From contig VRUJ01000002.1 in NCBI GenBank assembly GCA_019456165.1, forward strand, positions 54,794 to 118,793: a stretch of DNA of 64,000 bases, written 5' to 3'. The DNA comes from Chloroflexota bacterium. GTDB lineage: Bacteria; Chloroflexota; Anaerolineae; Anaerolineales; UBA11579. The notes beneath the pieces were generated by a model. The model saw only the letters and a program-made list of their open reading frames with translations, had not been told where the DNA came from and ran no database searches. How positions within the stretch are numbered: position 1 is the stretch's first letter; each line of letters opens with the position of its first letter. Made by a program: the position numbers and the translations under genes. Positions 1 to 64,000 of this stretch are shown here, one piece after another.

Positions 1-15
1 AATTGGAGGAACATT

Positions 16-1140
16 GTGAAACCGATGAAACGTATGGAAACATTTGCTCGCATCAAGGTTGTTGGTGTTGGCGGCGGGGGATGCAACGCAGTAAATAGAA
101 TGATCGATGAAGGTATGCATGGCATTGAGTTTGTGGCTGTGAATACGGATGCCCAGGCTTTGATGCTGGCGAATGCCAGCACTCGTGTGCGCATAGGCGA
201 TAAGCTCACACGCGGCTTAGGATCTGGGGGTGATCCGGAAAATGGACGGAAATCCGCGGAAGAATCTGCCGAGGACTTATATAATGTCCTAAGGGGCGCA
301 GACATGGTCTTCATCACTGCTGGAATTGGGGGGGGCACCGGAACTGGGGCTTCACCGATTGTGGCTCAGATCGCACGCGAAGTTGGCGCTTTATCAATTG
401 GAGTGGTCACGCGTCCCTTCACATTTGAGGGCGCTCGCCGCAAAACAGCTGCCGAAGCTGGGATCGCTAAACTCAAAGAGCAGGTGGACACTTTGATAGT
501 GATTCCCAATGACCGTTTATTGCAAATAGTTGATAAACGCGCTACGCTGAATGAAGCATTTTCGATGGCAGATGACGTCCTGCGACAAGGTATCCAAGGT
601 ATTTCCGAATTGATCACCATCCCTGGTCTGATCAACTTGGATTTCGCGGATGTACGCACGATTATGGCCGAAGGTGGAGCTGCGCTGATGGCGGTAGGTA
701 ACGCTGCAGGTGAAGACCGGGCTCGAGATGCGGCTGAACAAGCTATCACTAGCGAACTCTTGGACATCACAATTGATGGCGCTCGGGGTATTTTGTTCAA
801 TGTCACTGGTGGTAATGATCTTTCATTATTCGAAGTCAATCAGGCTGCTGCGATCATCAAGGAAACTGCTCACCCGGATGTCAACCTTATTTTTGGCGCG
901 GTGATCGATCCAAATATGGGCGATGAGATTCGCATTACAGTTATCGCTACCGGTTTTGATAGCTCCGCTACCCCGAAGCGCATGCTGCGCAGCCGTATGA
1001 AGGCTAATAAAGCACAGAAAGGCGTGCGATCTTCAGAAGAGTCGGTATTGGTTGGAGCGGAAACGGTATCTAACGCGTTCAGTGGAAACGTTGAAGATCT
1101 GGATATTCCGACGTTTCTCCGAAAACGCGTCAATAAATAA
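16..1140 (+). CDS. ftsZ: Cell division protein FtsZ
   Basis: [10 protein letters not shown] start, GGGTGTG tubulin signature, NLDFAD, C-terminal LDIPTFLRK; GGAGGA RBS before GTG. Confidence 0.99.
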
Positions 1141-1188
1141 TTTTTTCTCGTGGGAAAAAGCATGCGTAATTAATGTGAAACTTTCCTG

Positions 1189-1274
1189 CAGCCACAACAG
1201 ACTGGCTCCTCCTCCAGTAGTTCGTGGCTGGCATACAGCTCCCTCCTTGAACACTTTTGTTTGGGAGGGAGCTG
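1189..1274 (+). ncRNA. Candidate two-hairpin structured RNA with CUCCUCCU (anti-SD-like) loop
   Basis: CAGCCAC(1189-95)/GTGGCTG(1224-30) and ACTGG/CCAGT close the loop CTCCTCCT; second stem CAGCTCCCTCC(1236-46)/GGAGGGAGCTG(1264-74); intergenic. Confidence 0.45.
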
Positions 1275-1422
1275 CAGATTTAAAATATAGGATGGAAAAT
1301 TCTTTGTAAAATCGTTTTCCCAAAATATTAAGGTTAAAGTTTTCAAAATCGCTTGCTTTCATTTGGATAATAAGCTACAATTTGTAACTTCTTCATTATA
1401 TACAGGGGAAGTAATTGGATCA

Positions 1423-1438
1423 CCCCCATATTTGGGGG
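1423..1438. promoter_or_regulatory. Putative NrdR box
   Basis: Near-palindrome CCCCCATATTTGGGGG keeps the C-x-A-x-AT-x-T-x-G core of NrdR boxes, just upstream of nrdR-nrdJ; a weaker second site lies about 30 bp upstream. Confidence 0.55.
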
Positions 1439-1471
1439 ATTCATGCGATAAAAGTAATTATTGAGGCTCCC

Positions 1472-1930
1472 ATGATTTGTCCACTTTGTCAGGACAACGA
1501 AATAGAAGGAACAAAGGTAATTGACACAACTCATGATTCCCGTGGGGGGATTCGTCGTCGCCGGAAGTGTAAAAAGTGTAAAAAACGCTTTAGTACCTAC
1601 GAGCGGCCCATACTGGCTACACCTTTGATCATTAAGGAAGATGGCACCCGAGAAAGCTTTGACAGGGAGAAACTGATGCGGGGAATTCGTTTGGCTTGTG
1701 TCAAGCGACCTGTTGCTGCTGCAGATATGGATCGCATGGTGGGCGAAATTGAATCCACTTTGCAGCGCATGGGCAAAGCAGAAGTTTCCTCACGGGTAGT
1801 TGGTGATATGGTGATCGCTGGGCTAAAAGGATTGGACCAGATTGCTTATATACGTTTTGCACTAGTTTACCTGGGTTTAGACGATCTGCATGCCGTCCGT
1901 AACGAATTAGACCGTCTGATAGAAAGTTAG
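1472..1930 (+). CDS. nrdR: Transcriptional repressor NrdR
   Basis: CPLC...RRRRKCKKC zinc ribbon, RFSTYE, ATP cone, AYIRFA; start moved to ATG 1472. Confidence 0.97.
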   Translation: MICPLCQDNEIEGTKVIDTTHDSRGGIRRRRKCKKCKKRFSTYERPILATPLIIKEDGTRESFDREKLMRGIRLACVKRPVAAADMDRMVGEIESTLQRMGKAEVSSRVVGDMVIAGLKGLDQIAYIRFALVYLGLDDLHAVRNELDRLIES

Positions 1931-2104
1931 TTTTTTCCTTGTCTGACGATGTGGATTATTTTATGCATCGTTTTTGATTAAACCTTTACAAGTATGACGC
2001 ATTTGATACCCTGGGTATGAGCTCTGCATTGCTAAGGATTCTCACTTTCGATAATTGGCCTGGGTATCCTAAGAATTAATCGTTTTCCGAGGAGAGTTCT
2101 CCAT

Positions 2105-4633
2105 ATGTTAGATGAAACTGTTCAGGATGAACCAAAACCTGGATTAAAATCAACTCCACCTTTCCCAAAAGATCTTGAAGCTGTTGAATTGACCGAGAAC
2201 GCGCAGCGGGTATTTATGCGTCGTTACGTTAGACGCGGATTGGATGGCCAACCCGTTGAGAATATTGAGGAAACTTTTTGGCGTGTAGCCTACCACGTAG
2301 CACAAGCCGAGAAAACCTGGGAGCGAGATAGTAAAGCAGTTGCCCGCCAATTTTATGACCTATTGGCTAGTAAATGCTTTTTCCCAAATTCTCCCACATG
2401 GACAGGAGCAGGCACGCCTTTAGGGCAGCTAGCCGCTTGTTTTGTGTTGCCTATCCGCGACGATATGGGCAGAGAATCATCCGGAATCTTCCAAACCTTA
2501 CGCGATGCTGCCTTGATCCAACAAACGGGAGGTGGAAATGGGTTCTCATTTTCGCGTTTACGCCCTAAGGGTACGCGTGTACAAAAATCGGCGGGGGAGG
2601 CTACCGGGCCAGTCGGTTTTTTATCAGTCTATGACCAGGCTTTTGGTGAGATTGCCCAAGGCGGCACACGTAGGGGAGCAAATATGGCTGTACTTAGCGT
2701 CGACCATCCTGATATAGCGCGGTTTATCTCCTGCAAGACGAATGAGAATGCAATTACGAATTTCAATATTTCTGTGGGCGTGACAGATGATTTTATGCTT
2801 GCTGTGGAAGAAGATGACGATTGGCTGCTTAGGTTTGTGGATGTAAATTCTCCAGAGTATAAAGGGTTTGACGGCACCCTGAACGAAGCTGAAGAGGCCG
2901 GTATTCCTATAAAGGTTCATAAGATAGTGCGGGCGCGTGATTTGTTCGCCAAGATCGTCCAGCAGGCTCATCACAATGGTGAACCAGGCTTGTTGTATTT
3001 AGATAGCGCCAATCGCCAAAACCCGGTCCCACATCTTTATTCTTTGGAAGCTACCAATCCGTGTGGTGAGCAGTGGCTCGGCCCCTATGAGAATTGCTGC
3101 TTAGGTTCGATCAATTTAGCGCAGCACTTTGGCCTGGACGGTACTGTGGATTGGGAGAAATTGCAGGTAACTGTAGAGCTTGCAACCCGTTTCTTGGATG
3201 ATGTGGTCGAGGTTAATGCTTATGTCTCGGCAGTCCCCCAGTTGAAAGAAGCCGCTTTTCAGGCTCGCCGGATTGGCTTGGGTGTGATGGGCCTCGCTGA
3301 TCTGATGTATTTTGTCGGTATTAGGTACGGTTCCGAAAAGGGCCAAGAATTCGTCGCACAGGTGATGGAGTTTGTCCGCTATCACGCCATGCTCACCAGC
3401 ATCAAGCTGGCCAAAGAACGCGGTCCTTTCCCTGCAATCAAGGGCAGCATTTACGACCCGAAAAATATCTCGTGGCAGCCGCCTGAACCACTTTTACCCT
3501 TCCAAAGAGATTTTGGCCGCCCGAAGATAGACTGGGAGAAGGTTATCAAAGGAATCCGGAAGCACGGAATTCACAACGCTGCACAAACCACTATTGCTCC
3601 CACAGGTACAATTGCAACAGTTTCAGGAAGCGAAGGTTACGGTTGTGAACCAGTATTCGCTCTAGCCTACGTCAGGCATGTGAATGATAACGGCAAAGAT
3701 TTACAGCTAGCGTATGCCAGCCCGCTTTTCGAGCAGGCTCTCGTGGAAGCTGGCCTGGAAGAACCCCTGCGTGTAGAGATTATTGAACGGGTGGTTGCCA
3801 GTGGAAGCTGTCAAGACATTCCCGAAATTCCGGTTTCTATTCGGGATGTGTTCGTGGTCTCTGCAGACATCCGCGCTGAAGATCACATCAAAATGCAGGC
3901 AGCCATGCAATCTTTCGTGGATAATAGCCTTTCGAAGACCATCAATTTCCCAGCTTCAGCCACAGAAGAGGAAGTAGCTGCTGCTTACCTGTTGGCTTGG
4001 AAACTAGGTTGCAAAGGCATCACTGTTTACATAACCGGTTCGCGTGAAACAGTGGTTTTAGAGACGCATGCAACCGCTGCGGCCAAAATTGACCGCAAAG
4101 ATCGTGTGTTGTGGAATGAAACCAAGAAACCTCGTCCTCAGGTCCTTCGCGGCCACACTTTCAATATCGAAACACCCTTGGGAAAAACTTTTGTCACAAT
4201 TAATGAGAATGGGGAGAACCATCCTTTTGAGGTATTTGTCAATACTGCAAAAGCGGGGTCGGAAACAGCCGCGGTTTCAGAAGCAATCGGCCGCTTGAGT
4301 TCATATATTCTCAGATTAGCCTCACCTATCCCACCGCGCGACCGGCTCAAAGAGATCTACCACCAATTAGCTGGAATTGGCGGCGGTCGGCCTCTGGGCT
4401 TTGGACCTAACCGGGTGCGTTCACTGCCCGACGGTGTTGCCCAAGCTGTGGATGCTTACCTGCAAAAAACTGCTGGTGAAGAGACTAAACAGCCAAGCAC
4501 CAATGGGGACGCTAATCTCTTGAACCGGGCTGCCCTGATCAAGGGAGATTTGTGCCCAGATTGCGGCCAGGCGGCTGTGGTCAACGAGGAAGGCTGCCGG
4601 AAGTGCTATAGCTGCGGCTTTAGTGAGTGTTAG
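2105..4633 (+). CDS. nrdJ: Class II (adenosylcobalamin-dependent) ribonucleotide reductase with C-terminal TSCPD domain and zinc ribbon
   Basis: PNSPT, ACFVLP, GGGNG, NPCGEQ, TIAPTGT, SKTIN motifs; C-terminal CPDC...[15 protein letters not shown]; no R2 gene adjacent. Confidence 0.95.
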
Positions 4634-4636
4634 CTT

Positions 4637-5281
4637 ATGACCAAAAGATTAATTCTCGTCGCCGGAAATATTGGCGCAGGAAAGACCTCAATTACCGAGC
4701 GGCTGGGAGAACGTCTGGGATGGAAAACTGGATTCGAGTCGGTCGCGGATAACCCTTATTTGGCGGATTTCTACGCTGATATGACCGCCTGGTCTTTTCA
4801 CTTGCAGATCTTTTTCCTGGGCCACCGCGCCGAGCAGCATAATGTGGCTTCCGCCAGGAACGGTTCTGCAATTCTAGACCGCAGCATTTACGAAGATTTC
4901 TATATTTTCACCCGCGCCCTGAGAACTACCAACGCGATCAACGAAAGAGATTACGATGCTTATCGGCAGGTATTCGAATTGATTACCTCAAAGCTGCCCG
5001 CTCCAGATCTATTGATCTACCTTAAGGCACCGGTGGAGGTTATATTGGAACGCATTCAAGCGCGCGGTCGTGAGATGGAGAAAGGGATTACCGCTGATTA
5101 CCTTGGCCTTTTGGATTCGTTTTATGAGGAGTGGTTGCAGACTTTCGATCTTTGCCCGGTACTTACTATCCCCTCCGATTCCCTGGACTTTGTGAATAAA
5201 TCCCAACACCTTGATATCGTTATCGAACGCATTAACCACACCCTGGCGGGGAAGGATGAGGTTGTTTTTCCTGATGTATGA
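4637..5281 (+). CDS. Deoxynucleoside kinase (dCK/dGK family)
   Basis: GNIGAGKT P-loop, DRSIYED, PDLLIYL, RGREME. Confidence 0.93.
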   Translation: MTKRLILVAGNIGAGKTSITERLGERLGWKTGFESVADNPYLADFYADMTAWSFHLQIFFLGHRAEQHNVASARNGSAILDRSIYEDFYIFTRALRTTNAINERDYDAYRQVFELITSKLPAPDLLIYLKAPVEVILERIQARGREMEKGITADYLGLLDSFYEEWLQTFDLCPVLTIPSDSLDFVNKSQHLDIVIERINHTLAGKDEVVFPDV

Positions 5282-5600
5282 GGCTTAGCCCTCAACCTCA
5301 AACCCCTATTTATTGAATAGATCCAGGCAGGAAGCTACAATTTTTTGACGTACTTTTCCTCCGCATTCTTTGAAATCTCTTTTACACCTTAACCCTTTGG
5401 ATACCCAGATCCATTTAGAAAAGCATTGGATAATTTCCATCGCAACTGTTTTATTTCAAACTAAAGGACCAACATCAATTGTTTACGGAAACTGGTAAAA
5501 TGCTTGTAATTCGAACCAAAAGCCTCTAAAATACTCATATATATAATTCACTAATTTGTAGTATTTTTATCTAATTTCTCAATATTGAGAGGAGAGAAAA

Positions 5601-6965
5601 ATGAAGACCAAGTCTAATGGAAAGATCGCGATAATCATTTTAGTATTAATGGCCGTAATATTGGCATGTGGCCCATCCGCTAGTACCACAACTCCACCGC
5701 CACCGCCGCCGCAAGAAGCAGCGCCAAGTGACACACCCGGAGCGGCCCCTCCATCAGTTGAGGGCAGCACACCTCAAGCAACTGCGGTTCTAGAATCCAC
5801 ATTGACACCCACGGCGACGGTCGCGCACCTCACCCAGCCCAGTGATCCTGGAACGGTGAATAGTTTTGTTGTCGACCGTTCATCAGAGAATTTGGCGTCT
5901 GAACGAAGAGCTATTGCCGATAGTTTTAATTTTGATTTGTTTGAGCGACCATTTACAAGTGAGGTTATGGATTATCTCGCCTACTTAGATATTACTCGCG
6001 GAGAGCTTAGTGTGGCAGCGCCCTGGGTCTACATTACCATCTATTTAGAGGGAGCGCCCCCGAATGGTTCTAGCGCAAGCTATGGGATTGAAATAGACCT
6101 GGATGTTGATGGGCGTGGTGACTGGTTAATCATTGGAGTTGTTCCAGATTCGACGAATTGGACTACAAATGATATGCGTGCCTATCAAGATAGCGCTGGC
6201 GACGTTGGCGGTCTAACTCCGGTATTGTCAGATGCACCTGATCCTGCGCTAAACGGATATGATGATTTGGTCTTCGATCAGGGTTACGGACCAGACCCAG
6301 ATGCGGCCTGGATCCGCCGCGACCCCACTGACCCCAACCATGTACAGTTGGCTTTCAAACATTCTTTGATCGCTTCTGACGCCTATTTCCTATGGGGAGT
6401 GTGGTCTGATGAAGGTGTGAAGCAGCCAGGGTGGTTTGATTATAATGATCATTTCACGCTTGTAGAAGCAGGCTCGCCGGCAATTGAAAGCAGCGAGTAC
6501 CCTATCAAAGCTCTGGCCGCGTTGGATAATACTTGCCGTTGGGGTTATGGTTTTGTGCCCACAGGCTCTGAACCGGGCGCTTGTTACGTCCCGCCTACTC
6601 CAACCCCTACTTTAACTCCAACCCTTACTCCAACACCTGAACCTGCTGCGATAGGCGGCTCAGTCTTTTGGGATGCAAACATTAATGGGGTCCGTGGAAT
6701 AGCAGAACTTGGGATATCTGGCCAGACAATAACTCTTGGAGTTGGTGCTTGTAATTCTTCAGGATTCGCATCTGATATTACAGACAGTGGAGGCTATTAC
6801 AACTTTGATAATTTGCCTGCTGGAACGTATTGTGTAACTTCAAACGTAGTTACAAACAGCTGCGGTGGTTGGTGGCCAACCACGGCAACCCAAACTACCA
6901 TAACTCTTCCTCCAGGCGGAATTGATTATTTTCACTTTGGATATGAATCCAGGGGACCTTGTTAG
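5601..6965 (+). CDS. Lipoprotein with Pro/Thr linkers and C-terminal SdrD-B-like domain
   Basis: Lipobox ILAC, PTPTLTPT linker, C-terminal IGGSVFWDANING...TDSGGYYNFDNLPAGTY. Confidence 0.7.
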   Translation: MKTKSNGKIAIIILVLMAVILACGPSASTTTPPPPPPQEAAPSDTPGAAPPSVEGSTPQATAVLESTLTPTATVAHLTQPSDPGTVNSFVVDRSSENLASERRAIADSFNFDLFERPFTSEVMDYLAYLDITRGELSVAAPWVYITIYLEGAPPNGSSASYGIEIDLDVDGRGDWLIIGVVPDSTNWTTNDMRAYQDSAGDVGGLTPVLSDAPDPALNGYDDLVFDQGYGPDPDAAWIRRDPTDPNHVQLAFKHSLIASDAYFLWGVWSDEGVKQPGWFDYNDHFTLVEAGSPAIESSEYPIKALAALDNTCRWGYGFVPTGSEPGACYVPPTPTPTLTPTLTPTPEPAAIGGSVFWDANINGVRGIAELGISGQTITLGVGACNSSGFASDITDSGGYYNFDNLPAGTYCVTSNVVTNSCGGWWPTTATQTTITLPPGGIDYFHFGYESRGPC

Positions 6966-7009
6966 CCAAGATAATTTTTGAGCTAACTTTCACCGTATAG
7001 GTGGTTACC

Positions 7010-7050
7010 ACACCTCCCACATGTTTCTAATTTGTGGGAGGTGTTTTTCT
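7010..7050 (+). terminator. Intrinsic terminator
   Basis: ACACCTCCCACA/TGTGGGAGGTGT 12-bp stem followed by a T tract. Confidence 0.85.
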
Positions 7051-7150
7051 TATATTTTTTACTTACATTTTACAACCTCTTTGTATTCTGTTATTGACTA
7101 GAGTTTATGCTTATGGTGAACTTGAAAACTAGATACCGGAGGTATACACC

Positions 7151-8377
7151 ATGTTCAAAAAAATTATTTTTGCAATGCTGATAGCAGTTCTACTCGCGCT
7201 GCCCTTCGGCGCGAGCGTTTACGCAGATGGCCCGGATGGCGAAGGTTCCCAAGGGCCTCGTGATTTGGAGCGATTCGGGGGAAAAGTTACTGATATAAAT
7301 TCCACGGCTAGAAGTTTCACAATCCAGAAGAGGGGTGGAGATTCAGTCACATTTGATATAGATGAGGATACACGTTACAGGAGCCGCTCAGGTGAATTTA
7401 CTGGATTCGATGATCTTGAACTTGACATGGTTGTAATAGTCTTTGCCAAGGAAGAAGAAAGTGGCTTATTGGCAAAAGTTGTGGTCGCCCTGGACCAGGC
7501 TATTTTGGATGCCGAACGTGCGGCAGGTAGAGTGGTTTCCATTGGCACTAATAGCTTTACCATGCAAACTCGCGCAGGTGAAACGCTCACTTTACAGGTA
7601 GATGACCAGACCCGTTTTATCAGCCGCGGCCGCACTGTCAATGGTTTGGAAGATTTGGAAGAAGGAATGCGGGTGGGAGTCTTATACACCATACAAGAAG
7701 ATGGCAGCTTATTAGCGAAGGCCGTCCTGGCTGGTCGCCAAAATGCTGGTGAGAGGCCGGAAGGGCAGAGACCCGATGGGGAAGGTTCCCAAGGGCCTCG
7801 TGATTTGGAGCGATTCGGGGGAAAAGTTACTGATATAAATTCCACGGCTAGAAGTTTCACAATCCAGAAGAGGGGTGGAGATTCAGTCACATTTGATATA
7901 GATGAGGATACACGTTACAGGAGCCGCTCAGGTGAATTTACTGGATTCGATGATCTTGAACTTGACATGGTTGTAATAGTCTTTGCCAAGGAAGAAGAAA
8001 GTGGCTTATTGGCAAAAGTTGTGGTCGCCCTGGACCAGGCTATTTTGGATGCCGAACGTGCGGCAGGTAGAGTGGTTTCCATTGGCACTAATAGCTTTAC
8101 CATGCAAACTCGCGCAGGTGAAACGCTCACTTTACAGGTAGATGACCAGACCCGTTTTATCAGCCGCGGCCGCACTGTCAATGGTTTGGAAGATTTGGAA
8201 GAAGGAATGCGGGTGGGAGTCTTATACACCATACAAGAAGATGGCAGCTTATTAGCGAAGGCCGTCCTGGCTGGTCGCCAAAATGCTGGTGAGAGGCCGG
8301 AAGGGCAGAGACCCGATGGGGAAGGCCCTGACCAGCGGGAACCTGGCGGAAGACCAGCAGAGGAACCTGCATCTTAA
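7151..8377 (+). CDS. Secreted DUF5666-like (OB-fold repeat) protein with internal duplication
   Basis: Signal peptide ending SVYA; repeated G-x-V...TRF...DLE-x-GM-x-V...LLA units. Confidence 0.7.
   Translation: MFKKIIFAMLIAVLLALPFGASVYADGPDGEGSQGPRDLERFGGKVTDINSTARSFTIQKRGGDSVTFDIDEDTRYRSRSGEFTGFDDLELDMVVIVFAKEEESGLLAKVVVALDQAILDAERAAGRVVSIGTNSFTMQTRAGETLTLQVDDQTRFISRGRTVNGLEDLEEGMRVGVLYTIQEDGSLLAKAVLAGRQNAGERPEGQRPDGEGSQGPRDLERFGGKVTDINSTARSFTIQKRGGDSVTFDIDEDTRYRSRSGEFTGFDDLELDMVVIVFAKEEESGLLAKVVVALDQAILDAERAAGRVVSIGTNSFTMQTRAGETLTLQVDDQTRFISRGRTVNGLEDLEEGMRVGVLYTIQEDGSLLAKAVLAGRQNAGERPEGQRPDGEGPDQREPGGRPAEEPAS
7241..8320 (+). repeat. Exact in-frame 540-bp tandem duplication (7241-7780 / 7781-8320)
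   Basis: Sequence lines are identical at a 540-nt offset; identity runs on to 8325. Confidence 0.97.
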
Positions 8378-8409
8378 CCACCTAATAAAAGTAGTTAATA
8401 ATACCGAAA

Positions 8410-8436
8410 ACACCTCGCGAAGTACTCGCGAGGTGT
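8410..8436. terminator. Hairpin between convergent genes, probably a bidirectional terminator
   Basis: ACACCTCGCGA/TCGCGAGGTGT 11-bp stem with A/T-rich flanks. Confidence 0.75.
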
Positions 8437-8463
8437 CTATTTAATTTACTAAGTTAATATTAT

Positions 8464-9114
8464 TCATCCACGCGAATAAACGATCACTTGCCAAAATCCT
8501 AAGAAACCGCTGCGTGTGTAGTAATTCCGCCCAAAATCATTGGCCTTTAGAATATCTTCCACCAAAGCAGTGGGATGTGCAAAACTGCGAAACGGGTTAC
8601 CCGTAAGCGCTAGAAAAAAATTAGCGATTTTAACGGCTGCTTTTATCCACCTTGTGTCATATGGAAATATCAAACCGTAATATTGCTTCGCCTTGGCAGC
8701 GGAGGCTGACACTAATGTGCGCATATCATCATAGCAGCAGATCACTTTATCAAGCGTCACGATATCAGCATCTTCTACCTCAGGGGAGAGGTCGACAAAA
8801 TCACCGTGCAGGAAATTGGCTCGTTCACCGTGTCCTTGTCTTTGAGCTTCTTTTCTAGCAGCCGCCGCATATGCGCTGGAAGCATCCACGCTAGTTGACT
8901 TGGTGATACCGTTTTTGAGCATCTCATGTTGGATGTCTCCTATTCCGCCACCAATGTCGAGTAAGGTCATATCTTGAACTCCAAGAGATATAAGTGTTTC
9001 GATCAATAAGCTTGTGGATTTAGCAGGGCCATCTCTGTGGTAGCGGAGAAGCTTTTTCGCAGCAGTTTTTTCCCCAAATTCTCGTTCAATCCCTTGGCAT
9101 TGAGGGCATGTCAT
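8464..9114 (-). CDS. Class I SAM-dependent methyltransferase
   Basis: LLDIGGGIG motif I, GDF, DIVTLDKVICCY; N-terminal CPQC. Confidence 0.85.
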   Translation of the reverse strand: MTCPQCQGIEREFGEKTAAKKLLRYHRDGPAKSTSLLIETLISLGVQDMTLLDIGGGIGDIQHEMLKNGITKSTSVDASSAYAAAARKEAQRQGHGERANFLHGDFVDLSPEVEDADIVTLDKVICCYDDMRTLVSASAAKAKQYYGLIFPYDTRWIKAAVKIANFFLALTGNPFRSFAHPTALVEDILKANDFGRNYYTRSGFLGFWQVIVYSRG

Positions 9115-9199
9115 AAGCTAAAAACTACCACCGGAAATATTTTGGGCTATTTACAAAAAAACATTTCTTATTCAATAGCTAATCAACAATCCTAATTCC

Positions 9200-9991
9200 T
9201 TAAAGCGTCCCCTTATACATACCGCCATCTACGGGCAGCATCACCCCGGTTATATACGAAGCAGCTGGGGAAACTAAGAAAACAGCCGCGTTGGCGAATT
9301 CCTCAGGTTTGCCCATACGGCCCATTGGGCTACCATCGGATTGAGCCTGGATTTCGTCTTCCACATTTGTGCCCTTCTGTTCGGCGCGCTGGCTCATCAA
9401 TTCATAGACACGTTCGGTTTCTGTCCACGAAGGCAGAATGGAGTTGAAGCGGATACCCTCTGATCCGATTTCCAATGCTAAGGTTTTGGTCAAACCTATT
9501 GTAGCAGCACGTATACTATTAGAAAGTACCAGGTTGGGGATTGGCTGCTTGACGGAAACAGAAGTGATCGTCAGCACGCTGGCAGATGAGGATTTGCGTA
9601 AATGGGGCAGCGCTGCACGGATCAGACGTACATGGCTGAGAAATGAAAGATCAATCGCTTTTTGCCAGGTAGGCTCATCGAAAGATTCGAAAGGACCCGA
9701 AGGTGGTCCGCCCGCATTGGTTACCAAGATGTCTAATCCGCCCAGGGCCTGCACAGCTCCTGCAACCAGTTTTGCAGGTGTATCTTGCTCGGTTAGGTCA
9801 CCAGGCAGCGTGTGAAGCTCACATTCGATTTCTTCTTTCAGAGTCTTTGCGGCAACCTCTAGTTTATCTTTACTCCTGCTGTTGATCGCGACACGAGCGC
9901 CTTCCGAAGCTAATTGTCGCGCGGTTGCGTAACCTAAACCCCGGCTTGCTCCGGTAACCAGAGCGCGTTTACCATCAAGCTGTAGATCCAT
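9200..9991 (-). CDS. SDR family oxidoreductase
   Basis: TGASRGLG, NAGG, SNSIR in place of YxxxK, YITG...VDGG. Confidence 0.93.
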   Translation of the reverse strand: MDLQLDGKRALVTGASRGLGYATARQLASEGARVAINSRSKDKLEVAAKTLKEEIECELHTLPGDLTEQDTPAKLVAGAVQALGGLDILVTNAGGPPSGPFESFDEPTWQKAIDLSFLSHVRLIRAALPHLRKSSSASVLTITSVSVKQPIPNLVLSNSIRAATIGLTKTLALEIGSEGIRFNSILPSWTETERVYELMSQRAEQKGTNVEDEIQAQSDGSPMGRMGKPEEFANAAVFLVSPAASYITGVMLPVDGGMYKGTL

Positions 9992-10245
9992 TTAAACTCC
10001 TTCTTGTAGTATGTACCTGTTTAAAGTAGATTGCGGAAAAAATATTAAATAGCGTTGAATGCTTCGCCAACTATAAGGGTATTCATTCTCTACGAACAGA
10101 ACCACAATCAATTATAGTAACCGTTTCAACCAAATTTTATTAAGTTACTTTCAAACGGTTACCTAGTCTAGCATAAATCAAGGGAATTGCAATCTGGGCT
10201 GGCATGTCTACCGCAAAAAGGTTATCATAATCTCTTGAGAATATT

Positions 10246-10983
10246 ATGACCCAACAAACCCAACTCTTCGTAACCTGCCTGGTAGATAGCCTATTCCCTG
10301 AAGTTGGGGTTGCGGTCGTGGAAGTGTTGACCAGGGCTGGGGAAAGTGTCAGGTTTCCTCGGGCACAAACATGCTGCGGCCAGCCTGCCTTCAATTCTGG
10401 TTACCAGCAAGAAGCCAGACGGATGGCGCAGCATACATTGGAAGTATTCGGTGCTACTGATGGCCCGATTGTGTTACCTTCCGGTTCGTGCGCCGCAATG
10501 CTCGTGCATGGCTATATTGAGCTGTTCAAAGAGGATCCTTTTTGGTTGCCGCGCGCCAAAGCGCTAGCCGCACGCACTTATGAATTTAGCCAATATCTTG
10601 TTGATGAATTAAATTATGTCGAGACCAGCGCATTTTTCCATGGGAGTCTAGCTTTCCATCCTTCTTGTCACCTACTGCGCGATCTGGGTGTGGAAAAACA
10701 GCCTATCAGTTTGCTTGAACAGGTGAGGGGAGTCCAGATAAAGCCTCTGGAAGCGGAGTGTTGCGGTTTTGGTGGGGCTTTTTCGATAGATCATGAGGTC
10801 GTTTCATCCGAAATGCTCTCTCGTAGGTTGAGCCAGGTGGGTGAATCCGAGTCCCAGGTAGTGGTATCTTGTGACGTGAGTTGTTTATTGCATATTGAGG
10901 GCGGCTTGCGTAAGCGCGGCTCAAAGGTGCGGTGTGCACATCTGGCCCAGATCTTAGCTGGTAAATCGGCAGGCTTAAAGTGA
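10246..10983 (+). CDS. lutA: Lactate utilization protein A (CCG-domain Fe-S subunit)
   Basis: FVTCLVD, QTCCGQP, PSGSC, HPSCH, CCGFGG. Confidence 0.88.
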   Translation: MTQQTQLFVTCLVDSLFPEVGVAVVEVLTRAGESVRFPRAQTCCGQPAFNSGYQQEARRMAQHTLEVFGATDGPIVLPSGSCAAMLVHGYIELFKEDPFWLPRAKALAARTYEFSQYLVDELNYVETSAFFHGSLAFHPSCHLLRDLGVEKQPISLLEQVRGVQIKPLEAECCGFGGAFSIDHEVVSSEMLSRRLSQVGESESQVVVSCDVSCLLHIEGGLRKRGSKVRCAHLAQILAGKSAGLK

Positions 10984-13022
10984 AACCAAGGGACCGGTTT
11001 CAACAACTTTCTAAGCAAGCGGTTAATAACCCATCTTTACAAATTGCTTTAGATAACAATGCTTCGCGCCGCCGCAAAGGTTGGGAGAAAGCTTATAGTT
11101 CATTGCCAAACCCTGATGCTACCCGAAAGAAAGCCAGAGAGATTCGACAGGATGTAATAGAGAATTTGGGAGCCTATCTCGACCAATTCATGGGGCAGGT
11201 AATAACAAATGGTATTCTCGTCCATTGGGCGGAAAACGCGTCTCAAGCCTCTCAGATGGTGGTTGAAATTACCCAACGCCATGCTGCAAACCTGGTGGTT
11301 AAATCAAAATCAATGGTCACCGAAGAAATTAATCTCAACTCAGCCTTAGAGTCAGCCGGTATCCTGGTGGTCGAAACCGATTTGGGTGAGTATATTGTGC
11401 AGTTACGCGGGGAAAGACCAACTCACATCATTTCACCCGCGGTTCATTTACGGAAAGAAGATGTCGCGGAGACATTTGAAAAGCACCTGAACATGCCCTA
11501 TACCACCGATATCACAACTATGAATGCCGCAGCCAGACGCAAGCTGCGAGATGATTTCCTCACTGCAAAGGTGGGTATCTCTGGGGTCAATTTTGGGGTG
11601 GCTGAAACAGGAACCTTATGCCTGGTAACCAATGAAGGCAATGGTCGTATGGTGACTACCGTTCCGCAGGTGCATATCGCCGTAATGGGGGCTGAACGCT
11701 TGGTGCCTACGTTAGACGATCTAGCAACCATCCTGCAAGTGTTACCGCGGTCGGCCACGGGACAGAAGATGACGAGCTACCTTAATTGGATCAATAAACC
11801 ACGCCAAAATGGAGACCCCGATGGACCGAATGAGCGACACCTGGTTGTGGTGGATAACGGCCGCTTAGCACAGAGACGGACTCAATTTTCAGAAGCGCTT
11901 GCATGTATCCGTTGCGGCGCCTGCCTAAACGCGTGTCCCGTCTACCAGGAGGTGGGAGGGAGAACATACAATAGTGTTTATCCCGGTCCTATTGGTGCTC
12001 TGGTATCGCCTGCATTATTCGGTATACAAAATCATGGACATCTATCTAAAGCATCGACATTGTGCGGGGCGTGTAAGGATGCCTGCCCGGTGGGGATCGA
12101 TATCCCTTTATTACTACAACGTACTCGTGTGCAATTTGTAGATAAGGTTTCACAACCACAATTTATTAGCTTAGGTATGCGTCTGTATGCCTGGACAGCT
12201 TCTTCGCCTGCAAGATATAAACGGGCGCAGAAGGCTGTTTTTTGGCTGATGCGCTTACTCCCGCGCAAAGCAGGTTGGGTGCGCTGGATGCCTTTACAGT
12301 TGTCTGCTTGGACACGCAAGCGCCATTTTCCCTCTTTTGCAAGAAAACCATTTCGAGAACATTGGGGGAAAACAAAACCAGTTAGGGTGGTTGGCCTTAG
12401 CTCAGTAGAGGAGCAGGAAGAGGAAATGATCGCTCCCAGAATGCCAAGATCATCTCAAGAAGATTTGAGTGGGCGCTTTGAAGAAGAACTACACCTTGTG
12501 GGTGGTGAATTCGTGCGTATAAAAGCAGAAAAATTGGCTGCTGAGGTTACTTCTCATTTTCAGAATATGGAGGTGCACGCAGTAATTGCCTGGGAGACCG
12601 AAATGATAGGATCCGAAGAGATTCGCCTACATTCCGAGGCTGTGGGTATTGATTGGCTGTCCCCAACCTTATCAAATGATGTATCCAGGCGCATTCAGGA
12701 AGTCACTAGAATTGGGAAAGTTCAAGCTGGGATAACAGGGGCAATAGCCGCTATTGCAGATACTGGCACCTTGGTGCTCACATCGGGGGTTGGTAAATCA
12801 CAAATGGCTTCATTATTACCCCGCATCCATGTTGTGGTTTTATCTTCGAAAGATATTTACGCAACAATGTCTGAATGGTTAAGCATCGCTGGTAAGCGGG
12901 TTATGGCAAACACTTCTTGTATTGCTTTTGTTACCGGGCCTTCACGGACTGCAGATATTGAAATGACCCTTACCACCGGTGTACATGGCCCTGCCAAGGT
13001 GATAGTTTTCTGCGTAGAATAA
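10980..13022 (+). CDS. Fused LutB-LutC lactate utilization protein
   Basis: KSKSM, ETDLGE, NEGNG, CIRCGAC/CGACKDACP ferredoxin motifs; C-terminal LUD domain GPSRTADIE...GVHGP. Confidence 0.88.
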   Translation: MKPRDRFQQLSKQAVNNPSLQIALDNNASRRRKGWEKAYSSLPNPDATRKKAREIRQDVIENLGAYLDQFMGQVITNGILVHWAENASQASQMVVEITQRHAANLVVKSKSMVTEEINLNSALESAGILVVETDLGEYIVQLRGERPTHIISPAVHLRKEDVAETFEKHLNMPYTTDITTMNAAARRKLRDDFLTAKVGISGVNFGVAETGTLCLVTNEGNGRMVTTVPQVHIAVMGAERLVPTLDDLATILQVLPRSATGQKMTSYLNWINKPRQNGDPDGPNERHLVVVDNGRLAQRRTQFSEALACIRCGACLNACPVYQEVGGRTYNSVYPGPIGALVSPALFGIQNHGHLSKASTLCGACKDACPVGIDIPLLLQRTRVQFVDKVSQPQFISLGMRLYAWTASSPARYKRAQKAVFWLMRLLPRKAGWVRWMPLQLSAWTRKRHFPSFARKPFREHWGKTKPVRVVGLSSVEEQEEEMIAPRMPRSSQEDLSGRFEEELHLVGGEFVRIKAEKLAAEVTSHFQNMEVHAVIAWETEMIGSEEIRLHSEAVGIDWLSPTLSNDVSRRIQEVTRIGKVQAGITGAIAAIADTGTLVLTSGVGKSQMASLLPRIHVVVLSSKDIYATMSEWLSIAGKRVMANTSCIAFVTGPSRTADIEMTLTTGVHGPAKVIVFCVE

Positions 13023-13241
13023 TGAAGTTATCTTCGTAAAACGGGCAGAATGACAGTGAAAGTGCTGCCTACACCTAATTCGCTCTCAACTTCAATTTTT
13101 CTTCGTCTTAATGTTTAAAACTAGGGTAAAATAAATTACCGAAAACTTATTAGTAGCTGCGAAATTTTGGCCAAACTCGAAAAATAAAACCTAGTTATCT
13201 TTGGAGAAATTAAACTGGATAGACAAACACAATGTAGATTA

Positions 13242-14723
13242 ATGCGTTCAAGCGTACTAGTATTGGTGTTATTTTTCCTTGCAGCAAATCCATCCATTGC
13301 CTTGGCTCATGGAAGTGGAGAACAACCAGCTCCGATGGCTGGCGCTTTTTCATGGGGCTTTTTAGTCTTCGCAGTATTAGTAATAATAGCTGTAGGAGTA
13401 ATATTATTTACCGGACAGCAGAGCCAAGAAGCATCTGAAAAGGTATTTGCTGACCTGACAGGTTTTGGGGGTTACATTGCGAAAATGCGCCTATTCAGCC
13501 GAAATGCGCGTCTCTTCATGATTCACGTCGTAGGTATGGATGTAATCTACGGCACTTGGGCGGTATTATTCAACTTATATTTACTGGCTGTCGGGTTTGA
13601 TATAGCTTTTATTGGGTTACGGATCTTGGTTAGTTCAATCTCGAGCGCAGTTGTTGCAGTTCCTGCTGGGATTATCTCTGACAGAATCGGGCGAAAGTTA
13701 TCCCTGATCTTAGGTGATGGCATTGGTGCAACAATGTCGCTTGTTGCAATCTCGACTGAAAATCCAACCATAATATTAACGGCCGCTGTCATCGGAGGCA
13801 TGTTCAGTGCTCTGCATGGTGTTGCAGAACCAGCTTTTATGGCAGAAAACTCTGAGAAATACGAACGGGTGCATTTATTCAGCGTATCAGGCGGTACGAG
13901 AACTGCCGCGATGATTATCGGGTCAGCTCTCGCAGGCTTAATCCCATTAATATTTGGCGGCACAGATGATGCGTCCTTAGTAACTTTATATCGCACAGTT
14001 GCATATTTTGGAATCGGGGGCTGGTTCGCCTCCCTGATCCCAGCATTTATGCTGCGCAGAACAGCTTCGACCAGAACTCGGCGCTCAGTAACAAAATTTA
14101 GATTTTTTGATGGAGTCAAACATCCAGGGCGAATATGGCGGCTGACCTTACCTGAAGTTTTAATAGGTTTGGGTGCTGGTTTTGCTTTGCCAATGATGAA
14201 TGTGTTTTTCCAAAACACCGCTGGAAGCGAGGAAGTTGAGATTGGGGCAGTTTTTGCTGCAGGGCAAACCTTCCTTGTTGTAGGTTCTTTCTTAGCCCCA
14301 TTTTTGGTCACAAGGTGGGGAAAGATACGCTCAGTAGTATTCACGCGTTTGGCTTCAATTCCATTCATCCTGGTGATCGCTTTTTCATCAGATATAAGCA
14401 GTGTTATGGGTTCTGTTCTTTCAATTGCTGGTTTTGCTTATATCGGCAGAACCACATTGATGAATATGGCCAATCCAGTGCGTTCAGCCTTTGCAATGGA
14501 AATTCTGGATCCAGAAGAACGCGGCACCCAAGTGGGTATTGAACTCGCTCTTTTTTACACATTCTCCGGAATTGCTAGTTTTCTAGGTGCGCAAATGATG
14601 GAAAGTGGTGATTTTCGTACTCCTTTCTTACTCATGGCGGTTTGCTATCTGCTGGGTAGTGGCTTATTCTGGCAGTTTTTCGTAAACAGGGATGAAGAAT
14701 TGACCCTCCAGACTTATGGTTAG
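13242..14723 (+). CDS. MFS transporter with N-terminal extension
   Basis: GIISDRIGRK motif A, many hydrophobic helices; extra signal-like N-terminus (ALA-HG). Confidence 0.85.
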   Translation: MRSSVLVLVLFFLAANPSIALAHGSGEQPAPMAGAFSWGFLVFAVLVIIAVGVILFTGQQSQEASEKVFADLTGFGGYIAKMRLFSRNARLFMIHVVGMDVIYGTWAVLFNLYLLAVGFDIAFIGLRILVSSISSAVVAVPAGIISDRIGRKLSLILGDGIGATMSLVAISTENPTIILTAAVIGGMFSALHGVAEPAFMAENSEKYERVHLFSVSGGTRTAAMIIGSALAGLIPLIFGGTDDASLVTLYRTVAYFGIGGWFASLIPAFMLRRTASTRTRRSVTKFRFFDGVKHPGRIWRLTLPEVLIGLGAGFALPMMNVFFQNTAGSEEVEIGAVFAAGQTFLVVGSFLAPFLVTRWGKIRSVVFTRLASIPFILVIAFSSDISSVMGSVLSIAGFAYIGRTTLMNMANPVRSAFAMEILDPEERGTQVGIELALFYTFSGIASFLGAQMMESGDFRTPFLLMAVCYLLGSGLFWQFFVNRDEELTLQTYG

Positions 14724-14797
14724 AAAGCAGATAAGTTTGTTTGATATAACTAATTGCAGGACCTATCTTTGATAATTGACAAATAAGGAGTAATAAG

Positions 14798-16126
14798 ATG
14801 GTCGACAAGCAAAAATCATCCCCAGATAAAGATTTACAGTTGATCATAGATTCGGGCCAAAGATTGGGCATTGAGCTGGATGAAGCCGAAGCTTTACAAT
14901 GGTTGACGGCCGTCGCTGTTGCCCAAGCGGAGAGCGAAATAGTGGTTGATGAAAAAAGCGGGGTTTTTGGGCACAAGGTTTCCATGTTGGATTTTAACCC
15001 GGAAGATCTTGCCCATTTCCGCATGATTGGTAAGCTTGTTGAGTTTGAGGACGAACCTGGCCGCGTAGAAACAGCTCTGGCCCTTTCTGGGTCTGCGGCT
15101 CAGTCTAAAATTCAAACTTATCCGGGTGACGCTGATTTTTTTGAACGCGTCAACATTATTGCAGACTCGCGGGAGCAAGCCTGCCAGATTTTGGGGGCGA
15201 TCATGCGTGATAAAGCTCTGAACACGCTAAAAGGGCCTACTTACGAATTAATTCAAGTACGTTTAGGTAATTTCCCTTATGATGTTGAAATTGATGGAAC
15301 GGTGCATCCGGGCGGTTCGCCTATTCCTTGGACGTCAAAAAATGTACAGGAAGGTAAAATTCTTGCTATCCGTATTGAGGATAGAGCCAATGTAGAAATT
15401 TTATGGGAAGAAGCAGCTCAAGATCCTGGATGGTGCAAGATGGATTGGGTGGTGGCAGATCCTGTGCGGATGGAATTGGTGAACGCGAGTAATATGCTGG
15501 ATGTCACCTGGGAAGCTCCAGACGGCTCGATCACTCCCCTGGATGGGTACATGGATCCTTACTTCCAGGAGGTATATCTGGATGCAGAATCAATTCCTTT
15601 ATTCAGCAAGCTAGTGAAACATATTTCCAGCGATGCTCTAGATGAATATGTCGCCCAATTGGAGGGAGAGGTAAAGAAATACGTAACAAAGAACTTGAAC
15701 TATGGGAAAGCTGCAAAAAGGATGTACAATATTTTTCGGCTGAATGGTCGTTATAAGGAAGCAATTTTTCTGCGCGAGTTGTTCGATGAACCTTCCACCA
15801 TGTTATATCAGGTTTGGGCGTTGATTCGCACGATAGACGATTGCTTTAAACCCGAATCACCTATTGATCTTGTAACTCTATTATCCCAAACTGATGAATT
15901 GATCATTGCAGTCACTAGCGTTATCGAGGGGGAGAAGGAAACAGAGATCGTACGATTACTGCTCAGGTTGCGAGATTTCCTGTCTAAGGAAGATGGTAGC
16001 GAAGAACTTTCCCCACCGGCAGTAGCAGCGCGTGCAGAAGTGATTAACGTGGTCAATAACTTTTTCCACGAAAAGCTCACAGGTGTGCCATCAATAAAGG
16101 CATATATCGATAGATTGCAGGAATAA
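14798..16126 (+). CDS. Uncharacterised protein with Pol-beta-superfamily nucleotidyltransferase motif
   Basis: LSGSAAQSKIQTYPGDADFF fits hG[GS]x9-13Dh[DE]h; candidate third acid in KMDWVV; GAGGAG RBS. Confidence 0.6.
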   Translation: MVDKQKSSPDKDLQLIIDSGQRLGIELDEAEALQWLTAVAVAQAESEIVVDEKSGVFGHKVSMLDFNPEDLAHFRMIGKLVEFEDEPGRVETALALSGSAAQSKIQTYPGDADFFERVNIIADSREQACQILGAIMRDKALNTLKGPTYELIQVRLGNFPYDVEIDGTVHPGGSPIPWTSKNVQEGKILAIRIEDRANVEILWEEAAQDPGWCKMDWVVADPVRMELVNASNMLDVTWEAPDGSITPLDGYMDPYFQEVYLDAESIPLFSKLVKHISSDALDEYVAQLEGEVKKYVTKNLNYGKAAKRMYNIFRLNGRYKEAIFLRELFDEPSTMLYQVWALIRTIDDCFKPESPIDLVTLLSQTDELIIAVTSVIEGEKETEIVRLLLRLRDFLSKEDGSEELSPPAVAARAEVINVVNNFFHEKLTGVPSIKAYIDRLQE

Positions 16127-16147
16127 TATTATGAATGAGGAGTATCT

Positions 16148-17488
16148 TTAGTATTCATAGATGCTGCCGCCGATGAACTCTCGCAATACAGAATCTTCTG
16201 GTACGGGTGTGTCATCTTCCACGCCAGTGATCTGTTGAAGAACATTGTGAACTCGTGCGGCACGTGTATATGCGTCCTCACGTAGTGGGTCATCCTGATA
16301 TTGCTCAACCCATTCAGCAAATCTTTCCAAAAGTTTGGGACGGTATAAAGGCAGTTCGTATGGCATTCCGCTGTTGATTACATAATGCGTGGTGTTAATG
16401 TAAGGGATAATGTTGCGCATCTCACTGCTGCGCACGTAATGCCAGTGCTCGAGGGTTTGGCGAGGGTTGTAGGCGCGGTGGGTCGCATCTCGCAGCATTC
16501 TCCGGATTAACCGAATATCTGTCCAACGTACATACTCATCGTTATTATCCTTCAACTGTAGGAGTGGTTCGATATATAGTTTAAATTGATTCTCAAGAGG
16601 GATCCCATCTGTCATGTCTTTGTATAAACCATGCAAACTATCAATCAGAATGATCTCATTTTCCTTCAGTTTCATGACAGTTTGGTTATCGTGTCTGGTG
16701 CCGGTTTTAAAATCATAGAATGGGATCTGAACCTCCTCACCAGCGATGAGCTCTTTTATGTGCTGGTTGATTAGAGGCAGGTCTAGCGCTTGAGGTGTTT
16801 CAAAGTCGTAATCCCCAAATTCATCCTTTGGGTGCATATCTAAGTTAAAGAAGTAATGATCAATATTTAATGTAACCAATTCTAAACCAACTTCTTCCAA
16901 AAGTTGCCCCACTTTTGTTGTGGTTGTAGTTTTTCCGGAGGACGACGGCCCGGTGATGATAACTATTCTTAATTCATCTTTACGCTCAATTATCATTTCG
17001 GAAGCGTTTTTGACATCCTGATTATAGATCGCTTCCGCTTCGGTCACAATATCTGGGAATTCGCCCTTGGAGATACGTTTATTCAAGTTTTCAATAGTGT
17101 GCACATCATGAGTTACAGCCCAATCCAAGACGTACCACATTTTTTTCCAGGGAATGTAATATGACGAATGGCGAGCCAAAGCATTTCCCAAATCTCGATT
17201 TCGGGTGCGCTCATCTCTATAGAGGATGAAAGCTTTGGCAACCTTTGCATGACCATTCTCGATCAATACTTTTTCTACTGTATCCTGGATCTCCTCAACC
17301 GTGGGTATCTCGTCAGTAGGAGTGTTTTCATCGATCAGTTGGACTACCATTTGGCTTAGCGTTTCGGCGCTCTTACGGTCCCGTCCACCTACAGAAACTA
17401 CCGCTCTGTAGATAGCATTCGTGATTCGGTCTGGATTAAAGTCCACCACAGCTCCGCTACGTTTTCTAATTTGTTTTATTTTTGTCAT
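16148..17488 (-). CDS. ATP-cone plus uridine kinase/phosphoribulokinase-like P-loop protein
   Basis: N-terminal IRKRSG...FNPDRITNAI...VEEIQDTVE ATP cone; GPSSSGKTT; DFETPQALD; RLIRRMLRD; REFIGGS. Confidence 0.85.
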   Translation of the reverse strand: MTKIKQIRKRSGAVVDFNPDRITNAIYRAVVSVGGRDRKSAETLSQMVVQLIDENTPTDEIPTVEEIQDTVEKVLIENGHAKVAKAFILYRDERTRNRDLGNALARHSSYYIPWKKMWYVLDWAVTHDVHTIENLNKRISKGEFPDIVTEAEAIYNQDVKNASEMIIERKDELRIVIITGPSSSGKTTTTTKVGQLLEEVGLELVTLNIDHYFFNLDMHPKDEFGDYDFETPQALDLPLINQHIKELIAGEEVQIPFYDFKTGTRHDNQTVMKLKENEIILIDSLHGLYKDMTDGIPLENQFKLYIEPLLQLKDNNDEYVRWTDIRLIRRMLRDATHRAYNPRQTLEHWHYVRSSEMRNIIPYINTTHYVINSGMPYELPLYRPKLLERFAEWVEQYQDDPLREDAYTRAARVHNVLQQITGVEDDTPVPEDSVLREFIGGSIYEY

Positions 17489-17680
17489 AGATTACCTTTT
17501 ATTTATTCGTACGAAAAATCGAAAGGAAAATTCTTAGGAGTCTTAATTATACAGAGATTTTGCTTCCAGGTCATTGAAAGCTAGAACAAAAAAAGTAATA
17601 TTTAGGTTTCTGTGGAAAGTAAATAGTGATATACTCTATGATTAAAATTAAATTTATTTCATTTTTGGAGGCTTACCTCA

Positions 17681-18895
17681 ATGAGTATTAGCAATTTAGC
17701 CAAATCTATACAAGCATCACCCACGCTTGGGTTGAACGACAAAGCCAAAGAGTTACGCTCACGCGGCGAGCCAGTTATTAATTTAGGGGTGGGAGAGCCC
17801 AAAAACCACGCTCCGATGTCAGCTATTATGGCATCTACAACAAAATTGAATTCAGGCCAGATGAAATACGTACCCACCAGTGGTTTGCCATCTTTGAAGA
17901 AAGCAATTATTCGATATACCGAAGAAAATTATGGCCGCTTGGTCTCCCCAGAAAATGTTATCGTTTCAACCGGGGCAAAACAATCGTTATTCAATATCAT
18001 TCTTTCGGTAGCCAATCCTAAAGATGAAGTCATTCTGCTGACTCCCTATTGGGTGACCTATCCTGAGATAATAAAATTGGCACGTGCAATCCCGGTGATT
18101 GTCGACCTCAAAGGGAGCACTTTTCATCCACGCTTGGAGGATATTGAGAAAGCAGTTTCATCGAAGACATCGGCGATAATAGTCAACAGCCCAAATAATC
18201 CATCTGGAGTGGTCTATTCGGAAGAATTTATCGCAGAGTTGGTGGATTTCTGTGAAAAAAAAGAAATATATTTAATAACTGATGATATTTACCACAAGCT
18301 GGTATTTGATGGAGTTCAGGCGGTACCCGCTTTGCGATATACAAAAAAAGACATTGAAAATACGCGTGTAATTACGGTGAATGGTGTCTCGAAAATTTAC
18401 GGCCTAACCGGGTACCGCATCGGTTGGGCGATAAGCAACAAACGGATGGTCGAGGTTATGTCCAATATCCAGGTGCAAACGACTTCTTGTGCCTCAGCCG
18501 TTTCCCAAGCTGGGGCTGAAGGGGCTTTAACAGGCTCTCAAACCATAGTCGAAAACTTGCGTCTGAATATTCAGAATAATCGTGAAGTGATCATGAACGA
18601 GCTAAGCACTTTTAGCGACATAAATGTAATTAAACCGGATGGTACTTTTTACGTACTACCAGACTTTAGCGCTTACAATAAAAACTCTTTAGAATTATCA
18701 AGTTTCCTGTTGGAAAAAGCTTTAGTTGTGTGTGTGCCTGGAGTATCATTTGGCATGGAAGGTTTTTTACGCATCAGCTTCTCAGGCTCAATTAAAGGCC
18801 TGATTGAAGGAGTAGAACGTATGAAATGGGCCTTAGACTCAAATTCTCCCGCTGAAATTTATATCGGTGACCGTAAACTTGTGAGGAACTGGTAA
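17681..18895 (+). CDS. PLP-dependent aminotransferase class I (aspartate aminotransferase-like)
   Basis: GEP, NSPNNPSG, DDIY, SKIYGLTGYRIG. Confidence 0.93.
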   Translation: MSISNLAKSIQASPTLGLNDKAKELRSRGEPVINLGVGEPKNHAPMSAIMASTTKLNSGQMKYVPTSGLPSLKKAIIRYTEENYGRLVSPENVIVSTGAKQSLFNIILSVANPKDEVILLTPYWVTYPEIIKLARAIPVIVDLKGSTFHPRLEDIEKAVSSKTSAIIVNSPNNPSGVVYSEEFIAELVDFCEKKEIYLITDDIYHKLVFDGVQAVPALRYTKKDIENTRVITVNGVSKIYGLTGYRIGWAISNKRMVEVMSNIQVQTTSCASAVSQAGAEGALTGSQTIVENLRLNIQNNREVIMNELSTFSDINVIKPDGTFYVLPDFSAYNKNSLELSSFLLEKALVVCVPGVSFGMEGFLRISFSGSIKGLIEGVERMKWALDSNSPAEIYIGDRKLVRNW

Positions 18896-20535
18896 TGACT
18901 GACTTACGAGATATAAAATCACCTGGTCAAGATCAAGCTGAGCATCTAAAGAGTGATTTTGGATTGGTCAGCAATGGTTTAACCAATCTGAAAACTGTAT
19001 ATTGGAACCTGCCAACCGAGGCGCTCTATGAAGAGATAATCTTCAGGGGTGAGGCGAGTGTCAGTCAGGGGGGCGCTCTTCTAGCTGAATCGGGTAAACA
19101 CACCGCCCGCGCAGCTAAAGACAAGTATATGGTCCGTGAGTCTACAACAGAAGACCATATCTGGTGGGGGGAGCACAACCGGCCAGTCAGTCCCGAAAAG
19201 TTTGATGAGTTATTCAACCGCATGCAGGCTTATTTGCAGGGCAGGGATGTTTTCGTGCAGGATTGCTTCGCCGGAGCCGATCCGGAATACAAGATGCCTG
19301 TGCGAATTATCACCGAATTTGCCTGGCACAGCTTGTTTGCGCGCAATATGTTCATCCCACCAGAGAACAACGATGTTTACAGCAAACATATCCCTGAATT
19401 CACGGTGATTTGTGCCCCAGATTTCAAAGCCTTCGGTCCCATCGACGGGACGGATTCTAGTACTTTCATTATTCTTAATTTTGAAAAACGTATGGTTCTT
19501 ATAGGGGATACTGCATACGCTGGTGAGATTAAGAAATCTATCTTCACTGTGATGAATTATCTGCTGCCTTTGAAAGGTGTCATGACAATGCATTGTTCCG
19601 CCAACCAGGGTGAAGATGGCGATTCCGCACTCTTTTTCGGGCTTTCTGGAACTGGGAAGACCACCCTCTCGACAGACCCTTCTCGTGGATTGATTGGGGA
19701 TGATGAACACGGCTGGAGCGATGATGGCGTGTTCAATTTTGAGAATGGCAGCTATGCAAAAGTTATCCGTTTATCACCCGAAGCAGAACCGCAAATTTAC
19801 AGCGCCGCGCACAGTTTCGGAACCATACTTGAGAATGTGATCTATGACCCAGTTACGCGCCAGATTGACTTGGACGATGACACTATCACGGAAAACACAC
19901 GCGGCTCTTACCCGCTATCTCACATCGCAGGTTCTATTCCAGAGAAACGCGGAGGACACCCCAAGAACATAATCTTGCTGACTGCGGATGCCAGGGGTGT
20001 GATGCCCCCGATAGCCCGGCTGAACCCTGAGCAGACTATTTACCATTTCATCTCTGGCTATACCTCCAAACTAGGCGGCACCGAGGTAGGGCTGGGCGAT
20101 GAACCCGAGATCACCTTCAGCGCTTGTTTTGGGGCGCCCTTTATGGTGCATCCACCCATTTTCTACGCCGATCTATTGGCTCGCAAAATAAAGCATTACG
20201 GTGCTAGTTCTTGGTTGATAAACACCGGCTGGGTGGGCGGTGCTTATGGGGTGGGTAAACGCATCAGTATAAAACATACACGCGCCCTGCTCAACGCAGC
20301 TCTCTCTGGTGAATTGCTAAAGGTAAAGTACTCGAAAGACCCAATCTTTGGATTTGAAGTCCCCGAGACCTGCCCGGGTGTGCCGGACAGCGTGCTAAAA
20401 CCGGCTGAGGCCTGGCCGAACCAGGACGAATATTGGGATAAATACCGTCAATTGGCCTCTCGCTATATTGATAACTTCAAGAAATTCGCTAAGGACAGCC
20501 CCAAAGAAGTTTTGGAGGCAGGCCCTAAGGTTTAA
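18895..20535 (+). CDS. pckA: Phosphoenolpyruvate carboxykinase (ATP)
   Basis: YAGEIKK, MHCSAN, GLSGTGKTTLS, IGDDEHGW, ENTRGSYP; TAATG overlap with upstream gene. Confidence 0.97.
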   Translation: MTDLRDIKSPGQDQAEHLKSDFGLVSNGLTNLKTVYWNLPTEALYEEIIFRGEASVSQGGALLAESGKHTARAAKDKYMVRESTTEDHIWWGEHNRPVSPEKFDELFNRMQAYLQGRDVFVQDCFAGADPEYKMPVRIITEFAWHSLFARNMFIPPENNDVYSKHIPEFTVICAPDFKAFGPIDGTDSSTFIILNFEKRMVLIGDTAYAGEIKKSIFTVMNYLLPLKGVMTMHCSANQGEDGDSALFFGLSGTGKTTLSTDPSRGLIGDDEHGWSDDGVFNFENGSYAKVIRLSPEAEPQIYSAAHSFGTILENVIYDPVTRQIDLDDDTITENTRGSYPLSHIAGSIPEKRGGHPKNIILLTADARGVMPPIARLNPEQTIYHFISGYTSKLGGTEVGLGDEPEITFSACFGAPFMVHPPIFYADLLARKIKHYGASSWLINTGWVGGAYGVGKRISIKHTRALLNAALSGELLKVKYSKDPIFGFEVPETCPGVPDSVLKPAEAWPNQDEYWDKYRQLASRYIDNFKKFAKDSPKEVLEAGPKV

Positions 20536-20587
20536 GGAATAAAGGATAAGGGGGTAGATTGTTAACTCGGTGAACCGAAAGGTGAAA

Positions 20588-20872
20588 TTATCTAATCTCG
20601 ATCTTATCATCAACCACGCTCACATCCGGCCATGAATCATCCACCCAGCGCGCCACATTTTGCAGACTGCGCTGGTTATGTTTGTGGTCGTTGCTCACCA
20701 GGGCGCAGGCGATGACAGCATCTTGCCAGACGTCATGGTAATTGATTTCTGCTACCGATAGGTTAAATTCACGCTGCAATTTCGTTATCAGCGGTTTTAG
20801 ACGGCCGCGCTTTTCTTTGAGCGAAGCACAGCCTGGTAGATGAATATGTAGGGTTAATACGCCCAAGGCCAT
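20588..20872 (-). CDS. DUF503 family protein
   Basis: SLKEKR...FNLSVAE...D-x-WQ pattern. Confidence 0.85.
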   Translation of the reverse strand: MALGVLTLHIHLPGCASLKEKRGRLKPLITKLQREFNLSVAEINYHDVWQDAVIACALVSNDHKHNQRSLQNVARWVDDSWPDVSVVDDKIEIR

Positions 20873-21008
20873 AGTTATGATGGGGAAACGAGCTGGTTTT
20901 TAGGTTTGGGGGACACTAGAAATCTTCCTCACATTCAAGGATTGAGATTACGTGGGACTTTTGAACTACCTGGAAGGGCTATAAGAGACGACTTTCCTTA
21001 GTATAATA

Positions 21009-21722
21009 GTGTTTATGGATAATTCAAGAAACTGGGTTCTAGTGATAGGCATTCTTGGGATCTTGTCTTGTGCGGGTTTTTTCGTAGTTAGGACGGTCAC
21101 AAGCATAACCGGAGCATTTGATAATTTCTTAGGTCCCGATAGTGTTATCGGCGAGCAAACTAGCAAACTGAGCACAGAAATTGCCCAGGTGTTGAACCCC
21201 ACCCCCACTGTATTACCAGACCCTGTAACGATTGTCCATGAAGTGCGCTCTTTAGCACAACTCGTCACGATCCGATATTCACTTGAAAAGATTATTACCG
21301 CGGAAGTCGGCCAAGGTGCTTTTGGCTGGCTGGTCGGCGATCGGTTACTGTTCGTCGCCCATGGGGATGTCAGCGCTGGGATAGATCTAGCAAAGCTGGA
21401 CCCATCAGATTTACGCGTAGAAGACAGTGTGCTTTACGTCACATTGCCCGCCGTAGAAATATTTGTTGCGACTATTGATAACGATGAATCGTATATCTAT
21501 GAAAGGGATACAGGGCTGTTGACCAAGGGAAACGTCAATTTAGAAACAGCAGCTCGCCAGGCTGCCGAGGAAGAAATCCTCAACTCTGCTCTGGAATCTG
21601 GGATATTGGACCAAGCGCGTGTTAACGCAGAGAATTTTCTGTTTTCTTTCCTACGCAATTTAGGCTTTCCTGAGGTTATCTTCGTTCCTCCACCGACACC
21701 CACACCTGTACGCGCCCCCTAA
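21009..21722 (+). CDS. DUF4230 domain membrane-anchored protein
   Basis: N-terminal TM helix; GDVSAGIDL, VTLP, GILDQARVNAE. Confidence 0.8.
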   Translation: MFMDNSRNWVLVIGILGILSCAGFFVVRTVTSITGAFDNFLGPDSVIGEQTSKLSTEIAQVLNPTPTVLPDPVTIVHEVRSLAQLVTIRYSLEKIITAEVGQGAFGWLVGDRLLFVAHGDVSAGIDLAKLDPSDLRVEDSVLYVTLPAVEIFVATIDNDESYIYERDTGLLTKGNVNLETAARQAAEEEILNSALESGILDQARVNAENFLFSFLRNLGFPEVIFVPPPTPTPVRAP

Positions 21723-22543
21723 ATTCTTTCAATCCAAGCTGCATTAATATATTTATCTTTTATTAGCTGTTCTGTTCTGGTTAGTTCATCTCGGCTTAAA
21801 TCTCCCGGAACTAAATTTATTTCAAGATTTTGGCTGAAGGCATCCGCGAAAGTGGAGGCAGCCTCTTCCCATGTTACCTGTTTACCCAGCGCGATTTCAA
21901 CGGTTGTTGCTCGAGCTGAAAGCCTTTGCGCGGCAAGGTGACGTTCAGCATTATTATCGAAAGTTAGTACATCCGTAACCCTTTTTAGATTTCCGAATAA
22001 CGGTAAGCTTCCGTGCTGAAGTATGCCGCTCTGGCGGCGTGCTTGGGCGCTGCCGATCAGTTTTTTCCCTGCGTACAAGATTTCATAGTTCGAGGGGGTC
22101 TCGAAACATATTGGGCCATTTGGGCTGGTTTTCTGTGCGGATTTTGGATTAGGCTCTACCTGTGCAAATATTCCAAGTTGGGCTAATCCTGCCAAGAGGG
22201 TTTGTGATAGACGCTTGTAACTCGTAATAATATCCCCGGCCAGGCGTGGTTCATTTGCTGGTACGATCACAGCATATGTGAGTTCATCTGTGTGCAATAT
22301 AGCACGCCCCCCAGTGATACGCCTGACTACCTCCCACCCGTTATTTTCTAATTTGGAATGGTCAACGTCACTGATTGGCTGCGCATAGCCAAGAGTTAAA
22401 CAGGGTGGCTCCCAGGCATAAAAACGCAAAGTGGGTGATACATCTCCGTTTCCAACAGCTTCCAGGATGGCTTCGTCCACCGCCATGTTCCAGGAACCGT
22501 GTGCTGGGGCGGTTTTTAGCAAGCGCCAGTTTGGTCTTTGCAT
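21719..22543 (-). CDS. Lipoate-protein ligase family (LipM octanoyltransferase-like)
   Basis: NMAVDEA, LRFYAW, RRITGGRAILH, CFETPS, KLIGSAQ, LQHGS. Confidence 0.9.
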   Translation of the reverse strand: MQRPNWRLLKTAPAHGSWNMAVDEAILEAVGNGDVSPTLRFYAWEPPCLTLGYAQPISDVDHSKLENNGWEVVRRITGGRAILHTDELTYAVIVPANEPRLAGDIITSYKRLSQTLLAGLAQLGIFAQVEPNPKSAQKTSPNGPICFETPSNYEILYAGKKLIGSAQARRQSGILQHGSLPLFGNLKRVTDVLTFDNNAERHLAAQRLSARATTVEIALGKQVTWEEAASTFADAFSQNLEINLVPGDLSRDELTRTEQLIKDKYINAAWIERI

Positions 22544-22553
22544 CCTGTATGGC

Positions 22554-23465
22554 TCAACGAATACTGATCTGCATCATATCCCTGAGTGCTTGCTTTTCAT
22601 CCTCGGGACTTAAATCTGTTAGGGGTGGGCGTACAACCCAACGTGGAATTTCGTGCAATCCGGCCAGTAAGACTTTTATTAGCGGGGGTGTGGGTGGAAA
22701 ACGTTCGATGACATCTCGCGCGGCAGTCAGCAGCCCTTCGGACTTAGGATCTCTGGCTCCTTTTTGATGCGCCTCCCACACCCGCCTAAGGTCTGGAGAA
22801 AACAGGTTGGCTAAAGCGGTGATACAGCCTGAAGCGCCAGCGCCTAAAGCCTTACCAAAGATGCGATCGTTACCAACCATGACTGTTAATTCACCCCTAA
22901 ACTCTTCTTGCAGCATTTTTGCATGCCCGAAACTACCGGAAGAATCTTTCAACCCGCCAAACTCATCCGGATAAGCATCTTTTAGTCGTTTAATCAGCTC
23001 AACTGTCAGTGGAACGCCGGAAATTTGGGGAAAGTGATAACCTAACAACAGGCCTCCCTCTGGGACACCGTGCTCCAATACTTCACTAAACCAGGTGAAC
23101 AAACCATCTTCGCTGGCCTCCCTAAAATAATAAGGAGGCAGTACAACCACACCATCAAATCCCAAATTGAATGCAGTATTGGTCAGCCCAATAGTTTCAT
23201 CCAGGCTGGGAGTGCCGGTACCGGCAAGTAGTTTGAAATCCGGGTAATCAGTACGAATTTCTAACGCGGCTTTCCAAATCGCCTGGCGTTCACCCACCGC
23301 AATCGAGGGTCCTTCTCCGGTGGTTCCGAGCAGTAATGCCCCGTGACAACCGCGGCGCGCCAAGAAATCAAGCAAAGCCGGTACAGCTTCGATGTCGGTT
23401 GAGAAGTTTTTTTTCAATGGTGTTACCGCAGCAGCAAATACGCCTGCTATTTGTTGTGAAGTCAT
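22554..23465 (-). CDS. Dihydrodipicolinate synthase family aldolase
   Basis: GTTGEG, PPYY, YHFPQ, GLKDSSG Schiff-base lysine. Confidence 0.9.
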   Translation of the reverse strand: MTSQQIAGVFAAAVTPLKKNFSTDIEAVPALLDFLARRGCHGALLLGTTGEGPSIAVGERQAIWKAALEIRTDYPDFKLLAGTGTPSLDETIGLTNTAFNLGFDGVVVLPPYYFREASEDGLFTWFSEVLEHGVPEGGLLLGYHFPQISGVPLTVELIKRLKDAYPDEFGGLKDSSGSFGHAKMLQEEFRGELTVMVGNDRIFGKALGAGASGCITALANLFSPDLRRVWEAHQKGARDPKSEGLLTAARDVIERFPPTPPLIKVLLAGLHEIPRWVVRPPLTDLSPEDEKQALRDMMQISIR

Positions 23466-23622
23466 TATGTTTTCTTCAGGACCTTAGGATTAATTAATTT
23501 TATTATGCTATTATACCCTCCCAGCTAATCGCGCGCTATTCCAACCATTATTTACAATTTTGGAAGAAGTATGCGGTATAATTCTAATATTGATATTCCA
23601 AATCTATTCTGAGGGTAACAAG

Positions 23623-24348
23623 ATGATAATAAATCATGAATTCAGCAAAAGCCGAATTAAACTGAAGAGACCTACCTTTTACGCTTTATTCACATTGTTT
23701 ATGTTCTTGTTTGCAACCGCTTGTAGTAATGACGAACCTGGGCGCAACATCGCTTTTGTAACCCTAACACCTGATCCAAACGTGGATTTATCCCCAGAAC
23801 CGACTCCAGCCCCGACACTGGCGGGAGGATCAAATCTTACTAGTGAGCAGGTTTTCAAGATAGCAGCCGCGCGCATTCCTATTTTCCGGGATAATATTTC
23901 ACTTTCCATTCAGGTTATTGAAGCCAGGGGAGATAGATTGTTGCTTGAGGCTGCTTTCAGGAACCTTACCGAAATACCTATCATGTTCCGTGTGCCGGGA
24001 TCTGCGAGCTTTCCTCCCGAAGATGTCTGCGAATTGACCGATCTTGTCTTGGAAATCCGTAATGCGAGCGGAGCGGTTTTACCACTTTTTGAAACTGGTC
24101 TGGAGAATTGTTACCCGGATTGGGGAATAAATGATTTTACTTCCATCCGGCAAGGGGATGTGTTAGAAACGCAATTCCCGGTAATTCTTCCCAATCCTCT
24201 AGGGAATGGTTCTTACCAGATTAGCGCAGCGTACAATAATTTAGTTATTGGCCCGTATAATGTGGAAGAATGGATTGACCTAAACGCCTGGGTGGGGGTG
24301 TTGGAATCAAATAGGATTGATTTTCAAATCCCCACGCCGAGTGAGTGA
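23623..24348 (+). CDS. Hypothetical lipoprotein
   Basis: Lipobox FATAC, Pro/Thr linker, beta-rich C-terminal domain; start moved to ATG 23623. Confidence 0.6.
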   Translation: MIINHEFSKSRIKLKRPTFYALFTLFMFLFATACSNDEPGRNIAFVTLTPDPNVDLSPEPTPAPTLAGGSNLTSEQVFKIAAARIPIFRDNISLSIQVIEARGDRLLLEAAFRNLTEIPIMFRVPGSASFPPEDVCELTDLVLEIRNASGAVLPLFETGLENCYPDWGINDFTSIRQGDVLETQFPVILPNPLGNGSYQISAAYNNLVIGPYNVEEWIDLNAWVGVLESNRIDFQIPTPSE

Positions 24349-24393
24349 TAGAGACAAATTGAATAATTTTTATCACATAGATAGGGAAAGAAT

Positions 24394-24765
24394 ATGTCTA
24401 CTGAAGGTTACATATATATACTAATCAACCCTTCATTCCAAAAGGACATGCTGAAAATTGGTATGACCAGACGGAATCCCGAAGAGCGTGCGGCTGAACT
24501 ATCCAACACTACTGGAGTGCCGACTAGCTATGTTGTTGCTTATGAGGAGCAGGTTCCAAATATAGAGTTCGCAGAGGGGTTAGTTCATCAAAGATTGGAT
24601 AAGTATCGAACAAACAAGCGCAGAGAATTTTTCTCCATGCCACTAAAAATTGCAATAAATGTAGTCTCTCAAATTGCAGAAGAAGTTAGAATCATACATA
24701 AAAAAGAAGCAGCTACAGAAACAGACCCAAATGCTGGGCAATTTATACAAACTTTACATCGTTAG
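24394..24765 (+). CDS. T5orf172 / GIY-YIG superfamily domain protein
   Basis: GYIYILIN...LKIGMT...RAAELS...TGVP...E-x-x-VH...REFF. Confidence 0.88.
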   Translation: MSTEGYIYILINPSFQKDMLKIGMTRRNPEERAAELSNTTGVPTSYVVAYEEQVPNIEFAEGLVHQRLDKYRTNKRREFFSMPLKIAINVVSQIAEEVRIIHKKEAATETDPNAGQFIQTLHR

Positions 24766-24801
24766 GAGAAGAATGAATATTCAATAGATAAAGTTATAAA
24801 A

Positions 24802-25134
24802 TTGTTGTTCTATGGAGGCGGATTTGTTATCGGAATTCTTACTCTATTAATTTCCTCAATTACATTTAATAATTTTAATAGCTTCTTTGGTATTGTTTGT
24901 TTTATTTTTCTAATTTTTTCTCTTGCAGGGATATTGGCGACTCTTACAAATAACAACAGAAATGATTATGGAAATAAGGTGGATTTTCTTCTAAAGGATG
25001 TACCGCCAGGCAATTTTGATGAAGAACTCCGGGTTTTGGTGCAAAATGGAAAAAAAATAGAGGCCATAAAGAGGCTTAGGCAAACAACAAAAATGGGGTT
25101 GAAAGAAGCGAAAGATTATGTGGAAAATTTGTAA
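24802..25134 (+). CDS. Membrane protein with ribosomal L7/L12 C-terminal-like domain (start uncertain)
   Basis: Two TM helices, then KIEAIKRLRQTTKMGLKEAKDYVE. Confidence 0.75.
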   Translation: MLFYGGGFVIGILTLLISSITFNNFNSFFGIVCFIFLIFSLAGILATLTNNNRNDYGNKVDFLLKDVPPGNFDEELRVLVQNGKKIEAIKRLRQTTKMGLKEAKDYVENL

Positions 25135-25197
25135 AACTTTCTAACTACCTTACAATTCTGGTGATGCAAGTCGATTTTGCAAAACTAAACCACGAAT

Positions 25198-25330
25198 TGT
25201 CATTTCGAGTAGGACAAAACTCGGTTTTGTCCGCCGAGAAATCCCTGAAAACCGCTTTTTTAGGCTGGCTTGTCTTGAAAAACAAAGGCTTCAGGGATTC
25301 CTCACCCCCTGCAGGGGTTTCGGAATGACA
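25198..25330. repeat. Inverted pair of REP-like TGTCAT...AATCCCTGAA hairpin units
   Basis: Unit 25198-25248 (+) and unit 25290-25330 (-) share TGTCATTYYGA-hairpin-GARRAATCCCT; same family as 29834-29901 and 31137-31173. Confidence 0.85.
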
Positions 25331-25394
25331 ATCGAATTGAATTAATAATCCCGCAATATGTACCCTTTAGACAACGACCACCTGGAAATACCTG

Positions 25395-26204
25395 TCACAT
25401 CTCCCCGTATCCCCCATTTAAAAATTCTAGCACCTGTTGGTTGAAAGCTGAGGACTCTGTCAGGTGGGGGGCGTGGCCGGTCTTGCGCAGCACAAAACTC
25501 TTGGCATTGGGCATCAAATCTACCAGCCGGGGGAATGAGCGCGGAGAAAGGGTTCGGTCCTTGTCTCCCCAAATAACCAGGGTTTCTTCCTGTATGGCAT
25601 GGAGCTGGGGTGTAAGGTCCCAGGTGGTGTAAGGTGTATAGATCACGTTGGGATGAATGCGTTGGAAATCGCGCGCCACCAGGCGAACTTTTTTTGCGGG
25701 CAGTTCCTTGGCCAGGTCTATTTTCCAATTAATAAACGGGTTGAAAAAACGTCCTGGGGTAGCTTGCATGATTTTTATAGCCACGTCGGGTCGCCGCGTG
25801 TAAAAGCGCACGAAAATCGAGGTTTGCTTGGGGGAATATAATGGATCCACCAGCACAATACGTTTAACCATACCCGGCTTGCGAATGCTGAAGATCATAC
25901 TAAGGAAGGCTCCCAGGGAGTGGCCGATCAAGGTGAGTGGGTGTTTCAACTCTAAGCCCTCTATCCAACTCTCCAGATGGTTGAAAACCTGCTCTACGTG
26001 GTAAGCCTCAATATCTTCTGGTTTTAAACTATCCCCGTGGCCCAAAAGGTCTGGGGCATAAACGCTGAAACCCGCAGACACCAGGTCTGGGATAAGGCAA
26101 CCCCAATGGTTCAATGATGCAGCAAACCCGTGAAGTAAGATGACCGGCGGCCCATCGCCCTCAGAAATGTAATTAGTATGATTCTCTTTCTTTTTACTCT
26201 GCAT
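25395..26204 (-). CDS. Alpha/beta hydrolase
   Basis: HGF oxyanion motif, GHSLG nucleophile, WGDKD, GHAPH. Confidence 0.92.
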   Translation of the reverse strand: MQSKKKENHTNYISEGDGPPVILLHGFAASLNHWGCLIPDLVSAGFSVYAPDLLGHGDSLKPEDIEAYHVEQVFNHLESWIEGLELKHPLTLIGHSLGAFLSMIFSIRKPGMVKRIVLVDPLYSPKQTSIFVRFYTRRPDVAIKIMQATPGRFFNPFINWKIDLAKELPAKKVRLVARDFQRIHPNVIYTPYTTWDLTPQLHAIQEETLVIWGDKDRTLSPRSFPRLVDLMPNAKSFVLRKTGHAPHLTESSAFNQQVLEFLNGGYGEM

Positions 26205-28680
26205 AGTGTTCTTCGTAATATTTGGCTAATTCGCGGCGTAAAACCTTACCCACGAACGTGCGCGGGAATTCATCAATAAAGATTACTAATACGGGCACAA
26301 GGTCGGGCGGCAGGCGCCTCTTGCAGTATGCAATCACCGATTTTGATTTTGGCTTTTCCTTGTGAGTGATGACGAAAGCGATAGGTTTTTTTGCAATCGC
26401 CACCACGGCAGCCTCTTTGATTTGGGGAATTTCAAACAGAACTTCCTCTACGTCTCGTGGGAAAGCTGGTTTATCCGGTTTAGCTGGATACCACATGTCA
26501 GCTTTGCGTGCAATTATACGGAAATAACCCTGTTGGTCAACCTGGGCCACATCCCCAGTCAGGAGCCAACCGTCAGGCATTATCACCTGTTTGGTCGCCT
26601 TCTTGTTATTCCAATAACCCAGCATAATTTGGGGGCCGTGCACGGCCAATTCACCGATTTGCCCCACCGGCATGGCTTTCTTCGGGTTGGATAGGGATAC
26701 AATTTTCGCGTCTGTGGATGGCATAGGGATCCCGATACTGCCTACTTTCCGCATTCCATTCAAGGGGTTTGCATGCGTAACCGGAGAGGCCTCAGTGAGG
26801 CCGTATCCTTCTACAAGCCGCCCCCGAGTGAGCTTTTCGAATTCTTCTTGCACCTCCACAGGCAGTGGCGCCGAACCGCTGATACAAGCCTCAATGGAGG
26901 ATATCTTATATTTGCGCACACCTGGGAAACTGCTGATCGCTACATACATCTGCGGGACCCCAGGGAAGATGGTAGGTTTGTATTTTTTTATGGCGTTCAG
27001 AGTATCTTTTACTTCAAAATCAGCCTTCAGGATTAGGGTGGCTCCGAGAGATATACCCGTGTTCAATATCGCTGTTAGGCCGTAAGCGTGCATAAAGGGG
27101 ATGACTGCTAGAAAACGTTCTTTGCCTTCTTTTGCTTGCGGCATCCAGTGACGAGTCTGTAGGGTATTTGCTACCATGTTGCGGTGTGAGAGCATAACGC
27201 CCTTAGATTCAGCGGTAGTGCCGCCCGTGTATTGGATTACGGCGAGATCATCTGCTGAAACCCTCACTTCTATCGATTTACGGTTGTGAGAACGCAGCAA
27301 ATTTCTAAAAAGGTGCATACCTTGATGCAATTCTATCTTTAATTTGAACTCTTCCCTTTTCTTGGTGGCGAATAGCAAGCCAATGCGTTTGGATACAGGT
27401 AAATAATCGGCCACGTTAGTTAAAATTACATGTTCCAAGTCTGTTACTTTAAGCGCGCGCTGGCCAACTTCCGCCAATTGGTTTATGGTTACCAATGCCT
27501 TTGCGCCCGAATCCCTCACCTGCCGCACAGCTTCGGCTGGTTCTCGCAATGAAAGCGTAAAAACAGCCACACCGCCAACCTTTAAAACACCTAAATAAGC
27601 GATCACAAGTTGAGGCAGGTTGGGCATCAGCAGCATCACTCGATCACCTTTATCTACACCCAGAGATCGCAGGGCGTTCGCAAAGCGGTTGACTTCATGA
27701 TTCAACCTGCGGTAGGTCAGGCTTTTGCCTTCAAAAATCACAGCTTTACGGAGTGGAAATCGTCGTACTCCTGAGCGCATCAGATGATGCAAAGGCACGT
27801 TTGGAACAGAGACAGTATAAGGCACACCATGCTCGTAATGCGAAAGCCAGGGTCGGTTTACTGTTAGACCTCGGCGAACAATTTTCTCGGAACTCTGTTC
27901 TTTATCGCGCCAAGAAAGCGGGGTTTCTTCCAAAAAACGTTGGATTGCCCTATCTACAGCTTTGCGGCGTTCAAGCATCACCATGTGTCCAGAAGCGCCC
28001 ACATTCACATCCTCTGCACCCGGAATGGCGCGTACAACGTCTTTGAAGAATTCGCGCCCGAATACACGGTCACGGTGAGCCCGAATAACCAGGGTGGGTA
28101 TGGTCAAGTTCCTAAAGATGGTCCACCCAGTCCATTTTGATAGGTTATTGTCGTTCAGGGTCTTCATAACTGTCGGGGGAGCACCGAGTAGATTGCGGGT
28201 GAAAACATTTACCAAAGGGTGAGTCCAATAAGGCATCTTTAGGAGAAAACGGTAAATTGGGTTGAGGCGGAATTCTCCAGTTGTGGCGATGAGTACTAAC
28301 CGCTCAACTCTTTCAGGAAATCTGGAGGCGTATTCACTAGCAATCGCCCCGCCGAACGAATGCCCGATCAGGACGATCTTTTGATCGACCTCTAAGGAAT
28401 CTAATGCTGTTTCAATATCGGAAGTAAGCTCATCCATGGTGTATTTGCTATTGGGCTTCTCAGAAAGTCCATGACCGCGCGTGTCTAAAGCAATAACGCG
28501 GTTTTTTAGAGCAAATTCTTGGAGTTGGTAATTCCATTGAATTGCTTTTCCCCCAAAACCGTGGATAAATACAAGAGTATGTTGGGGTTGATCAGGGTGT
28601 ATATCAATCGCGGAAAGCCTGATGAGCGGATCTTCCGATACACGGACTTCGTGGCGGTATAGTTCGAGGTCAATATCCAT
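26194..28680 (-). CDS. Alpha/beta hydrolase fused to long-chain acyl-CoA ligase
   Basis: HGFGG, GHSFGG, GHMV, then YTGGTTAESKG, EGYGLTE, TGD, GKVLRR; start ATG 28680 with GGAGG RBS. Confidence 0.88.
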   Translation of the reverse strand: MDIDLELYRHEVRVSEDPLIRLSAIDIHPDQPQHTLVFIHGFGGKAIQWNYQLQEFALKNRVIALDTRGHGLSEKPNSKYTMDELTSDIETALDSLEVDQKIVLIGHSFGGAIASEYASRFPERVERLVLIATTGEFRLNPIYRFLLKMPYWTHPLVNVFTRNLLGAPPTVMKTLNDNNLSKWTGWTIFRNLTIPTLVIRAHRDRVFGREFFKDVVRAIPGAEDVNVGASGHMVMLERRKAVDRAIQRFLEETPLSWRDKEQSSEKIVRRGLTVNRPWLSHYEHGVPYTVSVPNVPLHHLMRSGVRRFPLRKAVIFEGKSLTYRRLNHEVNRFANALRSLGVDKGDRVMLLMPNLPQLVIAYLGVLKVGGVAVFTLSLREPAEAVRQVRDSGAKALVTINQLAEVGQRALKVTDLEHVILTNVADYLPVSKRIGLLFATKKREEFKLKIELHQGMHLFRNLLRSHNRKSIEVRVSADDLAVIQYTGGTTAESKGVMLSHRNMVANTLQTRHWMPQAKEGKERFLAVIPFMHAYGLTAILNTGISLGATLILKADFEVKDTLNAIKKYKPTIFPGVPQMYVAISSFPGVRKYKISSIEACISGSAPLPVEVQEEFEKLTRGRLVEGYGLTEASPVTHANPLNGMRKVGSIGIPMPSTDAKIVSLSNPKKAMPVGQIGELAVHGPQIMLGYWNNKKATKQVIMPDGWLLTGDVAQVDQQGYFRIIARKADMWYPAKPDKPAFPRDVEEVLFEIPQIKEAAVVAIAKKPIAFVITHKEKPKSKSVIAYCKRRLPPDLVPVLVIFIDEFPRTFVGKVLRRELAKYYEEHYAE

Positions 28681-28762
28681 GGCCAACCTCCTCCATTGGT
28701 AGCTTCTTCTGAGACCTCTATTGTATCCTAATTTGTTTTGATGTGTTTTATGGACTCGATGG

Positions 28763-29674
28763 TCATTCTTCTCTTGCAAAAATACCCAAATGGTTGCCGA
28801 TTGGACGTTGTTTTCCTGGTATTCTCTGATGGATCGGTGAATTGAGTACCTGGGGTTCTCCATTTTCACCCTGGATGACCAAGGTAGAAGAACCGCCCCC
28901 ATCCAGGTTGAAACCAGTGTATCCGCGGTGATCCAGCAAGATTTGAGCTAATTCAAGCATCGAAGCGCCTTCGCTGTAGCCGGGTTGGCGGCCGTCAACA
29001 ACAACGATGATCAGGCGTGTTCCTGATTGGTTAATTGCAATCGCAGTACGTGGCTGTACATCATGAGGTAGTCCTTCAATTCTCATAGCTCCGTTCCTAA
29101 TCAATAGGTTGGTGCCAGAAATTGCATTATGGATACGATTTCGTGAGGGCTGCGGATCTATGCTAGCCAAGGTGGCGCGTGAGATGTAAAGTGTGGGCTG
29201 GTTTTGAGTTGCTTCAGAATAAATTTCTCCGTTGGAAGCAGCAAGGCCATATACGTCCACATTGTTTCCAGAAAAGGGATAATAGATAAAACCTAGGTCG
29301 ATCCAGGGGGAGAAAGCATCCCCGTTTACAGCTAGCTGTAAACCGAACTCTTGCAAATACTCGGAAGTCGTGCGAGCTTCGAGTGGACGACTGGATTCTA
29401 GATCTCCGGGGGTTACTAAAACTCCAATTCCTTGGGCGCTTAAATCTACCGTAATAATGTGAATAACCATGGGGCGAGGAGAATTGCGTACCTCCCGCTC
29501 GTAAGTTATGCCTCGGAAAAGAGTTTCAACAGTTTCCTCAGGTTGTTTTGGACTGAGCAGCCTGGCAGGGACACGACAAATGATGCCAACTAGGATAATT
29601 GCCGAGAATAGAATAGCTAGTATAGCCAGACAAGAATTTCTAAACGATCTACGGAATCGATTGCGCATAGCCAC
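28763..29674 (-). CDS. Phosphodiester glycosidase (NAGPA) family protein
   Basis: AVNGD, PRTAIA, VDGRQ, NLDGGGSS; N-terminal TM helix. Confidence 0.88.
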   Translation of the reverse strand: MAMRNRFRRSFRNSCLAILAILFSAIILVGIICRVPARLLSPKQPEETVETLFRGITYEREVRNSPRPMVIHIITVDLSAQGIGVLVTPGDLESSRPLEARTTSEYLQEFGLQLAVNGDAFSPWIDLGFIYYPFSGNNVDVYGLAASNGEIYSEATQNQPTLYISRATLASIDPQPSRNRIHNAISGTNLLIRNGAMRIEGLPHDVQPRTAIAINQSGTRLIIVVVDGRQPGYSEGASMLELAQILLDHRGYTGFNLDGGGSSTLVIQGENGEPQVLNSPIHQRIPGKQRPIGNHLGIFAREE

Positions 29675-29833
29675 TTCCTTGATTGTGTTATTAACTGGCG
29701 TATTTTACCTCCTAAGGATGAAAGCCAGATTAGAATTCTCTATCTTGGATGGTTTTTATTTAAATAACCTAAATTGCCACCTTGCTATGGTTATACAAAA
29801 TTCGAACAGATTGTCCGGTTTTCAAATAATCTC

Positions 29834-29901
29834 TTCAGGGATTCTTCGGTCGAAAACCCCCGGTTTTCTCTCTCAGAATGACACAAATTTTGTCATTCTG
29901 A
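29834..29901. repeat. REP-like unit (29834-29883, minus) and left half of a second unit interrupted by IS110
   Basis: TTCAGGGATTCTTCG...TCAGAATGACA, spacer, then TGTCATTCTGA; the interrupted unit resumes at 31137. Confidence 0.85.
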
Positions 29902-29915
29902 TTACTATGACTTTG

Positions 29916-30944
29916 TCAAGACAATTTATACAATGAGGGATGAATTGAACGGTAATCAGGAATATAGGGTGTTTGCGTTTTCACCACCGCACACATGATC
30001 TTCACCAATTTATTGGCAATATTATTCAAAACCAATTTCTTAGGTTTTCCCTCTGCCACCTTTCGCAGAAAATATTTCTTGAATTGTTGCTGATGGGTAC
30101 GAACAGATAATGAAGCCAGGTAAAGAAGTTTACGGACCTTCGGGGGGCCATAATGACTTGATGAGTCCGGCTTGTATATTGAGCTCCCACTACGGTGTTC
30201 ATAAGGACAAATTCCTATGTATGCAGCCAACTGTTTTGGATTGACTGGATCATTAGGAGTATTTTCCATAATTAGCAATATATTAGCTGCGAGAAGTAAA
30301 CCGACGCCGGGAACACTCATCAACAATCTGATCATATCTCCATATTTTGGGTCTTCATCAATCAATCGTCGAATCTCTGCATCAATTTCTTTTATATTCT
30401 TCTTGATCTGATCTATGCTCCTTTCGTGCAAGGCCTCTGCCAATGGTGTCTCCACTACTTTCCGTTTTAGCGCATTTAATGCATTCAAATGCCCTGTTTT
30501 CTGCACTACATATTGCTCTCTGATCGCCAAAAACACCTTGATTTGCTCCAAGATCTCCTCTCTCGGCTTCCAATACACCAACTCATCATAAAACCGATAT
30601 GCGTATTCAGCAATCTGCTGGCTGTCCACCTGATCATTTTTATGTCCGGCTGGCATAAATGCTCGTTTTACCTTCAAAGGGGATTCAATCGCAATTGGAT
30701 ATTGCTTAGCGCTTAGAAAATATGCCAGCCTTTCCCCATACACACCGGTTGACTCCATACATAAAACCATATTATCTGCGTGGACACCATGATGCTCCAA
30801 CCACTTCAATAATTCAGTAAAGCCTTCAGGATCATTGGAAAACTCCTTTGCTGCTACTACGATTTCCCATGGCTCTTTGCCCACGGCTGCAGTGAAACTT
30901 TTTGAACTTATATCTACCCCAACATAATACTTCGGCCTTTTCAT
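29916..30944 (-). CDS. IS110 transposase/recombinase
   Basis: GVDIS (D), MESTG (E), KNDQVD (DxxD), SVPGVG, CPYEHRSGSS catalytic Ser region. Confidence 0.96.
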   Translation of the reverse strand: MKRPKYYVGVDISSKSFTAAVGKEPWEIVVAAKEFSNDPEGFTELLKWLEHHGVHADNMVLCMESTGVYGERLAYFLSAKQYPIAIESPLKVKRAFMPAGHKNDQVDSQQIAEYAYRFYDELVYWKPREEILEQIKVFLAIREQYVVQKTGHLNALNALKRKVVETPLAEALHERSIDQIKKNIKEIDAEIRRLIDEDPKYGDMIRLLMSVPGVGLLLAANILLIMENTPNDPVNPKQLAAYIGICPYEHRSGSSIYKPDSSSHYGPPKVRKLLYLASLSVRTHQQQFKKYFLRKVAEGKPKKLVLNNIANKLVKIMCAVVKTQTPYIPDYRSIHPSLYKLS

Positions 30945-30965
30945 ATTGCGCTCCTTTTCTTATTT

Positions 30966-31121
30966 TATCGAACACGGTGGATTGAACTTTCTCCATTATT
31001 AGTCTTATTTTACGTTATTACTTATTTAGCTTTATCCACACAAGAGCTGGGTCTTCATCAGAATCTAAGGTATGATCCTTTTAGCGAGCCGTAGACTTGT
31101 TCAGCCCTTGTTCGACTTACA
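30966..31121 (-). ncRNA. Predicted IS110 bridge RNA
   Basis: Closing stem TCGAACA/TGTTCGA; target loop with GGCTCGCT and ATTCTGA; donor loop with AGTAAT and TAATGGA, matching the reconstructed target and circle junction. Confidence 0.8.
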
Positions 31122-31136
31122 TATAATAGTCTAATG

Positions 31137-31173
31137 GAGCGCGCCAGTTTGATCGGCGCAGCGAAGAATCCCT
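31137..31173 (+). repeat. Right half of the IS110-interrupted REP-like unit
   Basis: GAGCGCGCC...GGCGCAGCGAAGAATCCCT completes TGTCATTCTGA at 29891. Confidence 0.85.
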
Positions 31174-31262
31174 AACATGTTCATCTGTAGTGCCTCTTTT
31201 CTGAAAATTACTTAGGTGGAATCTTAGGTTTAATATTTATTTGGAAAACGGGGGATACGATA

Positions 31263-32150
31263 TTAAGTAACTGCGAATTCTTCTTCTAGTCTCTTCATTT
31301 CATTGAAGGAGGCAATCGCCACTTCCAACATTTGCGTATCCGGTTCCCTGGTGGTCAACCTTTGCAGTGCCAAGTTGGGTTTTATGAGCAGCCGCACTAA
31401 AAACCAATTCATGTGGCTTGCCGTCCAACGAATGTATTCATATGCCAGACTGGCAATCACAGGTATCAGCAAAATACGCACCCCCAAGCGTGTCAACAGG
31501 GGGAGAGGACCGAAAAGGGTGAATAAAAGTATTGACATTATTACCACTGTCAGTAAAAAGGCTGTACCGCAGCGTGGGTGCTCCAGGGGAAACTCGGATA
31601 CGTTTTCGGGGGTTAACTCAACTCCAGCTTCAAAAGCATTGATGGTTTTATGCTCTGCGCCGTGATAACCAAATACGCGTCTGATATCTTCCATGAAGCC
31701 AACGCTCCAAATGTAACCAACCAGGAGCGATAAACGGATGAATCCCTCAATTAGGTTTCCAACCCAAGGGGTTAGACTGAAAAAGCTTTCAACGTAATGG
31801 CCAATTGTGGCTGGTCCTAAGAAAAACAATCCTATGGCGAAAATCAAAGATACACCCATCGTGATGTACAATACTGCGCCTTCAAGTTGTTCGTCTTCCT
31901 CGCCTTGCATATTGGCAGAAATCGTTAATGCGCGCATACCCAGTCCGAGTGCATCCCACAACAGCAATAAGCCGCGTAAAAAAGGAATTTTGGCAAGCCG
32001 GGTCTTGTAAATACCCCCCAGCCGTTCTGTATGCAGTACTATGTTTTTATCCGGGGCACGCATGGCGATAGCGACAGCTTTTGCTCCCCGCATCATTACG
32101 CCCTCAATGACGGCTTGGCCGCCGTAGGTAGGTAAAGTTTGGTCTGCCAT
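31263..32150 (-). CDS. DUF1385 membrane protein
   Basis: GGQAVIEGVMM, YHGAEHK, HPRCGT, LQRLTTREP. Confidence 0.92.
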   Translation of the reverse strand: MADQTLPTYGGQAVIEGVMMRGAKAVAIAMRAPDKNIVLHTERLGGIYKTRLAKIPFLRGLLLLWDALGLGMRALTISANMQGEEDEQLEGAVLYITMGVSLIFAIGLFFLGPATIGHYVESFFSLTPWVGNLIEGFIRLSLLVGYIWSVGFMEDIRRVFGYHGAEHKTINAFEAGVELTPENVSEFPLEHPRCGTAFLLTVVIMSILLFTLFGPLPLLTRLGVRILLIPVIASLAYEYIRWTASHMNWFLVRLLIKPNLALQRLTTREPDTQMLEVAIASFNEMKRLEEEFAVT

Positions 32151-32152
32151 GA

Positions 32153-33529
32153 TTACTCCGCTAAGTTGTAGATAAAGTGTATCAACGCATCGATACCTTT
32201 ATACCAGGTGTCGAGGTGCATACGCTCATTCGGGGAGTGGATATGATCGTCTGATAGTGAAAATCCGGTTAGTACAGATTCGACTCCCAAGATATGCTGC
32301 ATGTAAGCCACCACAGGTATAGTTCCCCCGCCCCGGTTGAATATTGCACGTTTCCCCCAAACGGTTTCCATTGCTTTAACCAGCGCCTGAATTGCAGGCG
32401 AGTTCACATCGCTGATTGCCGTGGGTGAGGCGCTCATATAGTCTACTTCCCAAGTCACACCAGGATTTGTATACGTTTCCATATATTTCACTAATTGGTT
32501 GTGGACGTCGTCCGGCTCCTGGTCAGCGACCAAGCGCATGCTGATCTTTGCGCTGGCTTTGGCGGGTAAGACTGTCTTCATGCCTTCACCGGTATAACCT
32601 GATATAAATCCGTTTACGTCCAGAGTTGGACGAGCGCCAGCTCGTTCAATATTCGTGAAGCCAGTTTCCCCCCAGGGACTGGGCGCGCCGGTCGCTTCTA
32701 TGAGCAGCTCATCCGATCCTGGCAGCCTGGCTAATTCTTTGCGTTCTTCATCACTTAGTGTGCGAACTTTATCGTAAAACCCTTCAAGTGTAACACGCCC
32801 GGCATTATCGTGCATACCGCTGATCAACCGGCTTAATTCATTGGCTGGATTGCGCACTGTGCCCCCAAACAGTCCAGAGTGAAGATCGTGGGAAGGTCCT
32901 TGAACGCTGACCTCGAAGTACGCCAATCCGCGCAGCGAATAAGTGATGGAGGGTGTGTCTGACCCCAGCATGCCTGAATCTGGGTTAAGTGCGAAATCGC
33001 TGGCTAGTAAATCTTTATGCTTTTCTATAAATGGTTCCAAGTTGGGAGAACTGTTTTCTTCTTCTCCCTCGATCAAGAATTTGAGATTTACAGGTAAATT
33101 ACCTTGCAGAAGGGCAGCTTCAATGGCAAACAAGCTAGCCAAGACTTGGCCTTTCATATCCGAGGAGCCGCGACCGAATAAGTAGCCATCACGTTCTTCA
33201 GCTTTAAATGGACCGCTTTCCCAAAGGTCTAGCGGGTCGGGTGGTTGGACGTCATAATGACCGTATACGATCATAGTATCCGCTTCAGGTCCCGCATCCT
33301 GGTATTCTCCATAAACGATTGGATGGCCAGGGGTGGACATTATCTCGACATTGCTAATACCTATGGCGCGCAATTTCTCAGCAACAAACTCTGCCGCTGC
33401 TTGCATTTCATTTTTGTAGGTAGGATCTGTGGAGATTGATGCAATGCTGATAAAATCTTTTAATTCGGATAGAAATCGAGAATGGTTTTTGTGAGCAAAT
33501 TCTTGGGCTGCTTTGCGTTGGTCGGACAT
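32153..33529 (-). CDS. M20 family dipeptidase
   Basis: YGHYDVQP, GRGSSDMKGQ, EGEEE, DLHSG, HSPNE. Confidence 0.92.
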   Translation of the reverse strand: MSDQRKAAQEFAHKNHSRFLSELKDFISIASISTDPTYKNEMQAAAEFVAEKLRAIGISNVEIMSTPGHPIVYGEYQDAGPEADTMIVYGHYDVQPPDPLDLWESGPFKAEERDGYLFGRGSSDMKGQVLASLFAIEAALLQGNLPVNLKFLIEGEEENSSPNLEPFIEKHKDLLASDFALNPDSGMLGSDTPSITYSLRGLAYFEVSVQGPSHDLHSGLFGGTVRNPANELSRLISGMHDNAGRVTLEGFYDKVRTLSDEERKELARLPGSDELLIEATGAPSPWGETGFTNIERAGARPTLDVNGFISGYTGEGMKTVLPAKASAKISMRLVADQEPDDVHNQLVKYMETYTNPGVTWEVDYMSASPTAISDVNSPAIQALVKAMETVWGKRAIFNRGGGTIPVVAYMQHILGVESVLTGFSLSDDHIHSPNERMHLDTWYKGIDALIHFIYNLAE

Positions 33530-33685
33530 TAAATCTCCTGGAATTGATTTTTTGACTACAGGATTCTACACCATTTTGATAGAATCAGTAATATCTTCAA
33601 TAAAAAGGAGTGAATGAGTTTGTGTTAAAATTACTTTGCAGTGGATGGGGTTATCTGTGTGAAAGTTATTTGAAATGGAGAGTTT

Positions 33686-34303
33686 ATGGTCCCGAAATGG
33701 TTAGAATGGGCGCGTGAGATCCAGGCGCTAGCCCAGACAAGCAATATGTTTGCGGAGAATGATTTCCAGAGGCAGCGATATGATCGCTTGGAAGTTATTG
33801 CAGCTGAGATAATTAGCGAGCATACACATCTTGAGCGACAATTATTGGTCGATTCTTTCCAAGCTCAGGTTGGTTATGCGACTCCGAAACTGGATGTGCG
33901 CAGTGCGATTTTCAGGGATAACAGGCTCTTGCTGGTGCGTGAACGCGTTGTAGATGGCTGGTGCATGCCAGGTGGTTGGGTAGATGTGGGCGATGTTCCC
34001 TCCCAGGCGGCGGTGAGAGAGACCAAGGAAGAATCGGGTTTTGATGTGCAAGTAACCAGGTTGAATGGAGTATACGATACCAATCGATTTGAACCGTTGG
34101 AGGTTTTTCACTCATACAAACTAGTTTTTCTAGCAGAGATAATAGGCGGAGAGGCAACTACCAGCAATGAAACATCCGAGGTGGCATTTTTTGGGCGCAA
34201 GGAGATTCCAGAAAATTTTGCTGGTTCGCGCACCACCACTCGCCAAATAAATGACGCTTACACTGCCTTGGCTGACCCTACCCTACCCACGATTTTTGAC
34301 TGA
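33686..34303 (+). CDS. NUDIX hydrolase with Nudix_N domain
   Basis: WLEWAREIQALAQ, GYATPK, PGGWVDVG...AVRETKEESG Nudix box. Confidence 0.92.
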   Translation: MVPKWLEWAREIQALAQTSNMFAENDFQRQRYDRLEVIAAEIISEHTHLERQLLVDSFQAQVGYATPKLDVRSAIFRDNRLLLVRERVVDGWCMPGGWVDVGDVPSQAAVRETKEESGFDVQVTRLNGVYDTNRFEPLEVFHSYKLVFLAEIIGGEATTSNETSEVAFFGRKEIPENFAGSRTTTRQINDAYTALADPTLPTIFD

Positions 34304-34318
34304 TTTGGGAGCTTGTAG

Positions 34319-35671
34319 ATGTTAATAACTCATGCTAATTTGATCACCTGGGAAGATGAAAATCAAATTCTTTCCGATTACGCAATTTACATAAAGGATG
34401 GATTGATCGCTGAACTAGGCCCGACTAGCGAATTGGCTGCAAAACACCCAGATGCAGAAAAGTTGGATGCTAACGGTCAATACATCATGCCGGGCAACAT
34501 CTGTGCGCACACACATTTCTACGGGGCATACGCCCGTGGCATGGGAATTCCCGGCCCAGCCCCCAAGGATTTCCCCGAAATCTTGGAGAAACTGTGGTGG
34601 CCTTTAGATAAAGCTCTGGATGAGGACAGCGTGCGATTATCCGCTCTAATCCATCTGGTTGATGCTATCAAAAATGGCACAACCACGCTCATCGATCACC
34701 ATGCCTCCCCTAATTTCATTCAAAGCTCGTTAGATGTGATTGCGGAGGCAGTCGATCAATCCGGTTTGCGAGCAGTCCTGTGCTATGAGGTGACTGACCG
34801 CGATGGAGAGAAGAAAACTAAACAGGGTATCCAAGAAAATGTGCGTTTTATCGAAAGAATCCGTAAGGAGAAAGTCGCGGGCGGTCGTGTAGCAGCCACT
34901 TTTGGATTGCACGCCGGCCTGACACTTTCCGATGCTACGTTGGAAGTTTGCCGTGACGCAGTCCCCGAGGGCGTTGGTTTCCACATCCACGTCGCGGAGC
35001 ACGAAGCGGATGAATACGACAGCTTGGAAAAATCAGGTTTAAGAGTTGTGGACCGCCTGCATAAATTTGGGATTCTAGGTCCGGATACAATTGTCGCTCA
35101 TGGAGTGCACATCGACGCGGCTGAAATTGCTATCCTTGTGGATACAGAAACCTGGCTCTCCCACCAGCCACGCTCAAATATGAATAATGGCGTTGGAGTA
35201 GCTGCTATCGAATCGATGATGAGGGCGGGTGTTAAGGTCTGTTTGGGGAACGATGGCTTTACCCAAGATATGTGGACTGAGTGGAAAACAGCGTATTTGC
35301 TGCATAAAGTCTGGCAGCGTGACCCACGGCGCATGAACGGCATGGATGTGGTGGAAATGGCTGTGAAAAATAACGCAGCTTTAGCAGGTAATTTCTTCAA
35401 GGAGGCGTCCATTGGTGTATTGAAGGAGGGAGCAGCGGCTGACCTGATCTTCGTGGATTATCACCCGCCCACACCGCTCACATCAGGGAACCTCCCCTGG
35501 CACATCTTATTTGGATTCAATGAACGCATGGTTACCGGGACAATGGTGGCTGGGAAAATGTTAATGAAAGATAGCGAAATGCTTACCCTGGACGAAGCGG
35601 AAATTGCTTCACGAGCGCGTGAGTTAGCCCCACAGGTTTGGGAGCGGTATGAACGATTTGCTAATCAATAA
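34319..35671 (+). CDS. ssnA: Amidohydrolase SsnA
   Basis: CAHTHFY, LWWPLD, GTTTLIDHHASP, HIHVAE, PRSNMNNGVG, LGNDG. Confidence 0.85.
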   Translation: MLITHANLITWEDENQILSDYAIYIKDGLIAELGPTSELAAKHPDAEKLDANGQYIMPGNICAHTHFYGAYARGMGIPGPAPKDFPEILEKLWWPLDKALDEDSVRLSALIHLVDAIKNGTTTLIDHHASPNFIQSSLDVIAEAVDQSGLRAVLCYEVTDRDGEKKTKQGIQENVRFIERIRKEKVAGGRVAATFGLHAGLTLSDATLEVCRDAVPEGVGFHIHVAEHEADEYDSLEKSGLRVVDRLHKFGILGPDTIVAHGVHIDAAEIAILVDTETWLSHQPRSNMNNGVGVAAIESMMRAGVKVCLGNDGFTQDMWTEWKTAYLLHKVWQRDPRRMNGMDVVEMAVKNNAALAGNFFKEASIGVLKEGAAADLIFVDYHPPTPLTSGNLPWHILFGFNERMVTGTMVAGKMLMKDSEMLTLDEAEIASRARELAPQVWERYERFANQ

Positions 35672-35722
35672 TATATAAGTACTGTAAAGCGTGAACTTCA
35701 GGATTTAATTAAAAGGAGTAAA

Positions 35723-36379
35723 ATGAGTGAATTAGCTACTATTGCCATTTTAGGAGGAACCGGCAACGAAGGCCCGGGATTAGCTATGCGTTGGGCCGCT
35801 GCAGGGTATGAAGTGATTATCGGTTCAAGGAAGGCGGAGAAAGCTGCGTTGATTGCCGCTGACCTTAATCAGAAATTGGATATCGGCACGATTGTGGGTA
35901 TGCAAAATTCGGAGGCGGCGCGCAGTGCAGAAATCTGTGTATTAACCGTCAAAGCAACCGCCCACCAAGCAGCAATTGAGAGTTTGCGAGAGGAATTGCA
36001 GGGCAAGATCTTCGTAGATGCTACTGCCCGTGTGGAATTTAAGAACATTGCCCCGCCAGAGCCACCTTCGGCTGGCAGAATCGCACAAGATATTTTGGGT
36101 TCAGGCGTTAGGGTGGTGGCGGCTTTTCAAAACGTACCTTCAAGTCTTTTGAAGAAAAACCTGGATCAACCGGTGAAAACAGATGTCTTGGTCTGTGCCG
36201 ATGACGTTGATGCGGCTGAGGTAGTGATTGAGCTGGCTGAAATAGGGGGCATGAGAGCATTCTATGCCGGAGATTTGGATAACGGTATTGTTGTCGAAGG
36301 GTTGACAGCTTTATTAATCAGCATGAACAAGCATTACGGGGGACATGGGACTATTCAAGTCGTGGGTTTGGAGAAATAG
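35723..36379 (+). CDS. npdG: F420-dependent NADP oxidoreductase (Fno)
   Basis: ILGGTGNEGPGLA, IGSR, AAFQNV, VEGLTALL; cof gene context. Confidence 0.9.
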   Translation: MSELATIAILGGTGNEGPGLAMRWAAAGYEVIIGSRKAEKAALIAADLNQKLDIGTIVGMQNSEAARSAEICVLTVKATAHQAAIESLREELQGKIFVDATARVEFKNIAPPEPPSAGRIAQDILGSGVRVVAAFQNVPSSLLKKNLDQPVKTDVLVCADDVDAAEVVIELAEIGGMRAFYAGDLDNGIVVEGLTALLISMNKHYGGHGTIQVVGLEK

Positions 36380-37146
36380 TGACCCTGACGCTGACGCCAC
36401 TAGCTGGCATCCCACTGATAAAGAAGGGCGACGACCTAACGCAATTCATATTGCAATCGTTGGAAAGTATGCAAATCGAATTGATCGAAGGGGATGTGCT
36501 CATCTTAGCGCAGAAAATCGTCTCCAAAGCCGAAGGCCGCATGGTCAATCTGACAGAGGTCTCACCTTCAAATCAAGCATTGAAGCTTGCTGAGAAAACC
36601 GAAAAAGATGCTCGTGTTGTGGAATTAATTTTACAGGAAAGCCAGATGGTTTTGCGCACACGTCCTGGTTTAATAGTCGTAGAACATAATCTAGGTTTTG
36701 TGTGCGCCAACGCGGGAATAGACCATTCGAATGTTGGCAGCCCAGGTGAAGATCCTAAAGAATGGGCATTGCTGCTGCCTGAGGATCCGGATGTTTCCGC
36801 CCAGGTGTTGAGAGCGGGGCTTGAGTCTGACTCGGGTGTGCGCTTGGGCGTTTTAATCATTGATTCTCACGGGCGAAGCTGGCGTATGGGGACAGTGGGC
36901 ATCACGATAGGAATATCTGGTCTTCCAGGATTAGTTGACCTGCGCGGTAAAGTAGATCTGTTTGGGTACACTCTACAAGTCTCTGAAGTTGGAGCGGCGG
37001 ATGAATTGGCTGCAGCCGCTTCTTTGTTAATGGGACAGGCTGCCGAGGGCAGCCCGGTGGTGCACGCGCGCGGCTTTCCATACCCATTGCGGGAAGCCAA
37101 ATTAAGTGAGTTAATCAGACCAGAGGACCAGGATCTATTCCGATGA
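36379..37146 (+). CDS. cofE: Coenzyme F420-0:L-glutamate ligase (stand-alone)
   Basis: QKIVSKAEG, CANAGIDHSN, LPEDPD, DSHGR, ADELAAAA. Confidence 0.95.
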   Translation: MTLTLTPLAGIPLIKKGDDLTQFILQSLESMQIELIEGDVLILAQKIVSKAEGRMVNLTEVSPSNQALKLAEKTEKDARVVELILQESQMVLRTRPGLIVVEHNLGFVCANAGIDHSNVGSPGEDPKEWALLLPEDPDVSAQVLRAGLESDSGVRLGVLIIDSHGRSWRMGTVGITIGISGLPGLVDLRGKVDLFGYTLQVSEVGAADELAAAASLLMGQAAEGSPVVHARGFPYPLREAKLSELIRPEDQDLFR

Positions 37147-37688
37147 CGATGCATGCTGTGGTTTCAGTTTTGGACGAAAAACACTCAGAAATGGTGCAGG
37201 CACTGTGGGATGATTTGGAGTTGAGCTGCGCTTTGAATGCGGTGAATCAAGTACCAATTCCTCATTTTTCCTGGCATATCGCAGAGGATTACAACTTTCA
37301 GGAATTAGAAAATCATTTGGAAGAGATCGTGGGTCAAATTAACCCCTTCCACGTGAAAACTACTGGATTGGGTGTATTTACAGGCGAAGCCCCAGTTGTT
37401 TACATAGCTGTAATAAAGGACCCCAACTTGGTTAATCTGCACGAAAAGATCTGGGGGCAAACAAACGAATTTGGATCTGGTCTCAGCGAGCACTATGTGC
37501 CAGAAAGCTGGATGCCCCACATTACACTTGCCAATCGGGATGTTTCAGTGGGAGATTTAGATTGCGTGATGAATGTGTTGGGGGGAAGGGTTTATAATTG
37601 GGATATCTTGATAGATAATTTAACGATTGTCTTCCACGAGGAAGGAAAAGTTGGTGAAATTAGGAAAAAGTTTAACCTATCCGCTTAA
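37143..37688 (+). CDS. 2H phosphoesterase (2'-5' RNA ligase superfamily)
   Basis: Two HxS/T motifs: PHFSW and PHITL. Confidence 0.85.
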   Translation: MTMHAVVSVLDEKHSEMVQALWDDLELSCALNAVNQVPIPHFSWHIAEDYNFQELENHLEEIVGQINPFHVKTTGLGVFTGEAPVVYIAVIKDPNLVNLHEKIWGQTNEFGSGLSEHYVPESWMPHITLANRDVSVGDLDCVMNVLGGRVYNWDILIDNLTIVFHEEGKVGEIRKKFNLSA

Positions 37689-37719
37689 AAATTTGTAAAT
37701 CTACAATAGGAGAACATCA

Positions 37720-38115
37720 ATGCAAGGCATTCCAGAAAAACACCAAAATTTATTAAAAGATGAAACTAAAGCTTTCGCGTTCTTAGCGACAATAATGCCG
37801 GATGGTTCACCACAGGTAACCCCGGTGTGGTTCAACACAGATAATGAACATATCCTCATAAACTCCGCCCAGGGGCGCACCAAAGACCGTAATATGAAAG
37901 CTAGGCCCAAAGTTGCCGTCACCATAATGGATTTATCAACTCCTTACCGCTATCTTCAAGTGCGCGGCAGGGTGGTTGAAATCACGACTGAGGGAGGAGA
38001 TGACCACATTCATGCCCTTTCACGCAAATATATGGGCACGAATTACAGCATTGAGCCGGGAGATATACGCACAACCTATAAAATCTTGCTGGAAAGTGTA
38101 TCTTCGATGGACTAA
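37720..38115 (+). CDS. PPOX-class (split beta-barrel) F420-dependent oxidoreductase
   Basis: LATIMPDGSPQVTPVW, GRTKDRN, PYRYLQVRG, LSRKY. Confidence 0.88.
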   Translation: MQGIPEKHQNLLKDETKAFAFLATIMPDGSPQVTPVWFNTDNEHILINSAQGRTKDRNMKARPKVAVTIMDLSTPYRYLQVRGRVVEITTEGGDDHIHALSRKYMGTNYSIEPGDIRTTYKILLESVSSMD

Positions 38116-38207
38116 TGCTAGACCAAATAAGTAACACCTAGCGCGTTTTTTTAAAGGAGGTGTTCTTCAAACCTTTAATTATTCAGTCATCCTTTGAGGA
38201 GGAAAAA

Positions 38208-38597
38208 ATGGAAGAGAAAAATGAGTGGCAAGAGCGAACAAGAAATCTTGTAGCATCTGGCGGGATGTTAAGGTTGATGGGTTGGCATGGGTTGATATCA
38301 ATAACAACATTATTATTTGGGGGGTTTGCTATTTACTTCATTGTTTGTGCCTTTATGTCTGGTATCATTCGATTTGCCCCTTATTGGAAACCAGCATACA
38401 TTGTTTTCAATAAAATGACAGGGTTGCCTGAGAATTCTGCTGAGTTTATTCCGCCTCCAGTTCGATGGTGGTTTATCTTGACTCTTGGGCTTCTTTTTGG
38501 AATTACGCTTACGTATCTTGGCGCTGGTGTTTGGATGCTTCTTAAATTTGGGTTCTTAGGACAAAATCTTATCTATATGTTGTGGCCTAATAAATGA
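38208..38597 (+). CDS. Hypothetical membrane protein
   Basis: GAGGAGG RBS before ATG 38208; two hydrophobic segments; AT-rich. Confidence 0.6.
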   Translation: MEEKNEWQERTRNLVASGGMLRLMGWHGLISITTLLFGGFAIYFIVCAFMSGIIRFAPYWKPAYIVFNKMTGLPENSAEFIPPPVRWWFILTLGLLFGITLTYLGAGVWMLLKFGFLGQNLIYMLWPNK

Positions 38598-38651
38598 TAG
38601 ATATCGGAAATAAAGATTACCAATATTTAGATTAATCGATTACCATTTACC

Positions 38652-38739
38652 AATCGACTAATCGCCTAATCGACTAATCGCCTAATCGCCTAAATGACTA
38701 ATCGCCTAAATGACTAATCGACTAATCAACTAAATGACT
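38652..38739. repeat. 8-bp tandem repeat, 11 units (AATCGACT / AATCGCCT / AAATGACT variants)
   Basis: Period-8 array ending 5 nt before the cofD ATG; degenerate units extend back to about 38634. Confidence 0.93.
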
Positions 38740-38744
38740 AACCC

Positions 38745-39671
38745 ATGAAAATTACTGCACTTGCTGGAGGGGTCGGGGGGGCTAAGATGGTGGATGGCCT
38801 CGCCCAAATACTTCCTGCCAAAGATTTGACTGTTATCGTCAATACCGGGGACGATTTCGAACACCTGGGTCATAAAATCTGCCCAGACCTGGATACAGTC
38901 TGCTACACTCTGGCTGGTCTCGCCAATCCAGAAACTGGGTGGGGAAGGAAATTTGAGAGCTGGGGTGCAATGGAGAGTATTAGCGCATTGGGCGGCCCAG
39001 ATTGGTTCCGGCTGGGAGATCGCGATTTGGGGACCCATCTTGAGCGCACCCGCCGTTTGCGAATGGGACAAACACTAAGCCAGATCACCACGGATTTCTG
39101 CTCTGCCTGGGAAATCGGGCCGGGGATATTACCAATGTGTGATGAAGCAACTCCCACAATGGTGCTTACTGAGCAGGGTGAATTAGCTTTCCAGGATTAC
39201 TTCGTCGCCCGTCATTGTGAACCCCAAGTCTTGAGCTTTCGCTTCGCGAATATCGAAAATTCCAGACCTGCGCCCGGGGTTATCGAGGCGATCAAAGCCG
39301 CTGATCATGTGATCATCTGCCCATCAAACCCGTGGGTGAGCATTGATCCGATCTTATCCGTGCCAGGCATAAAGGACGAGGTAGGTAAGAAGCACGTAGT
39401 AGCAGTCTCCCCAATCATTGGGGGGAAGGCTGTAAAAGGACCGGCGGCTAAAATGTTTGCAGAACTCGGCATCACACCTTCAGCTCAAGCAGTAGCGCAG
39501 CATTATGGATCGCTGTTAGATGGGTTTATCCTTGATAATGTGGATGAAGAACAAGTGGAGTTGATGGAATCTATGGAAACCACAACTTTCGTGACAAACA
39601 CACTCATGAAGACATCTGAAGATCAGGCTCAATTGGCACAAGAGATTGTGGATTGGATCAACTCCCGCTAA
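38745..39671 (+). CDS. cofD: 2-phospho-L-lactate/PEP transferase
   Basis: AGGVGGAK, NTGDD, CPDLDT, WFRLGDRD, PSNPWVSI, KGPAAK. Confidence 0.96.
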   Translation: MKITALAGGVGGAKMVDGLAQILPAKDLTVIVNTGDDFEHLGHKICPDLDTVCYTLAGLANPETGWGRKFESWGAMESISALGGPDWFRLGDRDLGTHLERTRRLRMGQTLSQITTDFCSAWEIGPGILPMCDEATPTMVLTEQGELAFQDYFVARHCEPQVLSFRFANIENSRPAPGVIEAIKAADHVIICPSNPWVSIDPILSVPGIKDEVGKKHVVAVSPIIGGKAVKGPAAKMFAELGITPSAQAVAQHYGSLLDGFILDNVDEEQVELMESMETTTFVTNTLMKTSEDQAQLAQEIVDWINSR

Positions 39672-39775
39672 TCATTTATGATTATGAATATTGCATACAG
39701 AGAATGTTGTGATTGCAAAGATAACGATAATTGGCAATTATCTCCGACCAATAGTATGCTTCTTAGGCCAGGAGG

Positions 39776-39795
39776 CAATGGGTTTAAGCCCATTG
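39776..39795. repeat. Isolated REP-like palindrome
   Basis: CAATGGG-TTTAAG-CCCATTG in the cofD-cofC intergenic region; single copy in the window. Confidence 0.4.
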
Positions 39796-39952
39796 TCTTG
39801 ATTGAATCTAATTTGAAATGAACCTACGGTATCTTCTTTATAATCACTTCTCCCCACAAAAAAATTAGTCCCTCTCAACATAGCACGAAATGTTACAATA
39901 TGACCAACCTAAGATAAAATAACGAACCTAAGATGGAAAGGGTACAATTTAT

Positions 39953-40576
39953 ATGACATTATGGGCCATAGTCCCTGTAAAACCGCTACGTCGCGGCAAG
40001 TCTCGCCTCGCTGGTGTACTTTCTGAAGAAGAACGCACAAAATTAAATAGGAGTTTACTAACCCATACAATCGATACATTATCTGGAATTCAAGAAATTG
40101 AGAATGTATTGGTAGTCAGCCGTGATCCAGCGGCCCTGTCCTTAGCGCGAGATCATGGAGCGAGGACAATTCTCGAAGTGGGAGCTCCGCATTTGAATGT
40201 CGCTTTAGCGCGCGCTACTACAATGGCACGCACATACTCTGCCCGTATGGTGTTGGTCTTGCCTGCTGATCTACCGCTGATTACCGAAGAGGATATCTGT
40301 GCCGTGCTGGCGGAGGCAGAAGACCCACCAGTAGTTGTTATTGCTCCCGACCATCGCCGTCAGGGGACAAACGCTTTGTTGGTCAACCCGGCTGGATTGA
40401 TCGCTTACAATTTTGGAACAGATTCTTTCAATACACATATTGCTCTAACTGAGCAGGCTGGGGCGACAGTAAAAGTTTGCGAATTAACATCTCTGGCACA
40501 CGATATTGATAACCCAGAGGATTTGGTACATTTGGGAACTAAGTTTGAAATAATGCAAACTGACCTAAATAAATAA
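39953..40576 (+). CDS. cofC: 2-phospho-L-lactate/PEP guanylyltransferase
   Basis: AIVPVK...KSRL, PADLP, GTNAL, FGTDSF, DIDNPED. Confidence 0.95.
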
Positions 40577-40613
40577 CATCCATTCAATTACCTTGCCTTT
40601 AGGAGGTATGAAA

Positions 40614-41609
40614 ATGATCGACCGTGTATCTTTATATCTGCAGGATTCGCATGACTTGAGAGATGGTTTGGAATATGCCGCATATGCGGAGAAGCGTGGT
40701 TTTGAGGCGGTATGGCAAGCAGAATCCCGCCTTGTACGCGACGCAATTGTGCCCATGGCCGCTTATGCTGCCGTTACAGATCGTATTAAGGTAGGTTCGG
40801 GGGTGATAAACAACTGGACGCGCAATATTGGTTTGCTTGCCGCCACCTTTCTAACCCTGGATGATCTGGCTCCTGACCGCATCATTTGCGGCCTGGGAGC
40901 CTGGTGGGATCCGCTGGCGAGGAATGTGGGGATAAACAGGCGCAAACCACTCACCGCCATGCGCGAGACGGTAGACGTTTTACGCCGCTTGTTGAATTTG
41001 GAGCGCGTAACCTTTCACGGCGAGTTTATCAATGTAGACGAGATTGAACTTGATATCGTTCATGGGCGCAGAGAACCGCGCAATGTTCCTATCATGGTCG
41101 GTGCCACAGGACCAAAAATGATGGAGTTGACCGGAGAAATTTGCGACGGGGTTGTGCTGAATTATTGTGTGCCCCCGGATTACAACGATCATGCCCTAGA
41201 ACAGTTGGAGATTGGAGCAAAAAAAGCCGGCAAAACTCTGGATGACATTGATAGACCGCAGTTGGTCGTTTGCTCAGTAGACCACGATCACGATGTGGCG
41301 CTTGATTCCACACGCGAGCTGCTAACCCAATACTTAGCCCAACAACCTCATATTGCTAAAGCATCTGGAGTATCGCAAGATGTGGTTGCTGAAATTCAAT
41401 CTATCTTGGGTTGGCCGGCCACACTCGAACAGATCCAGGCTGCCAAACACCTTGTACCCGAAGAACTGATATACCGCATAACTGCATCTGGAACGCCAGA
41501 TGAAGCGCGCGCCAAAGTCCAGGAATACATCAACCACGGCGCTACATCTACGATCTTGTATCCCGTAGGTGGGGATGTAAAACTTCTGATCGATACTTTC
41601 GCTAAATAA
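40614..41609 (+). CDS. LLM-class (Mer-like) probable F420-dependent oxidoreductase
   Basis: [37 protein letters not shown]; AGGAGG RBS; follows cofC. Confidence 0.88.
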
Positions 41610-41618
41610 GGATAACAA

Positions 41619-42095
41619 ATGACCAAACTCCCCAATTCACTGCATTGCTTTGTCTGCGGGCTTGAGAATGAGCAAGGACTCAAACTCACCTTTTACTCAG
41701 ATGGTCCTGACAGGGTAGTGTGCAATTACACGGTACCTGAACATTTCCAGGGGTACCCGGGAGTAGTACATGGGGGAATAGTCTCTACAATGTTGGATGA
41801 AGTATTAGGGCGAGTGTTTATGAACGAAGATCATGATCGCTTCATGTATACTGCCCGTTTGACCACGCGTTACAGGAATCCTGTTCCGGTCGGACAACCT
41901 TTGCAAATGGTTGGCAGGGTAATAAAGGATCGCAGGCGGGTGGCTGAAGCAAAAGCGGAATTATTTGGACCGGAAGGGAAATTACTTGCAGAAGCTGAAG
42001 CCCTTCTCGTCAGTTTGCCCCCAGAAGTAATGGATTCGGGCGATCTCGAGGCGTTAGGCTGGAAAGTTTATCCTGATGAGGAGCCAGCTGGATGA
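41619..42095 (+). CDS. PaaI family thioesterase
   Basis: CFVCG...GL, QGYPGVVHGG...LDE hot-dog motif. Confidence 0.9.
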   Translation: MTKLPNSLHCFVCGLENEQGLKLTFYSDGPDRVVCNYTVPEHFQGYPGVVHGGIVSTMLDEVLGRVFMNEDHDRFMYTARLTTRYRNPVPVGQPLQMVGRVIKDRRRVAEAKAELFGPEGKLLAEAEALLVSLPPEVMDSGDLEALGWKVYPDEEPAG

Positions 42096-42853
42096 TATTG
42101 GAGTATCATCGTCCAGATACCCTGGAGCAGGCCTTGGCATTATTAGCACGCTCTAACCCCACCACTCTACCTATGGGCGGAGGCTCAGTTTTGAATGCGC
42201 CATCGGATGAGGAAGTAGCCGTAGTCGATTTACAAAATTTGGGTTTAAATGTGCTCAAATTGAAAGGCAATAAGCTAAATCTGGGAGCAGCACTTACATT
42301 GCAGGGGCTGTTGGATAATCCAGATATTCCAGATGCGCTTAGCAAAGCCATTCGACACGAGGCAACTCACAATCTCAGGCAGGTGGCCACAATTGCAGGA
42401 ACTTTAGTCGTATCGGACGGCCGCTCTGCCTTCACCAGTTGTATGCTGGCGCTGGATGCTCAACTGATCTTGGAGCCTGGAGCTGAAGAGCTTGGGTTGG
42501 GAGATTTACTGCATATGCGTACCGAAAAATTACCCGGTCGTCTTCTCACCCAAATCGTTATTCCTATGAATGTTAAATTATCTTATGATTATGTGGCCCG
42601 CAGCTCTGCTGATTTACCCATCGTATGTGCCGCGGTAACGCAGTGGCCTTCTGGACGGACACGCGTAGTTCTCGGAGGGTATGGGTCGGCACCAACCCTG
42701 GCTCTAGATGGACCGCAAGCCGATGGATGGCAAGAGGCTGTGCAAAATGCCTACGGCCAGGCCGGTGATGATTGGGCTTCGGCGGAGTACCGCTCGGAAA
42801 TCAGCGCTGTCCTTAGCGCACGTTGTTTAGAAAATATTGCAATTATAAAATAA
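42092..42853 (+). CDS. Molybdopterin dehydrogenase FAD-binding subunit (YgfM/XdhB-like)
   Basis: YHRPDTLEQAL, MGGGS, RQVATIAG, ASAEYR. Confidence 0.88.
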   Translation: MILEYHRPDTLEQALALLARSNPTTLPMGGGSVLNAPSDEEVAVVDLQNLGLNVLKLKGNKLNLGAALTLQGLLDNPDIPDALSKAIRHEATHNLRQVATIAGTLVVSDGRSAFTSCMLALDAQLILEPGAEELGLGDLLHMRTEKLPGRLLTQIVIPMNVKLSYDYVARSSADLPIVCAAVTQWPSGRTRVVLGGYGSAPTLALDGPQADGWQEAVQNAYGQAGDDWASAEYRSEISAVLSARCLENIAIIK

Positions 42854-42857
42854 TCCT

Positions 42858-43025
42858 ATGAGAAATAATTACGTGGCAGACCTACATGGATTTGACCTAA
42901 TTGAAGAATGTGAAATTCCCGAATTGAATTCTAAAGGTCAAATCTTGTTTTTAGGCTCTCAGGAAGCGATAGAAGCAGCTAATGCGGAACGCGATGGCTG
43001 GCTGGATGTGAAGAAGGTGTTGTAG
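42858..43025 (+). pseudogene. 55-aa ORF resembling the joined N- and C-termini of a presequence protease (M16C); probable internal deletion
   Basis: Hand translation MRNNYVADLHGFDLIEECEIPELNSKGQILFLGSQEAIEAANAERDGWLDVKKVL; both halves resemble PreP termini as recalled. Confidence 0.6.
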
Positions 43026-43094
43026 GCGTAGAGCTTCAAATCTTTTCTAAACCGGAAAAGATGAGGCCTAATTCCGACAGTACTTGGAAATACA

Positions 43095-43749
43095 ATGCAA
43101 GAAAAAAAACTATATCCGTACCGAAAATCTATTCGTTTGCTGGGATACGATTATTCACTGCCGGGTGGATATTTTGTTTCCATATATAACGAAAAAACGT
43201 GCCAATTTTTTTTAAAGCGAGGTTGTGTTAGAAGAGATGAAGTTGAATGACGCAGGGATTATGGTCCAGGAGCAATCGTTAATGTTGCCGGAACGATTCC
43301 CGAATCTCCAGTTAGATGAATTTATCGTTATGCCGGATCATTTTCACGCGAGATTGTTTTTGAACGCGTCTGAGATTGGGGCGGAGGACACTGAGCAGAC
43401 GACCACAAGTGTCGGCTATTCCCAAGAGATGGAAGGACGGACGACCACAAGGATCGCACATACGCAAGGAAAGGCAGAACGGTCGACCCCAAGGGTCGCC
43501 CATACGGAAGATACGAGTGAATCAGAGATAAAAATTGTAATCCCTAAATTGGGGCAGATAATTGGCGCTTTTAAGTCGATCACCACAAATAGATATATTA
43601 ATGGGATAAAGTATAAGGGTTGGGAAGCATTTGATAAGCAAATCTGGCACCGTAATTACCATGACCGGATCATCCGAAATGGGAAAGAATTGAAAAATAT
43701 TCGTAAATATATTCGCAATAACCCATTTCAATGGAAAAAAGAGAACTAG
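43095..43749 (+). pseudogene. REP-associated tyrosine transposase (RAYT), disrupted
   Basis: RKSIRLLGYDYS...YFVSI in one frame; frameshift near 43185 and TAA at 43213-15; then MPDHFH (HUH) and WHRNYHDRIIR...YIRNNP. Confidence 0.88.
43393..43506 (-). repeat. Three degenerate REP copies at 42-nt period inside the RAYT coding region
   Basis: Best copy on the minus strand reads GTATGGGCGACCCTTGGGGTCGACC; copies start at 43393, 43435, 43477. Confidence 0.8.
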
Positions 43750-43760
43750 GATGAAAATAC

Positions 43761-43785
43761 GTACGGGCGGGGCTAGTTCCCGCCC
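43761..43785 (+). repeat. REP hairpin downstream of RAYT
   Basis: GTAC followed by GGGCGGG-N7-CCCGCCC. Confidence 0.75.
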
Positions 43786-43824
43786 ACTTTCTACAATGAT
43801 TAAACCTTGGAACAAAAGATCAAA

Positions 43825-46821
43825 ATGAGTATCAATCTCAACGTAAACAGCAAATCTCACGAAATCGATGTAGCCCCAGGTGAGAGCCTTTTAAAGGCCT
43901 TACGTGCAGAAGGTTATTACGGGGTAAAACAAGGCTGCGATACTGGTGAATGTGGGGCATGCACAGTCCTAGTCGATAACCGCCCTGTCAATGCATGTGT
44001 GTATTTGACCAGGCAGGCAGAAGGCAAAGAAATTGAAACAATCGAAGCCTCTGGGGAGCATCCAGAGCAAGGTTGGAAACTAACAGAAGGATTGCATCCC
44101 TTGCAACAGGCATTTGTTGCCGGAGGGGCAATCCAGTGCGGTTTCTGCACACCGGGAATGATCCTGGCTGCAAAAGATCTGCTTACGCGTAATCCTAACC
44201 CCAGCGAAGCTGAAGTACGCGAAGGAATATCTGGAGTTTTATGCCGCTGTACCGGTTACGTTAAACCGGTTCAGGCGATATTGCATGCTGCCGCGGTACT
44301 GCGAGGGGAAGCTGAACCTGGAGAGATGATCACACCTGATGATATTGATGCTCTATTCATTTCATTACCTGAAAGCCCAGCCCAGGAAACCAGCGAAGAA
44401 ACCCAAACCAGTGTCCAGGTGCTGCCTAAAGTTTTGATCGCCCCGCAAACCAAAAACTGGAAGCATGTCGGCCAGCCCGAGCAAAAAGTCGACGCGGTTA
44501 AGTTAGTGCAGGGTAAACCCGCTTTCGCCGCTGATTTCGAGATACGCGGTATGCTTATTGCAAAAGTGTTGAAAAGCCCGTTAGCCCATGCACGCATCAA
44601 GCATATCGATGTAAGTGAGGCGCGTGAACTGCCGGGGGTTGCAGCAGTATTGACGCATAAGGATATTCCCCGCGTAGTCTATTCCACGGCAGGGCAGTCG
44701 CATCCCATACCTGGGCCTTTGGATTCGTTCTCATTGGATAACAAGGTCCGTTTTGTGGGGGACCGCGTTGCTCTTGTAGCCGCGGAAAATTCAGAAATTG
44801 CAGATCAGGCGTTGAAATTGATAAAAGTAGAATATGAAGAATTGCCCTCCCTGGTTGATTCGCGCTTAGCGCTGGACAATGAAGCGCTGCTCCACGACCA
44901 GCCGGAATACGTCGATTTTGCCGAATCTGACGCCAGCCGCAATTTAGCCGCACGCTTGCACATAGACATCGGCGATGTAGACCAGGGTTTTGAGGCCGCG
45001 GACCATATCTTTGAGCATGAATACAGCGTTCCCAAGGTACAACAGGCAGCCATCGAGCCTCATGTAGTGATCACTTATTGGGATGAAGATGACCGCCTGG
45101 TGATTCGCACTAGCACACAGGTGCCTTTCCACGTGCGCCGCATATTAGCACCGGTATTGCAGTTACCCTTAAAACGCATCCGGGTGGTCAAACCTCGTAT
45201 TGGTGGTGGTTTTGGAGGTAAGCAAGAAGTCTTGATTGAAGATGTGGCCGCTCACTTGACTATCGCCGCCGGGAGGCCGGTAATCTTTGAATTTACCCGC
45301 CAAGAAGAGTTTGTAGCTGCGCGTCCCCGACACCCCATGCACATCAAGATGAAAACCGGAGTGAAGGAAGACGGTACCATAACAGCTAATGAAATGTATT
45401 GCCTGGCGGATACAGGCGCATACGGCAGCCATGCGCTGACAGTTACCGGTAATACAGGCGCAAAAGCTATGGCAATTTATGTCGGAGATGGGGAATATCG
45501 CCAAAATCCCAATATCCGTTTTGTAGCCGACATCGTCTATACCAACACCACGCCGTCCGGCGCGTTTCGAGGGTATGGCGTGCCTCAAGGATTTTGGGCG
45601 GTGGAACGCCACATGGAACGAATCGCGCGTGAATTAGAACTTGACCCTATCGAGTTCCGCATGAAGAACGCCTTGCGCGAAGGCGAGCTGCAGCCCTTTA
45701 GCACCGCGTGGAGCGAAGGCCGCGAGCCTGTCCCGGAAACTATAGAAACCAACGGGTTGGAAGAGTGTGTGCGCCAGGGACGCGCCGCAATTGGTTGGGA
45801 TCAGAAATTCGGAATTGAAGGATGGCACCAGGTTTCAGGTAAGCCTACGCTCCGCAAAGGGATTGGGATATCCTTGGCCATGCACGGCACTGCGATTCCC
45901 TATCTGGACATGGGTGCTGCCAGCATCAAGATGAACGATGACGGCTCGTTTAATTTAATGGTCGGAGCGACAGACCTGGGCACCGGCTCGGATACAGTGC
46001 TTGCCCAAATGGCTGCTGAGGTCTTGGGTGTCCCCTTGGAAGATTTGATCGTGTATTCTTCGGATACCGATTTCACCCCGTTTGATAAAGGCGCTTACGC
46101 CTCCAGCACAACCTACATCTCCGGCGCAGCGGTGGTTGGGGCGGCGCAAAAAGTTGCGGATCGACTTACATACCGCGCGGCTTTGATACTTAACGAACGC
46201 GGGGATGGCCCCGAAGTTAACCCAAGTGAGATACGTTTGGCCGACCGCCGGGCAACAACCCAGGACGGCCGTTTCGTGACCCTGGAGGAGATTGGACAGC
46301 ATGCGCTGCACCAAGGGGAACAGGAACAGATTATGGCGGTTGATTCCTACGTTTCTCCGGTTGCCCCCCCGCCTTTTGCCGCCCAGTTTGCAGAAGTGAC
46401 TGTAGATATAGAAACTGGGCAAGTTGTGGTGGATAAGCTGGTCATGGCGGTTGATGCTGGAATTATCATTAACCCGGTCACTGCCGGAGGTCAAATCGAG
46501 GGGGGCATGACGCAAGCTTTAGGCTACGCTGTTTGCGAAGAAATGATCTACGATGATAAGGGTGTCTTGCGGGAGCAAAACTTGAGGGACTATCACATTT
46601 TTCAAGCTAATGAGATGCCGCAAATGGAAACCATATTTGTCGAAACTTTTGAACCTTCGCATCCTTTTGGCGTAAAGGCGGTGGCTGAGATACCCACGGA
46701 TGCTGTTGCCCCGGCGGTAGCAAACGCGATCATGGATGCTTGCGGCGCAGATCTCAATGTAATACCCGCAACACCTGAACGAATTTGGAAATCGCTCAAA
46801 GAATCAGCGGAGCTAAAATAA
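43825..46821 (+). CDS. xdhD: Xanthine dehydrogenase family fused 2Fe-2S and molybdopterin subunit (XdhD-like)
   Basis: GCDTGECGAC, QCGFCTPG, CRCTGY, GGGFGGK, AFRGYG, DKGAYASS, KAVAE; follows ygfM-like gene, same cluster as ssnA. Confidence 0.75.
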   Translation: MSINLNVNSKSHEIDVAPGESLLKALRAEGYYGVKQGCDTGECGACTVLVDNRPVNACVYLTRQAEGKEIETIEASGEHPEQGWKLTEGLHPLQQAFVAGGAIQCGFCTPGMILAAKDLLTRNPNPSEAEVREGISGVLCRCTGYVKPVQAILHAAAVLRGEAEPGEMITPDDIDALFISLPESPAQETSEETQTSVQVLPKVLIAPQTKNWKHVGQPEQKVDAVKLVQGKPAFAADFEIRGMLIAKVLKSPLAHARIKHIDVSEARELPGVAAVLTHKDIPRVVYSTAGQSHPIPGPLDSFSLDNKVRFVGDRVALVAAENSEIADQALKLIKVEYEELPSLVDSRLALDNEALLHDQPEYVDFAESDASRNLAARLHIDIGDVDQGFEAADHIFEHEYSVPKVQQAAIEPHVVITYWDEDDRLVIRTSTQVPFHVRRILAPVLQLPLKRIRVVKPRIGGGFGGKQEVLIEDVAAHLTIAAGRPVIFEFTRQEEFVAARPRHPMHIKMKTGVKEDGTITANEMYCLADTGAYGSHALTVTGNTGAKAMAIYVGDGEYRQNPNIRFVADIVYTNTTPSGAFRGYGVPQGFWAVERHMERIARELELDPIEFRMKNALREGELQPFSTAWSEGREPVPETIETNGLEECVRQGRAAIGWDQKFGIEGWHQVSGKPTLRKGIGISLAMHGTAIPYLDMGAASIKMNDDGSFNLMVGATDLGTGSDTVLAQMAAEVLGVPLEDLIVYSSDTDFTPFDKGAYASSTTYISGAAVVGAAQKVADRLTYRAALILNERGDGPEVNPSEIRLADRRATTQDGRFVTLEEIGQHALHQGEQEQIMAVDSYVSPVAPPPFAAQFAEVTVDIETGQVVVDKLVMAVDAGIIINPVTAGGQIEGGMTQALGYAVCEEMIYDDKGVLREQNLRDYHIFQANEMPQMETIFVETFEPSHPFGVKAVAEIPTDAVAPAVANAIMDACGADLNVIPATPERIWKSLKESAELK

Positions 46822-46868
46822 GGAATACTACAGCATAATAGCATTAATATCGATATTAAAAAAAATTT

Positions 46869-47348
46869 ATGCTAGCGAGGAGAAAAATACAGTTGAATAA
46901 TCTTGTTTTAGGCATTATTGGAGCGCTTGTCACGGGGATGCTTATCGGTACCCAATCCTCTATCGGCAGCAGAGTTGGCGAGGTAATTGGACCCATCCCC
47001 ACGGGAATAGTGATGAATATGTTTGGGGGCATGCTGGCAGGCTTACTTTTTATTCTACTGAGACTCAACCAAGGATCGCATGCCTGGCGCATTCCAGGCA
47101 AAGAAATTTGGTTGCTAATAATTGCTGGGGCTTTAGGGATAATGATCATCACGGGAGTGTCATTTTCTTTGCAGCGCACTGGCGTAACCGCGGGCATAGC
47201 TGCGCTTATCCTGGGACAATTGCTAGTTTCAACAATGGTTGATACAACCGGGTGGGGGGGAGCCGAACCGATCCCGTTGAGCGGCCAGCGTATTTTGGGG
47301 TTGCTCGTTATGGGAATAGCGGTTTACTTGCTGCTTCCAAGGCAGTGA
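46869..47348 (+). CDS. DMT family transporter (YdcZ-like)
   Basis: About five TM helices, GQLLVSTMVDTTGW. Confidence 0.8.
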   Translation: MLARRKIQLNNLVLGIIGALVTGMLIGTQSSIGSRVGEVIGPIPTGIVMNMFGGMLAGLLFILLRLNQGSHAWRIPGKEIWLLIIAGALGIMIITGVSFSLQRTGVTAGIAALILGQLLVSTMVDTTGWGGAEPIPLSGQRILGLLVMGIAVYLLLPRQ

Positions 47349-47378
47349 GGCTATTGTGAACCGCAGATAGGTGGAACA

Positions 47379-47876
47379 ATGATCGTAATTAAAACTCTCT
47401 TATTCATGCTCTTGATGCCCGGTACTTTCATGTTTTTGATCCCTCTCAAATTGGTTGAGCTAGATACAGCTTTTCCTGTCTTAAGCCTTGGTGTGCTTGT
47501 TTATCTCGGCTGGCTGCTGATCCTCGTAGGCTTAAGTATTATGCTCTCCAGCGCCTGGGATTTTGCATTCAAAGGCCGCGGCACCCCAGCGCCCATCGAC
47601 CCGCCCACAGAGTTCGTCGCAGTTGGTATGTACCGCTATGTGCGCAACCCGATGTATGTCGGAGGCATTTGGATCGTCTTGGGCTGGTTTTTGGTGTATG
47701 GCGCTTCCATTTTGCTGCCCTATCTTGCTTTTGTATTCTCCGCTTTCCACCTATTTGTGTTGAAATACGAAGAACCCACTTTGCTGCTCACTTTCGGGGA
47801 AACCTACTCCCATTATTGTGCACAAGTGCCGCGTTGGCTGCCGCGCATAAAAGCAGTTAAGGATGAATTACTATGA
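47379..47876 (+). CDS. Isoprenylcysteine carboxyl methyltransferase / PEMT family membrane protein
   Basis: GRGTPAP, GMYRYVRNPMY, EEPTL, VPRWLP. Confidence 0.9.
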   Translation: MIVIKTLLFMLLMPGTFMFLIPLKLVELDTAFPVLSLGVLVYLGWLLILVGLSIMLSSAWDFAFKGRGTPAPIDPPTEFVAVGMYRYVRNPMYVGGIWIVLGWFLVYGASILLPYLAFVFSAFHLFVLKYEEPTLLLTFGETYSHYCAQVPRWLPRIKAVKDELL

Positions 47877-48674
47877 AAACAATCGTAATTACGGGTAGCA
47901 CAAGGGGTATTGGCTATGGATTGGCTGAAGCCTTCCTGGTGCGCGGCTGCAATGTGGTGGTCAGCGGCAGGACGCATGAGGCGGTGGATCAGGCGGTTAC
48001 CACACTGGCAATCCAACACACTTCAGAGCGGGTATTGGGCAAATCATGCGATGTGAGCGATTTCAATCAAGTGCAAGCGTTGTGGGATGCCGCCAAAGAC
48101 TTTTTTGGACAAGTTGATATCTGGGTCAATAATGCCGGATTAAGTTCCACATTGATGGATTTCTGGACATTAGAGACTGAGCGAATAGATAGCGTAGTTG
48201 GAGCTAATCTTCTAGGCACCATGTACGGTTCTAAGGTCGCAATTACAGGCATGCTGGACCAAGGATTTGGGGCGCTGTACAATTATGGAGGGCGCGGGCA
48301 GTATTGGACGTGTGCATCCTGGCATGACGCTTTACGGGAGCACCAAACGCGGTGGACGCCATCTGATCGAGGGTTTGGCTAAAGAATTGGAAGATTCACC
48401 CGTGATCGTTGGCGGGCTCAGCCCTGGCATGGTTGTATCGGGATTATTGACCGACCAACGTGAACGCAATCCGGAAGAATGGGAAAGCACCAAACGCATC
48501 TTCAACATCTTGGCAGATAAAGTAGAAACCGTAACCCCATGGTTGGTTGATAGGATGTTAGAGAATAAGGAGAACGGAGTGAGTATCCGCTGGATTACGC
48601 GGGGAAAGATGATGCTGCGTTTCCTCAGCGCGCCGTTCCGTAAACGCGATTTGTTTGCTGATTTGGATACCTAA
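47873..48674 (+). pseudogene. SDR oxidoreductase split by a +1 frameshift near 48283 (true pseudogene or sequencing error)
   Basis: TGSTRGIG and NNAG in ORF1; YGSTK and SPGMV in ORF2; deleting one T from TACAATTATGGAG gives continuous YNMEGAGS. Confidence 0.85.
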
Positions 48675-48736
48675 TCACTAGGGAAAATATCGAAAATTGT
48701 CTAGGCCGAAGCTTCGTCAATACCCATACCTCTCCC

Positions 48737-50227
48737 TTAATCATCATCTTCTCTGCCAGTTGGATGGCACTCCATACAATCTTGATAGTTAGTTATGCCT
48801 TCTTCGCGATGTTCTCGTTCAACCTTTGAAGCGTCATGTTCATGACAGTTATAGCAAGTGTATGTTGAATAAGCAGGGGATGCATTGGAAGGGTGGCAGT
48901 TTGAGCACTCACCATTTGAATTTTCGTGTTTTAATGGGAAAGTGTGATTGAAGGTTGCCCCTCCCCAGGTGTTCGTGCTATGGCAATCTGAACACTGACC
49001 TTCAAAATGATTGACAGGTGTTTCCGGAGTATGACAAGAAATGCAGTTAGTAAATCCTGCCAGGTTGTGGTCGATAGCTGCACCTTGCCAGGTGGTAGTG
49101 TTGTGGCATGCCGAACATTGACCTGCAAAATGATTGGCGGGGGTATCCGGGGAATGGCAAGATATGCAGTTGTTCGTATTTCCAGTTGAGTGATCGAAAA
49201 CTGCGTACTCCCAACCGTCGGCCGTATGGCAGGCGGCGCAATGCAAACCGAAATTTGCATTATGAATGTCCTGCTCCTGATGACATTCAACGCAAGATTG
49301 AGGTGTTCCTCTGTATTGATTTTCAGAGTGGCACTGCATACAATCCACACTCACGTGGCGGCCTTCAAGCGGGAAATTAGTCTGGAAGTGATCCAGGTCT
49401 GCCTGCTCCCAACCTTCGGGGTTGTGGCAGGCGTCGCAATTTTCCCCTAATTGGCCGGTATGAATATCATCCTCGCGATGGCAGCTTAAACAATCTTGAG
49501 GGGTAGTTTCTAAAGCAAGCATAGATGCAGCGCCAATATGGCAATCCCCGCAGCCTAGATTTGCATGCTCGCCATCTAATGGAAATGGCGCTCTGTCATG
49601 GTTGAAGGCACGCGTATAGGTATCGATTCCGTCGTGACAATCCAGGCACGCTGTGCCGAAGATTTCTGAATGTGTGTTCAGGTAAGTGGGTTCCAATTCC
49701 AGGTGGCAATCTGTACAAGCGATTAGGTTGAAGTTAATAAAGGAATCCCTGTGGCAATCAATGCATTCAAAAGCAGACTGATCTGCCATCCATTGATGTC
49801 CTTGAAGTGAATAACTAGTTACTTCATGCGGGAAGACGCCATCTCCAAAAAATGTGAGCGATGCAGCGCTTCCCTGGTGCTCCATGTGACAATCTCGGCA
49901 AATAATTAGATTATCTTCGTCCAAAACATAGCCGTGTAAAGATTGGGGGTTTCTCAATTGATCGATGATGTCCGTGTGACATGTGACACAACGTTGAGCC
50001 ATGGATTCCGAACTCCAGGGGGAGGAGTGGCATAAAGAGCATTGTCCATTTGTCTCACCATGAGAGTAAACACCGCCCAATATTTGCTCCCCAGTTTGGG
50101 CGTTGAGATCACCGGGACTAAAAAGAGTCCCGCCAAAAGTAAAATAAAACCCGATTATTACAACCAAAGTTATAATCGATGCAAAGATACCACTTATCGA
50201 TAGGCAGCCAAGGGGTTGTTTGTTCAT
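48737..50227 (-). CDS. Membrane-anchored multiheme cytochrome c (19 CxxCH)
   Basis: 19 CxxCH motifs counted in 496 aa; N-terminal TM helix; FPL-x-G-x-H repeats. Confidence 0.95.
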   Translation of the reverse strand: MNKQPLGCLSISGIFASIITLVVIIGFYFTFGGTLFSPGDLNAQTGEQILGGVYSHGETNGQCSLCHSSPWSSESMAQRCVTCHTDIIDQLRNPQSLHGYVLDEDNLIICRDCHMEHQGSAASLTFFGDGVFPHEVTSYSLQGHQWMADQSAFECIDCHRDSFINFNLIACTDCHLELEPTYLNTHSEIFGTACLDCHDGIDTYTRAFNHDRAPFPLDGEHANLGCGDCHIGAASMLALETTPQDCLSCHREDDIHTGQLGENCDACHNPEGWEQADLDHFQTNFPLEGRHVSVDCMQCHSENQYRGTPQSCVECHQEQDIHNANFGLHCAACHTADGWEYAVFDHSTGNTNNCISCHSPDTPANHFAGQCSACHNTTTWQGAAIDHNLAGFTNCISCHTPETPVNHFEGQCSDCHSTNTWGGATFNHTFPLKHENSNGECSNCHPSNASPAYSTYTCYNCHEHDASKVEREHREEGITNYQDCMECHPTGREDDD

Positions 50228-50259
50228 TATTTATTTCAACATTTCTGGAAACATAATAA

Positions 50260-51078
50260 TTAGTGAAGGAAAGTTGAGTAATAGAGAGCTGCGAACATGT
50301 GTATGAAACCAGCAATAAAGAGCGCTACCCCAAGAGGTATGTGCACACTGTGCCAGATGGCTAGAAAGTGTCTTACCAGTGCCAATGACGCAACCTGGCG
50401 CTTCAGAACCCTGTGACGGTAGATTAACTTTTCAAGTTTGTTTGCTTGAACGCGTGCAGCAGAATTCATTTTTCTTTTCGCGCGCCAAAACTTAAATCGA
50501 AAATTCCAATTGGAGATGAAACGCCCGAATAAGAACATAAACGTATTTTCCTTTGGCAAGGCCGCTGCGCTGATTAGTTGAATGAAATTATATGAACCTA
50601 CAGGCTGGGTATCACCTAAGCGTCTAAGTTCTGCTTCAGCAGTTGCGATTTGCTTTTCAAGATGTTTTCCTTCAACCATCACACCATCTGCAGTCCGTGG
50701 TACGGCTGTGTAAATATATCGCCCAATAAACCCGCTTCCTGCGATAATTATAGTTAAGAGGGTCACTACTCCGGCTAAGCCATTGAATATCCAGGAGGAA
50801 TGTAGAACCACGAGAAATGGCCCGACTAGTCCGGTGAAGATGTGAAACTGAAGCCATGCGGATGTTCGTCCCCAACGGGCGCTGCGGCTGCGCTTGCGCA
50901 CTGAGTAGAGAATTTCGGTCATCAACATAAGGATAAAACCTAGAATTCCCAAGGAATGTCCAAAGAATTCACCAGCTGCAGGGATTGAGCCTGTATAGAT
51001 GATCACACTTACATAAATTGAACCAATTAACAGGATGGCTAATAAAGAAAGCCACAATTCACGCGCGCTAGACTGCAA
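50260..51078 (-). CDS. Membrane protein with His-containing helices (cytochrome b / ferric reductase-like)
   Basis: YSVRKR...WLQFHIFTG...VLHS; WHSVHIP...IHMF; start moved to TTG 51078 after AAAGGA. Confidence 0.7.
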   Translation of the reverse strand: MQSSARELWLSLLAILLIGSIYVSVIIYTGSIPAAGEFFGHSLGILGFILMLMTEILYSVRKRSRSARWGRTSAWLQFHIFTGLVGPFLVVLHSSWIFNGLAGVVTLLTIIIAGSGFIGRYIYTAVPRTADGVMVEGKHLEKQIATAEAELRRLGDTQPVGSYNFIQLISAAALPKENTFMFLFGRFISNWNFRFKFWRAKRKMNSAARVQANKLEKLIYRHRVLKRQVASLALVRHFLAIWHSVHIPLGVALFIAGFIHMFAALYYSTFLH

Positions 51079-52381
51079 GTTGAAGATTCCTTTTGGAACA
51101 AAAACCGATAATAATATTCCCAATGGGCAAGTTAGGTTGAAGGAGTTGTTCACGGATAGGTGATATATCAATTTGTTTGGAGATAATCGGCTGTAAATAT
51201 TGGTATAGTGTCTGATCGCCCATCATCACAGCTCCCAATATGGTATTTTCCCCCAGCATAAGTCGAAGCCTGCTATCCTTATCCTTTGACTGCCTGACAA
51301 GGGCATCTGGGATTCTCCGCCATGTTTCACTATCGCCGCGGACAATGCTGACGAGATCTTCATCTGCCCCGCGGCCAACGCTGCCGATGATGGTAGTTGT
51401 CAAACCAGCCAGGCGGGTTACATTAAAGGCAACTCCTTTTATGTAAGGCACGTTCTGCCCGGTCATATTAAGACCAGCAGTCTGGCCCTGAAGCCGGGCA
51501 GGCACCCAAAGTGAGTCGATAATAGTTTTACCTGTAAAAGGGTCAAACACCTGGGTAATGTCTCCGGCTGCATAAATATTCGGGAAATTGGTTTGTAAAA
51601 ACTCATTTACCAATATCCCGCGGTCTGTCTGTATTCCTGCATTTTCGGCCAAGCGGGTGCGCGGTTTAATGCCTATAGCAACGCCCACGAGCCTACACTT
51701 GATAATTTTCCCGTCCCCGATGGAAACCCCACTTACCCGGCCGCGTTTACCCAATATCTTCTCTACTTCAGTGTGATAGTGTATCTTCACACCCTCACCA
51801 ATTAGGCGCTGTTCGACTATTTTAGATTCGGTCTCATCTAAGACACTACCCCAAAATCGATCGCGGCGCAGAAGATAATGTGTTTTTACTCCCCGCGCTC
51901 GAAAGCCTTCGACGAGTTCTAAAGCTGTGATACCCCCGCCAACCACCACCGCTTTACGCGCTTTACCGGTTAGTTTGATTATAGAGCGCGCGTCCTTCAA
52001 ATTATCTAATTTGACTACCCCGGTCAGGTCGATACCTGGGATTTTTGGAACGGCAGCTGCAGCCCCTACGGCGATCAACAACTGGTCGTAATGTATTTTG
52101 TCTCCGGAGTGTGTTTCAATCAACTGGTCGTTGGGGTATATTTTTATTACTCGCGCACGTAAACTTTGAATGTTTAGGTTAGTGAAGTCTTTCTTGGAAT
52201 AGGGGAAGAGCAGCTGTTGTGGGATTTCGTTAGTTAGGAAATATGCCAAACCAGGGCGGGAATAATAACCGTAGGGTTCATCACCAATCAGAAGTATTTC
52301 TCCAGAAGTGTCCTGACTGCGAATAACCTCTGCAGCAGAGATACCGGCTACCCCTGTTCCTATAATTACGTAGCGACGCAT
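51068..52381 (-). CDS. NAD(P)/FAD-dependent oxidoreductase (rubredoxin reductase / NirB N-terminal-like)
   Basis: IIGTGVAG, YSRPGL, VVGGGITALE, IYAAGD. Confidence 0.92.
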   Translation of the reverse strand: MRRYVIIGTGVAGISAAEVIRSQDTSGEILLIGDEPYGYYSRPGLAYFLTNEIPQQLLFPYSKKDFTNLNIQSLRARVIKIYPNDQLIETHSGDKIHYDQLLIAVGAAAAVPKIPGIDLTGVVKLDNLKDARSIIKLTGKARKAVVVGGGITALELVEGFRARGVKTHYLLRRDRFWGSVLDETESKIVEQRLIGEGVKIHYHTEVEKILGKRGRVSGVSIGDGKIIKCRLVGVAIGIKPRTRLAENAGIQTDRGILVNEFLQTNFPNIYAAGDITQVFDPFTGKTIIDSLWVPARLQGQTAGLNMTGQNVPYIKGVAFNVTRLAGLTTTIIGSVGRGADEDLVSIVRGDSETWRRIPDALVRQSKDKDSRLRLMLGENTILGAVMMGDQTLYQYLQPIISKQIDISPIREQLLQPNLPIGNIIIGFCSKRNLQLAV

Positions 52382-52385
52382 ATTT

Positions 52386-52667
52386 TCAGGTGTTCCTTTC
52401 CCCCAGGTGTTGCTGAGTTATATCGCTCAAGCGTCCAAACCGCAGCACCCCCCGAGGACAGCGAGCCACGCACTCCCCGCAGGTCAGACAATGGCTGTTA
52501 TTAATCGGAGATCCAAGCCAAGCATATCGGCGGACATCCAAATCAATCGGGCAGTTATATGTACATATACCGCATTGCACACAGCGGAAACTATCGGGGA
52601 TTACATAGCCGTCTGCAAGCGCTTTACGATGGCTCGGTTTGCCTTGAAATATGCCTCTAATACCCAT
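52386..52667 (-). CDS. 2x[4Fe-4S] ferredoxin
   Basis: CVQCGICTYNCP and CLTCGECVARCP. Confidence 0.92.
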   Translation of the reverse strand: MGIRGIFQGKPSHRKALADGYVIPDSFRCVQCGICTYNCPIDLDVRRYAWLGSPINNSHCLTCGECVARCPRGVLRFGRLSDITQQHLGERNT

Positions 52668-52833
52668 GAATTATTCCTGATTTGGATCAATGTAATTAAC
52701 TATACTCTACTTAAATCGATTGCCTATATCCCATTTATCCTAATTTGTGATTATAACTATGCAAACTGATGGAATATTCGTACAAGGGATTGATAGAATC
52801 ACACACTCTTTGCACAAATAAAAAAGACCATTG

Positions 52834-54136
52834 GTTAGTGTAACATTGTTTCTGTAATTTCCAAAAAATGATAGGTCAGGTATCCTTTTAGTTGCAAAAA
52901 CAAAAAAGGAGTTACACATGACCTATCAACAAGATTGTACATTACCAGAAGAGTTATTGGAACAGATTGCTACCGATGGATTGGAGGCGCTGCCGGGGTT
53001 GATCCGCATTCTGGTCAACGAAGCAATGAGGCTGGAGCGAGAGCAGCATCTCGGAGCGGGCGCGTATGAACGCACTCCAACGCGGCGCGGCTATGCCAAT
53101 GGCTATAAGCCGAAGACGATGAAGACCCGTCTGGGAGAGATCGAATTCTCGGTGCCGCAGGCACGGGAAGGCGACTTCTACCCGGATGCGCTGGAGAAAG
53201 GGCTGCGCAGCGAACGTGCCCTGACGCTGGCATTGGCAGAGATGTATGTCCAGGGCGTTTCGACCCGGCGAGTGGCAGCGATCACCGAACAATTGTGTGG
53301 CATAGCGGTGAGCAGCTCGCAGGTCAGTCGCGCAACAGGTCTACTGGATGAAGTGCTGGAAGCATGGCGTAACCGACAACTGGGTGAGATCATCTATCTG
53401 TACCTGGATGCCCGTTATGAGAAGGTGCGCATAGATGGGCAGATCCGTGATGCAGCCATTTTGATGGCTGCAGGGGTGGGCGTAGACGGGAAACGGCGGA
53501 TTTTAGGCGTCTCCGTCTCGCTGAGCGAAGCACAACTGCACTGGCGGGCATTTCTGGAGAGCCTAATTGAGCGCGGTTTGAGGGGTGTGCAGCTGATCAT
53601 CAGTGATGATCACAGTGGATTGCGCAAAGCCCGCCAGGCGGTGTTTACCGGCATTCCCTGGCAAAGGTGCCAATTTCATTTGCAGCAGAACGCCAGCCAA
53701 TATGTGCTGCGCAAGAAGATGCTCAAAACGGTCGCAGCAGACATTCGAGCGATCTTCAATGCGCCCGACCGTGAGCAGGCTGAGGTCTATCTACGGCAGA
53801 CTGTCCTTAAGTATGCAGATAGTGCTTCTGGCCTGGCTGACTGGCTAGAAACTGCCATTCCGGAAGGGTTGACCGTGTTCAATTTTCCTGAAGAGCATCG
53901 ACGCAGAATCCGGACCAGCAATGTGCTGGAGCGGGTCAGTCAGGAAATCAAACGGCGGACGCGCGTGATTCGTATCTTTCCAAATGAGGCATCGTGCTTG
54001 CGATTGGTGAGTGCGGTCTTGATGGAGATCAGCGAAGATTGGGTGACGGGTAGAATATACTTGAACTTCAAATCAGGCTAAAGCTTGCCCGACTAAAAAG
54101 GGCTTGACCATTTTACAGAAAAGATGTTGCACAATC
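52834..54136 (+). mobile_element. IS256-family insertion sequence
   Basis: Imperfect TIRs GTTAGTGTAACATTGTTTCTGTAA / GATTGTGCAACATCTTTTCTGTAA; no matching TSD. Confidence 0.9.
52918..54081 (+). CDS. IS256 (Mutator-like) DDE transposase
   Basis: EMYVQGVSTRRV, YLYLDA, ISDDH-x-GL, WQRCQFH, RTSNVLER, FPNEAS. Confidence 0.97.
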   Translation: MTYQQDCTLPEELLEQIATDGLEALPGLIRILVNEAMRLEREQHLGAGAYERTPTRRGYANGYKPKTMKTRLGEIEFSVPQAREGDFYPDALEKGLRSERALTLALAEMYVQGVSTRRVAAITEQLCGIAVSSSQVSRATGLLDEVLEAWRNRQLGEIIYLYLDARYEKVRIDGQIRDAAILMAAGVGVDGKRRILGVSVSLSEAQLHWRAFLESLIERGLRGVQLIISDDHSGLRKARQAVFTGIPWQRCQFHLQQNASQYVLRKKMLKTVAADIRAIFNAPDREQAEVYLRQTVLKYADSASGLADWLETAIPEGLTVFNFPEEHRRRIRTSNVLERVSQEIKRRTRVIRIFPNEASCLRLVSAVLMEISEDWVTGRIYLNFKSG

Positions 54137-55064
54137 AAAAATTTTCTGATACTTCTAAAAAAGATACATCATTTAACCATAAACGACCATGATGATCAAA
54201 CAAAAAAATTCCTGCACGCGTTTTGTTTTCACCTGGGGGGCTGCCATACTCTCGAACATCACCTGTTAGGGGATCAAATCGAATTACTCGCATGAGAACT
54301 TCTCTGATGTTTTCGTTGGAAAGATCTTCTAACCATCGACCTGCTACCCAGATAGCTCCATCCTCAGCAATTGCGAGAGAATGATATGCAAGTTCATACC
54401 CTTGCTCAGATCCCAGTTCAATACTAGCTATACGTTGTATTGGATCGAAACGGATTAGATGACCACTATAAAGGAACCATAAATTCCCTTCCTGATCCTC
54501 CAAGATTCGATCATAAGAGGTTCCACCTTGTGACATAGCAAAGAAAATCCCATCTCGGTCAATTATTATCTCAAAGCTATCTTTTTCATCATCAAATCGA
54601 CTTAAATATAATCCATCTAATACGTTTCCTGCAACATAGTGATGTCCCAGTGCCCAAAGGGTGTTATCTTTAGCGACGAAAAGTGAATATGGTACAAACT
54701 CATCTCCAAACTGATTCATTATCGTATATTCTTTTATTTCCCCTGTACTGGGAGTAAAACGGATAAGTCCACGCGTCATCCAAATCTCATCATCGTTGCG
54801 AACGACAATACTTCCAACATATGTTAATTTAGAGCGATCCTCATTTTCCTCACTGAGTTGCGCGTCCCACCCCTCAGGTAAAGGAATTGGTGTTGGTTCA
54901 TAGCTTGGTGTAGCCCCATGTGGATAAGCTAATTCGAACAGAGGAGGAGAACAATTGTTATCAACCAAAGGTTCATAACTACTAGGGTTACACGCAGCCA
55001 ATAACAAACATAAAGTACCAAATAGCCATAAAATGTTTTTACAAGAAAACGATTTTTTACGCAT
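54135..55064 (-). pseudogene. Beta-propeller lipoprotein, C-terminus probably truncated by IS256
   Basis: Lipobox LAAC; D-x-x-G-x-LW blade repeats; stop codon is supplied by the IS end. Confidence 0.65.
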
Positions 55065-55194
55065 ACTTTTGCCTCCCTCATCGAGAGTCTTACAAAGTTA
55101 ATATGCTCTTAGTGTACAAGAAATTGCCGTGATTCACAACCCAAAACCCCGCATTCCAACTTTCAAATACCACGCTCACAACTTTTCCCACTCA

Positions 55195-56034
55195 TCACCC
55201 CTCATTTCGGAACTGCAAACAATAATGGTGGAAGGTGTTGCTCACCCAGGCGTTACCCATGCCGTAGGGCGCCAGGCGGATATTATCCTGGCACCAGATC
55301 TTCTCATCCTTGAGGGTGTAGGTTTCACCCAACTGGCGCGCAAGATCCCAGGCAAGAGGGTAGATCACACCTCCCTTCTTCACATTCTTGACGATGATGG
55401 TGAGATAAGCGCGCTCGCGCAGCAGCGGTTTCAATCCCGCGTAGATCGCTACCAAATTTTGCATGAAATTTTCGTAATCATCCATATTACCCAAATCTTC
55501 TGGATCATCCGAATAGGTGATATCCAGGTCTGGCGCGGCGCGTCTCTTTTTCTGGGTTTCAGCGCCGCGCGCTTTCAGCATATTCCAATATGGAGGCGAG
55601 GTTATCACGTAATCGATCAGCGGCAGGTCAAATCCGGCTGCACCTTTGGCGTTGGCGTTGATAACTTCAGCAACCAGGTTATGAGCATCCTTGCCCAAGG
55701 AAACGCGCTCTTCACCAACTACATCCTGGGCAATGCGGGCGTACTCAGGGTTAAGCTCGATGCCGTAACTATTCCTTCCAGAGCGCAAAGCGGCTACCAA
55801 TGTGCTGCCTGTGCCCACCATCGGGTCCAGCACGTTCTGACCTGCTTTGGTAAAGAACTCGATAAATTCCTGCACCAGGGTTTCGGGGAATTTGGCAGGA
55901 TGGCGCAGCACATCTTTGCGCCTGGGGGGAGGGTTGTGCACAAACCAAGACTTCTGGAATTTCAACCAATCACGGTTGCTGAGATCATTCATTTTATTGA
56001 TCAACTTGCGTTTCGTCGGTTTGGTTTTACTCAT
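55195..56034 (-). CDS. Orphan amino-DNA methyltransferase (N4-C/N6-A type)
   Basis: HPAKFP, VLDPMVGTGST (motif I), TSPPY (motif IV). Confidence 0.85.
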   Translation of the reverse strand: MSKTKPTKRKLINKMNDLSNRDWLKFQKSWFVHNPPPRRKDVLRHPAKFPETLVQEFIEFFTKAGQNVLDPMVGTGSTLVAALRSGRNSYGIELNPEYARIAQDVVGEERVSLGKDAHNLVAEVINANAKGAAGFDLPLIDYVITSPPYWNMLKARGAETQKKRRAAPDLDITYSDDPEDLGNMDDYENFMQNLVAIYAGLKPLLRERAYLTIIVKNVKKGGVIYPLAWDLARQLGETYTLKDEKIWCQDNIRLAPYGMGNAWVSNTFHHYCLQFRNEG

Positions 56035-56035
56035 C

Positions 56036-56794
56036 TCACTGCTCCAAAATTTGGCGTACAACCATGTCGGTGAAACTCACCGTGACGGGCGTTTCTCCAG
56101 CGGTGCGCACAAAGACTCCCAGTGTTCCAGTATACAAGACGGTATCGCGCGCGCTGAAAAGGAATTGGTCGTTGACGAAGAAGCGCATCTGATCTCCATT
56201 AGCCCAGACTGCTAAGCGGCTCGTGCTCAGCGCTCCAGGAGTTATGACTCCGTGGGATATCCAGGGAACAACTGAAGATATTTGACCGTCAAAAAAACGA
56301 TCCAAACGCGCTCGTCCATCGCATGACAAGGAGAAACGATAATATTCCAAAGAGCTTGAAACCCGCACCAACAAGCCATATTCGTCAGCGCCAACGCAGA
56401 GGCTTGGTTTGGCGTTAATCTCAATATAGAAATCTGCGAAAACCGGCTCATTGCGTGTTGAAAAAAGGAAACTTCCGGGTTCCGATAAGGCTAAAGTTAG
56501 ATGATTGTTGATTATAGATACGCTGCTATTGCCGTTAGTCACCAAAGACCAGGCTTCCCCTGAATCGAAATCGTCTTGCAGGAGCGTCTCCCCCTGCCCT
56601 GGCCGCAAGTCTTCCGTGGGCGTGATAACGGGTGAGGGAAACACTGTTGGCGTACTGGTAGGTGGAAACCACACTATGGTTTCAGTAGGGCTTGGAAGAG
56701 CTGTGGGGGTATCGGTCGGAAAAGCGGTTGTTACAGGCGGTGAACATGCGGACAGATAAACCAGCGCGAGCAGGTGAACGATTCGTTTCATCAA
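56036..56794 (-). CDS. Lipoprotein with Pro/Thr linker and LamG/DUF1080-like beta-sandwich
   Basis: Lipobox LSAC; DDF...W, YGLLVR, FFVND, GTLGVF. Confidence 0.7.
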   Translation of the reverse strand: MMKRIVHLLALVYLSACSPPVTTAFPTDTPTALPSPTETIVWFPPTSTPTVFPSPVITPTEDLRPGQGETLLQDDFDSGEAWSLVTNGNSSVSIINNHLTLALSEPGSFLFSTRNEPVFADFYIEINAKPSLCVGADEYGLLVRVSSSLEYYRFSLSCDGRARLDRFFDGQISSVVPWISHGVITPGALSTSRLAVWANGDQMRFFVNDQFLFSARDTVLYTGTLGVFVRTAGETPVTVSFTDMVVRQILEQ

Positions 56795-56819
56795 ATCAAT
56801 TTAGCAATTCTGTAGCGTT

Positions 56820-58112
56820 TCAATCGCGGATAATAACCTGGTCTCGCTCCGGCCCCACAGAAATCCATCGCACCGGCATCCCGGCGGCGTCTTCGATGCG
56901 TTGGACATATTTTTGAGCTTGAGGTGGCAGATCATCCCAATGACGGGCAGCCGTCACATCAACATCCCAACCTGGCAATTCTTCGTAAACCGGTTCGAAT
57001 TGCGACAAATCTGCCGGGCCAAGAGGTAATTCTGTGAATGTCTCATCCCCAATTCGGTAGGCGATGCAGATTTTTAATGGGTCAATTCCACTCAAAATAT
57101 CTAGTTTGGTCAGCGCAACTTCTGTGAGTGTGTTTTGCCTGCAGGCATAGCGCAGCAAGACCAAGTCAATCCAGCCAACCCTGCGCGGGCGGCCTGTGGT
57201 CGTACCAAACTCGTCCCAAGGGTTTGCACCTGTGCCGCGCAGGTGTTTAGCAACTTTTCCTGATAATTCGGTAGGAAAAGCCCCTTCGCCAACCCGCGTT
57301 TGGAAAGCCTTGGTAACCCCAACAATTCGGTTAGCAGGCCGGATTCCAATCCCCAACCCCAATAATGCCCCTGCAGCCGTTGGGCTGGAACTAGTAACAT
57401 AAGGATAAGTACCGTGGTCCAAATCAAGCAGCGTTCCCTGAGCGCCCTCTGCGAGAACCCTCTTCCCAGAATTCAAAGCGTCAGTGAGCAGCTGGGAGGC
57501 GTCAACTATATAGGGTTTAAGCTGGCGCGCGTAATCCATGAATTCTGTTGCCACTGTTTTCGGATCTAGAGCATCTGCCCCGTAGAGCTGGGTTAAGTGC
57601 TTGTTGGCTTCTTCAACGCGCGTCTCAACTGCATCGGCAAAATCTTCTGGGTTCAGCATCATCTCAACCCGTAATCCCCTGCGGGCAGCCTTGGCCACAT
57701 ACGCAGGGCCGATCCCCCGTTTGGTTGTACCAATTTGTTCCGCACCACGCGCGCCTTCTTGGGCAGCGTCCAAAGCAACGTGAGCAGGAGTGATCAGGTG
57801 CGCAGCATGCGAAATACGCAGCCGCTTTGGAGGCAGGTCAATCCCCGCCTCGCGCAGTTGAGCCATTTCAGCCATTAAAGTGCTTGGATTCACCAACATA
57901 CCGTTCCCCAACACGCCAACAGTGTTTGGTTGGATTACACCAGAAGGAATTAAATGCAGTTTAAAAATTTGATCACCGACGGTGACCGTGTGTCCAGCAT
58001 TGTCACCCCCACCATAGCGCGCCACAAAATCAGCCTCTGCAGCTAGTAAATCTACCATACGCCCTTTGCCCTCGTCACCCCATTGGGCGCCTACAACGAT
58101 ATCTAATGGCAT
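56820..58112 (-). CDS. purA: Adenylosuccinate synthetase
   Basis: QWGDEGKG, NAGHT, GTTKRGIGPAY, EGAQG, TTGRPRRVGW. Confidence 0.99.
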   Translation of the reverse strand: MPLDIVVGAQWGDEGKGRMVDLLAAEADFVARYGGGDNAGHTVTVGDQIFKLHLIPSGVIQPNTVGVLGNGMLVNPSTLMAEMAQLREAGIDLPPKRLRISHAAHLITPAHVALDAAQEGARGAEQIGTTKRGIGPAYVAKAARRGLRVEMMLNPEDFADAVETRVEEANKHLTQLYGADALDPKTVATEFMDYARQLKPYIVDASQLLTDALNSGKRVLAEGAQGTLLDLDHGTYPYVTSSSPTAAGALLGLGIGIRPANRIVGVTKAFQTRVGEGAFPTELSGKVAKHLRGTGANPWDEFGTTTGRPRRVGWIDLVLLRYACRQNTLTEVALTKLDILSGIDPLKICIAYRIGDETFTELPLGPADLSQFEPVYEELPGWDVDVTAARHWDDLPPQAQKYVQRIEDAAGMPVRWISVGPERDQVIIRD

Positions 58113-58206
58113 AAAGCCTCTCCTGAATATTTATTTCTCCAATTATACACGCTCTGAAAGTTTTGGTTTTTGAGCATTATTTCACAATGTAAGCCTTCCA
58201 AGGCAC

Positions 58207-58235
58207 TTGACACAGAACGGATGTTCTTGTAAAAT
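58207..58235 (+). promoter_or_regulatory. Sigma70-type lexA promoter with SOS box AGAAC-GGAT-GTTCT (58214-58227) in the spacer
   Basis: TTGACA(58207-12), 17 nt, TAAAAT(58230-35); perfect GAAC-N4-GTTC palindrome; further AGAAC half-sites at 58238-50. Confidence 0.92.
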
Positions 58236-58280
58236 ATAGAACAAAAGAACCATAACCACTCTCAATAAAGGAGAGGCTCA

Positions 58281-58958
58281 ATGGCGAAACAAAAAGGTGA
58301 ACTAAAAGATAGGCACAAAAAGATTCTTGATGTCCTCGAACGCTACCAAAATACCGTCGGATACCCTCCATCTATCCGAGAGATCGGCAAAGAAACTGGC
58401 ATTACGTCTACTTCGGTAGTAAATTACTACCTCAACCAGCTCGAGGATTGGGAATTTATTGAACGAGATCGTAAAGTATCCCGCGGCCTTCGATTAACCA
58501 AAACAATAAAGAGCATTATTGATGAAATGATTCAGATACCACTCGTCGGTATGATTGGCGCTAGCGAACCTGTTCCCGTTCCAGGCTCGGACTTTAACTA
58601 TTACGATCCCGAATCCAGCATCGACGTTGCTCGCAGCTTACTGCCTAAAAGCGATCAAGGCAACCAGCTCTATGCACTGGAAGTCGATGGCGATTCGATG
58701 ATTGATGCCATGGTCAACGATGGCGATATCGTAATTATGAAATACACCCAGGAAGCTCGCGATGGTGAAATGGTCGCGGTGAGGTTAACCGACAAAGAAG
58801 AAACCACTCTCAAATTCTTTTACCGAGAGAACGGTCATGTGCGCCTGCAACCCGCAAATCCAAGCATGGAGCCCATCATTATCGAAGACCCCAGCACAGT
58901 AATGATTCAAGGCAAAGTGGTGTTAGTCATCCGGCAACTTAGCGGCAAGCCAGTATAG
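58281..58958 (+). CDS. lexA: SOS repressor LexA
   Basis: GYPPSIREI wHTH, GDSM (Ser) and TTLK (Lys) dyad; cleavage site region reads GAS rather than AG. Confidence 0.96.
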   Translation: MAKQKGELKDRHKKILDVLERYQNTVGYPPSIREIGKETGITSTSVVNYYLNQLEDWEFIERDRKVSRGLRLTKTIKSIIDEMIQIPLVGMIGASEPVPVPGSDFNYYDPESSIDVARSLLPKSDQGNQLYALEVDGDSMIDAMVNDGDIVIMKYTQEARDGEMVAVRLTDKEETTLKFFYRENGHVRLQPANPSMEPIIIEDPSTVMIQGKVVLVIRQLSGKPV

Positions 58959-59067
58959 TAAGCAACATCTGTACCAGTAAATTCGATAGAACCCTGCCAG
59001 CCTTCGCGTAGGGTTTTATTTTTTAATAATTTCAGTGCACCCCAAATCAATCTGGTAAAATTCTGAT

Positions 59068-59727
59068 GTGACAGCACACTTATTTCCTCCGGATGTCCCA
59101 CCTGCTAAACGCATCTTTGATTTGGTGCTCTTGCTGCCGGGTATCATCTTAGTTTCTCCCCTGCTAATAATAATTGCATTATTTATACGAATTTTCCACG
59201 GCTCGCCTGTGCTCTTCCGGCAATCCCGTCCAGGTTACCGAGGCGAATTATTCACTCTGTATAAATTTCGCACCATGACCAACGCCCGCGACACTCACGG
59301 CAATATGTTAGAAGATTCTGAACGCATGACTACTCTGGGCCGCTTATTGCGCGCTACAAGCCTGGATGAGCTGCCTGAGTTGTATAATGTCTTACGCGGG
59401 GAATTGAGCCTAGTAGGACCACGTCCTTTGCTTGTCCAATACCTGGAGCGCTACACCCTTGAGCAAGCCCGCCGCCACGACGTGCTGCCGGGCATAACCG
59501 GGTGGGCGCAGATCAATGGGCGCAATAATGTTTCCTGGGAGAATAAATTTTCCCTGGACGTATGGTATGTTGATAACTGGTCCCTTTGGCTAGATATTAA
59601 GATATTAGCGCTCACTCCTTGGAAAGTACTCGTGCGTGAAGGCATCAATGAACCGGGAAACGCCACAGCCAGAGAGTTTATGGGCACACAAAGCAATCCT
59701 CAGCATGGTATTGAAAAACCAGGCTGA
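59068..59727 (+). CDS. Monotopic phosphoglycosyltransferase (PglC-like sugar transferase)
   Basis: KRIFD, KFRTM, SLDELP, LVGPRP, PGITGWAQ. Confidence 0.93.
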   Translation: MTAHLFPPDVPPAKRIFDLVLLLPGIILVSPLLIIIALFIRIFHGSPVLFRQSRPGYRGELFTLYKFRTMTNARDTHGNMLEDSERMTTLGRLLRATSLDELPELYNVLRGELSLVGPRPLLVQYLERYTLEQARRHDVLPGITGWAQINGRNNVSWENKFSLDVWYVDNWSLWLDIKILALTPWKVLVREGINEPGNATAREFMGTQSNPQHGIEKPG

Positions 59728-59770
59728 AGACCTAACCCGAAAGAAAAGACCCTAGTATAATTCCACCCGT

Positions 59771-60661
59771 ATGCCAGACGACCAAGCTCTATATCGCGGC
59801 TTATACCGCATTCGCCGTTTTGAAGAAACCGTATTGAATGAGTTTTCCAGCGGTTTATTTTACGGCACAACACACACCTACCTTGGGCAAGAAGCTAACG
59901 CCGTTGGGGTATTAGACCACTTACAAAAGGAGGATATCGTTTTTAGCAATCACCGCTGCCACGGTCATTTCATCGCTTACGGAGGTGACCCGCGCGCCCT
60001 CTTCGCCGAATTAATGGGCAAAAAGACAGGGGTCACTGGAGGGCGTGGAGGCTCTCAGCACATCCATTGGAAAAACTTTTATTCCAATGGAATCTTGGGC
60101 AGCACGGTACCAGTTGGAACTGGGGCAGCCCTGGCAGAAAAATTCAAGGACAGCAACGCAGTAACGATTATCTTTTTAGGTGATGGAACTTTGGGCCAGG
60201 GAGTGGTGTACGAATCCTTAAACCTGGCTTCGCTATGGGACGTTCCAGTATTGTTCGTGGTCGAAAACAACCGCATCGCCCAAACTACGCCTATTGAGTT
60301 AGCGGTCGCCGGAGAAATCCCACCACGATTTAACGCTTTTGGTATCCCCACTACTGAGCTAAACACGAGCGACGTGTGTGAAATTCTGCCCACTGCGAGA
60401 GAACTCATCGCGGAAATCCGCGGCGAAGCTGCTCCACGCGCTTTGATACTGCATACACATCGCTTTGGGCCACATTCCAAAGGTGATGATACTCGTCCAG
60501 AAGAAGAAATCAAGCGCTTACACGCTAAGCATGACCCTATAAAAATCCACGCTGAACGCCTGGATAAGAACGCGCGCACTATTATAGAAACTGAAATTGA
60601 CGCTCAAATTTCTGAAGCTTTTGACCTCGCAAAAAATGACCCTTTGCCCGCATACATCTAA
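59771..60661 (+). CDS. TPP-dependent dehydrogenase E1 alpha subunit
   Basis: GQEA, HRCHGH, GDG...ENN TPP motif, RFGPHS. Confidence 0.93.
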   Translation: MPDDQALYRGLYRIRRFEETVLNEFSSGLFYGTTHTYLGQEANAVGVLDHLQKEDIVFSNHRCHGHFIAYGGDPRALFAELMGKKTGVTGGRGGSQHIHWKNFYSNGILGSTVPVGTGAALAEKFKDSNAVTIIFLGDGTLGQGVVYESLNLASLWDVPVLFVVENNRIAQTTPIELAVAGEIPPRFNAFGIPTTELNTSDVCEILPTARELIAEIRGEAAPRALILHTHRFGPHSKGDDTRPEEEIKRLHAKHDPIKIHAERLDKNARTIIETEIDAQISEAFDLAKNDPLPAYI

Positions 60662-60706
60662 AATGAAAAGTTATTTATAAACACACTTGGAAACCAATTA
60701 ACAACA

Positions 60707-61729
60707 ATGTCAACTGTCCTCGAATCCCTCAACACCAGTTTGCACCAGGCGATGACGCGGGACGAACGCGTCTACATGATAGGTGAGGATCTAATGGACC
60801 CATATGGTGGAGCATTCAAAGTCACGCGTGGGCTTTCCACAGAATTCCCAGAGCGCGTGCTCACCACACCTGTATCCGAGGCCGGCATAGTTGGTTTAGC
60901 AGGTGGTATGGCGCTGCGCGGTTTGCGTCCAGTAGTCGAGATCATGTTTGGCGATTTCATAACTCTTGCCGCTGACCAACTCATCAACGGTATCACCAAA
61001 TTTCATTGGATGTATAACCAACAAGTGAATGTCCCCATTGTGGTGCGTTTACCGATGGGAGGGCGCAGAGGATACGGCCCAACCCACAGCCAGACCCTAG
61101 AGAAACTTTTCCTTGGAGTGCCCGGTCTGCGAGTTCTGGCGCCTAGTGCGCTAGGAAACCCTGGGGATTTGCTTGAGAGGGCCATACTTGAGGATGATGG
61201 TCCCGTGTTGTTTGTTGAAAACAAACTGCTCTACCTCCAGGATATTATCGATCCGTCGGCTGAGGCTGAATTTGTTTTAATTTCAAATACTACGACAGAG
61301 ACTTACGCCCCAACGTACTCTCTTACTCTGAGAGATTCCCCACCGCCAATCCTTACCCTAACGGCCTATGGATATATGGCCGAGTTAGCCCGTGCCGCGG
61401 TATTGAAATTGGCATACGAACATGAAATTTTCTGCGAGATGATCGTGCTCACCCAGCTATCTCCATTTGAATCTAAAACCCTTCTACCTGTACCCTTACT
61501 AACTTCAATCCAACGTACCCAGCGATTATTAACTATCGAAGAGGGCGGCATTACAATGGGCTGGGGAGCAGAAGTGGTCGCCCGCGCCTCCGAAGCAGTA
61601 GGAGACGCCCTGCAAAGTGCCACGCGCGTCGCCGCAAGAGACATACCCATCCCTGCTTCTGTATCAATGGAAGAGATGGTGCTGCCTAGCGTAGATACCA
61701 TTGTCCAGGCTGCAAAAAAGATGGTATAA
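60707..61729 (+). CDS. TPP-dependent dehydrogenase E1 beta subunit
   Basis: GED, TPVSE, EIMFGDF, GYGPTHSQ, FVENK. Confidence 0.93.
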   Translation: MSTVLESLNTSLHQAMTRDERVYMIGEDLMDPYGGAFKVTRGLSTEFPERVLTTPVSEAGIVGLAGGMALRGLRPVVEIMFGDFITLAADQLINGITKFHWMYNQQVNVPIVVRLPMGGRRGYGPTHSQTLEKLFLGVPGLRVLAPSALGNPGDLLERAILEDDGPVLFVENKLLYLQDIIDPSAEAEFVLISNTTTETYAPTYSLTLRDSPPPILTLTAYGYMAELARAAVLKLAYEHEIFCEMIVLTQLSPFESKTLLPVPLLTSIQRTQRLLTIEEGGITMGWGAEVVARASEAVGDALQSATRVAARDIPIPASVSMEEMVLPSVDTIVQAAKKMV

Positions 61730-61738
61730 CCAGGTACG

Positions 61739-62845
61739 ATGTCTGAAGCAAATCCTGTAATTATCCCCCTTTTGAATACCAATGAGCCAGAAGCATTACT
61801 GGCCGGTTTACATATAAGCGAAGGGCAGCAAGTGAACCAGGGAGATATCCTCTGCACCCTCGAAACCACAAAATCCTCAGCAGAAGTGGAAGCCGAAAGT
61901 GACGGCTATGTGGTTGGGGTCGCATACTCGCAGGGTCAAACTGTGCGTGCTGGAGAAACCTTGTGCTACTTAGCAGATTCTCCTGATTGGAAGCCTGCTC
62001 AGAATAAACTCGCCACAGTTACTTCAGAGACAACCGACGAAATTCCAAATGGTTTACGCATCACTGCACCAGCTTTAGCTTTTGCAAAAGAACAAACCTT
62101 AGACCTTGCCAGCCTGCCCATCGGCCCATTGCTCACCGAAAAGGCAGTTCGCGATCTGCTGGATGGGCTAGCAGCCAAGCCAAACCTTTCTGCGCCAGAA
62201 GACCCTTATGACCCCAAGGCTATCGTAGTCTATGGAGGCAGCGGGCATGGAAAATCGGTGATCAACCTTTTACGGGAGCTAGGTACATATGATATCCATG
62301 GGGTTATCGACGATGGCATGCAAAAAAAATCTCCCGTTATGGATTTGTCAATCTTAGGGGGTAGTGAAGTTTTGGCAGACTTGTTCTCCCAGAAAATAAG
62401 ATTAGCCGTAAACGCAGTAGGCGGGATTGGCGACAATAAGATCCGAGAAAAAGTATTCAATAACTTAGCCACAGCAAGATTTTTCTCTCCCACAGTTATC
62501 CACCCTACCGCCTTCGTGGAACCCAGTGCCAGCCTTTCCCCGGGCGTCCAAGTGTTCCCGCATGCTTATATCGGCTCGGATGCAGTCGTCGAATTCGGTT
62601 GTATAATTAACACCGCAGCGATTATTTCACACGATTGTACCTTGGAAGAATACGTGAACATTTCACCAGGAGCAATTTTGGCTGGAGGTGTTCAGGTGGG
62701 CGCAAGATCGCTTATTGGTATGGGCGTCACAATTAATTTGAATGTAAATATCGGGCCGGGTGTGCGCATTGGCAATGGCGCCACGGTCAAATCTGACGTG
62801 CCTGAAAAAGGCTTGGTACGGGCCGGGATGATTTGGCCAAAATAG
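61739..62845 (+). CDS. Fusion of lipoyl domain, PSBD-like segment and PglD/NeuD-type sugar acyltransferase
   Basis: Lipoyl hairpin LETTKS; ITAPALAFAKEQTLDL...LTEKAV; PglD N-domain VYGGSGHGK; hexapeptide repeats with IISHDC. Confidence 0.88.
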   Translation: MSEANPVIIPLLNTNEPEALLAGLHISEGQQVNQGDILCTLETTKSSAEVEAESDGYVVGVAYSQGQTVRAGETLCYLADSPDWKPAQNKLATVTSETTDEIPNGLRITAPALAFAKEQTLDLASLPIGPLLTEKAVRDLLDGLAAKPNLSAPEDPYDPKAIVVYGGSGHGKSVINLLRELGTYDIHGVIDDGMQKKSPVMDLSILGGSEVLADLFSQKIRLAVNAVGGIGDNKIREKVFNNLATARFFSPTVIHPTAFVEPSASLSPGVQVFPHAYIGSDAVVEFGCIINTAAIISHDCTLEEYVNISPGAILAGGVQVGARSLIGMGVTINLNVNIGPGVRIGNGATVKSDVPEKGLVRAGMIWPK

Positions 62846-63032
62846 GTCAGAAAAAGTCGTCTTCCAATACATAATTTGGTTCTAATTTCTTCCAGCTATC
62901 TAAGCAATAAATTGGAAGAGATTCTAACAAGACTTGTAAAAGTCATACCTCAGAGAAAGAGAATTTTGTAATAATCGTTTTAACTCTTAGTATCTATGGA
63001 TAGGTTTGGATGTTAAATAATAGGATATTGGA

Positions 63033-64000
63033 ATGAGAAAGAAGGATCTTTTAATTTTATTAAGGGTTGTCCTGATCATTAGTTTCATTATTACGATTAG
63101 AAATGTTATTTTAATCTATTCCTTAGCAACTGAATATAGATTCATGTTTGCATCTCGGGTCATTACAACAATTGTTGGTCTTGGCATTGTCCTTGCTATT
63201 CTTCAGCTTTCCGTGCTAATTATTAGCTGGACGAATAAATGTGATATTATTTTTCACTGGCTAAGTCTTGGGTATCGTCTTATCAAACCTGGGCGATATG
63301 TCATTTTGATTGTGTATTTAGTAATTCTTGTGCGTTCCCCATACATTTTGAAAGGAGTTTTTTGGGATAATTGGATAGACATTCCCCCACCCCATCGTCT
63401 TTTATCTTTCATTAATGGTTATTTCTCAAACAAACTCTTTTGGCTAAGCGCGTTATGGAGCATCATTGTCGGAGGGGCATTATTATTGGACGCAGCGATC
63501 CCCTGGAGGAAATGGGGGTTTCAACGAAACACGCTATATATATTCCATCTGCTATTAATTGGGTTGGTAACAAAAATTACATCTTTCCTTCCATTAATAA
63601 CTAATTATCCTTTCAATTTAACCTGGTCTGAAGGTAGCCGTCTTTATTTCGTTTCAACTTTTTTTGATAATAAGATCTACGGTGCGGATTTACAGCTTCC
63701 GTTTATCGATATGAGTCAGCATTTACTTCGCACCATTCCATTTTTTATTACAGGGTTGCCAATTTGGGTTCACCGTCTATGGGAAGTAATGCTGTGGTTA
63801 GGACTTACATTCTTAACCTCAGTGTTATTAGCACACCGATTACGAATTAATAGCAGAATAATAAGATATATTTTTATCATATGGTCTTTCTTATTTATAT
63901 TTCAAGGGCATGTAATTTATAACTTGCTCGTGATTGTAATATTGATCTTTTGGGGATTCGACAGGCACAGATTATGGAAATCAATAATAATTATAGTAAT
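63033..64000 (+). CDS. Polytopic membrane protein, possibly GT-C type; runs off the window end
   Basis: Reading frame from ATG 63033 (MRKKDLLILL...YPFNLTWSEGSRLY...LPIWVHRLW), many TM segments, AT-rich; absent from the ORF track, presumably because no stop is reached. Confidence 0.65.
   Translation, partial: MRKKDLLILLRVVLIISFIITIRNVILIYSLATEYRFMFASRVITTIVGLGIVLAILQLSVLIISWTNKCDIIFHWLSLGYRLIKPGRYVILIVYLVILVRSPYILKGVFWDNWIDIPPPHRLLSFINGYFSNKLFWLSALWSIIVGGALLLDAAIPWRKWGFQRNTLYIFHLLLIGLVTKITSFLPLITNYPFNLTWSEGSRLYFVSTFFDNKIYGADLQLPFIDMSQHLLRTIPFFITGLPIWVHRLWEVMLWLGLTFLTSVLLAHRLRINSRIIRYIFIIWSFLFIFQGHVIYNLLVIVILIFWGFDRHRLWKSIIIIV

Follow-up and report, generated by a model that had tools for sequence, protein, structure and literature searches.

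An IS110-group element within a palindromic repeat

The locus holds an insertion sequence of the IS110 group on the minus strand, with an open recombinase gene between a long and a short non-coding end, and this element interrupts a MITE-like repeat of about 220 bp. Coordinates refer to the window, i.e., the whole 64-kb stretch of DNA that was analysed, and element sequences are read on the minus strand.

31137-31230, minus strand: left half of the about 220-bp MITE-like repeat into which the IS has inserted (C25:85930-86023); identity to the empty copy in C12, 95.7%
31137-31138, minus strand: core dinucleotide TC, left junction (sequence)
29902-31136, minus strand: insertion sequence of the IS110 group, 1235 bp not counting the shared core (empty site in C12; contigs of runs X2 and X3)
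29916-30944, minus strand: recombinase gene, 342 aa, with DEDD RuvC-like and Tnp domains (ORF, Pfam and PDB matches)
29900-29901, minus strand: core dinucleotide TC, right junction (sequence)
29774-29901, minus strand: right half of the about 220-bp repeat (C25:84567-84694), 93.0% identical to the empty copy in C12

The left junction reads GGCGCGC-TC-CATTAG and the right junction ATAGTAA-TC-AGAATGACA. The same genome has an empty copy of this repeat, which matched the left flank at 97.6% identity (C12:28410-28328) and the right flank at 92.3% identity (C12:28329-28278), and the two matches share exactly two bases, TC. The ends of the element are proven by this empty site. Contigs from two other public sequencing runs (X2 and X3) also link position 29899 to 31137, skipping 1237 bases with two ambiguous letters. 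The first-pass annotation had placed an IS110 element at 29891-31173; the element stood, while its extent had to be corrected to 29902-31136 plus one TC, the remainder being flank on both sides. The ends that it had proposed were borne out by the C12 copy, which joins both flanks through TC, and the proposed TC core is found both in the two-base overlap at the empty site and in the guides of most relatives, which also spell TC. Insertion was thus site-specific and without target duplication, with a core dinucleotide common to donor and target. The left non-coding end measures 192 nt (30945-31136) and the right one 14 nt (29902-29915), in line with the long left and short right ends described for the IS110 group (Durrant 2024 PMC11208160). 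The terminal inverted repeat consists of 3 bp only, GTC/GAC, flanking the guide-paired donor bases.

The assembly contains eight left and eight right junctions of the element and two IS sequence variants, and the left flanks fall into at least five unrelated types. A second site with the same variant as the one described here was found in C52 and C63 (77-nt overlaps at 100% identity). In run X1, unitigs common to the IS variants had a depth of 662-726 compared to 77-80 for the flanks, which hints at many IS copies, depth being no copy number. The element explains several contig breaks in the assembly, which is of value for its annotation.

The recombinase matched PF01548 (E = 3.8e-23, residues 8-158) and PF02371 (E = 1.8e-17, residues 206-292), and its only PDB matches were ISCro4 (E = 2.3e-29) and IS621 (E = 1.3e-27, phmmer). 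Residues D11, E64, D104, D107 and S252 align with IS621 chain positions 13, 62, 104, 107 and 243; given two extra N-terminal residues in the chain, these would be D11/E60/D102/D105/S241 of the IS621 paper. Across 37 relatives, these catalytic residues (D, E, D, D and S) show no or almost no variation. The two Pfam domains and the aligned catalytic residues of IS621 confirm the earlier assignment as an IS110 recombinase, and, judged by its open reading frame and conserved catalytic residues, the element is intact.

A two-loop bridge RNA in the left end

The left end encodes an RNA of about 158 nt with the features of a bridge RNA. A covariance model (R1) built from 30 relatives gave a single match in the 64-kb window, with the following parts:

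30964-31121, minus strand: bridge RNA body, basal stem to basal stem (model R1, 128.3 bits, E = 3.7e-25)
31111-31115, minus strand: P0 basal stem, 5' arm UCGAA, pairing with 30968-30972
31102-31110, minus strand: P1 stem of the target-binding loop, 5' arm CAAGGGCUG (9 pairs, 8 compensatory)
31093-31096, minus strand: P2 helix, 5' arm GUCU, nearly invariant, pairing with AGAC at 31051-31054
31082-31091, minus strand: left target guide (LTG) CGGCUCGCUA, top-strand sense of the left target TGGCGCGC-TC
31067-31080, minus strand: target-loop distal hairpin, AAGG, loop AUCAUA, CCUU (sequence; family helix weak)
31058-31064, minus strand: right target guide (RTG) AUUCUGA, exact reverse complement of TC+AGAAT, 7/7
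31056-31057, minus strand: target-loop handshake position UG, U complementary to donor position 7 (A)
31051-31054, minus strand: P2 helix, 3' arm AGAC (covariation)
31041-31049, minus strand: P1 stem, 3' arm CAGCUCUUG (covariation)
31034-31039, minus strand: P4 stem of the donor-binding loop, 5' arm GUGGAU (6 pairs, all with two-sided changes)
31028-31031, minus strand: P5 inner helix of the donor loop, 5' arm AGCU, pairing with AGUU at 30985-30988 (97.5% of cells paired)
31017-31022, minus strand: left donor guide (LDG) AGUAAU, same sense as the tip of the right end (AGTAA) with the first core base, 6/6
30992-30998, minus strand: right donor guide (RDG) UAAUGGA, exact reverse complement of TC+CATTA, 7/7
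30990-30991, minus strand: donor-loop handshake position GA, G complementary to target position 7 (C)
30985-30988, minus strand: P5 inner helix, 3' arm AGUU (covariation)
30977-30982, minus strand: P4 stem, 3' arm AUCCAC (covariation and sequence)
30968-30972, minus strand: P0 basal stem, 3' arm UUCGA (covariation and sequence)

These parts agree with those read from the sequence beforehand. The four guides had been proposed as GGCTCGCT at 31083-31090, ATTCTGA at 31058-31064, AGTAAT at 31017-31022 and TAATGGA at 30992-30998 (minus strand), and they were found there, arranged as LTG, RTG, LDG and RDG and enclosed by stems for which covariation is seen among relatives. The proposed stems GGGCTG/CAGCTC (31102-31107 with 31044-31049) and GTGGAT/ATCCAC (31034-31039 with 30977-30982) as well as the closing stem TCGAACA/TGTTCGA (31109-31115 with 30968-30974) also lie at their positions. 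The LTG matches its own left target at six of seven non-core positions, or 7/8 including the first core base; it is mismatched at the second core base, so that only the first one is paired. The distal hairpin of the donor loop has kept two of the three family pairs in this copy. The invariant AAGUCUA located 5' of the LTG was considered as a guide for the donor sequence TAGACTT and rejected, its GUCU pairing instead with the invariant AGAC after the RTG.

The 192-nt left end was shuffled 200,000 times by mononucleotides, and no shuffle contained the four guide motifs together in order, compared to 2062, 2597, 25915 and 5350 shuffles containing them singly. The single-sequence fold was not significantly better than that of shuffled sequences (z = -1.18; 29 of 200 folded as well), and the RNA structure was therefore judged on covariation among relatives. 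A search of positions 29500-31500 against Rfam (E ≤ 10) returned four matches with E values of 0.8-4.5 to unrelated families, far below the gathering scores and none of them in the bridge RNA.

The absence of a separate 5' hairpin, as noted before, was corroborated: only about 12 nt lie between the putative -10 half TAGACT and the basal stem. Thus an IS621-like 5' stem-loop is lacking here; a hairpin is located at that place in relatives L046, L047 and L033. Bridge RNAs of the IS110 family are described as structurally diverse, with the 5' stem-loop typical of the IS621 clade rather than of the whole family (Durrant 2024 PMC11208160).

Conservation and guide covariation among relatives

Scanning genome contigs with the single protein yielded no relative, and the same scan of metagenome contigs yielded one locus (L100), whereas an alignment-based scan did find relatives. 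The nearest related loci derive mostly from MAGs labelled Chloroflexota/Anaerolineae, and further ones from MAGs labelled Ignavibacteria, Neomarinimicrobiota, Atribacteria and Elusimicrobia. RNAalifold on a MAFFT alignment recovered P1 and P2 only, because MAFFT had shifted the other helices between subgroups. The remaining helices were written by hand, the model was built and the sequences were re-aligned.

Model R1 found the RNA 5' of the gene in nearly all of 80 related loci; the 88 sources searched gave 84 matches with E ≤ 0.001. Compensatory, two-sided changes were detected for 32 of the 37 base pairs, confirming by covariance model that the proposed left-end RNA is conserved. On alignment A4, which is fitted to the model and favours pairing, 90.8% of the paired cells could pair compared to 70.9% in shuffles and 30-49% in slid controls, and none of 500 shuffles reached any of five pairing measures. 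All eight pairs of the family P0 helix have changed on both sides. The target-loop distal helix is less well kept, with 64.7% of cells paired and a register that differs among relatives.

For the comparison of guides with flanks, guides were parsed on the model-fitted alignment and the ends of relatives were placed via conserved end motifs, not via empty sites. The five non-core bases of the RTG matched the element's own right flank at 5/5 in 39 of 58 non-redundant elements and at 4/5 in 17. The mean match was 4.60 for the own flank and 2.66 for the flanks of other elements (0 of 20,000 permutations reached the observed sum), with 24 distinct guide 5-mers and 25 flank 5-mers at the right target. 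Matches of the LTG to the left target were looser, with a family mean of 4.53/7 versus 3.28 (0 of 20,000 permutations) and 4/7 or fewer in 25 of 53 elements. The LDG equalled the left donor at 7/7 in 30 of 42 distinct pairs. Guides and targets thereby covary across homologs at both halves of the target, as the first-pass annotation had predicted for a genuine bridge RNA.

The handshake positions followed the opposite DNA as well. In the target loop, a donor A7 was accompanied by U in 15 of 15 relatives and a donor T7 by A in 31 of 44, the other 13 having U. In the donor loop, a target C7 was accompanied by G in 41 of 43, G7 by C in 3 of 3 and T7 by A in 3 of 7 relatives. The family therefore has the two-loop left-end RNA, the covarying guides and the handshake complementarity of the IS110 group. 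Among the relatives, the right target guide and both handshake positions have been reprogrammed naturally, and from this variation we infer that the system would be reprogrammable. The covariation of guides in this family is independent support for the published bridge-RNA model.

A candidate promoter across the joined ends

Two promoter-like halves are located at the opposite ends of the element:

31128-31133, minus strand: TAGACT, -10 half, left end (sequence; putative function)
29914-29919, minus strand: TTGACA, -35 half, overlapping the stop codon (sequence; putative function by analogy with IS621)

Joining of the ends gives rise to TTGACA-17 bp-TAGACT, and TTGAC is kept in the right ends of relatives. 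For IS621, end joining is described as uniting a right-end -35 with a left-end -10 (Durrant 2024 PMC11208160), and by analogy TTGACA/TAGACT may be a promoter formed only by the joined ends. A linear promoter scan of the left end found no minus-strand promoter, as expected if the promoter requires joined ends. The contigs of the sequencing runs contained no end-to-end (circle) joint, and contigs cannot reveal starts, ends or rare forms; among the runs listed as containing the element, there was no RNA run.

The target repeat and a conserved GAC beside the right target

The REP-like nature of the target, as claimed earlier, was borne out by a palindromic repeat with a hairpin in the right flank:

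29873-29901, minus strand: target hairpin, TCAGAATGACA, 7-nt loop, TGTCATTCTGA, including GAC at +6 to +8

All eight right junctions in this genome read TC-AGAA(T/A)-GAC. Other copies sit in the expected type of site on the right side; on the left, four of the eight junctions match the LTG at only 3-4/7 (C38 and C55 being scored against their own LTGs). The LTG variants of C38 and C55 fit their own left flanks no better than the common LTG does, with 3/7 either way.

The GAC at +6 to +8 lies outside the 7-nt RTG. Across phyla, 54 of 60 distinct right flanks contain it, and in this genome it occurs at 8 of 8 occupied right junctions compared to 39 of 609 TCAGAAT sites. The same GAC adjoins the right side of the donor. 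By inspection, no RNA segment beside the RTG or RDG was able to pair with GAC. We tentatively suggest that target choice in this clade may be dominated by the right half-site together with a fixed, guide-independent GAC, which would be read in a PAM-like manner in both donor and target. In such a scheme the recombinase or a non-canonical RNA contact would be the reader of GAC, and the LTG would tolerate three to four mismatches plus an unpaired second core base. If true, compact systems of this kind (342 aa, RNA of about 158 nt without 5' hairpin) would be programmed somewhat unlike IS621.

The GAC could also be taken to mean that the protein mainly selects the target by reading the repeat, either GAC or the hairpin, with a minor role for the RNA and with guide matches that merely reflect a long association with the repeat. 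The recurrence of GAC outside the RTG and the loose left-target matches agree with this idea, as does ISPpu10, for which a target stem-loop is described as a second layer of specificity (10.64898/2026.03.19.712850). However, the five bases between core and GAC vary among relatives and the RTG changes along with them, the LTG and the handshake positions covary too, and such covariation of guides with flanks is not predicted by a protein-only reader. GAC may be an added requirement and not a replacement. We hold selection mainly by the protein to be very unlikely.

It is also conceivable that the family structure is real and that this copy is a recently inactivated relic, which has lost support for transposition through the core mismatch of its LTG and its weak donor hairpin. 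The last two bases of the LTG are UA, compared to UC in most relatives, and IS621 is reported to strongly prefer a match to both core strands (Durrant 2024 PMC11208160); the reduced distal helix of the donor loop and the missing circle junction point in the same direction. Yet the other variant of this genome also has the UA ending, as do L100, L046 and L047, all of them occupying several or distinct insertion sites, and the same variant occupies a second site (C52/C63). With the reading frame open, the catalytic residues conserved and the depth in X1 hinting at many copies, with the reservation on depth given above, we regard a relic as very improbable.

A further bridge-RNA element outside the IS621 clade

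We conclude, at a probability of roughly 0.88, that the locus is an intact IS110-group element with a 342-aa DEDD/serine recombinase and a left-end bridge RNA for the target and its own joined ends. The computationally testable parts of the earlier interpretation are all supported. In this RNA, the P0 basal stem closes two stem-loops, the target-binding one first and the donor-binding one second. On the 5' side of the target loop, CGGCUCGCUA is of the same sense as the left target and would therefore pair with the bottom strand, and AGUAAU and UAAUGGA of the donor loop would act likewise on the joined ends, ATAGTAA-TC-CATTAG. A single base located 3' of each right-hand guide complements position 7 of the other DNA, corresponding to the handshake concept described for IS621 (Hiraizumi 2024 PMC11208158). 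By analogy with IS621, the element would excise as a circle, the promoter created by the joined ends would drive the bridge RNA, and the recombinase-RNA complex would recombine the circle junction with a TC-AGAAT-GAC site in the REP-like repeat, with strand exchange at TC. Transcription, circle formation and catalysis are thus deduced from the known system.

IS621 of Escherichia coli, as described in the publications cited above, resembles the present element in its DEDD RuvC-like domain and Tnp domain with catalytic serine, its long left and short right ends and its left-end RNA with the target loop preceding the donor loop. In both, each loop's 5' side has top-strand sense and the 3' side is complementary to the top strand, the core dinucleotide is common to donor and target, and the handshake lies 3' of the right-hand guides. 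Repeated extragenic palindromes as targets, the split promoter across joined ends (-35 right, -10 left; putative here) and a 3-bp inverted repeat around the guide-paired donor region (ATA...TAT there, GTC...GAC here) are further likenesses. In contrast, the protein is distant (phmmer E = 1.3e-27), the core is CT in IS621 and TC here, and the natural RTG of IS621 is described as pairing two to four non-core bases, compared to five here. The 5' stem-loop of IS621 has no counterpart in this RNA, in which a covarying basal stem closes both loops, and the LTG pairs the first core base only. For IS621-like targets, the legend of Extended Data Fig. 10a indicates no flanking-repeat signal, whereas the target here bears the right repeat half GAC.

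The best PDB match, ISCro4/IS622 of Citrobacter rodentium (9t56, E = 2.3e-29), is reported to have the same scheme of loops, guides and handshake (Perry et al. 10.1101/2025.05.14.653916). It differs by its CT core and its IS621-like RNA with a 5' stem-loop, and its activity is experimental, whereas the present element is known from sequence alone. ISPpu10 of Pseudomonas putida is likewise described as an IS110 element inserting into one conserved intergenic repeat, with a target feature outside the guide-paired bases adding specificity (10.64898/2026.03.19.712850); there, this is a GC-rich stem-loop 5' of the target, which was tested, and here the feature consists of a conserved GAC located 3' of the right target, together with hairpins, as an observation only. 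Members of the IS1111 group have the same recombinase family and the RNA-guide idea (seekRNA/bridge RNA in the right end). They are described as having a long right end with the RNA and subterminal inverted repeats of 7-17 bp (Durrant 2024 PMC11208160), unlike the 14-nt right end, the RNA model match in the left end and the 3-bp repeat found here.

The mechanism was already described in 2024, and the element is a further bridge-RNA IS110 outside the IS621 clade, with a TC core, a basal stem closing both loops, no 5' hairpin, a loose left-target match and a guide-independent GAC as its particulars. The REP-like repeat family is the landing pad of the element and is hereby marked for genome annotation. 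Those who engineer bridge recombinases may find use for the compact RNA without 5' hairpin, the TC core and a GAC next to the target that may be a fixed requirement. With its ends proven, the element offers a clean case from nature of how bridge-RNA logic is used beyond the IS621 clade.

Element ends, empty site and copies in the genome

To define the ends of the element, we searched the window's own assembly (63 contigs, 3.8 Mb, 93.9% complete), which yielded 19 matching pieces. On contig C12, the left flank (28410-28328, 97.6% identity) is adjoined by the right flank (28329-28278, 92.3%), and the two pieces share two bases. Since the flanks are directly joined with this two-base overlap, C12 represents an empty site, which delimits the element to 29902-31136 plus a shared TC and bears out the TC core read by the first-pass annotation. 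On the minus strand (window 31160-29870), the left junction reads ...ACTGGCGCGC-TC-CATTAGACT... and the right junction ...GTCATAGTAA-TC-AGAATGACA....

Parts of the element
192 nt, minus strand: left non-coding end, between the left junction and the ORF
30944..29916, minus strand: recombinase ORF, 342 aa
14 nt, minus strand: right-end tail, after the ORF

The window copy is the only complete copy in the assembly. Seven further left junctions (C7, C46, C34, C14, C52, C38, C55) and seven further right junctions (C54, C40, C2, C63, C62, C47, C39) are located at or near contig ends, as is typical of a multi-copy repeat in a short-read assembly. Two sequence variants were present, A (window, C52 and C63) and B (all others, 85-92% identical). 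In the public sequencing run X1, unitigs common to both variants had a depth of 662-726 versus 77-80 for flanking contigs; such depths are not copy numbers, but their ratio would suggest some eight or nine copies. Contigs from two further runs (X2 and X3) connect 29899 to 31137, with two letters ambiguous, indicating empty sites elsewhere.

A conserved bridge RNA upstream of the recombinase gene

The upstream regions of relatives were alignable with the left end of the window copy. RNAalifold on 30 relatives recovered an invariant GUCU/AGAC helix and the 9-bp stem P1, 8 of whose pairs show compensatory changes. A covariance model from homologous left ends, as proposed in the first-pass annotation, was built from the RNAalifold helices with the rest written by hand (R1; 158 positions, 37 pairs). 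It gave 84 matches at E<=0.001 (88 sources), full length and immediately upstream of the gene in nearly all loci, and a single match in the whole 64-kb window (30964-31121, minus strand, 128.3 bits). In the model-fitted alignment, which is biased towards the structure of R1, 90.8% of cells were paired compared to 70.9% in column shuffles, 32 of the 37 pairs showed changes on both sides, and none of 500 shuffles reached any of five pairing measures. Pairing fell to 30-49% when the partners were shifted by 1-3 columns.

The basal stem P0, in which all 8 family pairs covary, encloses two arms. The first runs from P1 over a small bulge, P2 (GUCU/AGAC) and an internal loop to a short distal hairpin, and the second from P4 and P5 over an internal loop to a 3-bp distal hairpin. 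As the first-pass annotation had noted, no 5' stem-loop was found in the left end of the window copy, which at 192 nt is the shortest among those measured. Unlike the window copy, the related loci L046, L047 and L033 contain a hairpin between left end and basal stem, a possible 5' stem-loop. Rfam returned no match to the element.

In the relative L033 (134-311), the donor loop carries a tandem duplication of ~24 nt repeating the region of the right donor guide (RDG). L052 contains full-length bridge-RNA matches at 992-1145 (minus) and 1325-1478 (plus), head to head and ~180 bases apart; the second presumably represents another copy inserted beside the first.

Guides match the element's own ends and flanks

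In the window copy, the 5' side of loop 1 reads CGGCUCGCUA and the left target TGGCGCGC-TC. This left target guide (LTG) matches 6/7 non-core positions and the first core base, with a mismatch at the second. The 3' side, AUUCUGA (right target guide, RTG), is the exact reverse complement of TC+AGAAT. In loop 2, AGUAAU (left donor guide, LDG) corresponds to the right-end tip together with the first core base; UAAUGGA (RDG) is the exact reverse complement of TC+CATTA. Durrant et al. (PMC11208160) give the same layout for IS621, in which the bottom strand is paired by the 5' side of a loop and the top strand by its 3' side. All motifs named in the first-pass annotation lie where it placed them, and not one of 200,000 shuffled left ends contained all four guide motifs in this order.

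Among relatives, guides were read at constant column positions in the model-fitted alignment, and flanks were located by conserved end motifs. Of the 84 matches, 77 rows were used; excluded were six incomplete rows belonging to the genome that contains the window, and the second L052 match, on the minus strand. A right flank was parsed in 67/77 rows, of which 58 are non-redundant. At its five non-core bases, the RTG matched the element's own flank at 5/5 in 39 elements, 4/5 in 17, 3/5 in one and 1/5 in one (mean 4.60 versus 2.66 for other elements' flanks; 0/20,000 permutations reached the observed sum), with 24 different 5-mers among the guides and 25 among the flanks. For the LTG (left flank parsed in 62 rows, 53 non-redundant; best of four registers), the mean match was 4.53/7 versus 3.28, a value again reached by 0/20,000 permutations. 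The LTG match was far looser than that of the RTG, with <=4/7 in 25/53 elements. The LDG matched the left donor at 7/7 in 30/42 distinct pairs.

The base after the RTG was U in 15/15 elements with A at donor position 7; with T at this position, it was A in 31/44 and U in the other 13, mostly from the Ignavibacteria group. After the RDG, G was found in 41/43 elements with C at target position 7, C in 3/3 with G, and A in 3/7 with T. This pattern corresponds to the handshake rule of Hiraizumi et al. (PMC11208158) for IS621. As RNA structure and guides both covary, the bridge-RNA interpretation proved right.

Five copies on one complete Elusimicrobia MAG chromosome (L053-L057) have CC before TATTAGAC at the left junction and CC at the core positions of LTG, RTG and RDG, with TC at the right junction, an indication of another or a mixed core in this lineage.

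Insertion sites and the repeat with REP-like hairpins

The flanks belong to a repeat of ~220 bp with inverted ends, AGTTGCCACC...GGTGGCAACT (window 29774-29901 and 31137-31230), which resembles a miniature inverted-repeat element and is interrupted by the IS. The assembly shows five copies of it, of which C12 is empty and four contain the IS; besides the window, repeat sequence lies at C12:28200-28460 and on C46, C7, C34, C47, C40 and C62. The genome contains 39 TCAGAATGAC sites, most of them in a unit of (A)GATTCTTC, a GC-rich hairpin, TC and AGAATGACA, often followed by a second hairpin, TCAGAATGACA...TGTCATTCTGA. Given this hairpin-bearing unit, the earlier name "REP-like hairpin" for the target is apt. 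On C27, outside the window, five tandem REP-like units (AGATTCTTC, GGCGC-loop-GCGCC, TC, AGAATGACAC...) are spaced by ~128 bases (minus-strand offsets 46646-47157); all are unoccupied and are potential landing sites.

The first-pass annotation proposed to check whether other copies sit in sites of the same type. All 8 occupied right junctions read TC-AGAA(T/A)-GAC. The left targets differ (GGCGCGC three times, GGCTCGA, TAGTCGC, GATAAGC, ATCTCCA and ATCTCTT) and match the LTG of the inserted copy at 6, 6, 6, 6, 4, 3, 3 and 3 of 7 positions. The variant B copies on C38 and C55, whose left targets are ATCTCCA and ATCTCTT, lie in another repeat subfamily and carry changed LTGs, GCCUCUCU and GCCUCGCU in place of GGCUCGCU; in the standard register, the left-target match is not improved by these changes. 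L100, a related element (81% amino acid identity) found in a different metagenome, occupies the repeat that the window copy interrupts, on the opposite strand of the palindrome, with a perfect right target and only 4/7 at the left. According to a recent preprint, IS621 can recombine with the core and only one arm matched, which provides a published frame for such one-sided natural sites.

A GAC motif beside the right target

GAC occupies positions +6 to +8 after the core in 54/60 distinct right flanks of the family (window 29892-29894), outside the 7-nt RTG. In the donor, GAC is also found at +6 to +8 of the element's left end (CATTA-GAC), mirrored by GTC ahead of the LDG-paired bases in the right end. 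This donor GAC/GTC corresponds to the short subterminal donor repeat that Durrant et al. (PMC11208160) note for IS621 relatives; in targets, these authors saw nothing comparable. Genome-wide, TCAGAAT is followed by GAC at 39/609 sites versus 7/7 occupied TCAGAAT sites. This enrichment is confounded with the repeat context, and we therefore treat it as an unexplained regularity. None of the RNA segments adjacent to the RTG or RDG is complementary to GAC. Most likely, GAC is contacted by the recombinase.

Recombinase and junction promoter

Both IS110 Pfam domains were found in the 342-aa protein, and its only PDB matches were the ISCro4 (E 2.3e-29) and IS621 (E 1.3e-27) recombinases. D11, E64, D104, D107 and S252 align opposite the IS621 catalytic residues named by Hiraizumi et al. 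(PMC11208158), where we infer the PDB-chain numbering to be shifted by two residues, and these positions are invariant or nearly so in 37 relatives. A protein search yielded 2197 proteins at E<=0.001, of which the best 120 are 57-91% identical and mostly derive from contigs of 1.2-1.5 kb. With a single genome searched for each species, an alignment-based scan detected 316 relatives. The best 80 of these (L020-L099, 42-60% identity) come mostly from MAGs labelled Chloroflexota/Anaerolineae, the remaining labels being Ignavibacteria, Neomarinimicrobiota, Atribacteria and Elusimicrobia.

When the ends are joined, TTGACA (29919-29914), which overlaps the ORF stop codon, is placed 17 bp from TAGACT (31133-31128). 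By analogy with IS621, this combination would act as a promoter. TTGAC is kept in the right ends of relatives, and L032 and L038, which have a shorter right end, retain a 17-bp spacing to a TATAAT located further in.

We conclude that the element belongs to an already known kind, the bridge-RNA IS110 elements. Within this kind, the GAC motif together with the loose left guide may mark different programming rules.

What the first reader, a model, noticed from the sequence alone, without database searches (positions are those of the whole stretch)
59068..62845. Dehydrogenase E1 coupled to a lipoyl-PglD fusion: candidate CoA-independent sugar acylation system
Seen: four consecutive co-directional genes, a PglC-like phosphoglycosyltransferase, E1alpha, E1beta, and a 368-aa protein that begins like an E2 (lipoyl domain with Lys in ETTKS, PSBD-like segment) but has a PglD/NeuD module (YGGSGHGK Rossmann domain plus left-handed beta-helix) where the E2 catalytic domain should be. 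The catalytic His is kept (SHD instead of EHD), the second His is Asn (VNISP), and the usual C-terminal GxPA motif is missing (VRAGMIWPK). No normal E2 or E3 is in the window. Established: PglD N-acetylates UDP-4-amino sugars using acetyl-CoA; PDH-like QncN/QncL (quinocarcin) and NapB/NapD move a C2 glycolyl unit from ketose phosphates onto a lipoyl group. Inference: E1 loads an acetyl, glycolyl or other acyl group on the tethered lipoamide, which passes it directly to a nucleotide sugar that the PglC-like enzyme then loads on polyprenyl phosphate. I do not know of a description of this architecture.
Basis: partly seen in the sequence, partly recalled or inferred. Interest (0 to 1): 0.9.

Follow-up and report, generated by a model that had tools for sequence, protein, structure and literature searches.

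The report
Lipoyl-arm sugar acyltransferase with dedicated E1
A widespread but apparently undescribed gene cassette joins a pyruvate-dehydrogenase-type E1 enzyme to a protein that looks like an E2 "swinging arm" whose usual catalytic core has been replaced by an amino-sugar N-acyltransferase, which suggests that bacteria can acylate a cell-surface sugar straight from a 2-oxo acid without using coenzyme A.

Summary
Four tightly spaced co-directional genes encode a small PglC-like phosphoglycosyltransferase, E1alpha, E1beta, and a 368-aa protein made of a lipoyl domain (Lys45), a diverged peripheral-subunit-binding domain (PSBD) and a PglD/NeuD-family N-acyltransferase.

- **Spread:** 133 of the 150 best 50%-identity cluster representatives carry the fusion, as do 41 of 121 sampled genomes of the order. 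It also occurs in named Pseudomonas, Lachnospiraceae and Verrucomicrobiales records.
- **E1 linkage:** E1beta lies upstream in 32 of 32 genome loci and 55 of 57 assessable metagenome loci. None of 23 unfused PglD loci has it.
- **Synteny and tree:** unfused and fused PglD genes occupy the same syntenic slot, and the E1alpha-beta plus lipoyl-PSBD module has come or gone as a unit.
- **Catalytic residues:** the cassette E1 keeps every residue needed to acylate a lipoyl group.
- **Docking:** a complex model places the PSBD on E1beta (score 0.68, best control 0.00).

Best reading (about 0.55): E1 loads an acyl group on the tethered lipoamide, and the PglD core passes it to a nucleotide 4-amino sugar. 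Direct, CoA-free transfer and the identity of the acyl group remain untested. Six architecture-directed literature searches found no description of this arrangement.

The parts
59068..59727 (+). Small (219 aa) PglC-like polyprenyl-phosphate phosphoglycosyltransferase
   Evidence: Bac_transf 2.6e-64. No NCBIfam equivalog is above its cut-off. A homolog lies upstream of the cassette in 15 of 32 genome loci and within 12 of 80 metagenome loci.
59771..60661 (+). E1alpha, short form (296 aa), ThDP-binding subunit
   Evidence: E1_dh 2.1e-57. TIGR03182 PDH_E1_alph_y scores 248 bits, below its 393.85 cut-off. Best PDB match is human PDH E1alpha, 151.9 bits. GDG...NN motif is present, and His235 ('PHS') is kept in 48 of 48 cassette E1alpha. 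It is 35% and 30% identical to the genome's other E1alpha genes.
60707..61729 (+). E1beta (340 aa)
   Evidence: Transket_pyr 5e-30 and Transketolase_C 1e-12. Glu58 and His127 are kept in 58 of 58 cassette E1beta. These correspond to E59beta and H128beta of the G. stearothermophilus enzyme, with roles taken from PMC2663715. The acidic patch 236-240 is the predicted PSBD docking site.
61739..61978 (+). Lipoyl domain of the fusion (aa 1-80). The Lys45 codon is at 61871-61873.
   Evidence: Biotin_lipoyl 2.7e-13. AF2 pLDDT 87-98. hhalign to E2 lipoyl domains gives 99.2%. Foldseek matches E2 lipoyl domains, e.g. 3crk_C with TMt 0.80. E42-T43-T44-K45 is invariant in 54 of 54.
62051..62173 (+). Diverged peripheral-subunit-binding domain (aa ~105-145), flanked by flexible linkers
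   Evidence: Two helices at pLDDT 82-89, between linkers with pLDDT below 50. hhalign to the E2 PSBD gives 95.9%, E 5.7e-9, against controls of at most 1.2%. Predicted to bind E1beta with score 0.68 against a best control of 0.00. Pfam E3_binding does not match.
62219..62845 (+). PglD/NeuD-family sugar N-acyltransferase core (PglD_N Rossmann domain aa 161-245, then left-handed beta-helix aa ~250-368)
   Evidence: TIGR03570 scores 181.7, above its 160.8 cut-off. PDB matches by sequence: 4m98 PglB acetyltransferase domain 8.9e-32 and PerB 1.4e-25. Foldseek matches: 4eaa, 4m99, 7txp, 3bsy. His298 is invariant and aligns with the His of 4m98 and PerB. It is the only PglD-like gene found in the genome.
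21719..22543 (-). LplA-like lipoate-protein ligase candidate (would act in trans; below the family threshold)
   Evidence: BPL_LplA_LipB at 56.4 bits. NF053750 LplA_large scores 107.8 bits, below its 480 cut-off.

Best explanation
The three genes E1alpha, E1beta and lipoyl-PSBD-PglD form a self-contained '2-oxo-acid-to-sugar' acylation machine built on the plan of a 2-oxoacid dehydrogenase complex.

Proposed steps:
1. The fusion protein trimerises through its left-handed beta-helix core, as PglD-family enzymes do. It carries a lipoylated Lys45 on a flexible arm and recruits the dedicated E1 heterotetramer through its PSBD.
2. E1 (ThDP) decarboxylates a 2-oxo acid. Pyruvate is the default guess, but the substrate is unknown. 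E1 then reductively acylates the lipoamide.
3. The S-acyl-dihydrolipoyl arm swings into the acyl-donor tunnel of the PglD core, where acetyl-CoA would otherwise bind. The core transfers the acyl group to the 4-amino group of a nucleotide-linked 4-amino-4,6-dideoxy-hexose. That sugar is made by the PseC/LegC-type aminotransferase and an NAD-dependent dehydratase, which are syntenic in relatives and lie on other contigs in this genome.
4. The PglC-like enzyme puts the finished sugar phosphate on polyprenyl phosphate.
5. The dihydrolipoamide is re-oxidised by the housekeeping E3.

Shown by computation: the architecture, its conservation, the E1 linkage, retention of the catalytic residues, and PSBD homology. 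Inferred: lipoylation of Lys45, direct transfer without CoA, the acyl group, and the sugar.
For: Architecture and E2 homology.

The family is large and deep:
- 120 of 120 best hits carry the three domains.
- 133 of the 150 best representatives, out of 335 with E<=1e-30 in 1.84 billion, hold both the lipoyl and PglD parts, with an E-[TS]-[ST]-K motif.
- 41 of 121 sampled genomes of the order carry the fusion.
- Named Pseudomonas sp., Pseudomonadales, Lachnospiraceae and Verrucomicrobiales records carry it.

Linkage to E1:
- E1beta lies directly upstream in 32 of 32 fused genome loci. E1alpha is present in 30 of 32; the other two are cut by contig ends.
- E1alpha or E1beta is present in 0 of 23 unfused loci.
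- In distant metagenome fusions, E1beta is present in 55 of 57 assessable loci and E1alpha in 49 of 51.
- Genome-wide, a cassette-type E1alpha (58-66% identity) is found in 5 of 5 genomes with the fusion and 0 of 5 genomes with unfused PglD, where the best match is at most 37%.

Same syntenic slot with or without the module: c9-c6-[E1alpha-E1beta]-PglD-...-aminotransferase, and PglC-[E1alpha-E1beta]-PglD-aminotransferase. Fused and unfused forms are interleaved in the PglD-domain tree, which needs at least 5 changes, 3 of them forced by starred branches.

Residues specific for lipoyl acylation are fully conserved: beta-His127 in 58 of 58, alpha-His235 in 48 of 48, beta-Glu58 in 58 of 58. Passages of PMC2663715 say this beta-His is needed for reductive acetylation and is found in all E1s, but not in other ThDP enzymes.

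PSBD-E1beta docking: score 0.68, best of 3 controls 0.00, three runs agreeing in 100% of contacts, partner pLDDT at least 82. That mark was reached by 58 of 80 solved complexes and 2 of 110 mismatched pairs. Contacts join the invariant Arg107 region to the conserved acidic patch 236-240 of E1beta. Similar complexes are solved, so the pass may partly come from memory.

Other points:
- There is no room for an ACP or an E2 core inside the cassette (gaps of 43, 45 and 9 nt).
- The fusion is the only PglD-like gene in a genome that keeps the orthologous aminotransferase at 67% identity.
- E3 and BPL/LplA-family genes are available in trans.
- Precedent for a lipoyl arm that feeds an acceptor other than CoA: QncN/QncL/QncM, from passages of PMC6335953.
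Against: - Nothing here shows that Lys45 is lipoylated or that transfer bypasses CoA.
- The PglD core of fused proteins is very similar to that of unfused relatives, which presumably use acyl-CoA. There is no obvious remodelling of the donor site, so CoA could still bind.
- The lysine motif E-T-T-K-S departs from the canonical E-T-D-K-A seen in the canonical E2s of this genome and its relatives.
- Pfam does not recognise the PSBD.
- Two fused loci, L100 and L131, have no E1 nearby.
- If the acyl group is plain acetyl, the advantage over acetyl-CoA is unclear.
- The E1 falls below every NCBIfam equivalog cut-off, so its substrate is unknown.
- In this genome the aminotransferase and dehydratase lie on other contigs.
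Confidence: 0.55

Rival explanations
1. CoA relay. E1 acylates the lipoyl arm as above, but the beta-helix core first passes the acyl group to a bound CoA, acting as an analogue of an E2 core, and then from acyl-CoA to the amino sugar. CoA would be a catalytic shuttle, and the system would be channelled but not CoA-independent.
For: The PglD core is nearly the same in fused and unfused relatives, so the CoA site is probably intact. The closest solved relatives all bind acetyl-CoA or CoA (4m99, 4ea7, 3bsy). All the linkage evidence fits this reading equally well.
Against: It needs the same active site to run two different thioester transfers. No PglD-family enzyme is known to me to accept a thiol as acyl acceptor (recalled, not tested). 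It is less parsimonious than direct transfer.
Confidence: 0.17
2. Tethering only. The PglD core uses free acetyl-CoA as usual, and the lipoyl-PSBD arm and E1 serve another purpose. Candidates are coupling sugar acylation to the pyruvate or redox state, or an E1 that acts on a keto-sugar to add a two-carbon branch, as in the AviB1/AviB2 or YerE-type chemistry I recall.
For: Unfused relatives work in the same syntenic slot without E1, and the module has been lost repeatedly. Acetyl-CoA would be an easy donor.
Against: The E1 keeps the beta-His and alpha-His that are specific for transfer onto a lipoyl group (58 of 58 and 48 of 48). The lipoyl Lys is invariant. The lipoyl domain, PSBD and E1 are gained and lost together. 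A purely regulatory arm would not need a dedicated, co-inherited E1.
Confidence: 0.1
3. Non-homologous E2 replacement. The complex is simply an alternative 2-oxoacid dehydrogenase that makes acyl-CoA, with the beta-helix core standing in for the CAT-like E2 core and no sugar involved.
For: The lipoyl-PSBD-core layout is that of an E2. The core is trimeric in its family, as E2 cores are built of trimers (recalled).
Against: The sugar-nucleotide-binding PglD_N domain and its GGxGHGK motif are conserved. The protein scores above the TIGR03570 cut-off. It sits in the slot of an ordinary PglD, with PglC-like and aminotransferase genes beside the cassette in a minority of loci. The genome already has two canonical E2s and no other PglD.
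Confidence: 0.05

Closest known systems
2-oxoacid (pyruvate) dehydrogenase complex: heterotetrameric E1alpha2beta2 with E2 (lipoyl domain, PSBD, CAT-like acyltransferase core)
   Same: ThDP E1alpha and E1beta with all residues for reductive acylation of lipoamide. N-terminal lipoyl domain with the conserved Lys, flexible linkers, and a PSBD predicted to dock on E1beta. E3 is available in the genome.
   Different: The 2-oxoacid_dh catalytic core (PF00198) is absent. A PglD_N plus left-handed beta-helix sugar N-acyltransferase takes its place. The lysine motif is E-T-[ST]-K instead of E-T-D-K-A. E1alpha is short and scores below the PDH equivalog cut-offs. No E3 is linked. The presumed acceptor is an amino sugar, not CoA.
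PglD / PglB acetyltransferase domain / PerB / VioB / EpsM (NeuD-PglB-VioB family, TIGR03570): acetyl-CoA-dependent N-acetyltransferases of nucleotide 4-amino-4,6-dideoxy sugars
   Same: Same two-domain core, above the family cut-off, with an invariant catalytic His. PglC-like transferase and DegT-type aminotransferase genes recur beside it, in 26 and 36 of 113 fused loci.
   Different: It carries about 160 extra N-terminal residues (lipoyl domain plus PSBD). It is co-inherited with a dedicated E1alpha-beta pair. The acyl donor is proposed to be the tethered acyl-lipoamide.
QncN/QncL/QncM (quinocarcin) and SclQ1-4 (scleric acid): E1-like ThDP enzyme, lipoyl domain plus acyltransferase, and an ACP
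   Same: A PDH-like E1 and a lipoyl arm used to build a dedicated acyl thioester for a biosynthetic acceptor other than CoA. The subunit sizes are similar: SclQ2 305 aa, SclQ3 338 aa, SclQ4 386 aa against 296, 340 and 368 aa here (passages of PMC6335953).
   Different: There the lipoyl domain is followed by an E2-type acyltransferase domain, and the acceptor is an ACP of an NRPS line. Here the core is a sugar N-acyltransferase, and no ACP fits in the cassette. Sequence relatedness of the E1s could not be tested, because no Qnc or Scl sequence was available to the tools.

Membership tests
E2 dihydrolipoyl acyltransferase of 2-oxoacid dehydrogenase complexes | N-terminal lipoyl domain with a conserved lipoyl-lysine | tested here: met
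   Biotin_lipoyl 2.7e-13. Lys45 invariant in 54 of 54. hhalign 99.2% to E2 lipoyl domains. Foldseek hits to E2 lipoyl domains. Lipoylation itself was not tested.
E2 dihydrolipoyl acyltransferase of 2-oxoacid dehydrogenase complexes | Peripheral-subunit-binding domain | tested here: inconclusive
   Pfam E3_binding matches 1 of 54 members at E 0.16, and the window protein does not match. hhalign gives 95.9%, E 5.7e-9 onto the E2 PSBD, against controls of at most 1.2%. The complex model passes at 0.68 against 0.00.
E2 dihydrolipoyl acyltransferase of 2-oxoacid dehydrogenase complexes | C-terminal CAT-like catalytic core (PF00198) | tested here: not met
   No PF00198 match in the protein. In the genome, PF00198 is found only on contigs C20 and C11. 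So this is not an E2 family member, although it is built like one.
NeuD/PglB/VioB sugar N-acetyltransferase (TIGR03570) | Score above the curated cut-off, with a PglD_N domain plus hexapeptide beta-helix | tested here: met
   181.7 bits against a 160.8 cut-off. PglD_N 3.3e-13 and Hexapep 7.5e-14. 4m98 at 8.9e-32.
NeuD/PglB/VioB sugar N-acetyltransferase (TIGR03570) | Catalytic His in the beta-helix | tested here: met
   His298 is invariant. It aligns with the His of 4m98 and PerB and with the mutated position of the PerB H141N entry 4eaa. The role of PglD His125 as general base comes from a passage of PMC2943079.
NeuD/PglB/VioB sugar N-acetyltransferase (TIGR03570) | Acetyl-CoA as the acyl donor | not testable with these tools
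   This needs an enzyme assay. The structural paper with the CoA contacts (PMC2562079) is not held.
Heterotetrameric ThDP-dependent E1 of 2-oxoacid dehydrogenases | E1_dh alpha subunit with the GDG...NN motif; beta subunit with Transket_pyr and Transketolase_C | tested here: met
Heterotetrameric ThDP-dependent E1 of 2-oxoacid dehydrogenases | Residues for reductive acylation of lipoamide (beta-His128, alpha-His271, beta-Glu59 equivalents) | tested here: met
   58 of 58, 48 of 48 and 58 of 58 conserved. Roles come from passages of PMC2663715. The equivalence of alpha-His235 rests on the alignment to human E1alpha plus my recollection of the numbering.
Pyruvate dehydrogenase E1alpha proper (TIGR03182 / TIGR03181 equivalogs) | Score above the equivalog cut-off | tested here: not met
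   248 against 393.85, and 131.9 against 411.35. It is 35% identical to the genome's E2-linked E1alpha. The substrate is therefore open.
PglC-like small phosphoglycosyltransferase | Bac_transf catalytic domain in a protein of about 200 aa | tested here: met
   216.5 bits over residues 14-188 of 219. No NCBIfam equivalog is above its cut-off, so sugar specificity is unknown.
QncN/QncL/QncM-type glycolyl-ACP system | An ACP acceptor and an E2-type acyltransferase domain after the lipoyl domain | tested here: not met
   The domain after the lipoyl-PSBD part is PglD-type. Gaps of 43, 45 and 9 nt leave no room for an ACP in the cassette. ORFs under 90 aa in related loci were not examined.

The most novel reading that the evidence does not exclude
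This is a new class of multienzyme complex in which a protein-tethered acyl-dihydrolipoamide, loaded by a private E1 from a 2-oxo acid other than pyruvate (for example hydroxypyruvate, 2-oxobutyrate, glyoxylate or a ketose phosphate), is the direct, CoA-independent acyl donor for N-acylation of a nucleotide amino sugar. The resulting unusual N-acyl sugar would be a conserved envelope component in Anaerolineales and would also occur in Pseudomonadota, Bacillota and Verrucomicrobiota.
Probability: 0.25. Interest if true: 0.9.

Novelty: new variant of a known kind. Interest (0 to 1): 0.8.

Why it matters
If the reading is right, the swinging-arm logic of 2-oxoacid dehydrogenase complexes has been re-used to feed glycan biosynthesis. 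An E2 scaffold keeps its lipoyl domain and E1-docking domain but carries a sugar N-acyltransferase as its core. That would be the first case I know of in which a lipoyl thioester replaces acyl-CoA in sugar acylation. It would link central 2-oxo-acid metabolism directly to cell-surface glycan chemistry.

It would also explain hundreds of database entries now named only 'NeuD/PglB/VioB family sugar acetyltransferase' and 'TPP-dependent pyruvate/acetoin dehydrogenase'. The natural series of fused and unfused orthologs in one syntenic slot, and a homolog in a Pseudomonas record that looks like an isolate genome, make the idea directly testable.

Tried and rejected
- **Pfam E3_binding on the middle module:** no usable match. 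Replaced by the hhalign test.
rejected as fusion-specific signals, because unfused relatives share them.
- **Extra informative fusions:** looked for tandem lipoyl domains or E1 fusions in 10 longer family members. Found only longer linkers or tandem PglD modules.
- **E3, lipoate ligase or other recurrent partners:** none found among neighbour clusters in 113 loci. ORFs under 90 aa were not examined.
- **The two loci without E1 (L100, L131):** housekeeping genes (TsaD, SMC, ThyX) flank the fusion. No alternative E1 type is present.
- **Mapping CoA-contact residues of PglD:** not possible, because the structural paper is not held.
- **Relatedness of the cassette E1 to QncN/SclQ2, AviB1/B2 or AcoA:** not tested, because no such sequences could be obtained with the tools.
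- **Plasmid records:** only unfused PglD-like hits, 3 records.
- **Expression:** no RNA holder listed.
- **Promoter and terminator scans:** not above the shuffles, 9 against 7.3 and 8 against 5.1.
- **Literature:** searches found no description of a lipoyl-PglD/NeuD fusion or of E1 genes feeding sugar acylation. The one apparent hit (PMC4875605, passages read) uses 'lipoylation' to mean fatty acylation.

Full report
**What is there.**

- ORF1 (59068-59727, 219 aa) is a small Bac_transf phosphoglycosyltransferase (2.6e-64).
- ORF2 (59771-60661, 296 aa) is an E1_dh alpha subunit.
- ORF3 (60707-61729, 340 aa) is an E1 beta subunit (Transket_pyr plus Transketolase_C).
- ORF4 (61739-62845, 368 aa) combines Biotin_lipoyl (residues 22-78), PglD_N (162-243) and Hexapep. 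It scores above the curated cut-off of the NeuD/PglB/VioB family, 181.7 against 160.8 bits.

An AlphaFold2 model built on 54 homologs shows the 'beads on a string' layout of an E2:
- a confident lipoyl barrel (1-80, pLDDT 87-98);
- a disordered linker (90-100);
- a small two-helix module (105-145, pLDDT 82-89);
- a second linker;
- the Rossmann and beta-helix domains.

Foldseek finds the PerB, PglB-ATD, VioB and PglD acetyltransferases for the C-terminal half, and E2 lipoyl domains and full-length E2 models for the N-terminal half. The sequence search of the PDB agrees: 4m98 at 8.9e-32 and PerB at 1.4e-25.

**The middle module is a diverged PSBD.**

Pfam's E3_binding model does not see it. Only 1 of 54 family members matches, at E 0.16, and the window protein does not match. 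I built a profile of the module from 94 fusion proteins and compared it with an alignment of 28 canonical E2s from this genome and 25 relatives.
- hhalign places the module exactly on the E2 PSBD, with probability 95.9% and E 5.7e-9.
- The reversed profile gives 0.1%. Thirty column shuffles give at most 1.2%, with minimum E 0.045.

A complex prediction with two copies of E1beta and residues 98-150 of the fusion passed:
- Score 0.68, best of 3 controls 0.00, three runs agreeing in 100% of contacts, partner pLDDT at least 82.
- That mark was reached by 58 of 80 solved complexes and 2 of 110 mismatched pairs.
- The contacts join the region of the invariant Arg107, and residues 129-134, to residues 208-212 and the conserved acidic stretch 236-240 in the C-terminal domain of E1beta.

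PSBD-E1 complexes have been solved, so this pass may partly reflect memory. It shows likeness, not binding.

**Not an oddity of one assembly.**
- All 120 best homologs (55-76% identity, 357-376 aa) carry the three domains. Sources name them only 'NeuD/PglB/VioB family sugar acetyltransferase' or 'EpsM'.
- In a library of 1.84 billion 50%-identity representatives, 335 proteins match at E<=1e-30. Of the 150 best, 133 hold both the lipoyl and PglD parts, down to about 30% identity. Their lysine motif is E-[TS]-[ST]-K-[AST], which differs from the E-T-D-K-A of the canonical E2s of this genome and its relatives.
- In an even sample of 121 genomes of the window's order, 54 match at E<=1e-20. Of these, 41 are lipoyl-containing fusions, 9 are PglD-only, and 4 are ambiguous or truncated (my reading of the table).
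- The protein atlas lists several Chloroflexota clusters. It also lists lipoyl-plus-hexapeptide clusters whose commonest phyla are Pseudomonadota, Planctomycetota and Actinomycetota.
- A profile search with distant fusions returns named records from Pseudomonas sp. CCI3.2 (on a 5.6-Mb contig), a Pseudomonadales bacterium, a Lachnospiraceae bacterium and a Verrucomicrobiales bacterium.

**Linkage to E1.**
- Among 59 loci fetched from species-representative genomes, 32 encode the full fusion. All 32 have E1beta immediately upstream. Thirty of the 32 also show E1alpha, and the other two are cut inside E1beta by the contig end.
- None of the 23 loci with an unfused PglD relative and enough flank has either E1 gene within the locus. 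Three further partial loci at contig ends could not be classified.
- Among 80 metagenomic loci of distant fusions (30-46% identity to the query), E1beta lies upstream in 55 of the 57 with at least 1 kb of upstream sequence. E1alpha is present in 49 of the 51 with at least 2.1 kb. The gaps between E1beta and the fusion are mostly under 90 nt.
- The two exceptions, L100 and L131, have TsaD, SMC and ThyX around the fusion.
- Genome-wide, 5 of 5 genomes with the fusion have a cassette-type E1alpha (58-66% identical). In 5 of 5 genomes with an unfused PglD, the best E1alpha match is at most 37% or absent, meaning only housekeeping paralogs. This is a small sample of related genomes, so it is not a statistical test.

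**Synteny and history.**

Clustering the neighbouring ORFs shows that fused and unfused genes occupy the same slots:
- c9 (NAD-dependent epimerase/dehydratase) - c6 (3-methyladenine glycosylase) - PglD - ... - c1 (DegT-type aminotransferase) - c4 - c7 in Leptolinea-type genomes. The fused form is c9 - c6 - E1alpha - E1beta - fusion - ... - c1 - c4 - c7 in Anaerolinea-type genomes.
- PglC - PglD in some genomes, against PglC - E1alpha - E1beta - fusion - aminotransferase in others.

A quick maximum-likelihood tree of 139 PglD domains (109 fused, 28 unfused, 2 undetermined; 1 of 140 rows dropped for a short match) needs at least 5 changes of state, 3 of them forced by well-supported branches. 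The unfused forms nest inside a mostly fused radiation. For example, unfused L053 sits in a 97% SH-aLRT clade with fused L022 and L029. The root is a midpoint, and sampling started from fused queries, so the direction of change (gain or loss) is not established.

Across 113 fused loci the recurrent neighbours are E1beta (93 loci), E1alpha (largest cluster, 56), DegT aminotransferase (36), PglC (26) and an NAD-dependent dehydratase/epimerase (24). No E3 or lipoate ligase recurs.

**This genome.**
- The fusion is the only PglD-like gene found.
- The ortholog of the syntenic aminotransferase (67% identity; best NCBIfam hits PseC and LegC, below their cut-offs) lies on contig C44 with c7 and c4. 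The dehydratase/epimerase ortholog (67%) lies on C49 with c6.
- Two canonical E2s (C20, C11), a true E3 (553 bits) and two BPL/LplA-family genes are present. One of the latter lies in the window and is LplA-like but below threshold.
- The cassette E1 is only 35% and 30% identical to the genome's other E1alpha genes. It scores below the PDH equivalog cut-offs.
- Its best homologs form a family of about 297-aa proteins with generic names.

**Is the E1 an E1 in the full sense?**

Passages of PMC2663715 state three things about the G. stearothermophilus enzyme:
- H128beta is the proposed proton donor for reductive acetylation of lipoate. It is conserved in all E1s, while other ThDP enzymes have Gln or Asn there.
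- H271alpha assists the same step.
- E59beta activates ThDP.

The equivalents in the cassette E1s are fully conserved: beta-His127 in 58 of 58, alpha-His235 in 48 of 48, beta-Glu58 in 58 of 58. The GDG...NN motif is also kept. The alpha-His equivalence rests on the alignment to human E1alpha and on recalled numbering. This speaks for transfer onto a lipoyl group and against a plain carboligase role.

**Mechanism.**

The fusion is an E2-style scaffold whose core is a sugar N-acyltransferase. Its PSBD recruits a private E1. E1 loads an acyl group from a 2-oxo acid onto lipoyl-Lys45. The arm delivers the thioester to the PglD active site, which acylates a nucleotide 4-amino-4,6-dideoxy-hexose. 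The PglC-like enzyme then starts the lipid-linked glycan, and the housekeeping E3 re-oxidises the arm.

Still inferred: lipoylation, the absence of a CoA step, the acyl group and the sugar.

Points against this reading:
- The donor site of fused and unfused cores looks alike, so CoA may still bind. This is the relay rival.
- The benefit over acetyl-CoA is unclear if the group is acetyl.

The repeated swapping between fused and unfused forms in one slot would fit an acetyl group, which gives the same product. It would equally fit glycan diversification.

**Comparison with known systems and novelty.**

It works like a 2-oxoacid dehydrogenase E1-E2 pair and like the QncN/L/M system, in which a lipoyl arm feeds an acceptor other than CoA (passages of PMC6335953). 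It fails the defining E2 feature, the PF00198 core, and has no ACP. Its core is a bona fide member of the NeuD/PglB/VioB family.

Six literature searches aimed at the architecture found no description. Three further searches served to find papers on known systems. The library omits most subscription journals, and supplements were closed.

I rate it a new variant of a known kind, of high interest. The family is large, spans several phyla, is annotated blandly, and implies an untested enzymology that simple experiments can settle.

Noticed in passing
window 62784-62845, and G000:C25:120123-120184 (which would be window 65330-65391, just beyond the window end; L063:4124-4185): A 62-nt direct repeat (90% identity) of the last 20 codons plus stop of the fusion gene lies 2.5 kb downstream, right after a 679-aa multi-pass membrane-protein gene with no Pfam or NCBIfam match (window 63033 onwards). 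GC drops to 0.40 in window 62001-64000. This looks like the footprint of an insertion at the 3' end of the fusion gene. In relatives the fusion is followed by the aminotransferase or by a DNA methylase gene.
   Followed up: partly
G000 contig C2: 2057-3022, 8864-9415, 9447-10334: A second glycan locus holds a 50%-identical paralog of the downstream membrane protein, next to a 40%-identical PglC paralog and an epimerase/dehydratase.
   Followed up: no
window 21719-22543 (-): An LplA-like lipoate-protein ligase candidate (BPL_LplA_LipB at 56 bits; LplA_large at 107.8 bits, below its cut-off) lies in the same window, about 37 kb upstream of the cassette.
   Followed up: partly
window 52918-54081 (+): A 387-aa ORF looks to me like an IS256/mutator-family transposase. 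This comes from reading the translation and from recall; it was not scanned.
   Followed up: no
window 55195-56061 (-) and L063:7461-8339 (+): Two related N6/N4 DNA methylase genes flank the region. The downstream one matches N6_N4_Mtase at 1.3e-46. The upstream one shows a short tblastn likeness to the same cluster. A homolog of this methylase directly follows the fusion in several relatives (cluster c24).
   Followed up: no
window 58281-58958 (+): A LexA repressor gene (LexA_DNA_bind plus Peptidase_S24) lies directly upstream of the PglC-like gene. It is syntenic in at least 7 related loci. This is probably conserved gene order and not regulation of the cassette.
   Followed up: no
P0221 (865 aa) and P0249 (425 aa): These family members have tandem PglD-type modules and no lipoyl domain. 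P0221 also has a CoA_binding domain. They are a different elaboration of the same core.
   Followed up: no
L053 versus L022 and L029; L036; L035-L057: Natural fused and unfused ortholog pairs sit in the same syntenic slot. L053, for example, lacks E1alpha-beta and the lipoyl-PSBD part but is nested among fused relatives. These pairs would serve as ready-made controls for glycan chemistry.
   Followed up: partly
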